64,000 bases of DNA, taken from NCBI GenBank assembly GCA_001774395.1, contig MEZX01000002.1, positions 402,108 to 466,107 on the forward strand, written 5' to 3'. Numbering within the stretch: position 1 is the first letter of the stretch; each line of letters begins with the position of its first letter. A program made the position numbers and the translations under genes. A model generated the notes under the pieces. That model worked only from the letters and a program-made list of their open reading frames with translations, was not told where the DNA came from and searched no databases. This DNA is from Candidatus Berkelbacteria bacterium RIFCSPLOWO2_01_FULL_50_28 (lineage in GTDB: Bacteria > Patescibacteriota > UBA1384 > 2-12-FULL-50-11). Shown here in pieces: positions 1 to 64,000 of the stretch.

Positions 1-39
1 AATGCTAGGATTACTTACTAATGCCTCAAGGGAAAAAAG

Positions 40-1155
40 ATGAAATCTAGCCGCAGGCCGATTATTCTAGTTGGCGGTGGAAGCGGTGGGCATATTTTTC
101 CGCTGCTAGCTGTGGCGGAGGAGCTACAAGCGCGTCAGATTCCGTTTGTTTTTATAGGTAGCGCTTCCGGCAAGGAGAAATCTATTGTTGAATCCCAGAA
201 GTGGCCGTTTCGGGCAATTTCAGCTGGCAAATGGCGTCGCCATTTTTCACTGGCATCATTTGCGCAAAACATTATTGATATTTTCCGGTTTATTTGGGGA
301 TTCTTTCAGTCGCTCGCCTTGCTCATTTCTGTTCGGCCCTTGGCGGTATTTAGCAAGGGCGGTTTTGTGGCTCTGCCAGTGTGCTTAGCAGCCAAGCTTC
401 TTGGCGTAAGATTAATCGTTCACGAATCAGACTCGGTGATGGGCTTGACCAATCGTATATGTTCCAGATTCGCTCATAAGGTTTTAGTAGCGTTTGACCC
501 CGAGATGTACCCAACGCATTCGCCCCGTTACATTCAAGTGGGTGTACCGATGAAGCGTAATTTGCGCCAAGCGGCCAAACTTCCTACACCCAAAAAATCA
601 CGTCCGTTGATTGTGGTTATCGCAGGCATTCAAGGTTCGCAGTTCATAAACCAAATGGTTCGAGAGAACTTAGTAGGCCTCCTAAAAGAAGCCGATATTA
701 TTCACAGTACTGGCGATACCGATTATCTTCCTCATAAAGCCCTCGCCGCCAAACTCCCACCGGCGCTTAGGTCGGCCTACAAACCAATGAGCTTTATCGG
801 ACGTGAACTAGCCTACTACTATCAGGCGGCCGATCTAGTGATAAGTCGGGCAAGCATGACAGTAATTTGTGAAGCAGCTCTTTTTTCCAAGTCACTTTAC
901 TTGATACCGCTGCCGAGCGCCGCGGCTGACCATCAGACAAAGAACGCCTTGATTTTGGAAAGCGCTGGGGCAGCGGTAGCTAGCCGTCAGCAGTCGCTCA
1001 CCCGGGAGCAGTTTTTACACGATATTGTTGGGCTACTCCACACGCCGGAAAAACTATCGTCAATGGCGGGAGCGCTTCGAGGGTACTTCAACGAGAACGA
1101 CTCAATTGAAATAATTATTAACCTTCTCACAGATGGCAAAACCGAAGGAGAGTAA
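40..1155 (+). CDS. murG: UDP-N-acetylglucosamine--N-acetylmuramyl-(pentapeptide) pyrophosphoryl-undecaprenol N-acetylglucosamine transferase (MurG)
   Basis: N-terminal ILVGGGSGGHIFP glycine-rich motif and glycosyltransferase family 28 architecture. Sits immediately upstream of murC. Confidence 0.85.
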   Translation: MKSSRRPIILVGGGSGGHIFPLLAVAEELQARQIPFVFIGSASGKEKSIVESQKWPFRAISAGKWRRHFSLASFAQNIIDIFRFIWGFFQSLALLISVRPLAVFSKGGFVALPVCLAAKLLGVRLIVHESDSVMGLTNRICSRFAHKVLVAFDPEMYPTHSPRYIQVGVPMKRNLRQAAKLPTPKKSRPLIVVIAGIQGSQFINQMVRENLVGLLKEADIIHSTGDTDYLPHKALAAKLPPALRSAYKPMSFIGRELAYYYQAADLVISRASMTVICEAALFSKSLYLIPLPSAAADHQTKNALILESAGAAVASRQQSLTREQFLHDIVGLLHTPEKLSSMAGALRGYFNENDSIEIIINLLTDGKTEGE

Positions 1156-2527
1156 CGAGCTGCACTTTGTAGGTGTAAAAGGTGTGGCGATGTCTGGTAT
1201 GGCGGTGATGGCGCAAAAGCTTGGGTACATTGTCACTGGTAGCGATGTGGCAGAGGTATTCCCAACCGATGAGCTACTGCACAAAAACAAGATCGAAGTT
1301 TTCGAAGGGTTCCGTGCTGAAAATTTGAAAGGACGCCATCCGACCCTCATAGTTTCTGCTGCTTATGGAGATAGCAATCCCGAAGTTAAAGAGGCGCGTC
1401 GTCGCCGGTTACGAGTTAGAACGCAATCAGAACTGTTGGGTGAATTCTTACGTTCGTACGAAGGTATCGGTGTGTCCGGAGTCCACGGCAAAACAACAAC
1501 TTCCTCGATCCTGGCGTTCTTGCTGAAGGAATCTGGGTTCTCACCAAGCTACGTCATCGGCGCTCCTGACGTTCCGGGACTTCAAGGTAACAGCCATTTG
1601 GGTGATGGTAAGTTCTTCGTTGTTGAAGCTGACGAGTATCGAAAATCAGAAGCCGACAAGACACCAAAATTTCTCGATCTTTCACTAAAGCATGTGATTG
1701 TTACCAGCATCGAGTTTGATCATCCTGACGTCTTTGACAGCGCCGAAAGCGTTTATGTGGAGTTTTATAAATTACTTACCAAAGTCCCACGTGACGGAAC
1801 GATTATCGCTTGTATCGATTGGCAGCTGGTACGACGTTTGGTTAACCGTTTCGTGGATCGAGTCTGTCTAACGTACGGGTTTGATAGCGGTGCCGATTTT
1901 CAAATTGTTGATTTTACCGAAGATGCAGTCGGAATAAGTTTCGCTCTCAAAACGGGCGAGAAGAAGCTGGGACCGTTTACATCCTCGCTGCCTGGTCCTT
2001 ATAACGCCCAAAATATCGCCGCCGCCATAGTAATGGCTCTCAAACTTGGTGCCACGCAGAAGGCAATAATGAAAGCTTTGCCGAAATTCGTCGGTGCCAA
2101 GAGGCGGTTCGAACGTCTTGGCGAAGTGAACGGGGCTTTAGTGATTGACGACTACGCTCACCACCCCACAGCCGTCACGAATGTTATTGCTGCGGCGCAC
2201 CACAAATTTCCCGACAAAAAAATAACGATTGTCTTTCAACCCCACACCTACTCACGTACCGGTAAGTTCTTGCGAGAGTTCGCGAAGAGTCTTGTTGGTG
2301 CTGATCGCATAATACTGTTAGATATTTGGGCTTCAGCGAGGGAGAAAACTGGCTACGTGACGATTAACGACCTGTTAAGTGAAATAAAAGAAAATCGGCC
2401 CGATGTTGAGTTTAGGTCTAGCCTCGAGGAAGTGGCGAAATATATTAAGGGAACGGTCAGCGAGAGTGACGTGGTTCTACTAGTGGGGGCGGGCGATGTC
2501 TACAAAATCTTCGACTACTGCCAGTAG
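1133..2527 (+). CDS. murC: UDP-N-acetylmuramate--L-alanine ligase (MurC)
   Basis: Mur ligase motifs (GVKGVAMSGMA, GVHGKTTTSS P-loop). 464 aa; overlaps murG by 23 nt in the dcw-like cluster. Confidence 0.85.
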   Translation: MAKPKESNELHFVGVKGVAMSGMAVMAQKLGYIVTGSDVAEVFPTDELLHKNKIEVFEGFRAENLKGRHPTLIVSAAYGDSNPEVKEARRRRLRVRTQSELLGEFLRSYEGIGVSGVHGKTTTSSILAFLLKESGFSPSYVIGAPDVPGLQGNSHLGDGKFFVVEADEYRKSEADKTPKFLDLSLKHVIVTSIEFDHPDVFDSAESVYVEFYKLLTKVPRDGTIIACIDWQLVRRLVNRFVDRVCLTYGFDSGADFQIVDFTEDAVGISFALKTGEKKLGPFTSSLPGPYNAQNIAAAIVMALKLGATQKAIMKALPKFVGAKRRFERLGEVNGALVIDDYAHHPTAVTNVIAAAHHKFPDKKITIVFQPHTYSRTGKFLREFAKSLVGADRIILLDIWASAREKTGYVTINDLLSEIKENRPDVEFRSSLEEVAKYIKGTVSESDVVLLVGAGDVYKIFDYCQ

Positions 2528-3422
2528 TACTTTATCCCAGGACTTGAGTAAATTGTTTGGAGAAAGGTTCACCAGCCACGCCAACGTCTCGGAGCTATTT
2601 TCGAGCTGTACTGGCGGAACTGCGGACTGGCTAGTGGTTGCCAGTACGATCACGGATATCATTGAGGCAGTCAAGGCAGCTTGCCGTCACCGGATTCCTT
2701 GGCTAGTTATCGGTGGCGGGAGCGGGTCGTTGTTTAGTGATTATGGATTTGCCGGATTACTGATTGTTAACAGAACCTCGGGAATGCTTTTCGACGATCA
2801 GTCTCAGATTGTAGTTGAATCAGGGACCGGATTTAAGGAAATAATTAACTGGGCTTCGACGCGTGGCTACGGCGGTTTGGAAGATTTCTACCATCTACCC
2901 GGAACTGTGGCCGGGGCAATTGTGACCAACGCTGTGGGTGGCACGTCGAAAATATTGGATTACGTGAGAGAGCTGACAGTAATCTACGCCGACTCTCCGG
3001 GAGCGATCAGTTGCCGCACGATCTCATCCAACGAGTGGAGAGAATCGCCCTGCAGACCGCAATTGGTGATTCTGTCGATCAAACTTCAGCTAAGTTACCT
3101 AGGCCAGCCGGAGATATTACGGCGCTTGAGAGCTAGGGGAAAAGACGTAAGGGTGGGTCGGCACGGCTATCTGGGGCATTGGGCGCTGCCACAACTTCAA
3201 CCAAATATTATGTTATGGAGAAAGACTTGCCAGGAGCTATTCCGTTTTGATGAGAGACAGCCGAGCGTTCTTAATCTGCGGAAAAAGACTACCAGTGAAG
3301 CCATACTCCAGTGCTTACAAGCTTTGATGAGCCAATCGTTTGAACAGACAGGCGAGCGGCTTGAACTTAGAACGTCACTTTTGGGATACTGGCCTGACAA
3401 TGACGGAGCGACAAAAAAGTGA
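2496..3422 (+). CDS. murB: UDP-N-acetylenolpyruvoylglucosamine reductase (MurB)-like
   Basis: FAD-binding region (WLVIGGGSGSLFSD). Position after murC in the dcw-like order. The C-terminal part is divergent. Confidence 0.6.
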   Translation: MSTKSSTTASSTLSQDLSKLFGERFTSHANVSELFSSCTGGTADWLVVASTITDIIEAVKAACRHRIPWLVIGGGSGSLFSDYGFAGLLIVNRTSGMLFDDQSQIVVESGTGFKEIINWASTRGYGGLEDFYHLPGTVAGAIVTNAVGGTSKILDYVRELTVIYADSPGAISCRTISSNEWRESPCRPQLVILSIKLQLSYLGQPEILRRLRARGKDVRVGRHGYLGHWALPQLQPNIMLWRKTCQELFRFDERQPSVLNLRKKTTSEAILQCLQALMSQSFEQTGERLELRTSLLGYWPDNDGATKK

Positions 3423-4183
3423 GTAATCTGCGCTCTTCGGTTAAGTTGCTTGGTTCAAGCTATCTCCCACCGAAACCAAAACAAAGCGGCCCATCTCCAT
3501 GGCGGCCTGTTTTTTGGATAGTGCTGTTGATTGCTGGGTTGTTTCTTCTGGCTCGGTTGCCGATCTTTCGCATAAAGGAGATCAGCGTAAGTGGGAGTGC
3601 TAACAAATCGATTAGCGCAAAGTTAGAGCCTCTCCGTGGTGTTTCGATCTTTTCGTCCAAGATAGATGCGTTACAGCGACATGTTCAACGCGAAGATCCT
3701 GGCATCGGATCACTTAACTGTCGACGAGGGGTACCCAGTATCCTAAAGTGTACTGTGGCTTATCGTAAGCCAGTTCTAGCCTGGAAAAATGGGAAAGCGC
3801 AGCTGTTTGTTGATGAAGCGGGCTATGCCTTTGAACGATCGACGGAAGCTCCGTTGGATCTCCCGACCGTTATCGATAGAGCGAAGAGTTCGCCTAAGGC
3901 CGGGGATCGTGTGTTGAGCTCCCAGATCGTCGAGGCCTATCTTGAATTGGATTCGCTTCTTCGAAAATCCAGCCTTAATCCAACAGAATATTTCATTGGT
4001 GAGTCTCTTTTCCAAATTGGGGCTATAATCGAGATCGGCGGTAGAGAGGCACAGGTTTTGTTTAGTATTGCCTCTCCAGCCACCTGGCAAGTAAAGACAC
4101 TCCGAGCTGTCATTGCCAAAAAAGGGAAGACTGCTTTTAGTAACGTCGATCTACGGGTGCCGGGATACGTTTACTACTACTAA
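3419..4183 (+). CDS. ftsQ: cell division protein FtsQ-like (N-terminal TM + POTRA-like)
   Basis: Short cytoplasmic tail, one TM (VFWIVLLIAGLFLLA), then a POTRA-like IKEISVSG segment. Position after murB. Confidence 0.5.
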   Translation: MSNLRSSVKLLGSSYLPPKPKQSGPSPWRPVFWIVLLIAGLFLLARLPIFRIKEISVSGSANKSISAKLEPLRGVSIFSSKIDALQRHVQREDPGIGSLNCRRGVPSILKCTVAYRKPVLAWKNGKAQLFVDEAGYAFERSTEAPLDLPTVIDRAKSSPKAGDRVLSSQIVEAYLELDSLLRKSSLNPTEYFIGESLFQIGAIIEIGGREAQVLFSIASPATWQVKTLRAVIAKKGKTAFSNVDLRVPGYVYYY

Positions 4184-5853
4184 TGAAACAAGCAAAGTGG
4201 CGAGTTCACAACCGGCGAGGGACGCTAATCAACCATCTTCTGACCTTGCGAGGGTTCAATTCGAGCTCGCTCGAACCTGATTTCGTATCTGGTTTGCACG
4301 ACCCGAACTTACTGCCGGACATGGCCAAGGCACGCGAAATTGTGCGAAGAGCAGTTAAAGAAAATTGGCCCGTTGCCGTTTTTGGCGACTATGACGCTGA
4401 CGGCACTCCAGGAGCGGCCCTGCTCTACGAGCTGTTCGAACGTCTAGGCTTACATTGCACTGTTTTTTTGCCGACACGAGCTGAGGGCTACGGTTTAAAT
4501 ATTGAAGCAACCCAAAAAATTGGTAAATCTGCCAAGCTCCTTGTTCTTGTCGATACCGGGATCACTGCCGTTGAATCGATAGCAGAGCTAAAGAAGATGG
4601 GGGTGAAAACGATCATCCTTGACCATCACCTTCCAACGGAGACACTTCCCGACGCCGAGGCGATCATCGATCCATTTCTGTCAACTTCAACTTACCCTTT
4701 TACGGGACTCTGTGGTTGCGCCCTGGCCTATAAATTTGCCCAAGCGCTTTCGGCCGATTTTCCGCAGATCTCAGAGGGTTTCTTGAAATGGCAGCTTGAC
4801 CTAGTCGCCATATCGACAGTCGCCGATATGATGGAACTCACGGGAGAGAATCGAGTTCTGGTTTACTACGGCTTGAAGATTCTGCAGAAAAATCGTCGCT
4901 TGGGTTTGCGAGCGCTTCTCGCCAGAGCAGCGCTAGATCCAGACAAGGTAACCGCCGGCAGTATCGGATTTATTATCGGTCCACGTCTTAACGCCGCTGG
5001 TCGGCTATCCGACAACCGGCCGGCGTTCGAGCTGTTGGTCGCTAAGCAGTGGAGCGATGCAATAAAGTATGCCGAAGAAATAGAGCGCGCTAACGTCGCG
5101 CGTTTAGCATTGGTTGATTCGGTTATGGTAGAAGCGGAAGCTATTCTCCAGCAGCAAAACCGAGACGACGATTCTGTTATTGGGATTGTTGGTGAAGCGT
5201 GGCCAAGAGGTGTTATCGGGCTTGTGGCGGGTCGTCTGGCTGAGCGGCACGGGCGCCCAACAATAATCGGTAGCAAGATCGGCGATAGTATTCGGGCGAG
5301 CGGTCGGTCTGTTGGACAGTACCACCTGCTTGATGGCCTAACCGCCGTCGGGCGACTCCTTGACGGTTACGGCGGTCACGCGCAAGCGGCGGGAATGGAC
5401 CTGAAAACTCAAAACTGGGGTGAATTTATGACGGAACTAAAAGCTCACGCCAAGTCGATGATCGGCTCCAACGTTTGGCAGCCAATTCTGAAGGCCGATT
5501 GCTTTATTCAAGAACAAGAGCTCGGTTTGGACACAGCGCAGTCTTTGCTGAAACTCGAGCCGCACGGTCTCGGCAACCGGCGTCCCATGTTTATTATCGA
5601 AAACGCCACTCTGCGCAACGGCAAAACAGTTGGCAACGGCAAGCACCTGAAGGGGACGCTCTCGCTCGGCCAGAGCCAACTACCGTTTATCGGTTTTTCA
5701 CTCGGACTTCGCCAGGCTGACTTGCCGGATAACGCTGATCTGATCGGACATTTGACGATTAACGAGTGGAACGGTACCAAAGATGTACAATTTCAGCTGG
5801 TTGACATAAGAACCCCTGGGGATGATATTGAGGTCGTTGAAAATGCGTCATAA
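4183..5853 (+). CDS. recJ: single-stranded-DNA-specific exonuclease RecJ
   Basis: DHH motifs (VFGDYDADGTPGAA, ILDHHLP) and a DHHA1-like C-terminus. 556 aa. Confidence 0.85.
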   Translation: MKQAKWRVHNRRGTLINHLLTLRGFNSSSLEPDFVSGLHDPNLLPDMAKAREIVRRAVKENWPVAVFGDYDADGTPGAALLYELFERLGLHCTVFLPTRAEGYGLNIEATQKIGKSAKLLVLVDTGITAVESIAELKKMGVKTIILDHHLPTETLPDAEAIIDPFLSTSTYPFTGLCGCALAYKFAQALSADFPQISEGFLKWQLDLVAISTVADMMELTGENRVLVYYGLKILQKNRRLGLRALLARAALDPDKVTAGSIGFIIGPRLNAAGRLSDNRPAFELLVAKQWSDAIKYAEEIERANVARLALVDSVMVEAEAILQQQNRDDDSVIGIVGEAWPRGVIGLVAGRLAERHGRPTIIGSKIGDSIRASGRSVGQYHLLDGLTAVGRLLDGYGGHAQAAGMDLKTQNWGEFMTELKAHAKSMIGSNVWQPILKADCFIQEQELGLDTAQSLLKLEPHGLGNRRPMFIIENATLRNGKTVGNGKHLKGTLSLGQSQLPFIGFSLGLRQADLPDNADLIGHLTINEWNGTKDVQFQLVDIRTPGDDIEVVENAS

Positions 5854-7129
5854 AATTGCCTTTATCTGTTTGAGTTGCGGTTTGGAGTCGGCAAAATGGG
5901 CCGGACGATGTAGCGGCTGTGGGCAGTGGAATACAATCAGCGAAAAAGAGCGAGAAGCAACTGAGAGTAATTCGTCCCCGGCCGAAGTAACAAGTTTCAA
6001 AGAATTACCCACGGGGAAAATCAAACGTCTTCGTACCAAAGTTTCCGAATTCGATCGGGTATTGGGTAGTAATGATCCTGGAATTGTACCCGGCACTGTC
6101 ACGCTGATTAGCGGCAGTCCTGGGGTGGGCAAGAGTACGCTACTGCTCCAAGTAGCTAGCGGGGTAGAAAAGGCGGTGTATTTCTCCGCCGAAGAGTCGC
6201 TGGAACAGCTGCGGTTGCGCGGGGAGCGACTGGGTCTGTCTCAGTCTTCTTTACAGCTTTCGGCCCAACGCGACTTGGGGAGAATCTTAGCCGCTGTAAA
6301 CAAAATTCAGCCCAGCCTGGTGGTAATAGATTCTATCCAAACGCTATTTGACGAGACAGTCGCTGGCACGCCAGGGTCGTTAGTGCAAGTGCGAGAGATC
6401 TGCTGGCGCATTCAGCAAATGGCCAAAAACACCGACGTCGCTTTTCTGGTGGTTGGCCACGTTACGAAAGAGGGGATTATCGCCGGGCCGAAAGTTATGG
6501 AGCATCTTGTTGACGTGGTCTTGTATCTAGAAGGTGAGCGGCAGACTGGATTGCGGGTGCTTAGGTGCGAAAAAAATCGTTACGGTCCCACCGATGAGGT
6601 CGGAATCTGGAATTTGGAATCAGCCGGTTTCACCACTGTTGACGATCCAGGCAAACTATTCGCCTCGCTAATAGGCGACGACGTTCCGGGGAGGGCGTTG
6701 ACTGTAGCCGTCGAGGGTTCAAGGGCGTTTCTGGTGGAGGTTCAGGCTCTAACTGCCAGAACTACATTTGGCTATCCCAAGCGTACCTCGCAAGGCATCG
6801 AGCTAAATCGGTTGAACGTCATTCTTGCCGTTCTGGAGAACCGATTGGGAGTACCGATGAGCCAGTACGATGTTTTTCTTAATGTGGTTGGCGGTTTCCA
6901 GGTAAAAGACCCGGGAGTTGATCTGGCGATCGCTGGGGCGCTGCTTAGTAGCTACCACAAAAAAGCCCCACCGGATAAACTAATATTACTCGGTGAAGTA
7001 GGGTTGCTGGGCGAGATTAGGCCGCCGCTACTACTTGAGAGGCGCCAGAAGGAAGCCAAACGACTTGGCTATCAAACTTGGGAGACGTCAGGTACTCTGC
7101 AAAAACTTCACCAATCGTTTCTCAAGTAA
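5822..7129 (+). CDS. radA: DNA repair protein RadA/Sms
   Basis: N-terminal C4 zinc finger (CLSCGLESAKWAGRCSGCGQW), Walker A GSPGVGKSTLLLQ, and a Lon-protease-like C-terminal domain. Confidence 0.85.
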   Translation: MILRSLKMRHKIAFICLSCGLESAKWAGRCSGCGQWNTISEKEREATESNSSPAEVTSFKELPTGKIKRLRTKVSEFDRVLGSNDPGIVPGTVTLISGSPGVGKSTLLLQVASGVEKAVYFSAEESLEQLRLRGERLGLSQSSLQLSAQRDLGRILAAVNKIQPSLVVIDSIQTLFDETVAGTPGSLVQVREICWRIQQMAKNTDVAFLVVGHVTKEGIIAGPKVMEHLVDVVLYLEGERQTGLRVLRCEKNRYGPTDEVGIWNLESAGFTTVDDPGKLFASLIGDDVPGRALTVAVEGSRAFLVEVQALTARTTFGYPKRTSQGIELNRLNVILAVLENRLGVPMSQYDVFLNVVGGFQVKDPGVDLAIAGALLSSYHKKAPPDKLILLGEVGLLGEIRPPLLLERRQKEAKRLGYQTWETSGTLQKLHQSFLK

Positions 7130-9953
7130 CGGTGACGATACAAGAGGAACCGCTCGACTCATTTCCTGTCGTGTCAACCGACTTGACGGTAAATTGATAC
7201 GAACCCGCTGAGAGGGAGCTAATCGTGCTGCTATTGCCGGGTGCGGTAACTTCCACGGTGCTGTGCAGGTCAAGTGAGGGAAAGAGGAAAACGTAGATTC
7301 GCAGCAGCTTTAAGTCGGCATCAGCTGGATTTACCCAAGACAGCGCGACGGCACCGCCGCCCAGTTGCGGCAGGCAAACTAAATTACTGACGTTACCCGG
7401 CGGCGTAGTATCGTTGCTAACTTTTATGGTGATGCTAGAGGTTGAGGTGGCGCCGGTTTTGCTGACGACCGTGGCGGTGATTGTGTGATCGCCGTTGGAG
7501 AGAGATGAGACGTTGTAGGAAACTCGGTACGGAGCGCTACTGTCACTGTTAATTCCCACCTGATCAACAGAGAAATCCACTCTCTTTACGCCGCTTGGGG
7601 CTGAGGCACTTGCTCTAATAGATATTGCCCCGGAAACTGTTTGCCCGTTACTGGGCGCCGTAATGCTAACGGAGGGCTGGCTACTACCAGCTCGGCAGTT
7701 TGCTGTGGGCGGCGGGTTATTGAAACCGTGGCTTCGTGCCCAGGCTAATACCGGTCCTTCCCAATTGGGGTAATCTGGACGTTCGGAGCGAATGCTAACG
7801 AATGTTTTCATTCTAGCCAAGCTATCGGGAATCGAACTGTCAGCCAGCAAGCCGTTCTCTTTGCAAACTCGCAATCGCAGGTGAACGTTGTCGTTTTCAG
7901 TCGGGATCTGCCAGCTAGCAAAAATATCTTTTACCCGTTCGCTACCGTCTACTGGCAGACGGTTGGAAAGTCGATCAACAACGACATCTCTGATTCCAGA
8001 CGGCCGGGTGAAGTTCTTCACAGGCAGTCCTTTGTGGACTTTGGCCATGTAATCGTGCCAGATTGGGGCCGCCGCTAGGGATCCGCCAAAATTATTCATC
8101 GGGGTGTTGTCGTTATTACCAGCCCAAACGCCGGTGACGATTTGCGGCGTATAGCCAATAGTCCAGGCATCACGATACTCATCGGTGGTTCCGGTTTTTG
8201 TGGCGGCGGGTCGTCCGGGGAGGGTGAGGTTGCCTATAGAGAAGGCAAAAACGGGCATTTTGGCGTCCACGTCGCTAAGGATGCTGGTAATTTCATAAGC
8301 GATTTGCGGGTCGAGAACCTGACGTCCGGCGCGAGGATTCTCGTGCGAGTAAAGTTCTTTGCCCTTAGTGTCGGTGATCTTCAAGATGGGGGTGTTGGGC
8401 ATCAGGACGCCTTGGTTAGCAAAAACGCCGTAGGCCGTAGTCAGGTCGACTAGCTTAACTTCGCCGCCGCCCAGCACCAGCGACAATCCGTAGCGATCTC
8501 GGTCGTTCAAAGTAGTAATCCCCATATCGTGGGCAGTCTCGAGAGCTTTATCAACCCCGATGAGGGAGAGGACTTTGACGGCGGGGATATTCAACGAGTT
8601 GCCGAGGGCTTTGCGGATAGAAATTGGCCCCCGAAAGCCGCCGTCGTAGTTTTGGGGAACGTACGAACCGAAATCTGTGCGTAGATCGAAAAGGTTAGAA
8701 GATGGGCTGAACTTTTCTTTAAACGCCGTGGCGTAAACGATCGGCTTGAAACTACTACCTGGCTGCCGGTCGGCCGTGGTGACGTTAAAGGCGCCGAACT
8801 GTTTTTGGAAATAGTCGACTGAGCCGACCATCGCTAGAATCTCACCTCGTTTCGGATCGATGCTTACCAAACCGGCGTTGGACGCTCCGCCCAGAGCAAG
8901 GTTCGGTTTGGATCGAGCCACAGCCGCTTCAGCAGCTAACTGTTTTTCCAAATCCAAGGTGGTAACAACTGTCAATCCGCCCTCTTCCACGCGTTGCTCG
9001 GCTAGTTGAGCGTCGCCCAGCTCTTCGGTGAAATACTTAACGAGCCACTCTTTAACGTAGAGGACAAAGTGCGGCGCGGTAATATCATCGCGCTTGGGGC
9101 CAACTTTAATTTTTGAGGCAGTGGCAGATTTTGCTTCTTTGTCGTTAATGTACCCTTGCTCGAGCATCAAGCCGATTATGTAGTTACGCCTGGCGAGTAG
9201 AGCATCGACATTTGAGCCGTAGGGCGACAGTGTCGTTGGGGCCTGCGGCAACGAGGCGAGCGTCGCCGCCTCGGCGATAGTCAGTTTGGCCGCACTTTTT
9301 CCAAAGTATGAACGAGCGGCCGCCTCGATACCGTAATTATTACCGCCGTACGGAATCTCATTCAAGTACATCGTCAGGATCTCGTCTTTGCTATAAAGGG
9401 CTTCCAGCTCGACGGCGAGAATCGCCTCTTTCGCCTTGCGGACCAGGCTGTGCTGGCTGGAGAGAAGGGCGTTTTTCACAAACTGCTGGGTGATGGTTGA
9501 GCCGCCACCGCGTCGGCCGCCAAAGACGACTGCTCGGGCGACGCCGCGTAGATAAATACCGTGGTGTTTGTAAAAATCTTTATCTTCAATAGCGATGGTA
9601 GCTTCGCGGACTACCTCCGGTATATCTTTGCTCTCGATGATGATGCGCTTCTTCTCGCCCGATATGGTGTAAAGCGGTTTCATATTGCGATCAAACAGGC
9701 GTGTTGAACCGGCCGAAGCAAGGTTACGGATTTTGCCTGGGGTCGGCAGGTCTTTAGCAAACCACGCAAAGAGGAATACGACAAAGAGAATGAACAGCCC
9801 GAACGCCCAGAGAGTGAATCTCAGTGCCCGACGCCAGGTGATTTTTGGTCGGCGTCGATTAAAAAGACGACGCTGTAGGCGTTTGATATCTAACGGGTTA
9901 GCAAAAGGGCTGCGAAATTTCGGTAAAGGCCAGGATAGTTTTATTTTTGCCAT
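7122..9953 (-). CDS. class A penicillin-binding protein (transglycosylase + transpeptidase) with C-terminal Ig-like/Thr-Ser-rich repeats
   Basis: N-terminal TM. GT51 motifs (EDKDFYKHHGI, GGSTITQQFVKN). Transpeptidase module followed by a roughly 250-aa S/T-rich beta-rich tail. Confidence 0.8.
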   Translation of the reverse strand: MAKIKLSWPLPKFRSPFANPLDIKRLQRRLFNRRRPKITWRRALRFTLWAFGLFILFVVFLFAWFAKDLPTPGKIRNLASAGSTRLFDRNMKPLYTISGEKKRIIIESKDIPEVVREATIAIEDKDFYKHHGIYLRGVARAVVFGGRRGGGSTITQQFVKNALLSSQHSLVRKAKEAILAVELEALYSKDEILTMYLNEIPYGGNNYGIEAAARSYFGKSAAKLTIAEAATLASLPQAPTTLSPYGSNVDALLARRNYIIGLMLEQGYINDKEAKSATASKIKVGPKRDDITAPHFVLYVKEWLVKYFTEELGDAQLAEQRVEEGGLTVVTTLDLEKQLAAEAAVARSKPNLALGGASNAGLVSIDPKRGEILAMVGSVDYFQKQFGAFNVTTADRQPGSSFKPIVYATAFKEKFSPSSNLFDLRTDFGSYVPQNYDGGFRGPISIRKALGNSLNIPAVKVLSLIGVDKALETAHDMGITTLNDRDRYGLSLVLGGGEVKLVDLTTAYGVFANQGVLMPNTPILKITDTKGKELYSHENPRAGRQVLDPQIAYEITSILSDVDAKMPVFAFSIGNLTLPGRPAATKTGTTDEYRDAWTIGYTPQIVTGVWAGNNDNTPMNNFGGSLAAAPIWHDYMAKVHKGLPVKNFTRPSGIRDVVVDRLSNRLPVDGSERVKDIFASWQIPTENDNVHLRLRVCKENGLLADSSIPDSLARMKTFVSIRSERPDYPNWEGPVLAWARSHGFNNPPPTANCRAGSSQPSVSITAPSNGQTVSGAISIRASASAPSGVKRVDFSVDQVGINSDSSAPYRVSYNVSSLSNGDHTITATVVSKTGATSTSSITIKVSNDTTPPGNVSNLVCLPQLGGGAVALSWVNPADADLKLLRIYVFLFPSLDLHSTVEVTAPGNSSTISSLSAGSYQFTVKSVDTTGNESSGSSCIVTVT

Positions 9954-9971
9954 AATCTTTAGACTGATCTA

Positions 9972-11171
9972 TTGTACAAAGATATAATGGGTGTAGCAAT
10001 GAAGGAGTTAACACGAGATTTGTTATCGGTTGGGGTCGCAGAGCTTATCGATAAGACGAGCCTGGCAAAACGTTTAGCGAGCGGCAAGAAATTGATCGTT
10101 AAGTTTGGCGTCGATCCGACCAAACCCGACCTTCACTTCGGTCACGCGCTCAATCTTCACAAGCTACGACAGTTCCAAGAGCTTGGCCACGAGACGATCC
10201 TACTGATCGGTGATTTTACGACTAAAATCGGTGACCCTTCCGGTCGCAATAGCGCCCGACCAATTTTGACCGATCGTGAGATTAAATCCAATCTCAAAAC
10301 CTATATTGAGCAAGCTAAACTAATTATTGATCCTAAAAAGACGAAGATTCGCTTTAACTCAGAGTGGCTCTCTAAGTACTCTTACGCTGATTTTATTCAA
10401 GTGGCCATGCAAATTAGCGTTCAAACACTGCTCGAGCGAGAGGATTTTTCCGCTAGGATGACAGGCGGTCACTCCTTGGCACTTCATGAGCTTTTTTACC
10501 CAGTTACTCAGGCCATCGACTCGGTGGTCATGAAGGCCGATGTGGAGATCGGTGGCTGGGATCAGCGTCTAAATATGCTGATGGGTCGTGAACTCCAGAA
10601 AAAGTCTGGCCAATTGCCTCAAGAAGTTGTGGCGATGAAAGCCTTGATTGGCTTAGACGGTGAGCAAAAGATGAGCAAATCTCTGGGTAATTACGTGGGG
10701 TTAGCCGAATCACCAGATCAAATGTTTGGCAAACTAATGAGTATTCCCGATAATCTTACGGACCAATACGCAGATTTAGTAGCATTTCTCGATCCAAACG
10801 AAATTAAAACCCTTCCAGAGCATCCACGAGACCGCAAACAGGAAGTTGCTAAGAAGATTATCGAACGTTATCATGGCGTCTCGGCGGCCAACCAAGCAGC
10901 GGAATCATTTAAAGAAACGTTCCAAAATCGCCGGGTGACCGATAATATCGCCGCCGAGCAGAGTTATAGCGAAGGAAAGGTGGCATTGATTCAAGCGGTT
11001 GTTGACGCAGTTGGGTGTAGCCGTTCGCACGCGGTGCGGTTAGTAGAGCAGGGGGCGATTGAATTAGATGGCGAGCGTCAGACAAGCCCAACCGAACAAA
11101 TCGAACTCAGTAAGCAACGGTTGCTGAAGGTTGGTAAGCACACTTTTCGCCGCCTATCACGCCGACGTTAA
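9972..11171 (+). CDS. tyrS: tyrosyl-tRNA synthetase
   Basis: Class I HIGH (HFGH) and KMSKS motifs, with an S4-like C-terminus. The true start may be the internal Met at MKELT (about 10008). Confidence 0.85.
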   Translation: MYKDIMGVAMKELTRDLLSVGVAELIDKTSLAKRLASGKKLIVKFGVDPTKPDLHFGHALNLHKLRQFQELGHETILLIGDFTTKIGDPSGRNSARPILTDREIKSNLKTYIEQAKLIIDPKKTKIRFNSEWLSKYSYADFIQVAMQISVQTLLEREDFSARMTGGHSLALHELFYPVTQAIDSVVMKADVEIGGWDQRLNMLMGRELQKKSGQLPQEVVAMKALIGLDGEQKMSKSLGNYVGLAESPDQMFGKLMSIPDNLTDQYADLVAFLDPNEIKTLPEHPRDRKQEVAKKIIERYHGVSAANQAAESFKETFQNRRVTDNIAAEQSYSEGKVALIQAVVDAVGCSRSHAVRLVEQGAIELDGERQTSPTEQIELSKQRLLKVGKHTFRRLSRRR

Positions 11172-11206
11172 TTGCTTAATTCGGCTAATTTTTCCACAAT
11201 ATAAAT

Positions 11207-11746
11207 ATGAAGAAAGGTTTTACTCTTTTAGAGGCGTTGGTGGTGGTGGCTATAATTGGCATCTTAGCCAGCTTATCGATGTATGTATTTACTCAGGCCA
11301 GACGCGCCGCGCGCGATACGATCAGGAAATCTGATCTGACGTCGTTAAGTATTGCCTTTCGGGCTCGGCACGACGTCAAAACTTGCGATGACTTAAGCGA
11401 CATCGGTTACTATCCTGGCCGGCCGATATTTGGTGGCAACCTCTCCCAGTGGCTACCGGTGACCGATCTTACCAACAACGTCAACGACTGCGGCGCTTTT
11501 AGCGAATTTATGACCACAATTCCGACCGATCCTACCCAAGGCGCAACCCATCCCTACGTCTTTAACCTATCTCAACAGCCACCAACAGGTGTAATTAAAG
11601 CCAAACACTTTAGGATTACTGCTCGTCTGGAGAAGACGTCCTCTTCCCAAGAGCTCGACGATTTTGCTAGAATGAGTACGATTTGGGTCAGTACCTACGG
11701 CGGCGTGTCTTACCCGGAAGGGTATAATTTCGTTATTGGCGACTAA
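11207..11746 (+). CDS. type IV pilin-like protein (prepilin N-terminal methylation domain)
   Basis: MKKGFTLLEALVVVAIIGILASL class III signal: G|FTLLE with Glu at +5. Confidence 0.7.
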   Translation: MKKGFTLLEALVVVAIIGILASLSMYVFTQARRAARDTIRKSDLTSLSIAFRARHDVKTCDDLSDIGYYPGRPIFGGNLSQWLPVTDLTNNVNDCGAFSEFMTTIPTDPTQGATHPYVFNLSQQPPTGVIKAKHFRITARLEKTSSSQELDDFARMSTIWVSTYGGVSYPEGYNFVIGD

Positions 11747-11845
11747 CCGCTACCTAAGTCACCAGCAGTTGCATAATTATAGGAGTATTAGTAGAAGTAA
11801 AATGGGTTTTGAATTCGGAATATCGTTTGTGAATGGAGGTATGAG

Positions 11846-13444
11846 ATGATTTTTGGTGAGCTTCATCAAACTATACGTCAGGCGTATCGGAAAGCTTTTA
11901 GCGCCGAACCGCCACGTTTTGTAATTGAGCCGGCCCGTCACAAAATGTTCGGCGATTTTTCGTCGAACGTTGCCTTGCTCTGTGCTGCCCAACAAGGCGG
12001 TTCGGCGGTAGCGATCGCTCAAAAAATAGTCCAAGAGCTAGAAGGCTCAAAAATTTTTCGTAACGTCTCGGTAACTACGCCAGGATTCATTAATTTTACG
12101 ATTACCGATAGCCATCTTTTGGAAGTAGTGGGCGAGATAATCCGTTATCCGGAAGCTTTTGGACGTAGTGATTTGGGCAAGGAAATTCGCGTCTTAATCG
12201 AGTTTGTCTCTGCTAATCCAACGGGTCCGCTGACGTTATCTAACGGACGGGAAGCGTTTGTTGGTGAAACAATTGCCCGAGTCCTGGAGCTCTACGGCTG
12301 TGCTGTGGCTCGCGAGTATTTCGTCAGCGATCGTGGCGACCAGATAACTTCTTTGGGGCACGCTGTGCTTAAAGACAAGCCATCAGAGTTTAAGGGTGCT
12401 TATATCAACGAACTATCTAAGCGGATTAAAGAAACCAAGCCAGACGAAGCGGGCGGCAAAGCCGCAGTGATGATTCTCGAGGAGTCGATAAAGCCCACGT
12501 TGAAAAAAGCTGGGATCGATTTTCGTCAGTTCTTTTCGGAAAGGTCACTTTACCAAACGGGGGTATTCAAGCGGACCCTAGAGCTACTGAAGGTTAAGGG
12601 GCTTGTTTACGAAGCCGAAGGAGCAACTTGGCTCTCAACAACCAGATACGGCGACAGCGAAGATCGGGTACTCATCTCGGCCGCTGGCGTGGAGACCTAT
12701 TTTGCTTCTGACATTGCCTACCATTCCTTCAAACTGCAACGCGGTTACCACCGGCTGATAAATGTGTCGGGCGTCGAGGGCGCAACTTTTAGCAAGCAGT
12801 TGAATTTAGTGCTTGAGGGAGTTCTTCGAGGGGAGTACACCTGGGGTGGCCAAGTTGATTGGGCAATCACACAGCCGGTGAGCTTGGTGCAAAAGGGCCA
12901 AGCGGTCAAGCCGTCAAAACTTACCGGAACATATCTGACCCTACAAGAGGTTATCGAGGCGGTGGGATTAGATGTGGCGCGGTTTTTCTTAATCAGTCGC
13001 GATATCACGACGCCGCTAGAAATCGACCTAGACGTCGCGAAATCAAATTCGTTAAGCAACCCGGTATTTTATCTTCAATACGCTTACGCTCGCATATCTT
13101 CAATCTTCCGTGAGTACTCAAAAAATGGAGAGTTTGCCGTTCCCGAAACAATTGTCCTGACGCATCCAATTGAGCGACAGCTGTTACTGAGAATTTTGCA
13201 GTTTCCCGATTTAGTGGAAGAAGTTGTTGGAGATCTCATGGTGCACAAGTTGGCCAACTACGCCACCTTGCTGGCAACCGATCTCCACTCGTTCTATGAG
13301 AATTTGAAGATTGTCGGTGAACGGCCGGAGGTGACGCTGTCGCGTTTGGCAATCCTGAAGGCATCAAGTATTACGCTGAAGCGGGTGTTGGATCTTACCG
13401 GCATTAGCGCTCCATCGCGGATGATGCGCTCTCCTAAAGCTTGA
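11846..13444 (+). CDS. argS: arginyl-tRNA synthetase
   Basis: Class I catalytic core (ANPTGPLTLSNGR). 532 aa. DALR anticodon-binding-like C-terminus. Confidence 0.85.
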   Translation: MIFGELHQTIRQAYRKAFSAEPPRFVIEPARHKMFGDFSSNVALLCAAQQGGSAVAIAQKIVQELEGSKIFRNVSVTTPGFINFTITDSHLLEVVGEIIRYPEAFGRSDLGKEIRVLIEFVSANPTGPLTLSNGREAFVGETIARVLELYGCAVAREYFVSDRGDQITSLGHAVLKDKPSEFKGAYINELSKRIKETKPDEAGGKAAVMILEESIKPTLKKAGIDFRQFFSERSLYQTGVFKRTLELLKVKGLVYEAEGATWLSTTRYGDSEDRVLISAAGVETYFASDIAYHSFKLQRGYHRLINVSGVEGATFSKQLNLVLEGVLRGEYTWGGQVDWAITQPVSLVQKGQAVKPSKLTGTYLTLQEVIEAVGLDVARFFLISRDITTPLEIDLDVAKSNSLSNPVFYLQYAYARISSIFREYSKNGEFAVPETIVLTHPIERQLLLRILQFPDLVEEVVGDLMVHKLANYATLLATDLHSFYENLKIVGERPEVTLSRLAILKASSITLKRVLDLTGISAPSRMMRSPKA

Positions 13445-15275
13445 AGTTAAAACTGAACAGTTGTTTATCGCTGGTGAACCAAAGCGTACTATTGGCTTTC
13501 CACGCAATCTCGTCGATCGGCTCGTCGAGGGCAAGATAGAATGTTTTGATAATTTTGTTGTGGCGCAGAACCAGAATTGTCCTCCCGTTACTGACATAAA
13601 TATCGGTCGTGGTTTGGTCGGCCGTCAGACGTGATCTTGATGAGGCGTTTTTTATTTTGGCGTTGACGCTTCCGGATTGATTGTAGCGAAAGCTCTTTAT
13701 ACTGCCCGATTGTTCGAGGACGATCACCTCCCCGTTTATTGCCCAAGCAACGATCTTTTTCAGACCTAGCGTTGAGGCGTTCGAATATGAAGTGAGCGTA
13801 TTCAAACTCTTAATGAATTTCGCGGCTTTGAAGATATTGCCGGTCGGAACGTCCAGTAGGTATAAATTGTCGGCAAAATTCAACAGTAACTTTTTTCCAT
13901 TTGGCACACTCTGCGGCATCAACAAGGCGCGCGGCGTGATAGATTTTTTCTTCTTTAACCAAACGTTGCCGCTACTGTCGCCGAGAACCAGATCCTCGCC
14001 AAACCAGACAGCGCTCGTGCCACCGGTGATGTTTCGATTAAGCTCAATTTTTGCTAACAGTTTGTCTTTGTAACGCCAGACCGTTCCGCTTTGATCGATT
14101 AAAGTTAGTTGATCTTTTGTGGCACTCAATGAAACTGCGCTCGACGCCAGCTCGGCGGTCGGATCGCCTGGCTCAATCAAGGTGATTTTTGCTTCCGCCA
14201 GGGCCTTACTGAGCGACTTTTTTTCTACCTGGTCCAGTTTTTCGTAGCCAGCGACGGAGAAACGCTTCTCGAAATCTACTAAGCGACTTTCTTTTGGACT
14301 ATCTTGAGTAAAATCCAACAGGGTCTTGGGCGCAGGACCGGTATCCAGACTTTTCTTCAATCGTTTTTCAACGAGTACTACCCCAAAGATGATAGCTACG
14401 ACGAGGGCTAGGGCTGGTAGGGCAGTGAACCACTTCCAACCCAGGCGCAGACGAATGGACGGAGTCTTGGGCGGTCGGATTGTGCCCACTTTTAGCCAGT
14501 AACGACGAGTTATCGGTTCGGCCCGATGCAAGAGAAGCCGTAGTTTAGCCAGTATGGGCGAAATTTTGAAAGAAATTGGGGGGATTCGTAACTGTTTTGA
14601 AGCTTGTCGAACAACCGGCAGAAAAGATCGCTGATCTGGATTATTACTCGGAGAGAGTAGACAGCCCGATACCAACTCAAAGGAGCTGACAGGGAGGCTC
14701 TCTAGTCCAGCGAGTAAGGCGTCAGTGTTGCCGGAAGGGCGCCAAACCGAAGCGGGCAATTCGTCTATGAGGTCCTCTAAGTCTTGGGACCCAACAATTA
14801 GCCAGTCATCTTTGATAATTTTACCGCTGGAGATAGCGGTGAACTGGATTTTCCGCTTAGAAGTTGGCTTGAAAATTACATTTACTTTGCCATCGCGACA
14901 GAGCAGCGCTCGGCATTCCCCGGCGGCGGAAAAGTGGACAGTTTCGCCCTCCAAGACAGCCACAAAAATTGACAGCTCGGCGTCGGGCTTGTTGGCCAAA
15001 CTATCAAGAAGCCCGTTCGCCGATTTGAGTGCGGTCTCAAAACGGGTGGAGCTCGACAGACCTTCGTTGCGTGAAAGATCGGTTTCGATCTTGTGGATAG
15101 CGGCCGCCACTTCTTCTCTCTCAGCCAACGGCAAGCCGACAATATCGAGGTAAGTGATCAAACCTCTCATAACCGTTGTTCGGGGAATTATTTCAACTTT
15201 TGCTACGACCGTTCTGTCGTTAGAGCCGGTCGGGCCGGGAAGCAAGATAAAGCTGTAGGGGAGTTGTTGATGCAT
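13434..15275 (-). CDS. hypothetical membrane protein with an N-terminal PP2C/SpoIIE-like phosphatase-like region, one TM, and a C-terminal repeat-rich (beta-propeller-like) extracytoplasmic domain
   Basis: AVLEGETVHFSAAGECRALLCRDGK and DDWLIVGSQDLEDLIDE resemble PP2C motifs. Central TM is LPALALVVAIIFGVVLV. The C-terminus has repeated SG-x-VW / GEV-x-VL segments. Confidence 0.3.
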   Translation of the reverse strand: MHQQLPYSFILLPGPTGSNDRTVVAKVEIIPRTTVMRGLITYLDIVGLPLAEREEVAAAIHKIETDLSRNEGLSSSTRFETALKSANGLLDSLANKPDAELSIFVAVLEGETVHFSAAGECRALLCRDGKVNVIFKPTSKRKIQFTAISSGKIIKDDWLIVGSQDLEDLIDELPASVWRPSGNTDALLAGLESLPVSSFELVSGCLLSPSNNPDQRSFLPVVRQASKQLRIPPISFKISPILAKLRLLLHRAEPITRRYWLKVGTIRPPKTPSIRLRLGWKWFTALPALALVVAIIFGVVLVEKRLKKSLDTGPAPKTLLDFTQDSPKESRLVDFEKRFSVAGYEKLDQVEKKSLSKALAEAKITLIEPGDPTAELASSAVSLSATKDQLTLIDQSGTVWRYKDKLLAKIELNRNITGGTSAVWFGEDLVLGDSSGNVWLKKKKSITPRALLMPQSVPNGKKLLLNFADNLYLLDVPTGNIFKAAKFIKSLNTLTSYSNASTLGLKKIVAWAINGEVIVLEQSGSIKSFRYNQSGSVNAKIKNASSRSRLTADQTTTDIYVSNGRTILVLRHNKIIKTFYLALDEPIDEIAWKANSTLWFTSDKQLFSFNFKL

Positions 15276-15326
15276 AGAAACTTCTTAGTTCCTTTTAACA
15301 CACTTACCCTTTCTAAGTAAAAATTG

Positions 15327-15399
15327 TCGGGGTGGCGGGACTTGAACCCACGGTCTCATGACCCCCAGCCATGCGCTTTACCAACTAAGCTACACCCCG
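15327..15399 (-). tRNA. tRNA-Pro (anticodon GGG)
   Basis: Hand-folded cloverleaf on the minus strand: acceptor CGGGGTG/CACCCCG, anticodon loop CTGGGGG, T-loop TTCAAGT. CCA is not encoded. Confidence 0.8.
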
Positions 15400-15444
15400 A
15401 TAAGTGTTAATTTTAGCTTTTGCCCGGGTTAAAACAAGTCAGCG

Positions 15445-16107
15445 CTATATTGAAAGAAAAAGTCGCGTCAGATACTCGGTTGCCGAGAGGAGATAATTTC
15501 CAAGAAAACCGATGACCAGGAAGATTGCCGCAAACAGAAAAAGGGGATTGGAGGCCAGCGCGTAATAGAGCCTCTCACTCATAAAAAGCCGCAAGATCCT
15601 CGAGCCGTCTAGCGGCGGAATGGGCAGAAGGTTGAAAAACATCAGGAAGAGATTGATCGAGATAGCAATAACTAGCATCCCCACGCCAACGTCTGGCAGA
15701 TGAGTAAATTTTAATACTAGTGCTAGGAGAAGGGCAAAGATGAAATTACTCATCGGACCGGCGATAGCCGTTTGCAAACCGTGCCAGCGCGGGTTTTCGA
15801 AGTTCGACTCGTTAATTGGCACCGGCTTGCCCCAACCAAAAATAGGCAGCGTTGCCAGCCCGAGGGTATTGAGGGCAATTAAAACAACAAGGATTGTTGT
15901 GCCGATCGGATCCCAGTGGGCAGCTGGATTAATAGTTAGCCGCCCTTCATGTTTAGCTGTCGGGTCGCCAAACAAGTTGGCAATAAAAGCGTGAGCGAAT
16001 TCATGAACAGACAAACTTATTAAGATTATCGCAATCAGCACGACCGTAAGTAACAGGCTGGACCCTTGAATAGCCATATTTTTCAGTATATGATTAATCA
16101 GTCGCAA
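15445..16107 (-). CDS. site-2 protease family membrane metalloprotease (peptidase M50)
   Basis: HEFAHAF (HExxH) within a TM helix; polytopic membrane protein. Confidence 0.7.
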   Translation of the reverse strand: MRLINHILKNMAIQGSSLLLTVVLIAIILISLSVHEFAHAFIANLFGDPTAKHEGRLTINPAAHWDPIGTTILVVLIALNTLGLATLPIFGWGKPVPINESNFENPRWHGLQTAIAGPMSNFIFALLLALVLKFTHLPDVGVGMLVIAISINLFLMFFNLLPIPPLDGSRILRLFMSERLYYALASNPLFLFAAIFLVIGFLGNYLLSATEYLTRLFLSI

Positions 16108-16126
16108 TTCAAGGCGATATTAAACA

Positions 16127-16306
16127 ATGAAAAAAATCGATTCCTGCCAGCTATGCGGAAAATCACCTCAGGTTAGTTATAACCGCCCTAAATCTTTGCA
16201 CCGGACTAGTCGTTTGGTAAAACCGAATTTACAGAAATTCGACGGCGTTTTGATCTGCTCACGCTGCCGAAGAACTTTGGCGAAGAAAACTCCAGCGAAA
16301 GCCTGA
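16127..16306 (+). CDS. rpmB: 50S ribosomal protein L28 (zinc-ribbon type), 59 aa - not in the ORF track
   Basis: Translation MKKIDSCQLCGKSPQVSYNRPKSLHRTSRLVKPNLQKF...CSRCRRTL matches the L28 pattern (CxxCGK...N..S....T.R...PNLQ) with a second CxxC pair. Confidence 0.75.
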   Translation: MKKIDSCQLCGKSPQVSYNRPKSLHRTSRLVKPNLQKFDGVLICSRCRRTLAKKTPAKA

Positions 16307-16444
16307 AGTTTTATTCGCAATCATCAAATAACCCAATCTCCGAATCACCGAAGGATTACTAAGTATCCGAATTTCCTAATAATCTATTCGATTATTAGAT
16401 TATTTGAAGATTAGATGATTATTTAATCGCTTTGCTGTTTAAAT

Positions 16445-16768
16445 TTAGACTGGTTGAAGAAACTTCTTTTCGAAACAATTTTTGCAGAAGATTTCTGTTT
16501 CCGGATTGTTGGGCTTGAACAGTACTTCACCTACCTGCTTGCACTGGGCGCAAGTAACCTTATAGTACTCAGCTTCAACTTTAGTCCGGTTTTTTAACCG
16601 ACAGTCCTTACAACGAGCTGGCTTGTTGGTGAAACCTTTTTTGGAGAAAAACTCCTGTTCACCGGCGGTCCAAGTGAACTCTGCTGTGCAGTCCTTGCAC
16701 TTCAATTTTTTGTCTTCAAAGATGGATGCCATCTGTTGGATGGTAACAGAGCGAGTAGCGAAAGACAA
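16445..16768 (-). CDS. zinc-ribbon domain protein (tandem CxxC...CxxC, zf-trcl-like)
   Basis: CKDCTAEFTWTAGEQEFFSKKGFTNKPARCKDCR followed by a second CAQC...CKNC unit. The start may be the internal Met (MASIFEDKK). Confidence 0.5.
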   Translation of the reverse strand: MSFATRSVTIQQMASIFEDKKLKCKDCTAEFTWTAGEQEFFSKKGFTNKPARCKDCRLKNRTKVEAEYYKVTCAQCKQVGEVLFKPNNPETEIFCKNCFEKKFLQPV

Positions 16769-16819
16769 GCACTAAAGTGGTCTGGCTACTGAGGCGGAAA
16801 ACGATTAATATTCCAAGCG

Positions 16820-17419
16820 ATGCTTGAAAGTAAAGCCTACCTTGTTAGAGAGACGCTGAATAACCTGCTGGCTCGGTTGAAGAGCGTGGCTCAGATCGAT
16901 CGGCTGACTATTGATGGTGCGACGATTAAAGTTGGTGAGCTACGTTTGATTATCGCGCAGGTTTCCCAACGGTCGTTGGGAGATAGGCGAGTGTTGATTA
17001 TAGAGCGAGCCGAAGAGCTAGACGAGATCTGTCAGAGTACTTTACTAAAACTGCTTGAAGAACCGAACGAATCGTTGGCGATTTTCTTGCTTGTCTCCAA
17101 CCCCTCAAAGCTTCTCCCGACGATTACTTCCCGGTTGCACCAACTCGACGCGGAAAGCTCTGCGGCCATCCTCCAGAACGGTGAACGGCTGCAATCGAGC
17201 CCGCAAGAATTAGAGAGGCAGCTGGCGGCCTGTTCGTCGCGTGAGACGTTAATCGAGTTACTATCTAGCGAGCTGGAGAGCCAGCGACACGAGCTGCTGA
17301 GTTCGTACAATGCTCAAGCGCCGCAGCGAATAGAGACTCTAACCAAGGTAATAACTCGGTTGAAAAATAACGCAAATTTGAAGCTGACAGTAGACTATCT
17401 GAGGTTAAACTGGCATTAA
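16820..17419 (+). CDS. holB: DNA polymerase III delta-prime-like clamp-loader subunit (short form, no Walker A)
   Basis: LIIERAEELDEICQSTLLKLLEEPNESLAIFLLVSNPSKLLPTITSR is the clamp-loader sensor/SRC-type motif. Confidence 0.6.
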   Translation: MLESKAYLVRETLNNLLARLKSVAQIDRLTIDGATIKVGELRLIIAQVSQRSLGDRRVLIIERAEELDEICQSTLLKLLEEPNESLAIFLLVSNPSKLLPTITSRLHQLDAESSAAILQNGERLQSSPQELERQLAACSSRETLIELLSSELESQRHELLSSYNAQAPQRIETLTKVITRLKNNANLKLTVDYLRLNWH

Positions 17420-17483
17420 TCGCTCGAAGCTGTAATAATTACCGCTCTTGCACTGGTTGGGCAGTTAATATAATAAGGAGACA

Positions 17484-18119
17484 ATGCTTGCTCAAATAAT
17501 TTTCTTTCTCGCCTTAGCCCTCCTCGTAGTTCTTATCCTTCGCCGCGCCAACTTGTCGGCGGCATGGATGGAACAGCTGGCATCTCTGGCAATACGGTTC
17601 GGCCAGTTACTAGTTAAATTCGGAGCAAAAACCGGCAACCTGGTCGCGCAACGCGCCCGTCGGGCAACTGGTTTCCAGCGTCTCGGGGACGATAGAGCCA
17701 AACCAGCCGAGGCAAAGATTCCCGCGAACGGTTTCTGGCAGGAAGAAAGTCTGGACGAAAAGCCAGAGCTCTTCTCCAATTTTGACGAAGGCGATGCTCT
17801 TTTCAAGGCTGAAAAATACCAAGAAGCAGAGCGTTTTTTCCTCAAGGCGGCCGCGGCCAAGCCGAGCGATCCGCGAATTTACGCCCGTCTTGGGGTGATC
17901 TATCTTCACGAGAAGAATTACAATGACGCGATCGAATCACTGAAAGTCGCGGTCAAGCTGGATAAGTACAATCCCGGCCGTCATTATAATTTGTCGCTCG
18001 CTTACTGGGGTAACAAGGACAAACAAAAGGCTATTGCCAGTGTTCGCGAAGCGATCTCACTCGACCCGGTGACAGCTAAATACCGCCAATTCCTTGAGCA
18101 ACTGCTCGAAAGCAAGTAA
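17484..18119 (+). CDS. TPR-repeat membrane-anchored protein
   Basis: N-terminal TM, then three or more TPR-like repeats (AEKYQEAERFFLKAAAAKPSDPRIYARLGVIYLHEKNYNDAIESLKVAVKLD). Confidence 0.6.
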   Translation: MLAQIIFFLALALLVVLILRRANLSAAWMEQLASLAIRFGQLLVKFGAKTGNLVAQRARRATGFQRLGDDRAKPAEAKIPANGFWQEESLDEKPELFSNFDEGDALFKAEKYQEAERFFLKAAAAKPSDPRIYARLGVIYLHEKNYNDAIESLKVAVKLDKYNPGRHYNLSLAYWGNKDKQKAIASVREAISLDPVTAKYRQFLEQLLESK

Positions 18120-18214
18120 GGCCTTCGGGCAGCGAACGGCTCGCAACGACTTTGTCGTTGCTAACGGCTGTCAGCTTTCAGCTAGTTCCGGGGCGTGATC
18201 TAATTTGCCGAGAG

Positions 18215-18243
18215 TTGATAGCTGTCAAATCAAGAGCTAAAAT
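18215..18243 (+). promoter_or_regulatory. putative sigma70-type promoter for the tRNA array (TTGATA-17-TAAAAT)
   Basis: TTGATA at 18215-18220, a 17-nt spacer, TAAAAT at 18238-18243, about 55 nt upstream of tRNA-Thr. Confidence 0.4.
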
Positions 18244-18297
18244 GACAGCTTTCGGCTAGATTGCCTAGACAAAGAATGGTAAAATTTGATGGTTAAT

Positions 18298-18369
18298 GCC
18301 GCCTTAGCTCAGTGGTAGAGCAGTTGCTTTGTAAGCATCAGGTCGTCGGTCCGAATCCGACAGGCGGCT
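18298..18369 (+). tRNA. tRNA-Thr (anticodon UGU)
   Basis: Acceptor GCCGCCT/AGGCGGC, D-arm GCTCAGTGGTAGAGC, anticodon loop TTTGTAA, T-arm GTCGG-TCCGAAT-CCGAC. One U-U mismatch in the anticodon stem. Confidence 0.8.
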
Positions 18370-18392
18370 CGGCACATTATTATGGAAGATTT

Positions 18393-18475
18393 GCTGGGGT
18401 ACTCAAGTGGTCAACGAGGGCAGACTGTAAATCTGCTGGCTCCGGCCTTCGTAGGTTCGAATCCTACCCCCAGCA
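18393..18475 (+). tRNA. tRNA-Tyr (anticodon GUA) with long variable arm
   Basis: Acceptor GCTGGGG/CCCCAGC, anticodon loop CTGTAAA, 14-nt variable arm, T-arm GTAGG-TTCGAAT-CCTAC. Confidence 0.8.
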
Positions 18476-18477
18476 CT

Positions 18478-18511
18478 AATTCCAGTTTGGCACTTGTGCC
18501 AATGTGGAATT
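18478..18511. repeat. 34-bp near-perfect palindrome immediately 3' of tRNA-Tyr
   Basis: AATTCCAGTTTGGCACTTGTGCCAATGTGGAATT: 7-bp outer and 5-bp inner arms, no U-tract. Confidence 0.6.
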
Positions 18512-18633
18512 AGTATTGAGGGTCGAACCGCTGCCGCAAGGCAGGAGGTGCGCTAGCGACGAAGCGCAAGCGAAGGAGCTTTCCGGAGCCCGAAGGGCGG
18601 AGGCTTCCTACCCTCAGCACTTCTTGACCACCA

Positions 18634-18663
18634 TTGACTACCAATAGAGCTTCGTACTAATAT
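18634..18663 (+). promoter_or_regulatory. putative promoter of the homing-endonuclease-like gene (TTGACT-18-TAATAT)
   Basis: TTGACT at 18634-18639 and TAATAT at 18658-18663, 18 nt upstream of the ATG. Confidence 0.4.
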
Positions 18664-18680
18664 GTAGTAGGGTAACCAAT

Positions 18681-19340
18681 ATGATCCCAGAAGACTTACT
18701 AAAAGATCTCTACTACTCCAAGCGGAAGTCCTCCTTTGAGATTGGCGAGAGTCTTGGCTGTTCAGTACATAAAGTGAATTACTGGATGGACAAGTTTCAA
18801 CTAGTGCGTCGTTCTCAATCGGAAGCAACTTATGTAAAGAAAAACCCGAACGGGGATCCTTTTGTACTGCGTAAGCCTGGTTCAGTAGATGAGGGCGTCT
18901 TATATGGACTCGGACTAGGACTCTATTGGGGGGAGGGGACAAAAGCGTCAACCTGTGCGATCAGGCTTGGGAACACCGACCCAGAATTGTTAGCGCAGTT
19001 CATTAACTTTTTGTGTCACTTTTATTCCCTGAAAAAGGATACTTTACATTTTAGTCTTCAGCTCTTCCACGACAATAATGTCAACGAATCATTGGATTTT
19101 TGGTGTAAATCACTTAGAATTGATAGGAGGCAATTCTCGAAGCCTGTTTTCTCGCCCTCCCAGTCAAAGGGGACTTATAAACGGAAGGCGCGGTATGGTG
19201 TGGTTACGGTACAATTCAATAACACCAAGCTTCGTAAGATTATTTCTCAACAGCTTGCCAAGATAGCTCAGTTGGTAGAGCACGTCATTGGTAATGACGA
19301 GGTCACGGGTTCGATCCCCGTTCTTGGCTCAGAAAGGTAA
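18681..19340 (+). CDS. LAGLIDADG-like homing endonuclease-like protein with N-terminal HTH; ORF reads through into tRNA-Thr(GGU)
   Basis: The N-terminal SSFEIGESLGCSVHKVNYWMDKF is HTH-like. There is a single LYGLGLGLYWGEGTK motif followed by a DPELLAQFINFL helix. The last 25 codons are the tRNA-Thr sequence itself. Confidence 0.45.
   Translation: MIPEDLLKDLYYSKRKSSFEIGESLGCSVHKVNYWMDKFQLVRRSQSEATYVKKNPNGDPFVLRKPGSVDEGVLYGLGLGLYWGEGTKASTCAIRLGNTDPELLAQFINFLCHFYSLKKDTLHFSLQLFHDNNVNESLDFWCKSLRIDRRQFSKPVFSPSQSKGTYKRKARYGVVTVQFNNTKLRKIISQQLAKIAQLVEHVIGNDEVTGSIPVLGSER
19257..19329 (+). tRNA. tRNA-Thr (anticodon GGU)
   Basis: Acceptor GCCAAGA/TCTTGGC, anticodon loop TTGGTAA, T-arm ACGGG-TTCGATC-CCCGT. 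Confidence 0.8.
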
Positions 19341-19346
19341 AATTAA

Positions 19347-19511
19347 ATGGCAAAAAAATCAGCGCGCGAACAGATCAAAATGGAGTGCACAGTTTGTAAG
19401 ACTTGTAATTACCACTCCGAAAAGAACAAAACCAACACCACCACTCGGGTGGAATTGAAGAAGTTCTGCAAGCTCTGCAAAAAAGTTCAACCGCACAAAG
19501 AAGGAAAGTAA
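19347..19511 (+). CDS. rpmG: 50S ribosomal protein L33 (C4 zinc-binding type), 54 aa - not in the ORF track
   Basis: MAKKSAREQIKMECTVCKTCNYHSEKNKTNTTTRVELKKFCKLCKKVQPHKEGK matches the L33 pattern with two CxxC pairs. Lies directly after the tRNA array as in the canonical thrT-tyrU-...-rpmG neighbourhood. Confidence 0.75.
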   Translation: MAKKSAREQIKMECTVCKTCNYHSEKNKTNTTTRVELKKFCKLCKKVQPHKEGK

Positions 19512-19643
19512 TCATCGCTGAAATCCGGGCAAACCGCAGTAAGAGCCGGTAGTTTGCTTGTATAAAATATTTTTATCTCTATGTTGCTAGTATTAGCAAT
19601 CTTGCTACGTACATTGGCATATCAGCCAGTATAGGAGTTCATT

Positions 19644-21038
19644 TTGAGATTAAAAGCTACACTCGTTTCCATCTGTCCGACTGAGGCGGCTACGCAGGCC
19701 GGTAGGCCTTCGCTTACCCCCGAGCTATTGGCTGCCAGCGGTGCGCGATATTCCCGCAATAACGAAGGCTTGGATGCAATCTTGGCCAAAATCGACTGGA
19801 ACAATCTGGACAAATCCGTGGACGGCATCTTCAGGATGATCGACTACGGACATCAAAGCATTACCGATATGTCGCCAGTGGCGATATTCATCGACGGCGC
19901 GTCGCAATACCTTGTCTATCTGCTCTGGGCCATTTGCCAAGTAGTGGGAGGGCAGGAGTCATCGACTCGGTTTATCCTGATGAATCGAGAGGGTTTGATC
20001 GATCCGCAAACGCTGGGGATTCCCGAAGAGCTTCGTGCCGAATGGTCCGAATACAATGAGCGTGCCTTCAGTGCTTACCATCAAGCCTTGGCTTGTTGGG
20101 AGCACCGACTCGATGAAACCCCGCAGCTTGCTCGCATCCCAACGAGTTTGCTAGAGGCGACTGACGATAAATCGATCGCCGCCGTAGCTCGGATGAAGCG
20201 GAACTACGGTTTCGATCGATCGCGCTACTTCGTGCCGACCGGCATGGGAACCAACGTCATGATGATCATGCCGGCGCGTGAATGGGCTAAGCTCTGTCGG
20301 TATCTCCACTCACATATGCTCTCTGAAGCCCAGCAGCTCGGCGCAATGATCATGGAAGAGCTCAACCTCGTCATCCCGCGCTTGTTGAAACATGCCGTCT
20401 ACGATGACGAAACCGTGGATCAGATCTGGGACGAGTTTGATGAAGATCGGGAGAGTCTCGGTAATCCCAGTGATCTCCTGGAGGTCTACCCGACTCCTTA
20501 TCTCGATATCATGCCTGCTCGAGGTACGACCGAGGAAGATGTCGTCAAGGCGCTCAAACATCACAATAATCGCTACGGTCCATTTGGTCGAGCGATTAGG
20601 AGGATGTCAGTCAGATACGGTGTCGACGCCGTTACCCTTGGAGAAATCCGGGACTTCAACCGGCATCGGACGGGCGAGAAGTTCTGCCCACAGACACCTC
20701 TTGGATTCTATTGTGCTCTCGACCAGTGTCAAGACGACCCGGAGACTCTGAAGATCATCACCGAGCTTCATGAAGTCGGTGTTTCATCTACCAGACAGGC
20801 AGCCAAGCTGCTCAAGGCCGGTGACCCGACCTATGCGTACTGGCTGTTGCTTGGGACGCAGTTCCCTTTCGAACAAACGACCACCGGCAACAAAGCCATC
20901 TACACTTGGGAGCTACGGACCGGTCCGGGCGCGCACTATCGCTACGCCGACCACTTCCGTTGCATCCTCGAACTCTGGTATCAGCAATATCCTCAAACAA
21001 GAGGGCTGATCAAGGAGGGCTTGGCCGAGCCGGAATAA
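19644..21038 (+). CDS. thyX: flavin-dependent thymidylate synthase ThyX-like protein, long tandem-domain form
   Basis: Repeat 1 (AASGARYSRNNEG...IDYGHQSITDMSPVAIFIDGASQYLVYLLWA...ESSTRF) looks ThyX-like but lacks RHR. Repeat 2 carries RHRTGEKF (RHR-x7-S-type motif). TTG start with AGGAG SD 6 nt upstream. Confidence 0.5.
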   Translation: MRLKATLVSICPTEAATQAGRPSLTPELLAASGARYSRNNEGLDAILAKIDWNNLDKSVDGIFRMIDYGHQSITDMSPVAIFIDGASQYLVYLLWAICQVVGGQESSTRFILMNREGLIDPQTLGIPEELRAEWSEYNERAFSAYHQALACWEHRLDETPQLARIPTSLLEATDDKSIAAVARMKRNYGFDRSRYFVPTGMGTNVMMIMPAREWAKLCRYLHSHMLSEAQQLGAMIMEELNLVIPRLLKHAVYDDETVDQIWDEFDEDRESLGNPSDLLEVYPTPYLDIMPARGTTEEDVVKALKHHNNRYGPFGRAIRRMSVRYGVDAVTLGEIRDFNRHRTGEKFCPQTPLGFYCALDQCQDDPETLKIITELHEVGVSSTRQAAKLLKAGDPTYAYWLLLGTQFPFEQTTTGNKAIYTWELRTGPGAHYRYADHFRCILELWYQQYPQTRGLIKEGLAEPE

Positions 21039-21189
21039 GCCACGGCAACTATCGCACCCTTCGTGTCTCCGGACGCGAAGGGTGAATTTAATTAAAAAGC
21101 CCTTCGCAGGACAGGGGCGGTGATTAACCGCAGAAACAGCGCTCAACTTCTTATGGGGCATTTCGTTCCTATTTGCAAGACCAAGTTGA

Positions 21190-21750
21190 ATGACCTACAT
21201 TTGGAGGATGTTTCGTCTCGTCGCCGTTGTTGGTTTAACAGGTTCCGGTAAGTCAGAAGTAGTTAGTGAATTTGAAGGGGCTGGTTTCGCTAAGATTTAT
21301 TTTGGTAGCCTAACTCTGGAGAAACTCAACGAAGAAAAGCTTGAAGTAAACGAAGCTAACGAGCGAATGATGCGCGAAAAATTGCGCGCCGAGCACGGCA
21401 TGAGCGCCTATGCAAAATTGAATATTCCCAAAATCGAGGTCGAAATATCAAAAGGTGATGTGGTTATTGACGGCTTATACTCCTGGGAAGAATACACAGC
21501 TCTGAAAGAAAAGTTTCCTACGATGGAAGTTGTGGCCGTTTACTCTCCACCAGTTCTGCGCTACGAAAGACTTGCCAGCCGTCCCGTTCGTCCGCTCACC
21601 AATGCGGAAGCCCAAAGTCGTGACTCTGCCGAAATCGAAAATCTTCACAAAGCCGGGCCGATCGCGATGGCCGACTACACGATTAGTAACACCAGTACTG
21701 TTGTGGAGTTGAAAAATGCAGTACAACAGATTTTGAATGGCAACAACTAA
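21190..21750 (+). CDS. P-loop nucleotide kinase (dephospho-CoA kinase / dNMP kinase-like)
   Basis: VAVVGLTGSGKSEVVSEFEGAGFAKIY is a CoaE-like Walker A. Small size; context between ThyX and dCMP deaminase. Confidence 0.5.
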   Translation: MTYIWRMFRLVAVVGLTGSGKSEVVSEFEGAGFAKIYFGSLTLEKLNEEKLEVNEANERMMREKLRAEHGMSAYAKLNIPKIEVEISKGDVVIDGLYSWEEYTALKEKFPTMEVVAVYSPPVLRYERLASRPVRPLTNAEAQSRDSAEIENLHKAGPIAMADYTISNTSTVVELKNAVQQILNGNN

Positions 21751-22186
21751 AGACAAAAATAAAAGGGCGAGTTGGGACGAGTATTTCATGGCAATTGCCC
21801 GAGAGGTGGCTACTAGATCAACATGCGATCGTAAAAATGTTGGAGCGGTGCTGGTGCGCGACAAAATGATTCTTACCACCGGGTATAACGGTTCAATTCG
21901 TGGCTTGGCGCACTGCGACGAAGTTGGGCACGAGATCGTTAACGATCACTGCATCCGCACTGTGCACGCTGAAACAAATGCGATCGTTCAGGCCGCCCGC
22001 AACGGAGTTTCAATCGAAGGAGCTACACTCTACATTAACGCCAGCCCGTGCTGGGACTGCTTTAAACTACTGGCCAACGCCGGCATCAAAAAAATTGTCT
22101 TTGGCGAATTTTACCGCGAACAAAGAATTCACGATGTTTCGCTCGAGCTCGGCATCGCCCTGATCGACTTCTCGAAGAAGGTTTAG
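21737..22186 (+). CDS. deoxycytidylate (dCMP) deaminase
   Basis: Cytidine/deoxycytidylate deaminase zinc motifs HAETNAI and PCWDCFK. 149 aa. Confidence 0.8.
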   Translation: MATTKDKNKRASWDEYFMAIAREVATRSTCDRKNVGAVLVRDKMILTTGYNGSIRGLAHCDEVGHEIVNDHCIRTVHAETNAIVQAARNGVSIEGATLYINASPCWDCFKLLANAGIKKIVFGEFYREQRIHDVSLELGIALIDFSKKV

Positions 22187-22201
22187 TAAACTTGACCATA
22201 T

Positions 22202-22274
22202 AGGGGTGTAGCTCAGTTGGTAGAGCGCTTGTCTCCAAAACAAGAGGCCGCAGGTTCAATCCCTGTCACCCCTG
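22202..22274 (+). tRNA. tRNA-Trp (anticodon CCA)
   Basis: Acceptor AGGGGTG/CACCCCT, D-arm GCTCAGTTGGTAGAGC, anticodon loop CTCCAAA, T-arm GCAGG-TTCAATC-CCTGT. Confidence 0.8.
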
Positions 22275-22278
22275 CAAA

Positions 22279-22737
22279 ATGTTTCAAGACGAGCCTTTTC
22301 TTGCTTACGCAAATAATTCTTACGGCTTTTGGAACGCGTCTCAGCAATTAGACGAGAACCGTCACGCGTATGGTCATATAGTTAGTTTCTGGAACTTGCT
22401 TTTCAGTCTAGAGTTGAGCCTAAAGGGTCTGATAATGAAAAACACTAAATCATTATTGATTGGGCACGAACTTAAGAACCTCAGGGTAAAGTGTGCAAAT
22501 TACTTCAATTTTACTGAGCGTGAAAAAAAGGCCATCGACTTTTGGGATCCTTATTACTCTGGGTCGGGTGGATTCAAGTATCCTAACCCTAACTATGAGG
22601 CAAACTACTTTCCTCACGATTTTTCTATACTAAGTCGGCTAGTGCAGAGAATATTAGAGGAAGTCTATGGGGATAATGGACATTGGGAGTTTAAACTATC
22701 TAAAGAACTTGTTGGGTTAGAGCACATACCAGAATGA
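22279..22737 (+). CDS. hypothetical protein, possible HEPN-like helical domain
   Basis: SLELSLKGLIMKNTKSLLIGHELKNL resembles the HEPN helix-2/3 region, and an upstream RHAYGH fits Rx4H. Weak call. Confidence 0.25.
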   Translation: MFQDEPFLAYANNSYGFWNASQQLDENRHAYGHIVSFWNLLFSLELSLKGLIMKNTKSLLIGHELKNLRVKCANYFNFTEREKKAIDFWDPYYSGSGGFKYPNPNYEANYFPHDFSILSRLVQRILEEVYGDNGHWEFKLSKELVGLEHIPE

Positions 22738-23315
22738 AGATTTATCTTATACGTCACGGAGAAACTACTGGAGATCTAGAGAACCGTTACGGCGGCGATT
22801 ACGACGATTCACTAACTGAAGAAGGCTTAAAGCAGGCGGAACAACTCGCAGAAGAACTTAAGGACCTAGGTATCGAGGTAATCTACTCGAGTCCATTAAC
22901 GCGAGCTCGACTTACTACAAGCAAACTATGCGACAAACATCGCTGTAAAGTAGTCACGCTTCCTGGGGTGAAGGAACGTAACTTTTACGGCATTCTGACC
23001 GGAATGACGAAGGAAGAAGCGTTTCAAAAACACGCTGATATAGTTCATTTGCTCGAAGACCGGAACAATACATTGCCGGGTGGCGATTCCTACGGGGATT
23101 TTAGCAGCCGAGTCGAAGAGGCCTGGGATCAAATTACAGACCCTACTTACGAAACAGCGGCTGTTGTGACACACGCTGGTCCCATTCGGTGTATTTTCCG
23201 TGACATACTAGGTAAGGGTGAATTAGGAAAAATTGGTGACTGTTCTTATGTTTATCTTTCCGACGAGTCAGGCGACTGGGAGATTATGAGTGCTAAAGGC
23301 GTTCAGCTTCAGTAA
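22734..23315 (+). CDS. histidine phosphatase superfamily protein (phosphoglycerate mutase family)
   Basis: IYLIRHGETTGD catalytic RHG motif. Overlaps the upstream ORF by 4 nt. Confidence 0.7.
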   Translation: MKIYLIRHGETTGDLENRYGGDYDDSLTEEGLKQAEQLAEELKDLGIEVIYSSPLTRARLTTSKLCDKHRCKVVTLPGVKERNFYGILTGMTKEEAFQKHADIVHLLEDRNNTLPGGDSYGDFSSRVEEAWDQITDPTYETAAVVTHAGPIRCIFRDILGKGELGKIGDCSYVYLSDESGDWEIMSAKGVQLQ

Positions 23316-23380
23316 TTCAATGAACGAAGTGAATGAACCCGGGTATAATCAGTACGCAGTGAACACCTAATGGAGTACAA

Positions 23381-24031
23381 ATGAAACTTTTTCTCTCTTC
23401 TCTGGCTGTTCCTAAGTCCCAAACCGTTGAGTTCCTAAGCTTGGTTGGTAAGCCCGCAAGTGAAATACGGCTGGCACTAATTGAAAACGCTGCGGACGTC
23501 TACCCCGAAGAGCGGAAGAGTTTTATAGAGCGAGACCGCTCGATGCTAAAAGAAACCGGCGTACAAATTACCCGGGTCGACTTAAACAAGTTTAACGGCC
23601 CAGAGGAAGTAAGACAGGCGTTACAAGGATTCGATGTAATCTGGCTAGGCGGCGGCAATGCTTATTATCTTCGTTGGGTTTTGAAGAAATCCGGATTCGA
23701 CCAAGTTATTAGGTCGCTACTCGAAAGTGGAACCGTTTACGGCGGGGGCAGTGCGGGGGCAATTGTAGCTGGACCAACTTTGAAGCATTTTGATCTTGCT
23801 GACGAACCAGAGAAAGCGCCGGAACTTATTGAAGGTGGCTTAAGTCTCACGGACAAGGTAATCATCCCTCATTGGGGCCATTCTAGATTTGGCGAACCTA
23901 CCAGGCAAATTAAAGAACTCTTTTCGGACGGTGAATTTCAAACTATTGAGATAACAGACGAGCAGGCTGTGGTTATTAACGCTGACGAAGTCAAAATAAT
24001 CCCAACCAATAATGGAAAGCCTGCGAAATGA
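23381..24031 (+). CDS. peptidase S51 family protein (dipeptidase E-like)
   Basis: VIWLGGGNAYYL and GGGSAGAIVAG (Ser nucleophile in GxSAG). Confidence 0.6.
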   Translation: MKLFLSSLAVPKSQTVEFLSLVGKPASEIRLALIENAADVYPEERKSFIERDRSMLKETGVQITRVDLNKFNGPEEVRQALQGFDVIWLGGGNAYYLRWVLKKSGFDQVIRSLLESGTVYGGGSAGAIVAGPTLKHFDLADEPEKAPELIEGGLSLTDKVIIPHWGHSRFGEPTRQIKELFSDGEFQTIEITDEQAVVINADEVKIIPTNNGKPAK

Positions 24032-24519
24032 ACGAATCTGCGAAGAATTCTTTTCAGACTAGAAAAGCAAAGCCAAGTGATTTAGCTGCCATTAAATCTG
24101 GCCTAATCGATTCTTGGACAGAACATGCCAGACGCGAGCCCACGCTTCTGGACGAAGAACAGATGCGGAACGTTGGTGTCGAGTCATATTATAAAGACGC
24201 CTTCGAAAGCGATAAGACGTTCGTTTTTGTGGCAGAAGTTGACGGGAAATTCGCTGGCGTGCAAAGAGCTGACATTCAAGAAATCCCTCATTTCTATAAA
24301 GACAACAAGATTCTTTACCTAGATGATGCGTACGTCTCACCTGAATTTCGGGGCCAGGGAATTATTGGGGCTCTGATTAAGGAAGTCGAGAAAGTGGCTA
24401 AAGAGCGAGGAATAAAAAGAATTCAAACCCGGGTTTACACTTACAATAAGCCGATGCAGCGAGCCCTCGAAAAGCTGGGCTATCATATGCCGCACTCAAG
24501 TTGGGACAAGCTAGTTTAG
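24028..24519 (+). CDS. GNAT family N-acetyltransferase
   Basis: Acetyl-CoA binding-like VSPEFRGQGIIGALIKEVEKVAKERG. Confidence 0.65.
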   Translation: MNESAKNSFQTRKAKPSDLAAIKSGLIDSWTEHARREPTLLDEEQMRNVGVESYYKDAFESDKTFVFVAEVDGKFAGVQRADIQEIPHFYKDNKILYLDDAYVSPEFRGQGIIGALIKEVEKVAKERGIKRIQTRVYTYNKPMQRALEKLGYHMPHSSWDKLV

Positions 24520-24525
24520 CCACTC

Positions 24526-24954
24526 ATGAAGATCTCCATCGTTCGAAGAAAAACAATAGCTATCGAGGAATTCGAAGGAACTGAATGGCCGATTGCCGAT
24601 GTTGAGCACTACGGTAGGGATGATGTTGAGTTTAAGGCTAAACATTACTTCTTAAAGGCCGAACAAGACGGCACGATCTGGGGGATTTTGCAGATGAAAA
24701 TCCGAGCCGGAGTTTGTACCGTCAGCGATGTTTTGGTCTCGCACGAAAAGCGCGGGCAGGGGATCGGCAAAAAGCTGATGCATGAAGCGGAAAAAATTGC
24801 CACGAAGCAAGGTGCCCACAAAATTTTCCTCATCACCGGCAGAGACTGGAAAGCGGCCGATTTTTACAAATCCCTTGGCTATAAAGTTACCGGCGAAAGG
24901 CAAAACGACCTAGCCCACGCTGACTTTATTGAATTCGCGAAGTTTCTCGGTTAG
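24526..24954 (+). CDS. GNAT family N-acetyltransferase
   Basis: VSHEKRGQGIGKKLMHEAEKIA (Q/RxxGxG/A motif). Confidence 0.7.
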   Translation: MKISIVRRKTIAIEEFEGTEWPIADVEHYGRDDVEFKAKHYFLKAEQDGTIWGILQMKIRAGVCTVSDVLVSHEKRGQGIGKKLMHEAEKIATKQGAHKIFLITGRDWKAADFYKSLGYKVTGERQNDLAHADFIEFAKFLG

Positions 24955-25023
24955 CTACTTTGAGTGATTGGTCCGTATCCCCCTTGAGCTCGGGGGCGAA
25001 TATTTTCGTACGATGCCTGCCAA

Positions 25024-25890
25024 TTATGTCTGAACGAATGTTGGGTTAGATTTCCGGCTTAAAAGCGGGTAGTAGATCTGGTTCAGGAAAATTCCAACAT
25101 AGACGAGATTAATGATTACCAAATCTTGGCCGGTAAAGACAAAAATCAAGTTTACGGCGAAAGCTGAAGTCGTTAGAACTGACAATTGATGCAAGACATA
25201 GCCGTTACGATAGAGAATAACTGCCAGAGCAAAAAGCCAGAGCGGCAAAGTTACCGCCCAAGTGACGTTAAGGACTAAAGTTGTAACCAGAATCGTTACA
25301 AGAATCGCCACCGTGCTGAGAGTTTTTGCGATCGGTATTCCTAACACAACTGGCAAGGTCTGTTTGTTGATTTTGGCGTCATGTTTGACGTCACGGATAT
25401 CACCGACCAAGCTGCGGGCAAAAATTAATGACACAATTGCCCCAGCCAGCCACCAAATCTCGCCCGTTAGCGGGGCGTTATAAAACGCAATTGCAAAGAG
25501 TAGGTAAGAGGCCTGAATCAAGCCGCGAACAAGGTTATTTATCTGCCCAAAGAATCGAACCCGTTCTTTCAATAGATAAGCGACGACGAAAACCGTTGAG
25601 ATCACAACCCAAACTAAAGTGGTGTTGTTTCCTACGTAGCCAAGTACTACGGCGGTCAGTAAAGCGATTATAGCTGGAAAGACCGACATCGTTCCTCGTT
25701 CTTGATAGCCTTTCACGAGCTCCAGGAGGATATTATAGAAAGCCCAGAGTAGCAGGATAGCGGCGGCCAGATAGAAATCTTTTGTCTCGAAACCGAGCTG
25801 GTTGTTCACCCAGAACTTAGCTAGCCAACCCAGTAGAATAAAATCTACCCAAGAGTACGGTCGCAGGTTAAGTAGATAGTGTTTAAACAT
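25024..25890 (-). CDS. UbiA-family prenyltransferase-like polytopic membrane protein
   Basis: 8-9 TM helices; Asp-rich GDIRDVKHDAKINKQTLPV (DxxDxxxD) motif. Confidence 0.55.
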   Translation of the reverse strand: MFKHYLLNLRPYSWVDFILLGWLAKFWVNNQLGFETKDFYLAAAILLLWAFYNILLELVKGYQERGTMSVFPAIIALLTAVVLGYVGNNTTLVWVVISTVFVVAYLLKERVRFFGQINNLVRGLIQASYLLFAIAFYNAPLTGEIWWLAGAIVSLIFARSLVGDIRDVKHDAKINKQTLPVVLGIPIAKTLSTVAILVTILVTTLVLNVTWAVTLPLWLFALAVILYRNGYVLHQLSVLTTSAFAVNLIFVFTGQDLVIINLVYVGIFLNQIYYPLLSRKSNPTFVQT

Positions 25891-26383
25891 AGTGTTCTCG
25901 GTAAACTTCGTGGATCTGTTGATTTATCTCATCTAGATTATTAATAAAAACAACTTTCTTATCACGAAGAATCTCGTCGCTCTTGAGGGTCTTATAGCTT
26001 TGCGAATTGTTGGTGACAATGCGGGTCAGATTGCTCTTAATCATCCAGTCTCTCAACCAGTGGAGTTGGTCGTTCACAAAATAGACAAGTGGCTTGTTTT
26101 TGCCAGCGAACCAGCCGGTTTCAAATGAGCAGTCATTACCAAATTCCGGCAGAGCAAAACCGATATGAGCTTCTTGCATCGCATTTATATCAGTATTAAC
26201 CACGGGCTGAGGAATTTTCGGGTGCTCGAGATTATAGGGATTATGGTGATGAGGAATAAATATCTCAATAGGAGCTTTAAAGTGTGAGCACACTTCTTCA
26301 TTCCAGTCGTGCGCATCCTTGGAGATTCGAGCAATCAGGTAGAGTTTTGCTGTCTTTGGTTTCTTGGTGCCGAATAAACCCAT
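25883..26383 (-). CDS. nucleoside 2-deoxyribosyltransferase-like protein
   Basis: KLYLIARISKD...FIPHHHNPY...ALPEFGNDCSFETGWFAGKNKPLVYFVND pattern. Overlaps the UbiA-like gene by 8 nt (operon). Confidence 0.4.
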   Translation of the reverse strand: MGLFGTKKPKTAKLYLIARISKDAHDWNEEVCSHFKAPIEIFIPHHHNPYNLEHPKIPQPVVNTDINAMQEAHIGFALPEFGNDCSFETGWFAGKNKPLVYFVNDQLHWLRDWMIKSNLTRIVTNNSQSYKTLKSDEILRDKKVVFINNLDEINQQIHEVYREHYV

Positions 26384-26636
26384 ATGGCAACTATAGTGTT
26401 TTTTGGAGTTATTGTTAAGGTACGAGCCATCTTAAATAGTTGAGCCCCAGTAACTTGGTAATTGCTTCAAAATGGTTCGGATCTACCCCGTATTCTAGTG
26501 AGAGGCTGTGGATTGTGTCGTGCAAGGGATACAACGTAAGAAACGGCTCGCCCGCATGAATTTCACCCGTTTTAGGGCTGTTGACGTCTGCATAATTGCC
26601 ACGTATTGTAGATATAACAGAGTAAAAGGAGGGGAT

Positions 26637-27209
26637 TTGGAAACTCAAGCGCGCCCCGAGGCGCCAAGACAAACAGGAGAGATCGCTTCGCTTGCCGCTG
26701 GTAAGCGGGTGATTGATACGTTCGGCAGTATCATCTTTTTTGTTGTGGTTATCGAGATTATCGTCTTGATCGGGCTCAATGCCTTCCAGCGTTCGCAAAT
26801 TAGTGCGACTACAGAGAAACTCAACGGTAAGAAGGGCGAATTGGCTCAAGTTGCCAACCAAAAAATTAACACCCAAATCGAAGACGTTCTTAACGGCTAC
26901 GAAGCCCTGGACAGCGCCTTAAGTAGCAAAGTTAAATGGAGTAATTTTTACGACAAGCTCGGCGCGGTAACCCCACGCAACATTTGGTTCTCCACGATAT
27001 CTGTTAGCGAGGGTGGCACTTTTCGAGCCGATGGCTTTGCGCCGTCGCTCTCTGGGCTAGCCCGCGGTCTAGTGGCCTGGCAGAGCGGCAAAAATACACC
27101 GCTAAGTGACGTGGCTCTGGTAAGCAACGGTTTTGTGACCCAAGGAAGTTCAAGGTTGGTTGGTTTTTCCATTGCTGGCACGATTTCAACGGGGAGTCTA
27201 AATGAATAA
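26637..27209 (+). CDS. PilN-like type IV pilus assembly protein (TM + coiled coil + periplasmic domain)
   Basis: Single TM IIFFVVVIEIIVLIGL followed by a coiled-coil. Sits upstream of the PilO-like gene and pilB. TTG start chosen after the AAAGGAGGGG SD; the ORF track gives 26508. Confidence 0.45.
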   Translation: METQARPEAPRQTGEIASLAAGKRVIDTFGSIIFFVVVIEIIVLIGLNAFQRSQISATTEKLNGKKGELAQVANQKINTQIEDVLNGYEALDSALSSKVKWSNFYDKLGAVTPRNIWFSTISVSEGGTFRADGFAPSLSGLARGLVAWQSGKNTPLSDVALVSNGFVTQGSSRLVGFSIAGTISTGSLNE

Positions 27210-27711
27210 TAAACGTCGGTACGGTATTTTTCTGTTGCTCTTGGCTGTTGCCGGGTGGTTTATCGGCGTCCGACCGCAGATGGATCAGTTCAAGGAGCGA
27301 TCGCTTAGTTACAAAGTTGTTCGGGAAGAGCATCAGTCTTACGTTCAACGTCTGAGTGATATCGAGAAAATCAAATCCAGCGGTGCCGCCATGGAAAAAA
27401 GTCTGGAAGCGTTCTACCTGGCCTTCCCGAGCTCGAGCCAAATTCCGGAAGTGTTGGTCATGATCGAATCACTGGCGGCGCGAAGCGGTATTGTACTTAA
27501 TAGTTCGGTTATCGGTTCGGCCGATGGCAACCAAGTGCCGGTTTCGCTGGCTTTTAGCGGTAATCTTAAAACGATGAAGAAGTTTTTGACGGCAATTTAT
27601 AATAATGTTCGAACGGCTTCTGTAAAATCCCAGACCGTTACTAGCGATGCCAGCGGTAACCTGAATGTGTCTCTACAATTGGGGCTGCTTTATTACGGAG
27701 GAGGCAAATAA
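27202..27711 (+). CDS. PilO-like type IV pilus assembly protein
   Basis: N-terminal TM YGIFLLLLAVAGWFIGV followed by a coiled-coil (QMDQFKERSLSYKVVREEHQSYVQRLSDIEKIK). Confidence 0.45.
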   Translation: MNNKRRYGIFLLLLAVAGWFIGVRPQMDQFKERSLSYKVVREEHQSYVQRLSDIEKIKSSGAAMEKSLEAFYLAFPSSSQIPEVLVMIESLAARSGIVLNSSVIGSADGNQVPVSLAFSGNLKTMKKFLTAIYNNVRTASVKSQTVTSDASGNLNVSLQLGLLYYGGGK

Positions 27712-27986
27712 TGGGTAACCGATTTATGGATAGGGTAGAAACTTTTGTTGGAATCGGCCTGTTACTTTTAGTAATCCTAGGATTCATCCTGCTACTAGTG
27801 ACCAACCTGCCAACTTCTTCCGACGTTGAAGCGAGAGCCAAATTGTTGAAACCTGTTCCGAGCGAAATCTTTGACGGCAGCAGCGAGATCAACCAGAAAA
27901 TTCGCCGTCTGACGGTACCAAGCGGAGTGCCAGTTGAAGTTAGCGGTGGGTCACTCGGCAAAACCGATGTTTTCAAGGGCCGTTAA
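27711..27986 (+). CDS. small membrane protein in the pilus locus (PilP-like?)
   Basis: TM VGIGLLLLVILGFILLLV. Translationally coupled to its neighbours. Confidence 0.3.
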   Translation: MGNRFMDRVETFVGIGLLLLVILGFILLLVTNLPTSSDVEARAKLLKPVPSEIFDGSSEINQKIRRLTVPSGVPVEVSGGSLGKTDVFKGR

Positions 27987-27989
27987 TGC

Positions 27990-30428
27990 ATGGCTCTAAA
28001 CACTTTATCAGCAGTTCGTAGCCCAAGTCGCCGGCTTTTAGAGATTCTGGTTCGTAAAGGCCAACTCAAACCCGGCTTTGAAAGTATCATCGGTGGTAAG
28101 AGCTTGACCGAAGTGGAGCAGTACTTGCTTGAAAAAAAACTAGTTTCCACGGAGCTGCTCGCCAAAGCTTTTGGCGATCTATACGGTTTACCGTTCATCC
28201 GCCTTGTTGATCGGCCGATTGCGCCGAACACAATTCGGCTGCTACCTCTGGAAATAGCTAAACGCTATAGCGTCGTGGTTTATCGGCTTGATGGTCTCAA
28301 TTTGTTTTTGGCAATTGGTGACCCGGCGCGTTTAGCGCAGAATGCGCCCCAGGTTCTGGTAGGTCTGCGACGGGAGCGGGGACTGAAAATAAACCTGGCC
28401 GTCACGTTGCCGGAAGACGTCGAAGCGGTTCTGAATAAACTGGATGACCAAGCGAAACCATTAATTCCGCCTGCTCCCGCACCTCCACCACAAGTGCAGG
28501 GACCAGAGACTCCACCACCGCCACCTCCCCCACCAGCCAAACACCTAGTAAAGCAAGTAGAGATGGTCGCCAAACCGATCGATCTAACTAGCCTAACTCT
28601 AAAGTCAGAGGATTTAAGAAAGATCCCGATCGACGTGGCCCGTCGCTACAAGATGCTGGTTTTCGAACAAGTACCCAAGCGTGGCGAGTACGAGCTACCG
28701 TTAATAAAACTTGCCGCGGTAAACCCGGAAGATCATCACGTCCGTGAAATAATTAACTACATCGAGGCTCGCAACAAGGTGCTGGTGGAACGCTACACGG
28801 TAAGTGTAGAAGGCTTTGAGACTGCGTTGAAGCAGTACACAGACCTCGACAAATCCATACCCAAAGTAGAGAAGGAGCAGCCCGTTATCCGTGAAGAAAA
28901 ACCGGTTATACCGTTAGAACAACCGCCTTCTCCACCGCCAAGCTCACCAATCGAGATACCCACAGTGAAGACTGAAATTCCCCAGTCGACCTCAAAAGAA
29001 TCTACCCAGCCTGACGAGCGCCCTTCAACGATGAAGTTTGACGAGGGAATCTCACTAAGCTCTGCCGATATCATCAGCCGGCCCAGTGCCAGCGACTCCC
29101 CGGAGGAGCTGAAGCGTCTCGCTCGAGAGCAAGAGTCCACTCTGGAAGATCAGGATCTCGACAAACTGCTTCAAGAACCAGTAACGTCGGTAGAGATTCT
29201 GGCTAAAGTTTTCCGCTCCGGTGTCATTCCGGAGATCGTTGCCGCGATGCTATTTCTGGGTATCCGCATGAAAGCGAGCGATGTTCATATCGAAGCTCAA
29301 GACAATATGGTTCGCTTGCGCTACCGAATTGACGGTATTTTGCACGACGTTATCCGCGTGCCCGGATTCTTGCTAGCGCCGCTTACTTCGCGCATCAAAA
29401 TTCTTTCCAAGATGAAAATTGACGAGCAAAGAATTCCCCAAGACGGTCGGTTCGATGTCGTAATCGACCATCGCCAGGTGGATTTACGTGTTTCGACGCT
29501 ACCGACGGTGCACGGCGAAAAAGTGGTGATGCGTCTTCTCGATAAATCGTCGGGTGTCTTAACGTTGGAGCAGCTCGGAGTAACGGGAAGCAACTTTGAT
29601 AACCTGATTGCCAACATCAACAAGCCTTACGGTGTTATTCTCTCTACCGGCCCAACCGGATCCGGTAAGTCAACGACACTGTATGCGATTCTCTCCCGCA
29701 TTAGTAAACCCGGCGTTAACATCATCACCCTGGAAGATCCGGTCGAGTACGAGCTGTCGGGAATTAACCAGTCGCAGGTTAAACCCCAGATTGGTTTTAC
29801 TTTTGCGGAAGGGCTCAGATCGGTTTTGCGTCAAGACCCGAACGTTATCATGGTGGGGGAGATTCGCGATTTGGAAACAGCGGCCATGGCTACCCATGCG
29901 GCTTTAACAGGTCACCTCGTGCTTTCCACCCTTCACACCAACGATGCGGCCGGTGCCCTGCCACGACTTATCAACATGGGCGTTGAGCCGTTCCTTATTA
30001 CTTCTTCGGTCAACGCTGTTATCGGTCAGAGATTAGTGCGCAAAGTGTGCGACAAATGCCGGGCTCGGACCACGATTCCGCCGGCAATCCTTACTTTCAT
30101 CAAAAAAGAGCTTGCGGCCATTCCTTCCACCCAAATGCGCCACATCGACCTCGATCAGCTCGTTTTTTATCACGGTACAGGTTGCGCAGAATGTGATAAT
30201 GGTTACTCCGGGCGGTTTGGAATTTTCGAAGTTCTGCCGATGAGCGATAAAATCGAGGAACTGGCGGTCCGCAAGGCGCCAACTTCGCAAATTAAGCATG
30301 CCGCAATCGCGGAGGGGATGATAACTATGACACAAGATGGTTTAATAAAGGCATTGAAGGGAATTACCACCGTTGACGAAGTTATCCGGGTGACGACGAC
30401 GGAAATTAAGGAAGTTCCCGGCGTATGA
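27990..30428 (+). CDS. pilB: type IV pilus assembly ATPase PilB (GspE family) with two N-terminal GspE_N domains and a Pro-rich linker
   Basis: Walker A GPTGSGKSTT, Asp/His boxes, a tetracysteine CDKC...CAEC motif, and a PPAPAPPPQVQGPETPPPPPPPP linker. 812 aa. Confidence 0.85.
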   Translation: MALNTLSAVRSPSRRLLEILVRKGQLKPGFESIIGGKSLTEVEQYLLEKKLVSTELLAKAFGDLYGLPFIRLVDRPIAPNTIRLLPLEIAKRYSVVVYRLDGLNLFLAIGDPARLAQNAPQVLVGLRRERGLKINLAVTLPEDVEAVLNKLDDQAKPLIPPAPAPPPQVQGPETPPPPPPPPAKHLVKQVEMVAKPIDLTSLTLKSEDLRKIPIDVARRYKMLVFEQVPKRGEYELPLIKLAAVNPEDHHVREIINYIEARNKVLVERYTVSVEGFETALKQYTDLDKSIPKVEKEQPVIREEKPVIPLEQPPSPPPSSPIEIPTVKTEIPQSTSKESTQPDERPSTMKFDEGISLSSADIISRPSASDSPEELKRLAREQESTLEDQDLDKLLQEPVTSVEILAKVFRSGVIPEIVAAMLFLGIRMKASDVHIEAQDNMVRLRYRIDGILHDVIRVPGFLLAPLTSRIKILSKMKIDEQRIPQDGRFDVVIDHRQVDLRVSTLPTVHGEKVVMRLLDKSSGVLTLEQLGVTGSNFDNLIANINKPYGVILSTGPTGSGKSTTLYAILSRISKPGVNIITLEDPVEYELSGINQSQVKPQIGFTFAEGLRSVLRQDPNVIMVGEIRDLETAAMATHAALTGHLVLSTLHTNDAAGALPRLINMGVEPFLITSSVNAVIGQRLVRKVCDKCRARTTIPPAILTFIKKELAAIPSTQMRHIDLDQLVFYHGTGCAECDNGYSGRFGIFEVLPMSDKIEELAVRKAPTSQIKHAAIAEGMITMTQDGLIKALKGITTVDEVIRVTTTEIKEVPGV

Positions 30429-30600
30429 TTAGGGCAATGATCAAATCCTCAAATCAACAAATTTTCAAAGATTATCTAGTAAGCATCATTTTTGATGATT
30501 TGGTTATTTGGTTATTCGATGATTGGTTCCCTCGTCGCTGGGTGGAAACTTTACGAGATGGTCACAACAAACTATATTTAATGCAGGGGGGAGAATACTG

Positions 30601-31668
30601 ATGGCTGAAGCAATGACAACCGAAATGAAGAAACTACTCGACCTGGCGATCGAGAAGTCAGCCAGTGACCTTCATATAACAGTTGGTGTATCGCCAATTC
30701 TGCGTATTGACGGAAAGATGCTGCCGTTGGTTGATATTGCGGTAGTTACTCCTGAAATCTCCGAGCGGCTACTGATGAGCATTATGACCGCCGAACAGAT
30801 TGAGCGGCTGCATCAACGTCGAGAGCTCGACTTTTCGTTCGGTTACGGGAAGATGCGTTTTCGTACCAACGCCTTTTATCAAAAGGGAAATCTTTCCGCG
30901 GCTTTGCGGTTGATTCCTGTTCTTATCAAATCTATGGAGGAGCTTGGCGTGCCGCCAATTCTGGAGCGTTTTACCGAACCAAGCCAGGGGTTCGTTATTA
31001 TTACTGGCCCAACTGGCCACGGGAAATCAACGACGCTCGCGGCCTTAATCCAATCGATTAACGAGAAACGGGCCGAGCACATTATTACCATTGAAGATCC
31101 GATCGAATATCTGTTCGAACACAAAAAGTCGATCGTGGAGCAGCGCGAAGTTGGGTCGGATACCAACTCGTTTGCTCGAGCGTTGCGCTCGGCCTTGCGC
31201 GAGGACCCGAACGTTATTCTGGTCGGCGAGATGCGCGATCTGGAAACTATCGAAGCCGCCCTCACGCTGGCTGAAACGGGGCACTTGGTTTTCACAACGC
31301 TCCACACCAACTCCGCGGCGCAGACCGCGGATCGTATCGTTGACGTTTTTCCGCCACATCAACAGCAGCAGGTACGAATGCAGTTGGCCAACGTCCTCTT
31401 GGGCGTTGTGAGCCAGCGGCTGCTACCGCGCGTTCAGGGCGGGCGAGTGCTAGCCACCGAGATAATGATGGCCAACTCAGCCGTTCGTAACACCATTCGC
31501 GAAGGCAAAACCCACCAGCTGCCAAATATCATTCAAACTTCAGCGTCCGAAGGAATGATTGCGCTCGACAAGGTTTTGGCCGAGCTCGTGAGCCGAGGCG
31601 AAATCACCATTGATACCGCGTTAGCCTGGGCGATCGATCCCAAAGCCTTTAAGATGATGGTGTACTAA
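30601..31668 (+). CDS. pilT: twitching motility ATPase PilT
   Basis: GPTGHGKSTT Walker A, AIRNTIREGK PilT motif. Start set at the ATG preceded by a GGGGGGAG SD; the ORF track gives 30523. Confidence 0.8.
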   Translation: MAEAMTTEMKKLLDLAIEKSASDLHITVGVSPILRIDGKMLPLVDIAVVTPEISERLLMSIMTAEQIERLHQRRELDFSFGYGKMRFRTNAFYQKGNLSAALRLIPVLIKSMEELGVPPILERFTEPSQGFVIITGPTGHGKSTTLAALIQSINEKRAEHIITIEDPIEYLFEHKKSIVEQREVGSDTNSFARALRSALREDPNVILVGEMRDLETIEAALTLAETGHLVFTTLHTNSAAQTADRIVDVFPPHQQQQVRMQLANVLLGVVSQRLLPRVQGGRVLATEIMMANSAVRNTIREGKTHQLPNIIQTSASEGMIALDKVLAELVSRGEITIDTALAWAIDPKAFKMMVY

Positions 31669-31804
31669 TGCTTCGCAAATTATCAATTTTCAGTTTTCAA
31701 TTTCCAAACGAGGTCAAATGCTCAAATTTTGAAAATTGTTTAATTGAAAATTCAATAAAAATTATTAATTGTAAATTGATAACTTTCCGAGCTTTGCGAG
31801 GAGC

Positions 31805-32884
31805 TTGGTAATGGCCACAACGTACGATTTCTATTCGGCGGTTTTTCGTCGAGTTAGCACCAAAGAGAGATCGTTTGCCAGCCGACAGCTGGCGGTAATG
31901 CTCGAGTCGGGCCTGCCAATCTCTCAAGCTGTACGTTCGTTAACCGAACAAACAAGCAACCCAACGCTGCAGGCGGTAATGAGCCAGATCCTGACGGATT
32001 TGGAGAACGGCTACAAGTTTTCTGACGCCATAAAAAAGCACCCGAAAGTTTTTAACGGCGTGTATACTTCAGTCATCGCTGCTGGTGAAGCAACCGGCAA
32101 GCTTGATGTCACCATGAACCTGATGGCCGACGAACAAGAACGCGATCTAGGTTTCACCCGACGGATCATCGGAGCGCTACTTTACCCGGCGTTCATCGTT
32201 GCGGCAATGATCGTGGTGGGCATTGTAATGGTGACCAAAATTGTCCCAGCCCTGGAGCAGGTTTTCACCGAGTCGAACGCTGTACTGCCCTGGACGACGC
32301 GCACCGTCGTGGCCATTACCAATAGCCTAATTAATTACTGGTGGGTTTACATCGGAGTTATCGCCGTGTTGGTTTTTCTTGTCGCCCGCTATCTGGCCAG
32401 TAACGAAGGACGGCGATCCTTCAACGCCGTACTTTTAAAAGTTCCAGTGTTCGGCACTTTAATCCGAAACTTAGAGATGGCGCGTTTCACCCGTATTTTG
32501 GGGATGATGATGCAGGCTGGTGTTCCGATCATTCAGGCGATCGATTCGGTCTCGCAGGTGATGGAAAATGAACTTTACAAAGAGGCCTTAGCGCAAGTGG
32601 CACGTAACGTTGAACGCGGCGCGCCTATCTCACAGTCTTTAGTGCGCGACAAAATGTTCCCCACCATTGTCACCCAAATGGTCGCAGTCGGGGAGCAGAC
32701 AGGACGGCTCGAAGCTGTGCTGCAGAAGCTGGCCTCATACTACGAGGAGGAAACCAACCAATCGATCAAAAATATCACCGCGCTGGTGGAGCCGGTCGTT
32801 TTTGTAATTGTCGGCTTGGGCGTGGCATTTCTGGTTTTTTCGATAATCGTGCCAATTTACGGCATTGCGAATATAATCAACTAA
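31805..32884 (+). CDS. pilC: type IV pilus inner-membrane platform protein PilC (T2SS F domain)
   Basis: Two GspF-like repeats with three TM segments. 359 aa. Confidence 0.75.
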   Translation: MVMATTYDFYSAVFRRVSTKERSFASRQLAVMLESGLPISQAVRSLTEQTSNPTLQAVMSQILTDLENGYKFSDAIKKHPKVFNGVYTSVIAAGEATGKLDVTMNLMADEQERDLGFTRRIIGALLYPAFIVAAMIVVGIVMVTKIVPALEQVFTESNAVLPWTTRTVVAITNSLINYWWVYIGVIAVLVFLVARYLASNEGRRSFNAVLLKVPVFGTLIRNLEMARFTRILGMMMQAGVPIIQAIDSVSQVMENELYKEALAQVARNVERGAPISQSLVRDKMFPTIVTQMVAVGEQTGRLEAVLQKLASYYEEETNQSIKNITALVEPVVFVIVGLGVAFLVFSIIVPIYGIANIIN

Positions 32885-32899
32885 TAAGGAGGAGGAAGA

Positions 32900-34135
32900 A
32901 TGAAGACTTACATTAAACATGTTCGCACGTTCGCCGGGCATCAACACGGCGCAGGTTTTACTTTAATCGAGTTGCTGATGGTGATCGCCATCATTGGAAT
33001 ACTTGCTACATTAGCGATTGTTTCCGTCCAGGGGGCGCAGAAAAAAGCCAGGGACACTAAACTCAAAACCAATGGGAATGCTATTACTAAGGCGTTAGCT
33101 CAGTATGAAGTTGATAACAGTAAATATTATGTGAGTGCGACTAACACCACATTCAACATAAATAGTGGCGGTAACGAGCTAGACACCGCTCTCTCTCAAT
33201 ACGTTAAGAGTACGGTTTACTCCAGTGGCAATGCGGCAAAATATACAAGTCCGGCCGATGGTTCCTCTTTCGCTCAGGCTTGGCAGCTAGAATCTACTGG
33301 TGAGGCGCCGATTACCAGCGGACCAGGTGTGTACGCCACCAATGCGGGTAACCTCGCTGGAGCAGTAGATGCGGGCAATGGCACAAGCTCAAGCGCTCTA
33401 AGTTTTGACGGCACAAACGACTTTGCGAGCATACCTAATAACGCTGCCTTCAACCCAGCTGGCAACTTCACAGTCTCGTTCTGGGTTAAGCCTTCCGGGG
33501 CTCTGGTGAATGACGCTGGATTAGTTGAAAAATGGAGTGGGCTTGGGGCGTATCCGTTTGCTTTTCGCATAAATAGTGCCACTAGTAGCGTGAAATTCTT
33601 ACGTTTTGACGGTGTGGCTACTACGGTTACCGCGACAGGAACGACGAATATTACCAGCGGTGGCAATAACGGATGGCATCACATTGTTGCGATAAAGAAT
33701 GGAGCATCGGACTCGTTGATCATCAATAATGGTACGGCAGTGACGGCAGCGGACAATTTAATACCACCAACGAACGCCACGGCAATCTTTTTGGGTTCTC
33801 GGGGTGGTGCGAGTAACTTCTTCAAGGGGCAAATTGACGATCTGCGAGTTTATAATACCAATCTAACCACTGGTATTGGATCTCAAGTAGAGGCACTCTA
33901 TAAACTGGGCTTAGGTACTTACGGCGCTAGCGGTATCGCTAACTTAGTGGGGTTATGGAGATTGGACGAAGGGCTAGGAACCACCATCGCTGACGGATCC
34001 ACGACTGCTGTAAACGGGTCTCTAGCAGCCCCAACCGCCACTCCAACATGGGTAGCTGGAAACGCACCCCTAGGCTTCACAGGAATTGGTTCCTCACTAA
34101 CCGGCCGCGCTTTTGTAACTTTCGGAATCCGTTAG
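32900..34135 (+). CDS. large pilin with prepilin leader and C-terminal LamG/concanavalin-A-like domain
   Basis: Leader ...GHQHGAG|FTLIELLMVIAIIG. The C-terminal region (NFTVSFWVKP...GQIDDLRVYN) is LamG-like. Confidence 0.65.
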   Translation: MKTYIKHVRTFAGHQHGAGFTLIELLMVIAIIGILATLAIVSVQGAQKKARDTKLKTNGNAITKALAQYEVDNSKYYVSATNTTFNINSGGNELDTALSQYVKSTVYSSGNAAKYTSPADGSSFAQAWQLESTGEAPITSGPGVYATNAGNLAGAVDAGNGTSSSALSFDGTNDFASIPNNAAFNPAGNFTVSFWVKPSGALVNDAGLVEKWSGLGAYPFAFRINSATSSVKFLRFDGVATTVTATGTTNITSGGNNGWHHIVAIKNGASDSLIINNGTAVTAADNLIPPTNATAIFLGSRGGASNFFKGQIDDLRVYNTNLTTGIGSQVEALYKLGLGTYGASGIANLVGLWRLDEGLGTTIADGSTTAVNGSLAAPTATPTWVAGNAPLGFTGIGSSLTGRAFVTFGIR

Positions 34136-34151
34136 TAGGCTTGACAGATTC

Positions 34152-34179
34152 TTGACAAGAGTGGGATGGGGGTTAATAT
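34152..34179 (+). promoter_or_regulatory. putative strong sigma70 promoter of the major pilin gene (TTGACA-16-TAATAT)
   Basis: TTGACA at 34152-34157 and TAATAT at 34174-34179. A roughly 150-nt structured leader, then AGGAGGAATAATG. Confidence 0.45.
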
Positions 34180-34336
34180 TAGAGTTAATGGCTTTCACCA
34201 GTCGTGGATACGGAGGGGTGGTCGACGGAGGCTCAAATGATGGGCAAGCGAAAGCTTGCCATGACAGGCGTTCGCTTGCCGCTTGGTTGTTTAAAAGCAG
34301 CGGCAAAGCACGCTCATCATAAGAATAGGAGGAATA

Positions 34337-34870
34337 ATGAAATTAAGAAAAATGAAGGGTTTTACCCTTATTGAACTGTTGGTCGTTATCGCGATCATCG
34401 GTATCCTAGCGGCGCTCGTTATTGTGTCGCTATCAGGTGCCCGAAATAAAGCAAACGACACGAAGTACAAGAGCAACCTGCGAACCCTCGCGGGTGCGGT
34501 AGAGCAGTACTCATTGGACCAGACCAACCCAGCTGATTATCCGGAAAATGCTGTATCCAACAATGGCGTTGACGAAGCTTTCACTGCGGCTCTCCTTGGA
34601 GCCGAGCTCAACGCGTATCTTGGTCAGGGCGGTACTTCTGCTGCTTGGGACTTTGGCACGCAGACAACGGGTTACGAAGAGGGTAGCACCAACGCCCCAT
34701 CTGAAACATGGGCTAGCTATGTAAAGTTGCTTAATACCAACGACAGCAGCACCGGCGTTCTTGCCGTAACATCAGCGGGAACCGTAACCGTAAATAGTAT
34801 TGTTATGAACCGACTCGGAAATGGTCTAGCGGTTAACGATAAGCTGTTCACGTTCTTCGGTCCGCAGTAG
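34337..34870 (+). CDS. pilA: type IV major pilin candidate
   Basis: MKLRKMKG|FTLIELLVVIAIIGILAAL. Has its own consensus promoter and a tandem terminator. Confidence 0.75.
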   Translation: MKLRKMKGFTLIELLVVIAIIGILAALVIVSLSGARNKANDTKYKSNLRTLAGAVEQYSLDQTNPADYPENAVSNNGVDEAFTAALLGAELNAYLGQGGTSAAWDFGTQTTGYEEGSTNAPSETWASYVKLLNTNDSSTGVLAVTSAGTVTVNSIVMNRLGNGLAVNDKLFTFFGPQ

Positions 34871-34927
34871 CCTGCATTCGATTCAAGATTAGAAACTAAG
34901 AAATCAGATCGATTAGATAGGAGCAAG

Positions 34928-34956
34928 AAAAGCCCCGAGAGGGGGCTTTTCTTGTT
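34928..34956 (+). terminator. rho-independent terminator after the major pilin gene
   Basis: AAAAGCCCCGAGAGGGGGCTTTTCTTGTT. Confidence 0.7.
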
Positions 34957-34986
34957 ACCCCAATTTTTCTTCAACCCCCACAGGTT

Positions 34987-35032
34987 AAGGCCTGCCCTCT
35001 ACCTGTACGTTAACTGGTAGAGGGCAGGCCTT
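34987..35032. repeat. 17-bp perfect inverted repeat with 12-nt loop between pilin and pilD
   Basis: AAGGCCTGCCCTCTACC tgtacgttaact GGTAGAGGGCAGGCCTT. Confidence 0.6.
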
Positions 35033-35085
35033 CAGGGACGGTTTACATGTTTGAAATGCGGTGAATGAAAGGCTAATCTATTCTT

Positions 35086-35871
35086 ATGGAGGCGATAATC
35101 GTTTTTATCTTTGGGTTGATCTTCGGCTCATTTCTGAATGTCGTTATTCTTCGTTTTGATGACTGGCTATCTATTCTGAAGGGTCGTTCGCAGTGCCCAA
35201 AGTGCAAAACGAACCTGGGGTGGTACGACCTGGTTCCGCTGGTCAGCTATATTACGTTGCGTGGCAAGTGTCGTTACTGCACCAAACCAATCTCCTGGCA
35301 ATATCCAGTCGTGGAATTTGCCACGGCCGCCCTGCTTACATCGGGCTACGCCACAATTCTTGCTAACCCGGTTCTGCCCTTGTGGCAAGCCTGGGTGGAG
35401 GTGGCGCTCTTTGCTCTAATCCTCGGTGTGATATTGGTGATTTTCTTTCATGACTTGTACGAAATGATGATTCCCGAGGTCCTGTCATATATTCTGGTTA
35501 TCGCGGCGCTAGCCTTCTCGTTGATCTACTATAATGACGCCCTAGGGACGCTTTACGCCGCTCTGACGGGCTTTTTGCCGATTGCCCTGCTCGTATTTGC
35601 TGGCGGCGGTAAATGGATGGGAGAGGGCGATATAAAGCTCTCTGCAGGTTTGGCGCTATTGGTTGGCTGGCCGTCGGCGGTGGCGTACCTAGCGTTCTCA
35701 TTTATAGGTGGCGGACTCTTCGGTGTAGCAGCGATCGCGGCCGGTCGAGCGAAGCTGAAATCTGCTATTCCCTTTGCGCCGTTTCTAATTCTGGCGGCCT
35801 TTGTCACCTTCTTCTACGGACCACGAATCGTTGGCTGGTATCTGGGCATTTTGGGTTATGGCTACTATTAA
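35086..35871 (+). CDS. pilD: prepilin peptidase PilD (peptidase A24) with N-terminal zinc finger
   Basis: CPKCKTNLGWYDLVPLVSYITLRGKCRYC tetracysteine motif plus polytopic A24 domain (GEGDIKL). Confidence 0.8.
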   Translation: MEAIIVFIFGLIFGSFLNVVILRFDDWLSILKGRSQCPKCKTNLGWYDLVPLVSYITLRGKCRYCTKPISWQYPVVEFATAALLTSGYATILANPVLPLWQAWVEVALFALILGVILVIFFHDLYEMMIPEVLSYILVIAALAFSLIYYNDALGTLYAALTGFLPIALLVFAGGGKWMGEGDIKLSAGLALLVGWPSAVAYLAFSFIGGGLFGVAAIAAGRAKLKSAIPFAPFLILAAFVTFFYGPRIVGWYLGILGYGYY

Positions 35872-36610
35872 GTCAGCAATTAGGCGGGGCTTTACGCTAA
35901 TTGAACTTCTCCTCGTGATAGCTATTATCGGCTTACTTACTGGGCTACTTGTGCCTTCGGTTGAGCGCAGTATGTCAAAGAACCGCGTGGCTAATGACAT
36001 CGAAGTTCTTCGCTCCAAGCTGGAGGAAGTTCGTCTGTTGGCTGGTTCGGCTCGTGACGCCGACGAAGCTTCCAGTGTTACCGAGCGGCCAGATACGGAC
36101 AGAGCTGGCTACTACGGAATCTATTTCCCGCCAACCGATCAGCTGCTCGGCCAGAAGCATTTCTATGCGTTAATTCGTTTGTCTTGGCCGGTCAACGGCT
36201 GGGATCCGGCCGACCCGGGCAACACGGCGAAAAGGCGCTTTGACCCAAATACACCCGGCTACTGTACCCCAGGTCAGGCGGCGCAAGACGCTCGCAACGG
36301 CTCGGGCGACTGCCTCGTGGAACGAGTAAACCTATCTAGCGGCGTTACTTTCACCCTCTTGCCGTACATGTGGCGCAACCGCGTCATCGCTTACCGGGCT
36401 CCTAGCCAACAACTTGTTGAATTATTATGCGAGCGGCCTTGCGAGAACGGTGCCAACCATTGGCAGGAGAACCCGAGCGGTCCGAAGTTCGATCAAGCCG
36501 GAGTCAGCAACGCCAACGGTATCTATTTTGAGCTAAATTTCAGCCTCAAGACGGCAAGAGTGAAATATGCGCCTTATTCGGCTAAGCTAACTGTAGACTA
36601 CTCACTATGA
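35858..36610 (+). CDS. pseudopilin / minor pilin
   Basis: MATIKSAIRRG|FTLIELLLVIAIIGLL. Start set at the internal ATG; overlaps pilD by 14 nt. The ORF track gives 35801. Confidence 0.6.
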   Translation: MATIKSAIRRGFTLIELLLVIAIIGLLTGLLVPSVERSMSKNRVANDIEVLRSKLEEVRLLAGSARDADEASSVTERPDTDRAGYYGIYFPPTDQLLGQKHFYALIRLSWPVNGWDPADPGNTAKRRFDPNTPGYCTPGQAAQDARNGSGDCLVERVNLSSGVTFTLLPYMWRNRVIAYRAPSQQLVELLCERPCENGANHWQENPSGPKFDQAGVSNANGIYFELNFSLKTARVKYAPYSAKLTVDYSL

Positions 36611-37326
36611 AGACATCTCCCCGAGCCTTTTCCCTGCTGGAAACTTTGATTGCCGCCGGGATTTTAATTATCGTCGTTAGCGCTATCACCGCGCTTTCAA
36701 ACTCGCTGGTTGCCGGGACGGTTAACAGCTCCGATCGCGCCGTCACTAACCGTTGGGCCGCTGAAGCACTCGAGCTTACCAAGAAAATTCGTGACGACTC
36801 AGTGAAATCTAGTCAACCGATCTGGTTCTCTCAAGCGGAGAACATCAACAAGTACGGCTGGTACGTTCTGCAAAAAAATATGAGCACCCAACGCTGGGAG
36901 TTGAAAACTTCAACGCTACCCAGTGCGAACGCATTAACCACTTCTCAGGTGATTAATAACGCCGAACCGTTAACGGCTGATGTTTTAAAAGGCTATCGTC
37001 TGATTTGTGTTGAAGCCGTTGGCGCGGTATCGGATCGAAGCAACGAATTCGATCAAGACAGGATTTACTGCAATACTGACCAGTCAAACACCGTCATAAG
37101 TTCTGACGGTAATCGTAGCAACCTAGAAGCTCCTTGCGATGCCGCAGATGTATTTTGCGATCTAACAATGAATTCTGTTCAGAAAAATCACTTCGACCAA
37201 ACAAAAATTATTCCCGCTGGTAGCGCCGTGAAAATCCGCGCTGTAGTACTCTGGCCAGATAAAGACGGCTTCAAAACCACTAGCATTTCAACGATGCTAA
37301 CTAACTGGAAGACAAATGGTTATTAA
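36607..37326 (+). CDS. pseudopilin / minor pilin (PilW/GspJ-like)
   Basis: MKTSPRA|FSLLETLIAAGILIIVVSAI prepilin-type N-terminus. Confidence 0.55.
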   Translation: MKTSPRAFSLLETLIAAGILIIVVSAITALSNSLVAGTVNSSDRAVTNRWAAEALELTKKIRDDSVKSSQPIWFSQAENINKYGWYVLQKNMSTQRWELKTSTLPSANALTTSQVINNAEPLTADVLKGYRLICVEAVGAVSDRSNEFDQDRIYCNTDQSNTVISSDGNRSNLEAPCDAADVFCDLTMNSVQKNHFDQTKIIPAGSAVKIRAVVLWPDKDGFKTTSISTMLTNWKTNGY

Positions 37327-37990
37327 AAAAAGCGGTTACACTCTGCTGGAAATGCTTGTGGCGGTAACCATATTTTCTGGGTTGCTGATAATAGTACTCG
37401 GATCGGTTGCCTCATCGAGCTCGTCGGCGGCGCGCACCTCAGTTCTACGAGAAAAAACAGAAGCCGCTCGTTCGCTTATCGACCAGGTTAGTAACGACTT
37501 TCGTTACATTTATACCGATACTAGCACTGGGGATACAAATGGCGGACCAACTTTTACGGGCTACTATTTTACAACTAATGGCATGGTGATGCTCCTGAAG
37601 TTTCCAAGCACTTCCAGTACCGAGTTTGTGCGCAAAGAGTACTCTGTTAAGACAATAGACAACCGTCTCACTTTAGCGGTTGATGAAAACCGCAGCTGCG
37701 AACTTCGGGGCAATAATAACAACGTCCACTGTGATCCCAACGGCCGAGCTGGAGAGCGCGACCTGCTCTCGGGGCAGTTTGCCCTTAACGGTGGAGCGAC
37801 CGACTTTCTTAGTGATCTTAGTGGCTTAACAATTCCGGACGGTGCAGCCACCGAGCAAAACGGTTGGCTGAAGATCAACTTTACGGTCAAACCAATCGAC
37901 TACGCACCGCTCAACTGTGAGAATTCCACCCAAGTGCCGGAGGGAACATGCTACGAGATTGCCACAACCTTAGTTCCAAACAATCAATAA
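37316..37990 (+). CDS. pseudopilin / minor pilin
   Basis: MVIKKSG|YTLLEMLVAVTIFSGLLII. Confidence 0.55.
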   Translation: MVIKKSGYTLLEMLVAVTIFSGLLIIVLGSVASSSSSAARTSVLREKTEAARSLIDQVSNDFRYIYTDTSTGDTNGGPTFTGYYFTTNGMVMLLKFPSTSSTEFVRKEYSVKTIDNRLTLAVDENRSCELRGNNNNVHCDPNGRAGERDLLSGQFALNGGATDFLSDLSGLTIPDGAATEQNGWLKINFTVKPIDYAPLNCENSTQVPEGTCYEIATTLVPNNQ

Positions 37991-37991
37991 A

Positions 37992-38855
37992 ATGAAAAAA
38001 GGCAGCAGCCTAATCTTAGTGGCAATTATTATGGCCGGAATCATCGCGGTGGTTTTTGGCTCCTACCGTTTAGCACTGGTGCAATTCAACCAATCAACGC
38101 GTGATGAAGACAAGATGTTCGCCTACTACGCCGCGAATGCCGGTATTGAGGACGGGCTGATTCGTTTTCGCTACAACCGCGACGCCGAAACACCTGTAGA
38201 TAAGTTTTCGCGGCTCAATCTAACTACTGGCCATCCTTACGGCGATACCGATCAACCGCTAAAACAGATGAACGATTACGAACCGACGGATCAGTATTAC
38301 GACCTGCAGTTGAAGTTCAAGGTTGACGCGATCGGATTTGACGGCGTGGCCCCGGGCAGGCTGACTAAGGATAGTACCTTACAACTTTCGGGTTTCTCGT
38401 CGCAAAGTAACCCGTATTATTTACGCTATAAGTTCAGATTCTTGAATTCTTGCACAGGGGGAGTGGTGCAGATTCAACAGTTGCGTGAAACGCCGTCCGG
38501 TGCTCAAGTGCTTTACAGCCAAAAAACAATTCGCCAGACAGCAGGCGATACGTACGATTCTAAAGATGTAGAGAACATGCTTGTCGGTGCCGCGAACGAA
38601 CTAACTAGTGTGTTCCGTCTGCGGAACTACAGCTGTCCGATCGACTTCTCCTTTCAGACCGTTACTGGTATCACCAACGAGGTTAAGGCGAATGTACAAT
38701 TTGACGGCTTAAAAACCTATGCTATTTCAACTGGCTACTTCGCCGGAACGAAACGGACTCTTGTAGCCGAGATTGATCGACGATCAGGGCAGCTTATCTC
38801 AATTTACGACTTCAATTTATACGCCGGGCAAGGTTCAATCAGTCCGAATCCGTAG
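37992..38855 (+). CDS. PilX-like minor pilin (hydrophobic N-terminus, no Glu+5)
   Basis: MKKGSSLILVAIIMAGIIAVVFGS. Last gene of the pilus operon. Confidence 0.4.
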   Translation: MKKGSSLILVAIIMAGIIAVVFGSYRLALVQFNQSTRDEDKMFAYYAANAGIEDGLIRFRYNRDAETPVDKFSRLNLTTGHPYGDTDQPLKQMNDYEPTDQYYDLQLKFKVDAIGFDGVAPGRLTKDSTLQLSGFSSQSNPYYLRYKFRFLNSCTGGVVQIQQLRETPSGAQVLYSQKTIRQTAGDTYDSKDVENMLVGAANELTSVFRLRNYSCPIDFSFQTVTGITNEVKANVQFDGLKTYAISTGYFAGTKRTLVAEIDRRSGQLISIYDFNLYAGQGSISPNP

Positions 38856-38889
38856 ACAAAACCGGAGTCTTGAGGCATATTGAACCGAC

Positions 38890-39306
38890 ATGTTGACTAT
38901 AACCGTGCACACCGATGGTGCCTCACGAGGTAACCCCGGCCCATCAGCTGTCGCTTATGTAATTCAAGGCGTAAATCAGGAACCAATAAAGTTTTCGCAG
39001 ACGGTTGGAATTTTACCCAACAACCAAGCGGAGTACCGGGCGCTTATCTCTGCGCTCGAAAAGATGTTGGAAATAAACCCAAAAGATGCGGTGATCAGCT
39101 TTTTTGCCGATTCTGAGCTTATGGTACGTCAGATAAAAGGGGAGTATCGAGTGAAAAACGCCGGCATCGCCTCGCTCTATCATCAGGTTACCGACGGCTT
39201 GGACTCGCTTCGACGCGGGGGCAATAGCTACTCGTTTACGGCAATTCCCCGGGAAGAGAACAAAGAGGCCGACCGTCTCTGCAACAAGGCGCTTGATTCG
39301 GTTTAA
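38890..39306 (+). CDS. rnhA: ribonuclease HI
   Basis: TDGASRGNPGPSAVAYV. Catalytic D-E-D-D residues are plausible. 138 aa. Confidence 0.75.
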   Translation: MLTITVHTDGASRGNPGPSAVAYVIQGVNQEPIKFSQTVGILPNNQAEYRALISALEKMLEINPKDAVISFFADSELMVRQIKGEYRVKNAGIASLYHQVTDGLDSLRRGGNSYSFTAIPREENKEADRLCNKALDSV

Positions 39307-40426
39307 ATCAATGTGGCGACGACTTGCAAATCTGCCCATAGATTGGCTACTGTTGCTACTGCCAATTCTCCTGTCGGTAACCGGGATAGTGACGGTTTAT
39401 ACGATTACCTACAGCCAGGCAGGCGGTGATTTTGCTCCCGACCAAATAAAGTTTGCCTTAATTGGGCTGGTATTAATGCTGACACTGACGTTTTACGATT
39501 ACCGTTTTTTGCGGAGCTACGGCGTCATATTCTACGTTCTGGGTTTGGCGTTACTTCTCACACTGTTACCGTTTATTGCCCCGAGCTTACCTTTTACGCT
39601 CAAGATATACGGCGCCTATCGCTGGTTGGATTTTGGAGCATTTCAACTCCAGCCGTCAGAGTTATTCAAGTTTATCGCAGCAGTGTTTGGTGCGGCAGTC
39701 TTGGCTAACTATATCGGACGGATAAACTGGAGGAGAGCCACTGCATTCATCGTCTTGGCACTCGTTCCTGTGCTACTGACCGCAGTTCAGCCAGATTTAG
39801 GTACGGCCTCAGTTCTATTTATTATATTTTTGGGCATATTCTTTGCGGCCCTACCGCCGGGGAAGATCGTCATCGCCCTTATCTTGGCAACTCTAGTTCT
39901 TGTGCCGATAGGTTGGAGTAACCTCCAGGGTTACCAGAAGCAACGAATTGAAACGTTCCTAAACCCAAGTGCTAGTCCGTCGGCTGAGGGGTATAACGTG
40001 CGGCAGTCTGTAATTGCGATTGGCTCAGGAGGATTGACCGGCCGAGGTTTTGGCCAAGGCTCACAAACCGCCCTTAGTTTTCTGCCGGTGGCTTATACCG
40101 ACTTTGTCTTTGCCGGGTTCGCCGAAGCTACGGGACTTGTCGGTTCGTCGGTTCTGCTATTGTTATACGGTATTCTCATCTGGCGTATCATCATGATTGC
40201 CAGAGAAACAACGGACCCCTTCGCTCAGCTATTAGCTATTGGTTTTGCGAGCAAATTTCTGTTTCAAATGACTGTGCACGTCGGGATGAACATGGGGCTT
40301 CTCCCCGTAACTGGCATTCCGTTACCATTTATGTCTTACGGCGGTACCGCTCTTGTCATCGACTTGGCTGCGATCGGTATTCTGCAAAGCATACATATCA
40401 GGCACAAAAAGATTAATTTTAGGTAA
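39293..40426 (+). CDS. SEDS-family peptidoglycan polymerase (RodA/FtsW)
   Basis: About 10 TM helices. The C-terminal GMNMGLLPVTGIPLPFMSYGGTAL motif is SEDS-specific. Confidence 0.8.
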   Translation: MIRFKSMWRRLANLPIDWLLLLLPILLSVTGIVTVYTITYSQAGGDFAPDQIKFALIGLVLMLTLTFYDYRFLRSYGVIFYVLGLALLLTLLPFIAPSLPFTLKIYGAYRWLDFGAFQLQPSELFKFIAAVFGAAVLANYIGRINWRRATAFIVLALVPVLLTAVQPDLGTASVLFIIFLGIFFAALPPGKIVIALILATLVLVPIGWSNLQGYQKQRIETFLNPSASPSAEGYNVRQSVIAIGSGGLTGRGFGQGSQTALSFLPVAYTDFVFAGFAEATGLVGSSVLLLLYGILIWRIIMIARETTDPFAQLLAIGFASKFLFQMTVHVGMNMGLLPVTGIPLPFMSYGGTALVIDLAAIGILQSIHIRHKKINFR

Positions 40427-40528
40427 CAGCGTTTTCAAGGTTTGTTCGATTTGAGTGAATACCTCGTCCGCTTGCGGCGAGGATGAAAGCCTTCATTCGA
40501 CGAACGCTCCTCGATCCAACCCAGTCGG

Positions 40529-40690
40529 CTTGCCGCGGGGTGCCGAGGGGTGTTTGATTTTTCAAACAAACAACCCTCAATCATACTGTTGACTTGCCGC
40601 GGGGTGCCGAGGGGTGTTTGATTTTTCAAACAAACAACCCTCAATCATACTGTTGACTTGCCGCGGGGTGCCGAGGGGTGTTTGATTTTT
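40529..40690. repeat. 64-bp direct tandem repeat, 2.5 copies, upstream of rplU
   Basis: Unit CTTGCCGCGGGGTGCCGAGGGGTGTTTGATTTTTCAAACAAACAACCCTCAATCATACTGTTGA: identical copies at 40529-40592 and 40593-40656, partial third copy 40657-40690. Confidence 0.9.
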
Positions 40691-40698
40691 TCGGCTGA

Positions 40699-41106
40699 AT
40701 GATGTACTATTTCCTCTGTTACATCATGGCAAACAAGATCGATAATTGGACAATAATTGAATTGGGCGGCAAGCAACATCTGGTGCGGCCCGGCAGCCGT
40801 GTGAGTGTAAACCGCTTAGATCGAGCGGAAGGGGATCTATTCGAGCTACCGAATATGCTTGATGGCAGCCCGGTCGCCGTGAAGGTTTTGAGTCACGAAA
40901 AGGGCGAAAAAATCCGTGGTCTGAAATTCAAAAACAAAGTTCACTACTTGCGTCATTACGGTCATCGGCAGCAACTTAGCATTGTTGAAGTCCTGCCCAC
41001 GGCGCCGAAATCAGAGAAGGCTGCAACCGTAGCCAAAGCCACCAAGCCAAAAGTAACTCCAGTTAAGAATATCACGACCAAAAAAGTCAGCGTAAAGAAA
41101 AAGTGA
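40699..41106 (+). CDS. rplU: 50S ribosomal protein L21 with Lys/Ala-rich C-terminal extension
   Basis: ELGGKQHLVRPG...GEKIRGLKFKNKVHYLRHYGHRQ matches L21. Confidence 0.8.
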   Translation: MMYYFLCYIMANKIDNWTIIELGGKQHLVRPGSRVSVNRLDRAEGDLFELPNMLDGSPVAVKVLSHEKGEKIRGLKFKNKVHYLRHYGHRQQLSIVEVLPTAPKSEKAATVAKATKPKVTPVKNITTKKVSVKKK

Positions 41107-41294
41107 TGGTAAATCTTTCACCGGCTAAGTTTATTGGGACAACCGTTGAGGAGGGTAAAAAAGTTATCTGGCCGAACCGGGAGTTAGTTATACGCCACAC
41201 TGTTATGGTTGTAGTGACGATTGGAATCGGGGTTTTAATATTCGCCGGAGTTGATTTTGGCTTTCAGAAGCTGGTACTATTAGCGATCAAATAA
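41103..41294 (+). CDS. secE: preprotein translocase subunit SecE
   Basis: 63 aa with a single C-terminal TM. Immediately upstream of nusG. Confidence 0.7.
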   Translation: MMVNLSPAKFIGTTVEEGKKVIWPNRELVIRHTVMVVVTIGIGVLIFAGVDFGFQKLVLLAIK

Positions 41295-41902
41295 TGGACA
41301 ACGATAAAGACCTTAAAAACGATACACCGACCAACGATTTGGCAAACGCTGCCGAAACCGGGGTGAATCGTCAGGCCGGACAAGCGGGTTGGTATGTAAT
41401 CCACACCTACGCTGGCTACGAAGACCAAGTAGCCGACAATATCAAACAGCGCACGACGAATCTGAAGATGCAGGATTTTATCTTTGACGTGATCGTACCG
41501 AAAGAAAAACAAATTGAAATTAAAAATGGCAAGCGCCGCACAGTAGAAAAGCGGAGTTTCCCCGGGTACGTCTTTGTGAATATGATTGTTACTGACGAGT
41601 CCTGGTACGTTGTCCGTAACACTCCTTCTGTAACTGGGTTCTTAGGTTCCGGCGTTCGTCCGACACCAATTCCGCAGTCGGAAGTGGATACTATTAAAGC
41701 TCGCATGGCTAAAGACGAGCCCGAACATAAGGTTGACCTCAAGACTGACGATTTGGTGCGCATTTCCGACGGCCCCCTAAAGGGTTACGAAGGAAAGGTC
41801 ACCGAAGTTGATCCGGAAAAGGGCAAGATTAAAGTATCGGTCTCAATGTTCGGTCGTGAGACACCCGTGAACTTAGATTTTCTTCAAGTGAAGAAAATGT
41901 AA
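41294..41902 (+). CDS. nusG: transcription termination/antitermination factor NusG
   Basis: NGN domain (WYVIHTYAGYEDQV) and C-terminal KOW (DLVRISDGPLKGYEGKVTEVD). Confidence 0.85.
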   Translation: MDNDKDLKNDTPTNDLANAAETGVNRQAGQAGWYVIHTYAGYEDQVADNIKQRTTNLKMQDFIFDVIVPKEKQIEIKNGKRRTVEKRSFPGYVFVNMIVTDESWYVVRNTPSVTGFLGSGVRPTPIPQSEVDTIKARMAKDEPEHKVDLKTDDLVRISDGPLKGYEGKVTEVDPEKGKIKVSVSMFGRETPVNLDFLQVKKM

Positions 41903-41956
41903 GTAATAACCAAATCACCAAATAATCCAATAATCAAAAGTAACTACTAATAAAAA

Positions 41957-42382
41957 ATGGCTAAGAAAATAAAGACAATCGTAAAACTTCAAGCACAAGC
42001 AGGCAAGGCCACCCCGGCGCCACCAGTTGGTACCGCTCTCGGTCCGCACGGCATTGCGCTGATGGATTTCGTGACCCAATTCAACGAGCGGACGAAGCCG
42101 ATGGGCGACACCGTCGTGCCGGTGGAAGTAACAATTTACGAAGATCGAACGTTTAGCTTTATCACCAAAACTCCGCCCGCTGCCAATCAGCTACTTAAAG
42201 CTGCCAAGATTGAAAAAGGTTCCGGGAATCCCAAAAAGGAAAAAGTCGGCAAGGTGTCCAAAGCCGACGTTCGCGCGATCGCCGAAAACAAAATGGACGA
42301 CCTGAACGCCCGCACAATAGAGCAAGCCATGAAGATTGTCGAGGGCACCGCCCGCTCGATGGGCATTGAAGTCGAAAAGTAA
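41957..42382 (+). CDS. rplK: 50S ribosomal protein L11
   Basis: [33 protein letters not shown]. Confidence 0.9.
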
Positions 42383-42701
42383 AATGAGCCTATCTTTCTA
42401 CATCGTGGCTTTGCTGATCATTGGAATGGTGCTTTGGGCTATCAATCGCAAGAAGAATAGTCGAGTTCTGTATTGGGCTTCGATTACTTGCTTTGTTTTT
42501 GATATATTTGGACTTCTCTTAGTGATCTTTCACATAGGTTCGTGATTTTTATTTTTGAGGATACGGAAAAAGCCACCGCTTACGCAGTGGCCTTTCCCTT
42601 AACCTCCCAAACGCTTGGCGACCTCCTTGTAGAATTGTGCGCGGTCATATTTTAAGCCGCGGGTGCCAAGCCATTTCGAAGTTCTAGAAATTTAGCATAA
42701 T

Positions 42702-43802
42702 ATGGGGAGGATGTCAAGAGTAAAATCGTGGTTTAAAGGCTCGAGCGTTGAGGACATCCTCTCGGTGGGTGATCTGGAGCCGATCGGGCCGATCAGCTGG
42801 CAGAAACTTTACCGAAGCTTCCCGAGTTTTGTGAATCTTCTTACTGCCCCAAAAAGCAAACTCTTGCAGGCCGGTCTTACCGATCACCAAGCAAATGTTC
42901 TGAGCCGTCGTCCGAAAAATCTTGAAGCGCAAAAGCATTTGCTAACAAGCAAGAGTATATCACTTCTCAGCATTGACGATAAAAACTATCCACCGTTATT
43001 GAGGGAGATTAACGATCCGCCGCTCTGGCTCTATTATCGAGGCGATGTCTCGGCACTCTCCACCACAACCCTCACGGTGGTCGGCACGCGCAAACCATCG
43101 CCGTACGCCCTGCAAGCGATAAAGAGATTGTTGCCTGACTTTGTGGTCAGTAACCTTACAATTGTCTCTGGGCTAGCATATGGCATAGATAAACAGGCGC
43201 ATATGCTTTCTTTAGAAAATAACCATCCGACTGTCGCTGTGTTAGCTGGTGGGTTAGACTCAATTTACCCGGCCGATCACTCGCAATTAGCGCAAAAAAT
43301 AATTGACGGCGGTGGAGTGTTAGTAAGTGAGTATCCGCCGCTCTCGCGTCCGCGTCCGGCGCGGTTTCCAGTGCGTAATCGCATTATCGCCGGACTGTCG
43401 CGACTCACAGTCGTTATCGAAGCGGCAATTAGATCCGGCTCGCTCACAACGGCCAAGTCTGCCCTCGACTATAACCGCGAAATTTTTGCCGTCCCGGCTG
43501 ATATCTTGCGACGAGATGCAGACGGAACAAATTTCTTAATTAAGCACGGGGCGACGTTGTTGGATAATCCCAGTCAGATTGCTGAGTTTTACGGTTTCAA
43601 AGCCAATACACTTGACGACGTGGCAGTTGACAGCGCTAACGGTAAACTCTTAGACTTGATAATTAAGGCTCCTCTGTCGGTGGACACGTTAGTTGAACTA
43701 ACCGGATCCCCAATCGAGGAAGTCTTAGGAATCCTGACCGAACTGGAAATCGGCGGTCAGGTTTTTCAGCCGCAAAATGGCTACTATCAGAGAAGAAAAT
43801 AA
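42702..43802 (+). CDS. dprA: DNA processing protein DprA (Smf)
   Basis: Rossmann-like core TVVGTRKPSPYA...IVSGLAYGID...AGGLD. 366 aa. Confidence 0.8.
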   Translation: MGRMSRVKSWFKGSSVEDILSVGDLEPIGPISWQKLYRSFPSFVNLLTAPKSKLLQAGLTDHQANVLSRRPKNLEAQKHLLTSKSISLLSIDDKNYPPLLREINDPPLWLYYRGDVSALSTTTLTVVGTRKPSPYALQAIKRLLPDFVVSNLTIVSGLAYGIDKQAHMLSLENNHPTVAVLAGGLDSIYPADHSQLAQKIIDGGGVLVSEYPPLSRPRPARFPVRNRIIAGLSRLTVVIEAAIRSGSLTTAKSALDYNREIFAVPADILRRDADGTNFLIKHGATLLDNPSQIAEFYGFKANTLDDVAVDSANGKLLDLIIKAPLSVDTLVELTGSPIEEVLGILTELEIGGQVFQPQNGYYQRRK

Positions 43803-43930
43803 CCCAATAACCAAATCATCGAATAATCGAAACATGATAGAATCGCCAAATTACCAAACTTTGAACATTTCGTCATTCAAAAATTCTTTGAAGATTTGGA
43901 TATTTGATGATTCGATAATTAATTTTTCAG

Positions 43931-46216
43931 ATGTCTAAGAATTTAGTCATCGTTGAAAGCCCGGCCAAAGCCAGAACTATCAATCAGTATCTGGGCAGTG
44001 ACTACGTAGTTAAAGCCTCATTTGGGCACATCCGTGATCTGCCAAAAACAAAGCTAGGCATTGAACCGGAGCACGATTTTGCCGTCCAGTACCAGGCAAT
44101 TCCCAGAGCAAAGTCCGTGATTAAGGAGCTTCAAACAGAACTCTCCACAGCCGATGCGCTCTATCTGGCACCCGATCCTGATCGCGAAGGTGAGGCGATC
44201 GCCTGGCATCTGGTGGCTCAGCTCAAACCAAAGGTTCCCGTGCATCGCATCTCTTTTCACGAAATTACCAAGCCGGCAATTGAGGCGGCGATAAAAAATC
44301 CACGCGATATCTCGATCAATCTAGTTGATGCTCAACAAGCCAGGCGAATTCTTGACCGATTAGTTGGTTACAAATTGTCGCCGTTCTTGTGGAAAAAAGT
44401 TTATCGAGGGCTGTCGGCTGGTCGCGTGCAGTCAGTCGCCGTCCGGCTCATTGTTGAACGCGAGCGCGAAATTAAGGCGCATAAAGTTCGTGAATTCTGG
44501 ACTATCGAAGCAGTGATGAAAACAAAAGACGGACTTGCCCACCGAAGCCCTCGCCTTGCCGAAGCCGTCGGCGAAGCGCAGGCCGGCGAAGGTGGAGAGT
44601 TCAAGGCCTATCTTGCCGACTCGAAAACCGCCGTCAAGGCCGAGTTTGGCAGTGACGCCGAAGCGCAAAAAGTTGTCCATCAAATCCAGAAGGCTTCACT
44701 CACGGTAACTTCGCTTGAAGTGACGCAGTCGCAGATTAAGCCTTCCGCTCCGCTCATCACATCAACTCTGCAACAAGCGGCGGCACGAGCGTTGAATTTT
44801 TCTGCCAAGCGAACGATGAAAATTGCCCAGGACCTTTACGAAGGAATTGACATCGGGGGCAAAGGAACGGTGGCTCTTATAACGTATATGCGAACTGATT
44901 CCTACCAGATGTCGCAGACTGCCAAAAAGGCAGGCAATGAGCTGATCGCCAAAAACTACGGCGCCAAGTACTTGCCTGAAACCGCCAACGTCTTCGGCCG
45001 TAAGGTGAAGGGTGCTCAAGAAGCACACGAGGCCATTCGCCCGACAGACTTTACGATTAAACCCGAGGATATCAAGGACAAAGTGAATCGTGATTATTAC
45101 GGTCTTTACAAGCTAATTTGGCAGTCTGCGCTATCGTCGCTGATGAGCCCTTCCATTGTTGAATCCACCACAGCCGTTATTGACGGTGCAACTAAAAATC
45201 GCCTCATTGCTCGTGGCCGCAAGCTGCTGTTCGACGGCCACCTAAAATTGAATGCTAACAACGATGAGCGTTTTGAAGCCCTGCCAAAACTTACTAAGGG
45301 CGAAGGCGTGAAGGTGAAACAAATTTTGCCGGAGCAACACTTCACTGAACCGCCCGCTCGTTACTCAGAAGCTAGCCTTGTTAAAGAACTGGAAAAGCGG
45401 GGGATTGGGCGACCGTCCACTTACGCCCCAATAATGTCGACCATTGTTGATCGCGGTTACGTTCTGCGTCAAACCGGGCGCTTCGTGCCGCAAAGCGTGG
45501 CGGAGGTAGTGACAGATCTCTTGGTCGAAAACTTTCCGAAAATTGTCGACTACGATTTCACAGCCGAAATGGAAGACGACCTAGACGATATCGCCGAAGG
45601 CAGTAAAAAGATGGTGCCGGTGTTGCACGCATTTTACGATCCATTTGCCGCATTGTTGGAAGAAAAAACTAAGACCGTCAAAAAAAGTGAGATTACAGAA
45701 GAGGCGACCGACCAGAAATGTCCGAAATGCGCAAAACCGGTGGTCATAAAACTTGGCCGTTTCGGCAAGTTCTACTCCTGCACTGGTTTTCCGGAGTGTA
45801 AATACACCGCGCCGTACTTGGATGACAAGTTCAACAAGGAAGAAGAAAAGGAGCTGGCCCAAGAAGTAAAGGGTAAGTGTGAAAAATGTGGCGGAGAGTT
45901 AGTCCTAAAGCAAAGCCGGTTCGGCACATTTATTGGCTGCGCCAATTACCCAAAGTGCAAGTTCACCAAAAGCATCATCATCGGATCAGGGGTTAAATGC
46001 CCCGACTGCGGTAAAGAGATCATTCGCCGCTCGTCGCGCCGCGGCAAAGTTTTCTGGGGCTGTTCCGGCTATCCGAAATGTAAGAAGGCCTTCTGGGATG
46101 AGCCGTTAAACGAGAAGTGTCCTGATTGTGGCAACCTTCTCATCAATAAAAAATCCGGCATCGCGTGCAGCCAGTGCGACTTTACGAAGGAAGAAAAGGT
46201 TTCTTCCACGAAGTAG
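43931..46216 (+). CDS. topA: DNA topoisomerase I
   Basis: Toprim N-terminus (LVIVESPAKARTI), active-site Tyr region (GLYEGIDIGGKGTVALITYMRTDS), four C-terminal C4 zinc ribbons. Confidence 0.9.
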   Translation: MSKNLVIVESPAKARTINQYLGSDYVVKASFGHIRDLPKTKLGIEPEHDFAVQYQAIPRAKSVIKELQTELSTADALYLAPDPDREGEAIAWHLVAQLKPKVPVHRISFHEITKPAIEAAIKNPRDISINLVDAQQARRILDRLVGYKLSPFLWKKVYRGLSAGRVQSVAVRLIVEREREIKAHKVREFWTIEAVMKTKDGLAHRSPRLAEAVGEAQAGEGGEFKAYLADSKTAVKAEFGSDAEAQKVVHQIQKASLTVTSLEVTQSQIKPSAPLITSTLQQAAARALNFSAKRTMKIAQDLYEGIDIGGKGTVALITYMRTDSYQMSQTAKKAGNELIAKNYGAKYLPETANVFGRKVKGAQEAHEAIRPTDFTIKPEDIKDKVNRDYYGLYKLIWQSALSSLMSPSIVESTTAVIDGATKNRLIARGRKLLFDGHLKLNANNDERFEALPKLTKGEGVKVKQILPEQHFTEPPARYSEASLVKELEKRGIGRPSTYAPIMSTIVDRGYVLRQTGRFVPQSVAEVVTDLLVENFPKIVDYDFTAEMEDDLDDIAEGSKKMVPVLHAFYDPFAALLEEKTKTVKKSEITEEATDQKCPKCAKPVVIKLGRFGKFYSCTGFPECKYTAPYLDDKFNKEEEKELAQEVKGKCEKCGGELVLKQSRFGTFIGCANYPKCKFTKSIIIGSGVKCPDCGKEIIRRSSRRGKVFWGCSGYPKCKKAFWDEPLNEKCPDCGNLLINKKSGIACSQCDFTKEEKVSSTK

Positions 46217-46240
46217 GATTTTAGGTATACTCCCATAGTA

Positions 46241-46876
46241 ATGAAAAGCATTTTGCCAAAGTCCGTTGAGAAACTCTCCGAGGTCCTTGCCTCGCTTCCT
46301 GGCGTCGGCCCCAAAACCGCCAACCGTTTAACGTTCTATTTACTCGGTCGCAACGACGAGGAGCTGAAAAAATTCGGTGAGGCTTTTGGAACGCTTAAAG
46401 ATAATCTCACCATTTGTTCGCAGTGTTTTATTGTTACAGAAACTGACCCGTGCCCAATCTGTGCCGATGACACGCGTGAGAGAACTAAGATGGCGGTAGT
46501 CGAGGAACCACTTGATGTTCTGGCGCTTGAGAAAGCCCATTTCAATGGGATATATCATGTTTTGGGCGGGCAGATTTCACCAATCAATAACGTCGGTCCA
46601 GAAGATCTGAAGATTAAAGAATTACTGGAGCGATTGACCACGGATGATTTCAAGGAAGTGATCTTGGCGATGGACCCGACGTTGGAAGGGGAAGCAACCG
46701 TAATGTATGTGGACGAGAAAATTGCCGAGGCTCGCCATGGAAGAAAAGGCGCCGCAAAGCTCATTGTTTCTCGCTTAGCTCGAGGACTTCCCGTGGGGGG
46801 AGACTTGGAGTACGCCGACGAACTAACACTCACTCGCGCCCTAGAAGGTCGGCGCAGCTACTCCTCGCCCGACTAA
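46241..46876 (+). CDS. recR: recombination protein RecR
   Basis: HhH (LPGVGPKTANRL), C4 zinc finger (CSQC...CPIC), Toprim. Confidence 0.85.
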   Translation: MKSILPKSVEKLSEVLASLPGVGPKTANRLTFYLLGRNDEELKKFGEAFGTLKDNLTICSQCFIVTETDPCPICADDTRERTKMAVVEEPLDVLALEKAHFNGIYHVLGGQISPINNVGPEDLKIKELLERLTTDDFKEVILAMDPTLEGEATVMYVDEKIAEARHGRKGAAKLIVSRLARGLPVGGDLEYADELTLTRALEGRRSYSSPD

Positions 46877-46881
46877 GTATC

Positions 46882-47169
46882 TTGTCATCTAATGTTCAAA
46901 ACAATAAAGTAGACACAATGAAGCCAGATCACACCGAAGAATACATCTGCAACAACTGCGGTTACACCAGCCCGGTGGCTAATGATGCTTGTCCCGAATG
47001 CAAATCACCGATGGCAAAACTCGACGACGGCGAAGCCCACCGTGGCACTTCGACGCAAGAGGGCGATGAAGTGGACGACTCTCATTACAACAGTGACGGT
47101 ATGGAATCGTTAGAAGCCTTACGGGCCAAGGAAGATAGCGAAGACGACCCTCCGTTTGACGACGCGTAA
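46882..47169 (+). CDS. small acidic zinc-ribbon protein
   Basis: CNNCGYTSPVANDACPECKSP ribbon followed by a 60-aa D/E-rich tail. Confidence 0.45.
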   Translation: MSSNVQNNKVDTMKPDHTEEYICNNCGYTSPVANDACPECKSPMAKLDDGEAHRGTSTQEGDEVDDSHYNSDGMESLEALRAKEDSEDDPPFDDA

Positions 47170-47346
47170 TAAAGTATTTCTCAAGATTAAATAGTTGAAT
47201 ATTTTGTGGCAAACACTGCCACGCATTTATGGGTACAAAAAACGGGCCCGGCGTTGCCGCCAGGCCCAAGATGTTTCAACTTACCGCCCTTTCCTTCCAC
47301 CTATGTGTTCGGTAGGAATCACGGTTTACGGTCAGTTGAGGGACCG

Positions 47347-49182
47347 TTAGTCCTTGCGCATCAGCTTGTCACCGTGACGAATGGTGGTGCTGTACGCCAG
47401 GGACTGCAATGCAGCCTCCTCAGCTAGCCTCGCTGCTTCAAGCACTTGCTCGTATGCAACTTGCGGCTGAGTGTGACGGATCCGTAGCTCGTTAAGCTTG
47501 TCCTGCTCGTCAAGCGTGAGACAACCGTTCGTTTCAAACGAGCGGTACAGATCTTGCACATCGGTGAGCCCATTTTGGTACGCGAGTTTCCTGAAGTCGC
47601 TCCAGTCTTGGGATCCGGGAAGCACGATCTCGATGAAGTTTCCCCAGGAGAGGATGGTGTTGCCACCAAACTCGTCTAGAGTTGCTTTCACATAACGCGG
47701 GAGTTCTTCGATGTTATCCAGAGTTAAGCCAGAGCCGATAACCATCGATGTTCGAATAAATATTCCATTGTCGCGAGCCAGCTGGAGCATCCGACGGTCG
47801 TTTGTGACCTGTTTGCCTAGTGCTCGCTTTGTCTCCTTATCCCAGCCGTCGATGCCAACGTAAGCGACCTTCACCCCTGTCTGGGGGAGAAGGGGAGCGG
47901 TGTGCTCGTTGATCGAGCCGGCCGTCAAATAGACGTACCGTCCAACCTCCGGCCCACCGTACTTCTTTTTCGCTTTGATGTAGCTTTCGAGCCACATCCG
48001 TTGAGCCGACCCCATCTCCGGGATCCACTGGTTGCTGACATCAAAGAGCCAGTTCGCTCCGTATTTCTCGACCAGCTCGCGTTCAATCGCGAAGTGATCT
48101 TCGAAGTTCCGGAAGCGCGCTATCCACTCAACCCCCTGCAGACTGCAGAAAGGGCAAGCGGCACCAACGGCATTGGCCCAGGCGCAACCGCGACACGACT
48201 CAGTGATGAGCATGCGCGGGGCAACCATCGGTCCAAAGTCGTAGTGACTCATCTCTGTTAACCGTTCAGGGAGGGCTAGCAAGTTGTCGTAGTGAGGCAA
48301 AGCGTAGTGATCCTCACGGGTCACCGGCTTGTATCCCTCTGCAAACTTCTTGCCGTTGAGAAGCAACTCGCCAAGCACCGCCTCAGCATCGCCCACACCG
48401 ACGTGGTCGATGTAAGGCTGACTCAGGTACGCGCTCGGGCAGACCCGGACCAGCTGACCGCCCACACCCGTTCTCAGCTTGTCGCCGAAGTCCGCTTTCA
48501 ACTGCCGAAGCAGATCAAGCGAACCGCAAGCGTTGTAGCTAAGCAACGTGCAAAAGATGACAGGCTCATCGCCGGCATCGAGCACCTCTTGGATGTGGTT
48601 GCGAAGGTAGTTGAGCAGCCAAGGCCGCTCTTCACCTTCCGCAACGTCGGAGCTAACGAACGTCTCGTCGATTGCCAAGCCGGGATACCCCAGCAAGTCG
48701 ATGGTGACCTGGTTTAAGACAGCGACGCTGCCGTTAACCATCAAGAGCGTATCGAAGCGCTCTTCGTACGCGCGATCAGGGCGCGCGTGCACGTAGATCG
48801 GGCGAAGTGTCGCCATACCAACCAAGAATAACGGCCAAGCTCTTCGCCACATCGGGCCGTTCGGCCTAAATGTGATATTGAGCTGCTCTTTAGCTGGAAC
48901 GCGTTTGAAGCAACCTGGGTGGGTGTTGGGTATAACGTCGCCAGATGCCCGCCACATGGCGAGACCAGGGTCGTTGTTCACGAACTCGTTGGTTGAAGCG
49001 TCGTAATGGATAAACTCCGCCGAGCCGTACATTTTGTACTCAGGGACAACGGTGTTCACCTGAAACAGGCTACACACCACAACAACTGCAAGAAGAATAT
49101 GGAAAATGGTTCTCATGGCGGTAACCTCCGAAATCAAATTGTTTAGGGACAATTCCCTTTTAAGGCGTTGCCATACTATCAT
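47347..49182 (-). CDS. radical SAM-like (B12-binding-domain-like + Fe-S core) protein with N-terminal signal/TM anchor and atypical Cys motif
   Basis: N-terminal MRTIFHILLAVVVVCSLF. Central ITESCRGCAWANAVGAACPFCS (C-x2-C-x9-C-x2-C instead of CxxxCxxC). C-terminal rSAM-like TIM-barrel signatures (YVYLTAGSINE, GIFIRTSMVIGSGLT). Confidence 0.35.
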   Translation of the reverse strand: MIVWQRLKRELSLNNLISEVTAMRTIFHILLAVVVVCSLFQVNTVVPEYKMYGSAEFIHYDASTNEFVNNDPGLAMWRASGDVIPNTHPGCFKRVPAKEQLNITFRPNGPMWRRAWPLFLVGMATLRPIYVHARPDRAYEERFDTLLMVNGSVAVLNQVTIDLLGYPGLAIDETFVSSDVAEGEERPWLLNYLRNHIQEVLDAGDEPVIFCTLLSYNACGSLDLLRQLKADFGDKLRTGVGGQLVRVCPSAYLSQPYIDHVGVGDAEAVLGELLLNGKKFAEGYKPVTREDHYALPHYDNLLALPERLTEMSHYDFGPMVAPRMLITESCRGCAWANAVGAACPFCSLQGVEWIARFRNFEDHFAIERELVEKYGANWLFDVSNQWIPEMGSAQRMWLESYIKAKKKYGGPEVGRYVYLTAGSINEHTAPLLPQTGVKVAYVGIDGWDKETKRALGKQVTNDRRMLQLARDNGIFIRTSMVIGSGLTLDNIEELPRYVKATLDEFGGNTILSWGNFIEIVLPGSQDWSDFRKLAYQNGLTDVQDLYRSFETNGCLTLDEQDKLNELRIRHTQPQVAYEQVLEAARLAEEAALQSLAYSTTIRHGDKLMRKD

Positions 49183-49336
49183 ATCCTTGGTTAAAAGTCA
49201 ACGGTTACGGGCTGAAAAACCAAATACCGAAAACCGGCAACTGCCAAAAATATCAATACCGAAAATTCTCCGATTCGCTCCGCGAACCTTCCGGAAGGGA
49301 GGCGAATATTCTCCATACCTCTGTGAGAAGCGTGCT

Positions 49337-49363
49337 GGGGTATGGGGTGTGGGGAGGTAGGGG
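49337..49363 (+). other. canonical G-quadruplex-forming motif in the divergent cysS / rSAM-like promoter region
   Basis: GGGGTATGGGGTGTGGGGAGGTAGGGG (four G4 runs, loops 3/3/5). Overlaps a GC hairpin, with a 12-bp palindrome CCTTCCGGAAGG 45 nt upstream. Confidence 0.5.
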
Positions 49364-49456
49364 CGGGCTTCAAGACTCCGAGCCCCTCCTCCCCACAATA
49401 ATGTGTCTAAAGCCGTAGGCTTTATCAATCAAACTTTTTCCTGTAAAAATTAAGTA

Positions 49457-50794
49457 ATGTTATCTCTCTACAGCACTCTTGAAGGCAAGAAGGAAGAGTT
49501 CAAGCCCATTACACCCAAAAAAGTGGGTATGTACGTCTGTGGGCCAACGGTTTACGATTACGGTCACTTGGGTCATGCCCGCACTTACCTGGCCTTCGAC
49601 CTCTTGCATCGTTTGCTGCGTTACCAGGGTTACGAGGTAAACTACGTTCAGAATATCACCGATGTTGGACACCTGGTTAACGACAGCGAATCAGGGGTAG
49701 ATAAGATAAAACAGAAGGCCCAGGAAACTGGCGAGAGTCCTGGCGACATTGTGCGACGTTATACCGAGGCCCATTTCAAGGACTTAAGGGATCTAAACAT
49801 CTTACAGCCAACAACCTCTCCAAAAGCCTCCGAAAATATTAAAGAAATCATCGATTTTGTCGAAGTACTTCTGCATAAGAAATTCGCATATGTGACCGAC
49901 CTGGGAAACGTCTACTTCTCGGTGGCCCGCAAATCTGATTACGGTAAACTTTCAAGGAGGGGAGTGGCAGAAATTCTTACCGGTACCAGGGTAGAATCGG
50001 CACAAGACAAGCGATCGTCAACTGATTTTGCGCTTTGGAAAGCGGCACCGCACGGCAATACCGAGATGACTTGGGAGTCGCCCTGGGGGCGTGGTTTCCC
50101 AGGCTGGCATATCGAGTGTTCGGCGATGAGCCAGAAATATTTAGGCGATACCTTTGATATTCACGGTGCGGCAGTTGAACACGTTTTTCCCCATCACGAA
50201 AACGAAATCGCCCAATCCGAGGCGGCCACCGATAAACCGATGGCTAACTACTGGGTTCACTCCGGAATGTTGACCATAAACGGCTCAAAGATGAGTAAAT
50301 CGACCCGTAACACTGTTACCGTCCAAGACGCTTTAAAAACATATTCTTCTAACGAGATAAGGCTGGCAATGTATCTCACTCATTACCGAAAGCCTTTCGA
50401 CTTTACCAAGCAAGCGATGCAACAAGGGGTAGCGCTCCGCGGCAAGCTATTTAGCGCCTATGCCAGTGATCTGCCAGAGAAAACTGCTCCAGAGGTGTTG
50501 GAAGAGGTGATAGCGGCTTTAGAGGACGATCTTGATAGCCCACGAGCTCTGCAGGTTTGGTCGGAAGGTGCACTCAAGTTCAACCGAGCCGATTCCGATC
50601 AGCTCTTTGCAATATTCGGTCTTTCCTATATAAGGATTGAAGAGATACCCAGAGCCAAGCAACTGGCCCAAGAGCGCGAGCAAGCCAGAAGCAGTAAGGA
50701 TTTTCTGACGGCAGACAACCGTAAAGCAGAAATCGCACAGATGGGTTTCGAGGTTCTCGACGCCGAAGGCGGCACAGTTTACCTCCCGCATTAA
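49457..50794 (+). CDS. cysS: cysteinyl-tRNA synthetase
   Basis: HLGH and KMSKS motifs, zinc-binding Cys residues. 445 aa. Confidence 0.9.
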   Translation: MLSLYSTLEGKKEEFKPITPKKVGMYVCGPTVYDYGHLGHARTYLAFDLLHRLLRYQGYEVNYVQNITDVGHLVNDSESGVDKIKQKAQETGESPGDIVRRYTEAHFKDLRDLNILQPTTSPKASENIKEIIDFVEVLLHKKFAYVTDLGNVYFSVARKSDYGKLSRRGVAEILTGTRVESAQDKRSSTDFALWKAAPHGNTEMTWESPWGRGFPGWHIECSAMSQKYLGDTFDIHGAAVEHVFPHHENEIAQSEAATDKPMANYWVHSGMLTINGSKMSKSTRNTVTVQDALKTYSSNEIRLAMYLTHYRKPFDFTKQAMQQGVALRGKLFSAYASDLPEKTAPEVLEEVIAALEDDLDSPRALQVWSEGALKFNRADSDQLFAIFGLSYIRIEEIPRAKQLAQEREQARSSKDFLTADNRKAEIAQMGFEVLDAEGGTVYLPH

Positions 50795-50844
50795 TTCCGT
50801 TTTTGACAACTGATAACTGGAAACTGAAAATTGTTCTCTGTCCC

Positions 50845-50873
50845 TTGACAGAGAAGGTGGCATATGCTAATAT
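50845..50873 (+). promoter_or_regulatory. consensus sigma70 promoter (TTGACA-17-TAATAT) at the left edge of the GC-rich island
   Basis: Exact -35 and near-exact -10 hexamers with a 17-nt spacer. The -35 sits in a 9-bp hairpin (TTCTCTGTC/GACAGAGAA). Confidence 0.55.
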
Positions 50874-50903
50874 CCAGTCGTACGTTAAACGAGTATTAAT
50901 TTT

Positions 50904-51010
50904 GTAAGCGCCGTCTCGGCTGGGATTTGGGAGAGCTGCCATTATGTCTTTCCCTTGTGGATTGACGGCAGTTTCCCTCCTTCCCTTTTCCTGGCTGAGA
51001 CGGCGCTTAC
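50904..51010 (+). other. long imperfect inverted repeat (about 20-bp stem, 66-nt loop) in the about 200-nt leader upstream of the first island gene
   Basis: GTAAGCGCCGTCTCGGCTGG ... CCTGGCTGAGACGGCGCTTAC: 14 Watson-Crick pairs plus G-U pairs. The loop contains its own CTGCC/GGCAG stem and a 25-codon mini-ORF. Confidence 0.6.
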
Positions 51011-51084
51011 AATATGTATGAGACTCGCAAAACGCGTTTCGTTAACATTTGTAAGATGACTACTATTTCGCGCAGAGGTGCAAA

Positions 51085-52245
51085 ATGAGAAAGTATGCAA
51101 TCGGAATTCTGTTGGTCGTCATGCTGGGTGTTGCGCCTTTGGCGCAGGCCCAGCTACTGGAAGGGTTGGTCTGGGCTGCTGCAAGCAGTTTTGTCAACAA
51201 CGCGCTGGCCAGGGGCCAGCAAAAGACGGTTTCGGCCGTCAAGGTCATGTGCGACATCCTCACCGAGGACGTCGACGGGAAGTTCTCGCCGACGCCGTTC
51301 GGTTGGGATCCTACCACTCAGACGTCGATCTTCATGGTCGACGGACTGGCGCTAAGGGTTGCCGCGTTCACAAACGGCCCGCCGCCCCACGGTTTGACCT
51401 ATTACCTCAATGATGCGAAGCTCGCGTTTCGCAAGGTTGAGGGAGACAGAGGTGGCAAGGACGGCAAGGGACTCGGAGTGATCGGAGACTATCCGGTCAT
51501 CAAGCCCAGCCAGATGAGATACGGGATCAACCAAATCAAGGTCTACGCCGGAGGGAAGCAGTGGGGCGACTGCACGTTCTGGCGATTACGGTCCGTTAAG
51601 GACGTTCTTGCTGCTATGGGGGACCCAGAGCTTCGCGAGAAGTTGTATGGTTTCGGCGGGGCAACCTACCCTTCGATGCCAACCTTGGTGACGCAGATGC
51701 CGGATGGTTCGCTTGCGACGTTTCATTCGAAAGAGGAAATGGAAGCGACGTTTGCCAAGCTGAATCAGCAGGGCATGCAGGGTGGAAGGTCAACTCCGCC
51801 GCAAGGCGGCAAGATCGATCCGCCGCAACCGCCCGCCGCAGGGCAGACGGTTGATGTCGCAACAACGGCCTCGCCGTTCACGGTGCAGACGCACCTGTAC
51901 GATCTAGCCGAAACGCGCTTCGGTGACAAAGACGCGATCCGGCTGGACTTGGCCACGAAGGCGAGCCAAGCTGGAGCGTTCACTGGCGAAATCCTGTCAA
52001 TTCCTTCGAAGAAAGGGCAGGCGGTCCTCATCAGGGCCGATAGTGAGTTCACTGCGGAGCTCGTTCGCCCTGACGGAACAATCGCAAGGAAGTACAACGT
52101 CGCGCCATTCGAATTCGGGGGCGTGACGCATTATTCAACTATCGTATTGCTGTCCAACGATGGCAAACCGATGTTGAATCAACTCACTCTGCGCTCGGGT
52201 AACGAGCGCCGCATCATCACGTTCACGAAGGAGGAACTACGATGA
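51085..52245 (+). CDS. secreted hypothetical protein (signal peptide), GC-rich island gene 1
   Basis: MRKYAIGILLVVMLGVAPLAQA|QLL signal peptide. About 59% GC against about 48% for flanking genes. Confidence 0.6.
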   Translation: MRKYAIGILLVVMLGVAPLAQAQLLEGLVWAAASSFVNNALARGQQKTVSAVKVMCDILTEDVDGKFSPTPFGWDPTTQTSIFMVDGLALRVAAFTNGPPPHGLTYYLNDAKLAFRKVEGDRGGKDGKGLGVIGDYPVIKPSQMRYGINQIKVYAGGKQWGDCTFWRLRSVKDVLAAMGDPELREKLYGFGGATYPSMPTLVTQMPDGSLATFHSKEEMEATFAKLNQQGMQGGRSTPPQGGKIDPPQPPAAGQTVDVATTASPFTVQTHLYDLAETRFGDKDAIRLDLATKASQAGAFTGEILSIPSKKGQAVLIRADSEFTAELVRPDGTIARKYNVAPFEFGGVTHYSTIVLLSNDGKPMLNQLTLRSGNERRIITFTKEELR

Positions 52246-52880
52246 AACGACTCTGCATTTCGGCTCTCTTGACACTCGTCGCGGCGCTGGGCTTTGCCCA
52301 GTACACTCAGCTCGGTCGGGATCCAATGGTCCCCGGCGGGGTGACTCCAGAGCAGGCAGTTGCCAAGGGGCATCGTCTGTTCAACCTGCCAGTTGATACT
52401 CACTGCAGAATGGGCAGCGGCAGCGGCAAGTGGGTTAACGCTTTCTTGCCCAAGGGGTTGGCGATGGCGGTTCGGCCAGACGGTCGCGCCTATATCCTGT
52501 TCTGCGGCAACGACTCAGACATTCCGGTGGTTTTCGTGAAGGTCCCTGGACCAACCATCCAGCTGCCCGGAAAGCCGTACCCCGTTCCTGGACCAACCAT
52601 TCAGCTGCCCGGAAAGCCGTTTCCCGTGCCCGGGCCGACGGAGTACGTTGATCGATGGTCACTGGTGCTGGCTCCCCAGCAGCAGTACATCGCGAACCTA
52701 CCCTCGCCAACGGTGATCGCGCCGGTCCTGGGCGGAATCACCGCCGTCATCGGCGGCGGGACGAAGATCAACGTATCGAGCACGAATACGTTGGCCCAGT
52801 ACCAGCAACAGGTCGCCGAAGCGGCGGCCGCAGCGGCCGCCGCAGCAGCGGCAGCAGCAGCTGCAGTCGGCGGCCACTAG
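52242..52880 (+). CDS. secreted repeat protein (signal peptide, tandem 14-aa Pro-rich repeats, C-terminal poly-Ala), island gene 2
   Basis: MKRLCISALLTLVAALGFAQ signal. VPGPTIQLPGKPYP repeated 2.3 times. The protein ends ...EAAAAAAAAAAAAAAAVGGH. Overlaps gene 1 by 4 nt. Confidence 0.5.
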   Translation: MKRLCISALLTLVAALGFAQYTQLGRDPMVPGGVTPEQAVAKGHRLFNLPVDTHCRMGSGSGKWVNAFLPKGLAMAVRPDGRAYILFCGNDSDIPVVFVKVPGPTIQLPGKPYPVPGPTIQLPGKPFPVPGPTEYVDRWSLVLAPQQQYIANLPSPTVIAPVLGGITAVIGGGTKINVSSTNTLAQYQQQVAEAAAAAAAAAAAAAAAVGGH

Positions 52881-53002
52881 CCGCCGAACGTATCCAACTG
52901 AGGAGGTGCGGGCCACAAGCCCCACCTCCTCACATCCCTTCTTGAACTAACAGTCGAATTGGTTTAAGAAGTAGATGTGGAAAATTAATAGAAAGGATAA
53001 AT

Positions 53003-53572
53003 ATGAAAGTATTTATAATCTCTTTGGCGACACTTGCGGCCGTGCTACTTATTAGCCCAGCCGTCCTTGCTTCCAGCTCTTCCAGCTCAAGCTCTTCGTC
53101 CGCTGCTGCTTCGGCAGCTGCTGGCGGATCGGCTGCGGCTTCGGGCTCGGCAGGGTCAAGTGCGTCCAGTGCGGGTGGTTCGGGTTCTAGCTCGTCCAGC
53201 TCTTCTGCGGCTTCGGCTGCGGCTGCTGCTGCGGCTTCGGGCTCAAACGGTAGCACGGGTAATACCGTGATCGTTAAGAAACAAGCTACCTGCAAGGCAG
53301 CTTCGGCTGCCGCGGCTGCTGCCGCTGCCGCTTCTGGAACAGGCGCCGATGTATCAACATCTGCTTCTGGTTCCGCTGCTGCCGCTGCTGCTGCTAGCGC
53401 TGTTGCGGTCTGCCCGGCTCGTACAGTTAAGGTTGCGAAAGTAACTAAAACTGTTACCGAGCTACCAGCAACCGGTGCCGAAACGGCACTATTGCCTGGC
53501 TTCGCGACTGCGTTTGCTTTCGCTCTTCGCAAGTATTCACTTGCTAAGCACGAGGCATCGCTTCTTGCTTAA
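53003..53572 (+). CDS. Ser/Ala-rich low-complexity surface protein with LPATG sortase-type sorting signal, island gene 3
   Basis: Signal peptide MKVFIISLATLAAVLLISPAVLA. Long S/A/G tracts. C-terminal LPATG + hydrophobic AETALLPGFATAFAFAL + basic tail RKYSLAKHEASLLA. Confidence 0.5.
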   Translation: MKVFIISLATLAAVLLISPAVLASSSSSSSSSSAAASAAAGGSAAASGSAGSSASSAGGSGSSSSSSSAASAAAAAAASGSNGSTGNTVIVKKQATCKAASAAAAAAAAASGTGADVSTSASGSAAAAAAASAVAVCPARTVKVAKVTKTVTELPATGAETALLPGFATAFAFALRKYSLAKHEASLLA

Positions 53573-53712
53573 GAAGCAGCTCTCTTGGCCTAACCGTCTT
53601 GAGGCTAAAAAACACCCTATTTGGGTGTTTTTTAGTTGCTCTTTTTACTTTAAGTACACCCGTCTAATGACTTTATTGTCCTATAGCACTAAAGTCATTA
53701 AGGTATTAGGTA

Positions 53713-54084
53713 ATGAAAAAAATTGAGATTGATTTAGAAGCGCTTTTCGATGAGCTACCTTTGGGCCCTAAGTCTGGTGTCTTTTGGAAAGAGCGAAGTG
53801 TTCGTCTTGAACGCCGAGCCAAGGCTCGTCATCGAGCCGAAGAGAGGTCTGTGCCAAGGCCAGAACCACCAGATTTTATTAAGGCAATCATTCTACGACG
53901 AGCCCAGCTTAACATTTCCCAAGCGGGGTTGGCCCAAAAGCTCCACACCCATCAAGCCGTCATCTCTCGCCTCGAAACTGGACAAGGCAAGCACCGTTTG
54001 GAATTTCTGATCCGTGTTTATGCCGCATTAGGGTTGAAGTTAAAACTGAGCCTGGAGCTTCCTAATGACAGTAAAGTTATATAG
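53713..54084 (+). CDS. XRE-family helix-turn-helix transcriptional regulator
   Basis: C-terminal HTH ILRRAQLNISQAGLAQKLHTHQAVISRLETGQ (HipB/HigA-like). Confidence 0.6.
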   Translation: MKKIEIDLEALFDELPLGPKSGVFWKERSVRLERRAKARHRAEERSVPRPEPPDFIKAIILRRAQLNISQAGLAQKLHTHQAVISRLETGQGKHRLEFLIRVYAALGLKLKLSLELPNDSKVI

Positions 54085-54165
54085 CAATAACATCATAAGA
54101 CCAACACTGGTCATTCTGGATTAATTACTGGTGAACAGGAGGGGGTAATGAGGTATGATTAACCG

Positions 54166-55146
54166 ATGGAGTCAACTGAGCGTAAAGAAGAGCTACGGCG
54201 ATTACTAAGAATTGACGCAAAGGAATCTCGCGTTAGCGAAATTGAAGTCCTAATGAAGGACGCGCATTTTTGGGATGATCACCGAGCAGCTGCTAAAGTT
54301 GCGCAGGAGCTAAAACACTTGAACGACTTCTTAGTCGAATTCGAGCTGGCGGAAAACGAAACAGAGCTTGAGAAACTGGAGCTGGAAATATTTTTCACCG
54401 GGCCGCACGATGAGGCATCGGCGTTTTTGGCCGTTCATTCCGGCTCCGGCGGGGTTGAAGCCCAAGATTGGGCGGAGATGCTACTGCGAATGTACGAACG
54501 CTGGGCGGAGGGGGAGGGCTACAAAACTGTACTCCTAGACGAAACTCGAGCCGATGAGGCGGGAATTAAATCTGCCACATTACAGATAGAGGGTTTTCGC
54601 GCCTACGGTCGTCTCAAGGGCGAGAACGGCGTTCACCGTTTGGTGAGGATCTCGCCGTTTGATGGTGACAAATCACGTCACACCTCGTTTGCGTTAGTGG
54701 AAGTGGTGCCGGAATTAGAAAAAAGCGAAGTCACGATTAGCCCCGACGAGATAAAGATCGACGTGTTTCGTTCTGGTGGCGCGGGCGGGCAGTCCGTTAA
54801 CACTACAGACTCGGCCGTGCGTATCACCCACTTGGCCTCAAAAATTGTTGTCACCTGCCAGAACGAGCGATCACAATTGCAAAATAGGCTACAAGCTCTT
54901 AAAATACTTCAAGGTAAGTTGCAGCTGCTCTCCGACGAGAAACATCGTATCGCCAACGAAAACCTAAAAGGCGAGCCGGTGTTGGCAAGTTGGGGCAATC
55001 AGATTCGTTCCTATGTTTTGCAGCCGTACCAGCTCGTGAAAGATTTACGCAGCGGTTTTGAAACCACCGCGGTAGACAAAGTGTTGAATGGCGAGTTGAA
55101 TAATTTTATCGAAGCATATGCGAAATATCTAGCAAGGAGTAAATAA
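54166..55146 (+). CDS. prfB: peptide chain release factor 2 (no programmed frameshift)
   Basis: SPF motif (RISPFDGDKSRHTSFA) and GGQ (SGGAGGQSVNTTDSAVRITH). The N-terminus aligns to both pre- and post-frameshift RF2 segments in a single frame. Confidence 0.85.
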   Translation: MESTERKEELRRLLRIDAKESRVSEIEVLMKDAHFWDDHRAAAKVAQELKHLNDFLVEFELAENETELEKLELEIFFTGPHDEASAFLAVHSGSGGVEAQDWAEMLLRMYERWAEGEGYKTVLLDETRADEAGIKSATLQIEGFRAYGRLKGENGVHRLVRISPFDGDKSRHTSFALVEVVPELEKSEVTISPDEIKIDVFRSGGAGGQSVNTTDSAVRITHLASKIVVTCQNERSQLQNRLQALKILQGKLQLLSDEKHRIANENLKGEPVLASWGNQIRSYVLQPYQLVKDLRSGFETTAVDKVLNGELNNFIEAYAKYLARSK

Positions 55147-55458
55147 ATGGGATTACCACAGTTCGGACAGATGCGTGATATGTATCAAATGGCCAAAAAA
55201 GCCAAGCAGATGCAGAAGGAGCTGAAGAATCTGGAGATCGAGGCTAATTCGCCCGATGGACTTATTCATGTTGTCGTAAGCGGCGAAATGAAAGTCAGCT
55301 CCATTAATATTGCTGAAGAGCTACTGAGCCCCGATAAAAAGCGCGAGCTCGAAATGTCGCTCAAAGAAACAATCGTTCAAGCCATGAGCCGGGCGCAGAG
55401 CGAGTCGGCCGCGCGAATGCAGCCGCTACTGAAGGATATGAATTTCCCGGGAATGTGA
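55147..55458 (+). CDS. ybaB: nucleoid-associated protein YbaB/EbfC
   Basis: MGLPQFGQMRDMYQMAKKAKQMQKELKNLEIEA...GLIHVVVSGEMKV pattern. Confidence 0.75.
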   Translation: MGLPQFGQMRDMYQMAKKAKQMQKELKNLEIEANSPDGLIHVVVSGEMKVSSINIAEELLSPDKKRELEMSLKETIVQAMSRAQSESAARMQPLLKDMNFPGM

Positions 55459-55790
55459 TGAAGGGCCAGAAGGTTAAGCTGGTTGTTTTTGTTCCGCCAA
55501 CACACGTCGAAGCGGTTTTGCGGGCGATGGGGGATGCCGGTGCCGGAAAAATTGGGAATTACGATTACTGCACCTATTCCAGTGTTGGTGTGGGCAGATT
55601 TCTACCGAAAGAGGGTGCCAATCCAACCGTCGGTCAAGTCGGTAAGCTAGAAGAGGTTGAAGAGATAAAAATCGAAACTATCTGCGAGAAAAATCTTATC
55701 ACAAAGGTGATTGAGGCGGTCAAGAAAGTTCACCCATATGAAGAAGCACCCTTCGATGTCTACCTGCTCTTGGAGGTGACGAAGCTATGA
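55455..55790 (+). CDS. conserved hypothetical protein (possible PII-like / Nif3-C-terminal-like fold)
   Basis: KLVVFVPPTHVEAVLRAMGDAGAGKIGNYDYCTYSSVGVGRF. Translationally coupled between ybaB and pth. Confidence 0.3.
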   Translation: MMKGQKVKLVVFVPPTHVEAVLRAMGDAGAGKIGNYDYCTYSSVGVGRFLPKEGANPTVGQVGKLEEVEEIKIETICEKNLITKVIEAVKKVHPYEEAPFDVYLLLEVTKL

Positions 55791-56350
55791 TCGTCATTGT
55801 TGGATTGGGTAATCCTGGGCAGAAATACGATAAGAGTAGGCACAATTTGGGCTTTGTAACGATCGGGGCAACGACAAATAAGCTGGAGCTAGAATTAAAA
55901 AAGAGCAAGTTCACATCAACGATGTATGCGAGGGGTGACGATTTCGAACTAATAGCACCCTTAACATATGTCAATGAATCTGGTCTGGCGGTGGCGAAGG
56001 TTCAGCAGAAACATGGTGTGGACATCAACGATATCTGGGTTATTCACGACGATACTGAAATTCCGTTCGGCGAAGTTCGGGTCAAGCGAGGCGGCACCAG
56101 CGGTGGCCACAACGGCATCAAATCGATTGACGAGGCGATCGGGACGGATTATTGGCGCATTCGTGTTGGTGTTGGCCGACCAGAAAACCATGAGTACGAT
56201 CTGGCAGATTACGTCCTGGCCGAGTTTAGTGCCGAAGAATCAAAACTTATTCCGGCTATCGTTGACCGAGTCAGTGACTTCCTGGTACAATCCATACACA
56301 ACAAGGAATTATCAGCTCAAACATTTAATGCTAAAAATGAAGACAAATAA
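55787..56350 (+). CDS. pth: peptidyl-tRNA hydrolase
   Basis: [23 protein letters not shown] and GGHNGIKS motifs. Confidence 0.9.
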   Translation: [187 protein letters not shown]

Positions 56351-57245
56351 CGATCCAGTAGCCGAAGAGAAACTAGCCGAACAAGAGTCGGAAGTGTTGG
56401 CGCACCACGGAACCGAACCTTCCGCGGAGGAAGCCGCGACTTCGCCCGACGAAGAAGCCCAAAAGTCGGCTGAGGTTGCCGAGATGACAGACACTGACGA
56501 AGTGATGCCGGCCGAAATTGCCGCTATCCACGAGGTGATTGAGCCTGAGTCCAAACTTGAACGAAAAAAGGCAAAGAAAGTCGAGCGTAAAACTGCTCGC
56601 GAATCAAAGCCGGAAAAATCTAAGTCTAAAAAAACCGGCCATCGTTCGGCAAAATATTTGGAAGCAAAGAAACTACTTGAAGCAGGTAAACTCTATCCGC
56701 TAACTGACGCCATCGAGTTAGTGAGAAAACTTTCGTTAAGCAAGTTTGACGGCGCGATCGAGCTTCATCTGCGCCTAACCGCCAAAAAAGCCAAAGGTTC
56801 AACTGAATCACAGCGAGGCATCTTTCATCTGCCTCACGGCACGGGCAAAGACAAAAAGATCGTGGTGTTGGACGAAAAAGCAATCGAAGAAATCGCCAAG
56901 ACCAAAAAAATCAATTTTGATATTGCCATCGCTTCGCCAGAACTGATGCCGAAAGTTGCCAAAATTGCCAAGATTCTAGGGCCGCGTGGTTTGATGCCTG
57001 ATCCAAAATCCGGCACTGTCACTAACGACCCGAAACACGTTATGGACGAGATTAGTTCTGGTAAGACGCAGTATCGCGTTGACGCTTCAAACAATGTTCA
57101 CCAAACAATCGGCCGAGTCTCATGGGAAACCGACAAACTGACAGAAAATGCCAAAGTTGTTCTGGCCGTTTTTCCTAAAACTCGCCTAGCTTCGGCGCAC
57201 CTCGGCGCCAGCATCGGTCCAGCAATTCCGCTTGAACTAAAGTAA
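56337..57245 (+). CDS. rplA: 50S ribosomal protein L1, with an apparent about 90-aa acidic N-terminal extension (start uncertain)
   Basis: The L1 core begins around AKYLEAKKLLEAGKLYPLTDAIELVRKL. The upstream in-frame region is E/A/K-rich with several candidate ATGs. The ORF is open back to 55968. Confidence 0.7.
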   Translation: MKTNNDPVAEEKLAEQESEVLAHHGTEPSAEEAATSPDEEAQKSAEVAEMTDTDEVMPAEIAAIHEVIEPESKLERKKAKKVERKTARESKPEKSKSKKTGHRSAKYLEAKKLLEAGKLYPLTDAIELVRKLSLSKFDGAIELHLRLTAKKAKGSTESQRGIFHLPHGTGKDKKIVVLDEKAIEEIAKTKKINFDIAIASPELMPKVAKIAKILGPRGLMPDPKSGTVTNDPKHVMDEISSGKTQYRVDASNNVHQTIGRVSWETDKLTENAKVVLAVFPKTRLASAHLGASIGPAIPLELK

Positions 57246-57763
57246 TGACGGCGCGCCTCGTCGGGCCCGTCGCGTTTCTGGCTTTGGTCGCAGTAGGTTT
57301 TTTGATGTTTGGTGCTAGTGATTCGACGGGCAACAAGCAGCTAACTCCCGCCGAAACCATCGCGCCTTATGCGACGAATGTTGCGATTCCCAACATTCAG
57401 ATTACTGACGCGGCAGGCAAGGAAACTTGGCTGAATAAATTGCGTGGCCCGATCCTTATCACGCTCTGGAGCGGCGAATGTCCGGAGTGTAAAGAGGGGC
57501 TCAAAGATATTGAGACATTCGTAAAAGGGAACACCCAATTCAAAGTGATGCTTGTAAATCATCTCCAGAATCCCGAAACCGCCAATGCGGTGCTGAAAAA
57601 GAATAGTGTAACGTTGCCGACGTATTTCGATCACAACGGTGATGCGTTCCGCGCGCTCTCTGCAACCATGCCCGCCTCCTATTATATAATTGAGGGACGA
57701 ATTCGCTACTTCTTCCCGGGTCGAATTTCCACCGAACATCTGCAAGCGCTGTTAACGCAGTAA
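57245..57763 (+). CDS. TlpA-like thiol-disulfide oxidoreductase (thioredoxin fold, membrane-anchored)
   Basis: N-terminal TM, WSGECPECKEG CxxC active site. Confidence 0.65.
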   Translation: MTARLVGPVAFLALVAVGFLMFGASDSTGNKQLTPAETIAPYATNVAIPNIQITDAAGKETWLNKLRGPILITLWSGECPECKEGLKDIETFVKGNTQFKVMLVNHLQNPETANAVLKKNSVTLPTYFDHNGDAFRALSATMPASYYIIEGRIRYFFPGRISTEHLQALLTQ

Positions 57764-57820
57764 TAAAAAAACCGCGCCGGGAGCTTGGGGGCTCCAGGCG
57801 CGAAGGGGTGGGGTTGGTAC

Positions 57821-58213
57821 TTATTCGTAAACGCATATTGTTTCACCTTGCCAGACGGCGTCCCAGAATCTCACACCCCTATGTCCGCTGTAGCGTTTCG
57901 AGGTCAAGAATTCGACCCCAAGTAAACCGGAGAGAATTTGCTTGGCGGCTTCGACGTCGGTAACTTCCATTTCGAGGATGGGGCAGGATCGTGTCTTCCC
58001 ACGCCCAATGCTTTCTTCGCATTGCTCGGGAATCGCTTCGTTGAGAATCTTAGAGAAAGCTCTCTTTTCTTTCGGATTACACTCGAGCAGCTTGTCCAAC
58101 GCCTCGAGCAAAGCGATAGACCGTTCGTGATATTGAAGACAGTCCCGACAGTCGTTGATCTGTGACCGTAATATCTGCATGTGCGCCCTCCCGCGAAAAT
58201 TCGCTTGAGGCAA
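57821..58213 (-). CDS. hypothetical protein (C-terminal glyoxalase/VOC-like segment?)
   Basis: VTDVEAAKQILSGLLGVEF resembles VOC-family beta-alpha-beta units. Weak. Confidence 0.25.
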   Translation of the reverse strand: MPQANFRGRAHMQILRSQINDCRDCLQYHERSIALLEALDKLLECNPKEKRAFSKILNEAIPEQCEESIGRGKTRSCPILEMEVTDVEAAKQILSGLLGVEFLTSKRYSGHRGVRFWDAVWQGETICVYE

Positions 58214-58246
58214 TTATATTCTTTCCTCGGTTTCTATCAACCAGTG

Positions 58247-58276
58247 TTGACGGTCTAGTTAGTTTTTGCAATAATG
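58247..58276 (+). promoter_or_regulatory. putative promoter and long leader of the rplJ-rplL operon
   Basis: TTGACG-18-ATAATG about 200 nt upstream of rplJ. The leader may correspond to the L10-leader autoregulatory element. Confidence 0.3.
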
Positions 58277-58473
58277 TTTGAGCTACGAAGAAAGTAGGTG
58301 ACCCCTTCGACTTCGCTCAGGGTAAACCCCGACAAGTTGAAGCAAGTCTTAATTTCCTACCGAGGGCAAAACGATTTAATCGTCCTTGCTTTGTGGGCGG
58401 TTTTTAAATTTTCGGAGAATTGGAAATTGAAAACTGCAAAATGAAAATTGTTAAATCCGGAGGATTTAAGATA

Positions 58474-59172
58474 ATGCCAATACTACGAGCCCAAAAAGTT
58501 GATCTAGTCGCCAAGCTAACAGAGGAGTTGCAAAACTCCCGGGTAGCGCTGGTTTTTGCTTACACTGGTTTGAATATGTCGGCCAACGACAAGCTGCGCA
58601 CGGCGGCTTTTGAAGCTGGCGCCAAGATCAAGATGATTTCAAATAATCTGTTGAGGCTGATCTTAAAAAACACCAAACGCGAGCTGGAAATTCCCGAAAA
58701 AACTTTAGCCTTGGCGTATGGATTTGAGGACGAAGTTGTCGCCGCCAAAACTTTGGTGGAATTTGCCAAAGAGACTGAAACGCTGGAAGTTTTGGGTGGG
58801 TGGATCGATGGTAATTTCTTCGACGCCTCGCAGATCAAAACCCTGTCCGCACTGCCAAACAAAGAAACTTTACAGGCGCAGCTGGTAGGCCGTTTGAATG
58901 GAATAATCGCTGGTTTGGCATATTCTTTGAACTTCCCGATTCAGAAGTTGGCGTTTGTTGTTGAAGCAGTCAAGAACGCCCAACCGGCAGCCGAAGTAAA
59001 GGTAGAGGAAAAACCAGTCGCAGAAGATCCCAAGGCAGAGGAGCCCTCTGAATCAGCGGAAACTCCTACTGAGGAATCAAAAGAAGAAACTAAAACCGAA
59101 GAAGTAGAGGTGTCGGACTTGTCCGACGGAGCTTTAGCGAAGTCGGAAGAAGTTAAAGAAGAAGATAAATAA
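58474..59172 (+). CDS. rplJ: 50S ribosomal protein L10 with acidic E/K-rich C-terminal extension
   Basis: MPILRAQKVDLVAKLTEEL...; GGAGGA SD 9 nt upstream; about 60-aa E/K/P-rich tail. The ORF track gives 58420. Confidence 0.8.
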   Translation: MPILRAQKVDLVAKLTEELQNSRVALVFAYTGLNMSANDKLRTAAFEAGAKIKMISNNLLRLILKNTKRELEIPEKTLALAYGFEDEVVAAKTLVEFAKETETLEVLGGWIDGNFFDASQIKTLSALPNKETLQAQLVGRLNGIIAGLAYSLNFPIQKLAFVVEAVKNAQPAAEVKVEEKPVAEDPKAEEPSESAETPTEESKEETKTEEVEVSDLSDGALAKSEEVKEEDK

Positions 59173-59225
59173 TATAGTAAAACCCATTATCGGTTAGAGC
59201 CGATAATGTAAAAGAAAGGAATAAT

Positions 59226-59609
59226 ATGGCAGATAAAGTAGACAAATTGATTGATCAGATTGCCGAGTTATCGGTAATGGAATTGAGTGAGTTAGTAAAA
59301 GCCGTTGAAGAGAAGTTCGGTGTTAGCGCTATGCCTGTCATGGCTGCTGGCGCTCCTGCTCCAGCCGCCGGTGGCGCTGCCGAAGCCGCCGAGGAAAAGA
59401 GTGAGTACAACGTTGTACTGACCGCTTCGGGCGAGCAGAAGATTGCCGTCATCAAGGCCGTTCGTGAGATTAAACAGGACTTGGGCTTGAAAGAAGCCAA
59501 GGATCTCGTTGACGCCGCTCCTAAAGAACTCGGTGTCATGAAGAAAGCCGACGCTGAAGAAGCGAAGAAAAAGCTCGAAGAAGCCGGCGCTACGGTTGAG
59601 CTAAAATAG
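59226..59609 (+). CDS. rplL: 50S ribosomal protein L7/L12
   Basis: Ala-rich hinge and C-terminal domain [39 protein letters not shown]. Confidence 0.9.
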
Positions 59610-59690
59610 CTCAACACGAGCAACCCCGAGCGTAGTCGAGGGGCGCGACTGTTGAATTGAAGTAATAATTCTTAAATTCTAAATGCGAGA

Positions 59691-59713
59691 GCCGCCCAAC
59701 CGGGCGGTTTTTG
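59691..59713 (+). terminator. rho-independent terminator after rplL
   Basis: GCCGCCCAACCGGGCGGTTTTTGC. Confidence 0.65.
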
Positions 59714-60163
59714 CTAACCACCTAATATTTTTCTGATTTTTGGCAGAACGCGTTGATGGTTTGGCCAGGTTAAGGCCTCTTCGAGCTTGTCGAGTGTGTA
59801 CCAACCGTGCTCTTCGTTGCCCTCTAAATAATGCACATCAGTATTAGGAATTTCGATCAAAAATGCCCATTCGGTTGAGAGTTTGTTTTGGGCTTTAAGA
59901 TCTACTACTTCTTTATGATTCAGATTTGTTACCGAAATCGGTTCAACACCAAACTCTTCGACGGTTTCGCGCCGAGCAGCTTGCTCCAGGGTTTCGTCCG
60001 GAATATTGTCGCCGACGTGCCCACTCAAAACATTTTTGTAGCCGTCGTGATGATGCTGAACAAAGAACTCAATTCGCCCGTTATTGTTGCGGTAAGCGAA
60101 CATTAAGATTTTGGTGACCTTTTTCATTGCAAACAGTATTACAAATTCAGTCGGTAGTTCCAA
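59714..60163 (-). CDS. NUDIX hydrolase
   Basis: NUDIX box GHVGDNIPDETLEQAARRETVEEFGV (GX5EX7REUXEEXGU). Confidence 0.75.
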   Translation of the reverse strand: MELPTEFVILFAMKKVTKILMFAYRNNNGRIEFFVQHHHDGYKNVLSGHVGDNIPDETLEQAARRETVEEFGVEPISVTNLNHKEVVDLKAQNKLSTEWAFLIEIPNTDVHYLEGNEEHGWYTLDKLEEALTWPNHQRVLPKIRKILGG

Positions 60164-60233
60164 CCGATTTGCAGTAAATCATGCTTGCTGTGTCGACATT
60201 TTGAGATGATTGCGCTAAACTAGCGCTGGAGGA

Positions 60234-60725
60234 TTGAACATGACTTGTCGGTACTGCAAAAAAGATCCCAAGGCTTTCATGCTGATTCCTGAGGGCCTGG
60301 AAGCGGTTGACGTGAACCAGTCACCCTTTGCTTGTTTTGATTGTGCGATTAGGGAAGGCATTCTCTGCGTCAAGCACAATAGGGCTCATCAGTGTTTCGG
60401 CCTTGGTAAGCATGCTTGTTGGGGTTGTGTTGACGAGGCGCGCCAGCATCTGGCGCCGCACACTGAGCGGGTGTTGGCGCTAGTGTTGAAACTGCTGGAG
60501 AGGCTGCCGAAAGACCTTCGTGTGCAATTCTTTGAACAGGGGGCGATTGATGTTGCACCGGTCGGAGGAGGCAAAGGTCGCATCTGCTTTGAGTTCCTGG
60601 CGCGCGAGATCGCGATCAACAAACTCGATCCCGGCGAGTTCGTCAAAAAGTACTTTCTCGAGAACCGTGAGCAAGGCGAGATCTTCGCGCTTCTCAAGCC
60701 GTTTCCACGGCATGTCGGCGCCTAG
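60234..60725 (+). CDS. Cys/His-rich hypothetical protein
   Basis: CRYC...CFDC...C..H..H.C...H.CWGC spacing suggests metal-binding sites. No recognisable family. Confidence 0.3.
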   Translation: MNMTCRYCKKDPKAFMLIPEGLEAVDVNQSPFACFDCAIREGILCVKHNRAHQCFGLGKHACWGCVDEARQHLAPHTERVLALVLKLLERLPKDLRVQFFEQGAIDVAPVGGGKGRICFEFLAREIAINKLDPGEFVKKYFLENREQGEIFALLKPFPRHVGA

Positions 60726-60738
60726 CGCGCCACCACCC

Positions 60739-60771
60739 AAAAGCCGCATGGGGCCCGCCCCAGCGGCTTTT
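60739..60771 (+). terminator. hairpin terminator-like element, copy 1 (AAAAGCCGC-loop-GCGGCTTTT)
   Basis: CCAAAAGCCGCATGGGGCCCGCCCCAGCGGCTTTTGA: 9-bp stem flanked by an A-tract and a T-tract. Confidence 0.6.
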
Positions 60772-60913
60772 GAACTACAACTGATTGATCTCTAGCGCAA
60801 ATAGCGGTAGTATTCTCTACGAAGTAGATCTTTCTGTCAGACCGTCGGTCTAATAGGAATTACCTCAAGTTCGGGCTCTAAGCCCGCGCAAATTTATTTT
60901 CGGGAGCAGTAAC

Positions 60914-61843
60914 GTGAATGAACTATTTGATAGGGATATCTTGAGCGGTGAGCAGTTCACGCTCGATGAGATTCAGACAGTCATGGGCGTGGCGCATGAT
61001 ATGCGTCGGCGCGTAGCCCATGGCACTCATCTCGACAACTGTCACGGAAAAGTCCTCGCCTCGCTCTTCTTTGAGCCAAGCACGCGGACGCGGCTGTCGT
61101 TTGAGACGGCAATGTTGCGGCTCGGCGGCCAGGTGATCGGCTTCTCTTCGGCGGAGTCGACTTCTGTGAGCAAGGGCGAGACGCTATCAGACACGATTCA
61201 GATGGCGGATCAGTTCGCCAACGTAATTGCGATGCGCCATCCGCGAGTTGGATCGGCGCACGAGGCAGCGGCAGTCGCCGTGCGGCCGGTGATCAACGGC
61301 GGCGATGGAATTGGCCAGCACCCAACCCAGGCGCTTCTGGATCTGTTCACTCTCCAACAAGAACTTGGCGACTTTGACGGAAGGACGATCGCACTGGTCG
61401 GTGATCTGCGGCACGGTCGGACGGTCCACTCGGCGGTTGAGATATACAAGCATTTCAACTGTAGGCTGATCCTGGTTTCGCCTGAGCAGCTTATGCTTCA
61501 GCGTCCAATGGTGGAATCGCTGCACAAGAGTGGCGTGGCCGTCACAGAGACGACAGATCTGGAATCGGCGCTTTCCGCTTCTGACGCGGTCTACATGACC
61601 CGCATCCAGAAGGAACGCTTCGCTGATCCGAGTGAGTACGAAAAGGTGAAGGGCTGCTACGTGCTTAACCGCGAGCTGATCATGCGGACCAATTCGCGCA
61701 TCGTTGTACTTCATCCGCTGCCGCGCGTGGACGAAATTTCCACCGACGTGGACGACCTGCCCGGCGCGGCGTACTTCCGCCAAGCCCAAAACGGGGTTTA
61801 CGTGCGCATGGCGCTAATCGCGATGGTGCTCGGCAAGGCCTGA
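60914..61843 (+). CDS. pyrB: aspartate carbamoyltransferase catalytic subunit
   Basis: STRTRLSFE carbamoyl-phosphate binding motif, HPTQALLD and HPLP motifs. Confidence 0.9.
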   Translation: MNELFDRDILSGEQFTLDEIQTVMGVAHDMRRRVAHGTHLDNCHGKVLASLFFEPSTRTRLSFETAMLRLGGQVIGFSSAESTSVSKGETLSDTIQMADQFANVIAMRHPRVGSAHEAAAVAVRPVINGGDGIGQHPTQALLDLFTLQQELGDFDGRTIALVGDLRHGRTVHSAVEIYKHFNCRLILVSPEQLMLQRPMVESLHKSGVAVTETTDLESALSASDAVYMTRIQKERFADPSEYEKVKGCYVLNRELIMRTNSRIVVLHPLPRVDEISTDVDDLPGAAYFRQAQNGVYVRMALIAMVLGKA

Positions 61844-61873
61844 CGCCAAGCTCGCTCGTCTCCCGCACAACCA

Positions 61874-61907
61874 AAAAGCCGCATGGGGCCCCTGCCCAGC
61901 GGCTTTT
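61874..61907 (+). terminator. hairpin terminator-like element, copy 2 (near-identical to 60739-60771)
   Basis: CCAAAAAGCCGCATGGGGCCCCTGCCCAGCGGCTTTTGA. Confidence 0.6.
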
Positions 61908-62341
61908 GAAAAATACTCAAAATCGAAAAATCAAATAAAAAAAGAAGTCCCGCATATTTGCGTATACGGGAACTTCTTTCCACACTTGCACCAAAAGGAT
62001 GTATCTGCAGGCAACCTACGTTTCGCCTTCTTGAACGTCGCAAAACGCTCAACCATCACTCCAAACACATTTGCCTTGTGGAAGGACAGGGCTGTGTTTT
62101 TAACGATCTCACGATCTCGAACACAAGCGAACAATCACACACTACCTAACACTTATCGCTTTGATGCGCCTAACGAACGAACTACACCACGGAAGGACAG
62201 TATCCTATCCATGAGCCCATGAGGGCTATATTCAATATACGCCTTTTTTGCTATTTTTGGTCAAGCCCTAGCTCTAGCGCGGCACGCATTTTATTGCTAA
62301 CGATTAAGTAAAGACTTAGATATGGGAAGGAGGTGAAGAAG

Positions 62342-62509
62342 ATGGGAACGCATTATGTTTGCCGCGGTGAATGCAAAGCGGTTTCAGATGAAGAGGGGAG
62401 CTGCAGCAGTGATAGCTGCTCGATGCACGGTCAGAAGCTAGAGATCTGTCCTTGCACAGATGGCTCGCACAGTACTAGTCCGATGGAGATGGGCGCTGAT
62501 GAAGCATAA
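62342..62509 (+). CDS. small Cys-rich protein (55 aa), probable metal-binding - not in the ORF track
   Basis: Strong SD GGAAGGAGGTG 7 nt upstream. MGTHYVCRGECKAVSDEEGSCSSDSCSMHGQKLEICPCTDGSHS with 8 Cys. Confidence 0.45.
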   Translation: MGTHYVCRGECKAVSDEEGSCSSDSCSMHGQKLEICPCTDGSHSTSPMEMGADEA

Positions 62510-62735
62510 CGCCGTCAATGTTGTTGGCTGGTTAGGGGTGATTGCGATTGTCCTGGCTTACGGGCTCAATATTGCAGGAGTTGTCGCGGTTAGTTCCTAC
62601 GTCTACCTGCTGCTAAATGGGCTCGGTGCAGTTGCTTTGATTTGGGAATCATCAACCAAAAAAGACTGGCAGTTGGTGGTGCTTAATATAGTTTGGGCTC
62701 TTATTGCCATTTACGGTGTGCTAAGTGCCCTCTAA
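62498..62735 (+). CDS. small two-TM membrane protein
   Basis: MKHNAVNVVGWLGVIAIVLAYGLNIAG...VVLNIVWALIAIYGVLSAL. The ORF track gives 62460. Confidence 0.35.
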
Positions 62736-62752
62736 CTGGTAGAATAACCAAA

Positions 62753-63271
62753 ATGAGCAAGTTGCAGACTGTTGTCTTTTTAGTGCGCCACGGCGAGACC
62801 GACCATTTTTATAGTGTTGATGAGAGTATAGATAAGCAACGGCAGCTAACCGGTCGTGGCCGAGCTCAAGCCACGGTAGTGGGTAAGTATCTGGCACAGT
62901 TTATGCCCGAGATAATTTACTCCAGTCCGCTGGAGCGTTGCCGTGAAACGGCCGCATTAATCGCCAAAGAAATAGGCGATCCCAAGATTGAGACAACGGC
63001 GAAACTCGCGGAAATATACTCTCCAGAACCGAGGAATGAAGCAGGGGAGAGGGGAGAGTCAATTTTTTCACGCATCTTGACCAAGCATGCTGGTGAACAG
63101 GTGGTTTGCGTGACCCACCAATATATTATCCGTTATGCTGTGGCTGATTTTCGACACTCGGAGTACGAACACATTCCATGTGATTCTGCCGACGTTTATC
63201 GCTTCGTTTTTGCCGGCAAGATTCTGGTTGAGGTCACCCACTTACGTCCGGCCCATGAAATTCACAGTTGA
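62753..63271 (+). CDS. histidine phosphatase superfamily protein (phosphoglycerate mutase family), second copy
   Basis: MSKLQTVVFLVRHGETDHF catalytic RHG motif. Paralog of the gene at 22734-23315. Confidence 0.7.
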   Translation: MSKLQTVVFLVRHGETDHFYSVDESIDKQRQLTGRGRAQATVVGKYLAQFMPEIIYSSPLERCRETAALIAKEIGDPKIETTAKLAEIYSPEPRNEAGERGESIFSRILTKHAGEQVVCVTHQYIIRYAVADFRHSEYEHIPCDSADVYRFVFAGKILVEVTHLRPAHEIHS

Positions 63272-64000
63272 TCATTCTCTGGCTGGTTCATTCGCGCGTA
63301 CCGGAACGCTAGACACAGCGCACGGTAGGGTCGTTACCCCAGCTTTTATGCCAGTTGGTACGATGGGCGCCGTAAAAACCTTAGCGCCGTGGGAGCTGGA
63401 GGAGCTTGGCAGTGAAATTATTTTAGGAAACACGTACCATCTGCACTTGCGCCCGGGCGAAAACGTCATCCAAAAAACCGGCGGCCTGCAGAAGTGGACG
63501 GGTTGGAATAAGCCGATTCTAACCGATTCCGGTGGCTATCAGGCTTTTTCGCTCGGCAAGACCAAAGCCAACATGGCCAAAACCACCGATCGTGGTGTGC
63601 AATTTTATTCACATCTAGATGGTAAGAAGCTTTTCTTTACGCCCGAGAGTGTTATCGATATCCAACTTAAACTCGGTTCAGACATCGTGATGGTTTTAGA
63701 CGACTGCGCGCCTTACCCTTCCACTACGGCGCGTCTTCAAGAAGGAGTGGCCAGAACAGGGGAGTGGGCGAAAAAATCGGTTGATTATTGGCAGCAGATT
63801 CACAACTTGGACCTGAAGGCCTGCCCTTCAGGGAAGATTTGCGGAAAGGCCTTGTTTGGAATCGTGCAGGGTGGTACGGACAAGAGCCTACGGCAACAAT
63901 CGCTAAACGACATTCAGAGTTTGCCATTTGATGGTATTGCTATTGGCGGCGTGTCGGTGGGGGAGGGGAAGGAAAATATGCTCTCAGCGGTGGACTTTAT
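63255..64000 (+). CDS. tgt: queuine tRNA-ribosyltransferase (tRNA-guanine transglycosylase), 5' partial at window edge
   Basis: MKFTVDHSLAGSFARTGTLDTAHGRVVTPAFMPVGTMGAVK...ILGNTYHLHLRPG...LTDSGGYQAFSL. Not in the ORF track because it runs off the window. Confidence 0.85.
   Translation, partial: MKFTVDHSLAGSFARTGTLDTAHGRVVTPAFMPVGTMGAVKTLAPWELEELGSEIILGNTYHLHLRPGENVIQKTGGLQKWTGWNKPILTDSGGYQAFSLGKTKANMAKTTDRGVQFYSHLDGKKLFFTPESVIDIQLKLGSDIVMVLDDCAPYPSTTARLQEGVARTGEWAKKSVDYWQQIHNLDLKACPSGKICGKALFGIVQGGTDKSLRQQSLNDIQSLPFDGIAIGGVSVGEGKENMLSAVDF

Follow-up and report, generated by a model that had tools for sequence, protein, structure and literature searches.

Replacement flexible genomic islands, such as O-antigen and capsule clusters, hold unalignable alternatives between conserved flanks at a fixed chromosomal position; close strains differ in the version they carry, the composition is deviant and the products are located at the cell surface. 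The maintenance of such islands by homologous recombination is an established pattern (López-Pérez et al. 2014, PMC4033161). A locus of Berkelbacteria, a small clade of ultra-small bacteria from groundwater and soil, shares these properties. However, it differs from O-antigen and capsule islands in being very small (two protein genes, not glycosyltransferase clusters), in having a structured RNA leader and not a housekeeping gene as its 5' recombination flank, in having its 3' flank inside a low-complexity coding tail, and in its host, which is a CPR bacterium. Attachment to other cells is the presumed lifestyle of CPR bacteria (Patescibacteria). To our knowledge, almost nothing has been established about the regulation and variation of their surfaces, and descriptions of structured regulatory RNAs from these bacteria are few. 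Outside the CPR, long structured 5' UTRs are known on S-layer and ompA mRNAs.

The 64,000-nt stretch of DNA analysed here (the window) contains the locus among recR, a radical SAM gene, cysS, an XRE gene, prfB and ybaB. One protein encoded in it is a 100% match to a protein of Candidatus Berkelbacteria RIFCSPLOWO2_01_FULL_50_28, which places the window in this clade. The features listed in Table 1 include the promoter, hairpin and ORFs of an earlier note on this DNA, the coordinates of which were confirmed. The arrangement of cysS, promoter, leader RNA, genes A, B and C, and prfB was found again in approximately 20 relatives, and the order cysS, RNA, cassette, prfB, ybaB is kept in every locus with enough flank. 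The locus is therefore not a recent insertion; with a probability of about 0.6, it represents an 'expression slot' that is common to the clade and houses a variable cell-surface module. It offers a compact testable system, consisting of a promoter, three small genes and an RNA of approximately 200 nt that has two conserved conformations, and the swappable A/B pair would be a marker of how the surfaces of groundwater and soil Berkelbacteria vary between strains.

Table 1. Features of the cysS-prfB locus, in positions of the window
Feature	Position	Strand	Basis or remark
Sigma-70-type promoter	50845..50873	+	TTGACA, 17-nt spacer, TG-extended TAATAT
P0 5' strand (CGUUAAACGAG), candidate closing helix	50883..50893	+	Pairs with 51024-51034
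Core hairpin P1-P5	50902..51012	+	Folding and covariation
P0 3' strand (CUCGCAAAACG), candidate closing helix	51024..51034	+	Local mini-hairpin as alternative
Near-invariant UU(U/A)ACA motif	51042..51047	+	Alignment; after P0
ALT element (UUUGUAAG)	51048..51055	+	Covariation with P1 base
Shine-Dalgarno (SD) sequence GAGGUG of gene A	51075..51080	+	Direct reading
Gene A (type I), 386 aa	51085..52245	+	ORF
Gene B (type I), 212 aa	52242..52880	+	Start overlaps gene A stop (ATGA)
GC-rich hairpin directly after gene B	52899..52932	+	No U-tract
Second conserved element before gene C	52933..52977	+	CAUCCC..ACAGUCGAAUUGG..AAGUAGAUG
Gene C, 189 aa	53003..53572	+	ORF; LPATG at residues 152-156
Intrinsic terminator, predicted operon end	53603..53647	+	15-bp stem, then T-run

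The strong promoter pointed out previously proved genuine and conserved: relatives reaching far enough upstream have the same -35 element, 17-nt spacer and -10 element, followed by a 6-nt discriminator and GTAC, which would place the transcription start near 50880. The leader folds with -88.7 kcal/mol (z = -7.3), a value equalled by none of 200 shuffled sequences. The stem of about 20 bp with a 66-nt loop that had been described in it is a real hairpin, the basal stem of which (P1) extends over 24 bp and includes three invariant G-U pairs; the 'loop' is itself structured. The core hairpin further has a UUU/UUU internal loop, a covarying helix P3 and variable apical stems with stable tetraloop caps, and GGGAGAG (50929-50935) faces a pyrimidine tract, UUUCCCUCCUUCCCUUUU (50972-50989), which is invariant and has a 7-nt bulge. 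This pyrimidine bulge contains CCUCC and is as invariant as the central internal loops and the G-U pairs. Over the 43 pairs of the core hairpin, 97.9% of cells pair, and double changes occur at 18 pairs, where shuffles give 9.7 +/- 1.8 such pairs and slid controls no more than 7. Most homologues were retrieved by an exact pattern in the core, and the invariance of those 21 bases is thus partly ascertainment; the core invariance was already present in the first five loci, which were found through their proteins. With a covariance model, each locus yields a single copy of the hairpin, and none was detected elsewhere in the window or among viral contigs and the cysS loci of more distant CPR bacteria. 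No Rfam 15 family matches the leader (the whole window gives only 5 tRNAs), and a search of 50780-51120 at E <= 10 returned chance miRNA-hairpin matches only, at approximately 19 bits against cut-offs of 54-62. The leader thus appears to be a new, not previously described structured RNA, for which a regulatory role, as suggested earlier, is predicted. The 25-codon mini-ORF noted within it is present in the window, and its frame is not conserved in relatives.

The entire RNA domain, almost from the 5' end of the transcript, would be enclosed by P0. This helix is part of the minimum free energy structure of approximately 15 of the 21 homologues, while that of the window uses a local hairpin instead. 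In P0, 74.7% of cells pair, compared with 16-44% in slid controls, and the pair 25-190 is GC in 10 homologues, AU in five and UA in one; two of the five whole-helix measures do not rise above shuffles, and P0 may be regarded as a moderately supported closing helix. The motif following it is neither succeeded by a -10 box nor a plain U-tract on inspection of the sequence, and adjoins the ALT element. ALT duplicates the 5' basal strand of P1 and is complementary to its 3' basal strand, CUUACAA (51006-51012), and is therefore mutually exclusive with the base of P1. The mean energy of the ALT duplex within its own locus is -9.39 kcal/mol, compared with -7.53 +/- 0.44 kcal/mol in permutations (1 of 20,000 as good), and ALT covaries over at least 7 different variants of the P1 base; three control pairings gave no signal. 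The leader therefore contains two mutually exclusive helices, both under selection. The base of P1 (approximately -26 kcal/mol) is far more stable than ALT (approximately -9 kcal/mol), and ALT therefore cannot compete at equilibrium unless the 5' strand is removed.

These properties may be combined into a model in which the conserved consensus promoter transcribes the leader of approximately 200 nt, then genes A and B, which would be translationally coupled, and then gene C, presumably on the same transcript. The 5' end of the transcript would be tucked into P0, which encloses the long rod P1-P5, and the downstream element may substitute for the 5' basal strand of P1, giving the ALT helix. This probably follows cleavage or displacement of the rod's 5' half and would leave the mature mRNA with a new 5' hairpin. 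The leader would thus act in cis on mRNA fate, through 5'-end protection, processing and possibly regulated switching, and most likely switches or refolds so as to control the expression or stability of the downstream cassette. A more far-reaching proposal, which is tentative and less probable than its negation, is that the leader represents a new RNA-switch class limited to a CPR lineage. Its signal would be a protein, a ligand or a processing event, in response to which it would gate the expression of an exchangeable module for host attachment or phage reception, and its invariant sequence would double as the homology arm through which cassettes pass between genomes. If this were true, one and the same element would link regulation to antigenic replacement.

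The function of the leader may also be explained in other ways. Were the invariant internal loops an aptamer, a small molecule could shift the balance between P1 and ALT and so control the operon. The leader resembles riboswitch and attenuator leaders in its fixed 5' UTR position, its invariant core between covarying helices and the alternative pairing of one strand. It differs from them in lacking a recognisable expression platform, as neither an intrinsic terminator between the hairpin and gene A nor a helix sequestering the SD sequence was found (ALT does not covary with the SD region), and in the very unequal stability of its competing helices, of which P1 also forms first in transcription. 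Moreover, the downstream genes suggest no metabolite, and rods of this kind, in which helical sequence and G-U pairs are conserved, are more typically recognized by a protein or an RNase. A riboswitch is unlikely. An equally unlikely explanation is that the leader passively stabilizes the 5' end of a very highly expressed S-layer-like mRNA without switching. The consensus promoter, the strong SD sequence, situated 5-9 nt before the start codon in all relatives, and the sequestration of the 5' end in P0, approximately 4 nt from the predicted start, would all be expected of such a stabilizer, and like the ompA 5' UTR and S-layer leaders this long structured leader stands almost at +1 and ahead of an envelope-protein mRNA, the abundance of which is predicted. 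Unlike generic stem-loop stabilizers, however, the Berkelbacteria leader has a sequence-invariant core and a second conformation, and passive protection leaves unexplained both the nucleotide-level invariance of the internal loops and the independently covarying ALT helix. Improbable to a greater degree is that the hairpin forms a small RNA of its own, either like 6S or with a regulatory role, that is merely located upstream of the cassette. Its dedicated strong promoter, the loosely 6S-like combination of closing helix, internal loop and long stem, and the conserved U-rich UUUACA after P0, where one locus (L041) has a canonical terminator-like hairpin, are consistent with this explanation. 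On the other hand, most loci are devoid of a terminator, no second promoter was found before gene A, the SD sequence of which lies 70-130 nt downstream in every cassette type, and the putative 3' end of such an RNA is reached before the ALT element. Neither the 6S covariance model nor any other Rfam family matched at E <= 10, and identification as 6S RNA was rejected.

The leader precedes two genes, A and B, that are conserved in position and not in sequence. In the AlphaFold2 model of the gene A product (mean pLDDT 83.6), a predicted signal peptide and an N-terminal helix are followed by two beta-sandwich domains (approximately residues 50-232 and 263-383), linked by a disordered Pro-rich stretch. 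A fold search gave generic tandem Ig-like matches only (TM <=0.2), and no more than 29 cluster representatives of the family were found in a set of 1.84 billion proteins. Consistent with the previous description of this protein as having no recognisable domain, Pfam and NCBIfam give none above threshold for any of the three products. The gene B product has a predicted signal peptide, VPGP repeats, a conserved APQQQYI(A/G)NLxSPTV motif and a poly-Ala tail; the 2.3 tandem VPGPTIQLPGKP(Y/F)P repeats and the run of 15 Ala reported for it were confirmed, and the composition of its tail matches that of the gene C stalk, genome by genome. The signal peptides of all three proteins were judged by eye (AQA-Q, GFA-Q and VLA-S in A, B and C, respectively) and are as described in the earlier note. 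The reading as a surface- or secreted-protein operon is supported.

The A/B pair exists in at least four mutually unalignable types. Type I and type II gene A have no detectable homology (hhalign probability 7.5%), and near-identical strains carry different types, at least three of which occur within one metagenome. Nucleotide identity stops right after the leader and returns in the tail of gene B: loci L025 and L037 are 97.7% identical over the leader, have no identity over A/B and are 88.9% identical from the B tail onward, while identity breaks just past the hairpin between L055 and L079 and between L043 and L060. The GC jump on which the island reading was partly based is borne out by the GC profile (0.56-0.62 over 51000-53600, compared with 0.45-0.50 in cysS, the XRE gene and prfB), though the patch is not unique in the window, which has others of approximately 0.58 at 47800-49000 and 61-62 kb. 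The GC3 of A/B is 0.57-0.77 in all loci, compared with 0.37-0.61 in flanking genes, and stays high in every lineage irrespective of host GC; A and B are thus compositionally foreign in all loci. In gene C, GC3 is 0.40-0.49, which is host-like or lower, and its high GC is due to Ala, Ser and Gly codons. Other genes in the window reach a GC3 of 0.67-0.70, and selection instead of exchange could be an alternative cause of the high GC3 of A/B.

The foreign composition of A/B, together with unalignable replacements in near-identical backgrounds, argues that lateral exchange of these genes does occur within the clade, and by its sequence characteristics the locus can be classed as a replacement (allelic) variable island. 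A and B would be secreted beta-sandwich proteins existing as several unalignable allelic pairs, which may be exchanged by homologous recombination in the leader on one side and in the low-complexity tail of gene B and gene C on the other. Diversifying selection on A/B, due to phage or host-attachment specificity, is presumed.

Exchange within the clade is a part of the 'horizontally acquired adhesin island' that stands. That the island itself was recently acquired from a foreign donor of higher GC and inserted between cysS and prfB is very improbable, despite the elevated GC and GC3 and the tiny protein families without annotation, and this explanation was rejected. All relatives share the slot, its promoter, the leader and gene C; their cysS and prfB are 63-70% identical, and their gene A is 25-38% identical or undetectable. 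The synteny thus concerns the architecture of the locus, while the A/B genes themselves differ. In addition, the GC excess recurs across lineages and bypasses the third codon positions of gene C, no mobility gene or integrase is present among the neighbours of the cassette, no tRNA is located near it, and no direct-repeat boundary was found (the repeats at the locus are low-complexity only). Neither an empty site, with cysS abutting prfB, in a close relative nor a donor lineage with the whole cassette at high identity was found. For genome scans, it follows as a caution that a GC-rich patch of orphan secreted-protein genes can be an ancient replacement locus and not a recent insertion.

Least probable of all is a DNA-level site-specific recombination or att/attC-like site capturing cassettes: the hairpin or leader 3' end does coincide with the exchange breakpoints and so marks the 5' edge of the exchanged segment, as the term 'att-like boundary' had implied, the imperfect inverted repeat of approximately 110 nt lies beside exchangeable promoterless genes with a fixed promoter upstream, as in integrons, and the P0 strands GTTAAGC/GCTTAAC of most relatives fit the integron core GTTRRRY and its inverse, but the window has GTTAAAC, which on either strand agrees with the inverse consensus and does not agree with GTTRRRY. 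Against such a site, the motifs stand in the opposite order to the RYYYAAC...GTTRRRY of attC, no recombinase is present among the neighbours and no att-like or integron machinery at the locus, the element occurs once per locus and not after each cassette, the helix is complete in the + strand RNA only, owing to the three invariant G-U pairs, and on the 3' side exchange breaks within ordinary homologous sequence (the B tail and gene C).

In the expression slot, gene C is the vertically conserved member, its C-terminal residues being 52-69% identical in relatives (tblastn matches of 27-63 aa). Its product, annotated by NCBI as 101 aa only (A3A71_02030), begins with MKVFIISLATLAAVLLISPAVLA-SSS, which is signal-peptide-like by eye and kept in orthologues, and continues with a Ser/Ala/Gly stalk, two conserved Cys, LPATG-AETALLPG, a membrane-spanning segment (hydrophobic AETALLPGFATAFAFAL) and RKYSLAKHEASLLA. 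In the family, the stalk is Ser/Ala- (or Asn- or Gln-) rich, the pentapeptide is LPATG, LPQAG or LPKAG, and the LPxTG-type motif is followed by the membrane-spanning segment and KKEAxLLA. As in the LPXTG substrates of Gram-positive bacteria, the motif is situated approximately 35 residues before the C-terminus and precedes a hydrophobic segment and a positively charged tail with a cluster of basic residues; the protein also has a predicted signal peptide. The 'classic' sortase signal previously claimed is a resemblance at the level of the motif only. Unlike those substrates, however, gene C encodes a long and strongly conserved post-membrane tail, R[KR]xxLAKKEAxLLA, atypical for its length and predicted to be cytoplasmic; both profiles remain below cut-off (12.0 bits for Pfam Gram_pos_anchor PF00746, cut-off 20; TIGR01167 unmatched, with nothing returned from NCBIfam at E <= 1), and this type of signal was found on gene C orthologues only. 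As stated in the earlier note, the 64-kb window contains no sortase gene, judging by the lack of a TLxTC-type motif and of an SrtA tblastn match. A sortase family is encoded in more than half of CPR genomes (PMC6744442). The stalk may be held at its C-terminus by the sortase-type LPxTG signal or merely by the transmembrane segment, and A and B probably dock onto it. The antisense ORF at 52930-53532 was rejected as the real gene and is a shadow frame: each of the 7 orthologous loci has an uninterrupted sense frame, and in three of them the antisense frame is broken.

Two further elements lie between genes B and C. In all eight loci examined, a hairpin stands directly after gene B, its sequence differing from locus to locus; it may act as an attenuator or 3' stabilizer. 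The element that follows it has one and the same sequence in the window, L040 and L093, with a compensated variant in L025 and L037, and is weakly supported over all loci.

The feature between cysS and prfB is genuine and holds more interest than a generic island would. The locus is an ancient, clade-specific surface module in which the promoter and a structured leader RNA are nearly constant and the two genes behind them, A and B, are replaced by recombination. No new biological principle is needed for this arrangement; to our knowledge, the combination of a nearly constant leader RNA with replaceable surface genes has not been described earlier. The order in every locus with enough flanking sequence is cysS, hairpin, a cassette of approximately 2.5–3 kb, an optional XRE gene, prfB and ybaB. 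Only six gene A homologues were found in a protein collection of 5.8 billion clusters, and 29 representatives in one of 1.84 billion proteins; the homologues lie directly 3′ of cysS wherever the upstream flank exists, the other contigs starting within the leader. A scan of metagenome contigs with the hairpin-core pattern returned 66 loci, 18 of them genuine. CysS of the nearest species representative is 65 % identical, and the identity to relatives is 63–70 % for CysS and RF2, 25–38 % or undetectable for A, and 52–69 % for the tblastn-matched C-terminal residues (27–63 aa) of gene C. The layout is likewise constant: A (305–440 aa across loci), B (212–320 aa) and C (170–200 aa) each carry a putative signal peptide, to which B adds a low-complexity tail and C both a low-complexity stalk and the motif LP[AQK][TA]G. 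As the same layout is found between cysS and prfB in the relatives, recent acquisition is refuted.

All-against-all BLAST comparison separated at least four co-varying types of A and B, and homology between the type I and type II A profiles was not detectable (hhalign probability 7.5 %). The leaders of two related metagenome loci, L025 and L037, are 97.7 % identical at the nucleotide level, their A and B genes are unalignable, and identity is regained, at 88.9 %, over the 3′ tail of B and gene C. Two loci of different types (L055 and L079) share 97.5 % identity across cysS and the hairpin and diverge 24 nt after it; the same break pattern is seen between L043 and L060, and one metagenome alone (Ga0209542) holds several types side by side (L043, L060, L079 and L088). 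GC3 is 0.57–0.77 for A and B in all loci, regardless of the value in the flanks, which is 0.37–0.61 (in L044, 0.64/0.65 versus 0.37/0.38), while that of gene C is only 0.40–0.49, so that the high GC content of gene C stems from its Ala, Ser and Gly codons. The A/B pattern is the signature of a replacement island, a concept described previously (PMC4033161), kept by homologous recombination at conserved flanks. The horizontal acquisition of a surface cassette proposed in the earlier note thus holds for A and B, which are exchanged within the clade, and fails for the locus as a whole, which is syntenic.

A contig of the same species (L019) matches the window over 6.4 kb at 99.75 % identity. Of the 16 mismatches, 12 are in the final 75 nt, inside gene A at the assembly end, which suggests that gene A is polymorphic among strains and that assemblies break there as a result. 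DGR-type hypervariation was rejected, since the mismatches cluster at the end of a contig and show no adenine specificity. An integron or attC identity of the leader element was also rejected: the neighbouring genes include no recombinase, each locus has a single copy, and the core motifs stand in the reverse of the attC order.

The marked folding of the leader claimed earlier was borne out in the window (−88.7 kcal/mol, z = −7.3 versus shuffles). In an alignment of 21 distinct homologues over approximately 195 nt, RNAalifold gave 43 pairs, 18 with compensatory changes; pairing is retained in 97.9 % of cells, and all five covariation measures beat all 500 shuffles, slid controls reaching at most seven compensated pairs. 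The covarying parts are the base of the first helix of the rod (P1), P3 and the apical stems. The centre (upper P1 with three G–U pairs, a UUU/UUU internal loop, and GGGAGAG facing UUUCCCUCCUUCCCUUUU, a strand with a 7-nt pyrimidine bulge) is invariant, in part (21 bases) owing to the search pattern itself, and this invariance was already seen in five loci found through proteins or cysS. Because of the G–U pairs, the hairpin helix is complete only in the plus-strand RNA. A closing helix (P0) joins CGUUAAGCG, a few nucleotides downstream of the predicted start, to a segment approximately 10 nt past the hairpin; it is part of the MFE fold for about 15 of the 21 sequences, the window not among them. 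Its pairing is retained in 74.7 % of cells versus 16–44 % in slid controls, with GC, AU and UA alternatives at one position; as two of the five whole-helix measures were not above shuffles, support for P0 is moderate. P0 is followed by a near-invariant UU(U/A)ACA. The covariance model detected exactly one copy per locus, with no extra copies in the rest of the window, in viral contigs, or 3′ of cysS in less closely related CPR genomes, and no Rfam family matched at the gathering threshold or at E up to 10. Comparative evidence strongly supports the leader RNA as a new family.

The mini-ORF previously read within the hairpin did not hold up as a conserved gene, since its AUG is often absent and its frame across the invariant 3′ strand varies among loci. 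A role for UUUACA as the −35 element of a second promoter was rejected upon sequence inspection, which revealed no properly spaced −10 box.

The segment just 3′ of UUUACA (ALT) complements the 3′ strand at the base of P1, where P1 differs from lineage to lineage, and the two covary; examples are UUGUAAG/CUUACAA in the window, AAUCGGCAU/AUGCCGAUU in L041, UGCAGGC/GCCUGCA in L001, AUCAGCG/CGCUGAU in L048 and UUUAGCA/UGCUGAA in L036. The own-locus duplexes average −9.39 kcal/mol versus −7.53 ± 0.44 for permuted pairings, with one of 20,000 permutations as good, and exceed the cross-locus mean in 18 of 19 loci, equal to the P1 positive control, compared with 8 of 19 for three control pairings. As the P1 base and ALT are mutually exclusive, two conformations are under selection. 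Sequestration of the gene A Shine–Dalgarno (SD) sequence by ALT was rejected, as neither pairing nor covariation with the SD region gave a signal, and all loci have a strong SD that appears to be open. ALT likewise gave no signal with either P0 strand or with the 5′ strand of P1, and no terminator was found between the leader hairpin and gene A. A switch driven by a ligand or protein is possible. P1 is much more stable than ALT and is transcribed earlier, and the most economical model is that ALT would form after cleavage or displacement of the 5′ half of the rod, yielding a new 5′ hairpin on the mature mRNA. RNase III could plausibly accept a 24-bp helix as its substrate.

Directly after the gene B stop comes a strong GC hairpin that lacks a U-tract; all eight loci compared have a hairpin here, each with its own sequence. 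A conserved element (..ACAGUCGAAUUGG..AAGUAGAUG) lies 3′ of it; the window, L040 and L093 share it unchanged, and L025 and L037 have it in compensated form, in an alignment too poor for a covariation verdict. This spacer could comprise an attenuator and a second RNA motif, or the gene C promoter.

The three ORFs, VPGP repeats, 15-Ala run and C-terminal LPATG with hydrophobic segment and basic end reported earlier are all present, and the antisense Ala-rich ORF raised as a competing gene is a shadow frame. No Pfam or NCBIfam domain reached threshold in any of the three proteins. The AlphaFold2 model of gene A (mean pLDDT 83.6, 29-sequence alignment) predicts a post-signal helix and two beta-sandwich domains separated by a disordered Pro-rich linker; Foldseek gave generic tandem Ig-like matches only (TM at most 0.2), and no sequence relatives were found in the PDB. 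Apart from generic Ig-like sandwiches, searches with Pfam, NCBIfam, PDB sequences and Foldseek gave no lead on what A and B do. The overlap of the B start with the A stop (ATGA) suggests translational coupling. The B tail resembles the C stalk in composition within each genome (Ala/Ser-rich in the window, Asn-rich in L041, Gln-rich in L044), and nucleotide similarity between strains resumes within this tail; the tail is therefore a part of the conserved module on the C side, with a possible role in docking.

The C-terminus of gene C contains 18 invariant positions, including LP..GAE..LLPG and a terminal E-A-x-L-L-A. Its proposed LPXTG sorting signal fits the pattern and falls short in the profiles (Pfam score 12 versus a cut-off of 20 bits; no TIGR01167 match), and a C-terminus profile search retrieved four orthologues only, with no broader family of substrates. 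CPR bacteria commonly encode sortases (PMC6744442), and, as noted before, the 64-kb window has no sortase-like ORF. The last 66 residues of gene C are 100 % identical to A3A71_02030 (NCBI) of Candidatus Berkelbacteria bacterium RIFCSPLOWO2_01_FULL_50_28, a member of the CPR from the Rifle aquifer, the public annotation of this gene, given as only 101 aa; the metagenome orthologues are likewise called as fragments of 29–103 aa. Gene callers are defeated by the low-complexity region.

The reported GC jump was reproduced (0.56–0.62 over 51000–53600 versus 0.45–0.50 in cysS, the XRE gene and prfB). Approximately 0.58 is also reached by two other stretches of the window, and two more genes have a high GC3, so the compositional heterogeneity of the genome is not confined to the cassette. 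The promoter described earlier is also present; a second promoter-like site 42 nt upstream of it has no visible counterpart in the sequences of relatives.

Positions of features in the window
Feature	Position	Remark
Type IV pilus gene cluster	11207-11746, 32900-34135, 34337-34870, 35086-35871, 36607-37990	pilin-like N-termini and probable prepilin peptidase
High-GC3 gene	19644-21038	GC3 0.63
Radical SAM gene	47347-49182	minus strand; GC3 0.67
Second promoter-like site	50803-50831	TTGACA-17-GAAAAT
Conserved promoter	50845-50873	TTGACA-17-TAATAT with TG extension
Gene A	51085-52245	
L019 stretch	51085-51744	L019 5819-6478; gene A, contig end
L019 mismatch cluster	51662-51733	
Gene B	52242-52880	
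B–C spacer	52899-52977	
Gene C	53003-53572	189 aa
Inverted repeat	53665-53700	14 nt
XRE/HipB-like HTH gene	53713-54084	
High-GC3 gene	60914-61843	GC3 0.70

The XRE/HipB-like gene between the cassette and prfB occurs only in the window and L040; it is missing from L037, L041, L044 and L084 and therefore lies outside the conserved module. The inverted repeat just upstream of it is likely the operator of this gene itself. Upstream of cysS, a GC-rich gene encodes a 611-aa B12-binding radical SAM protein that weakly resembles RiPP maturases, and is kept at this position in L019 (100 % identity) and L040 (74 %). Elsewhere in the window, the N-termini of several ORFs are type IV pilin-like (GFTLIEL or GFTLLEA).
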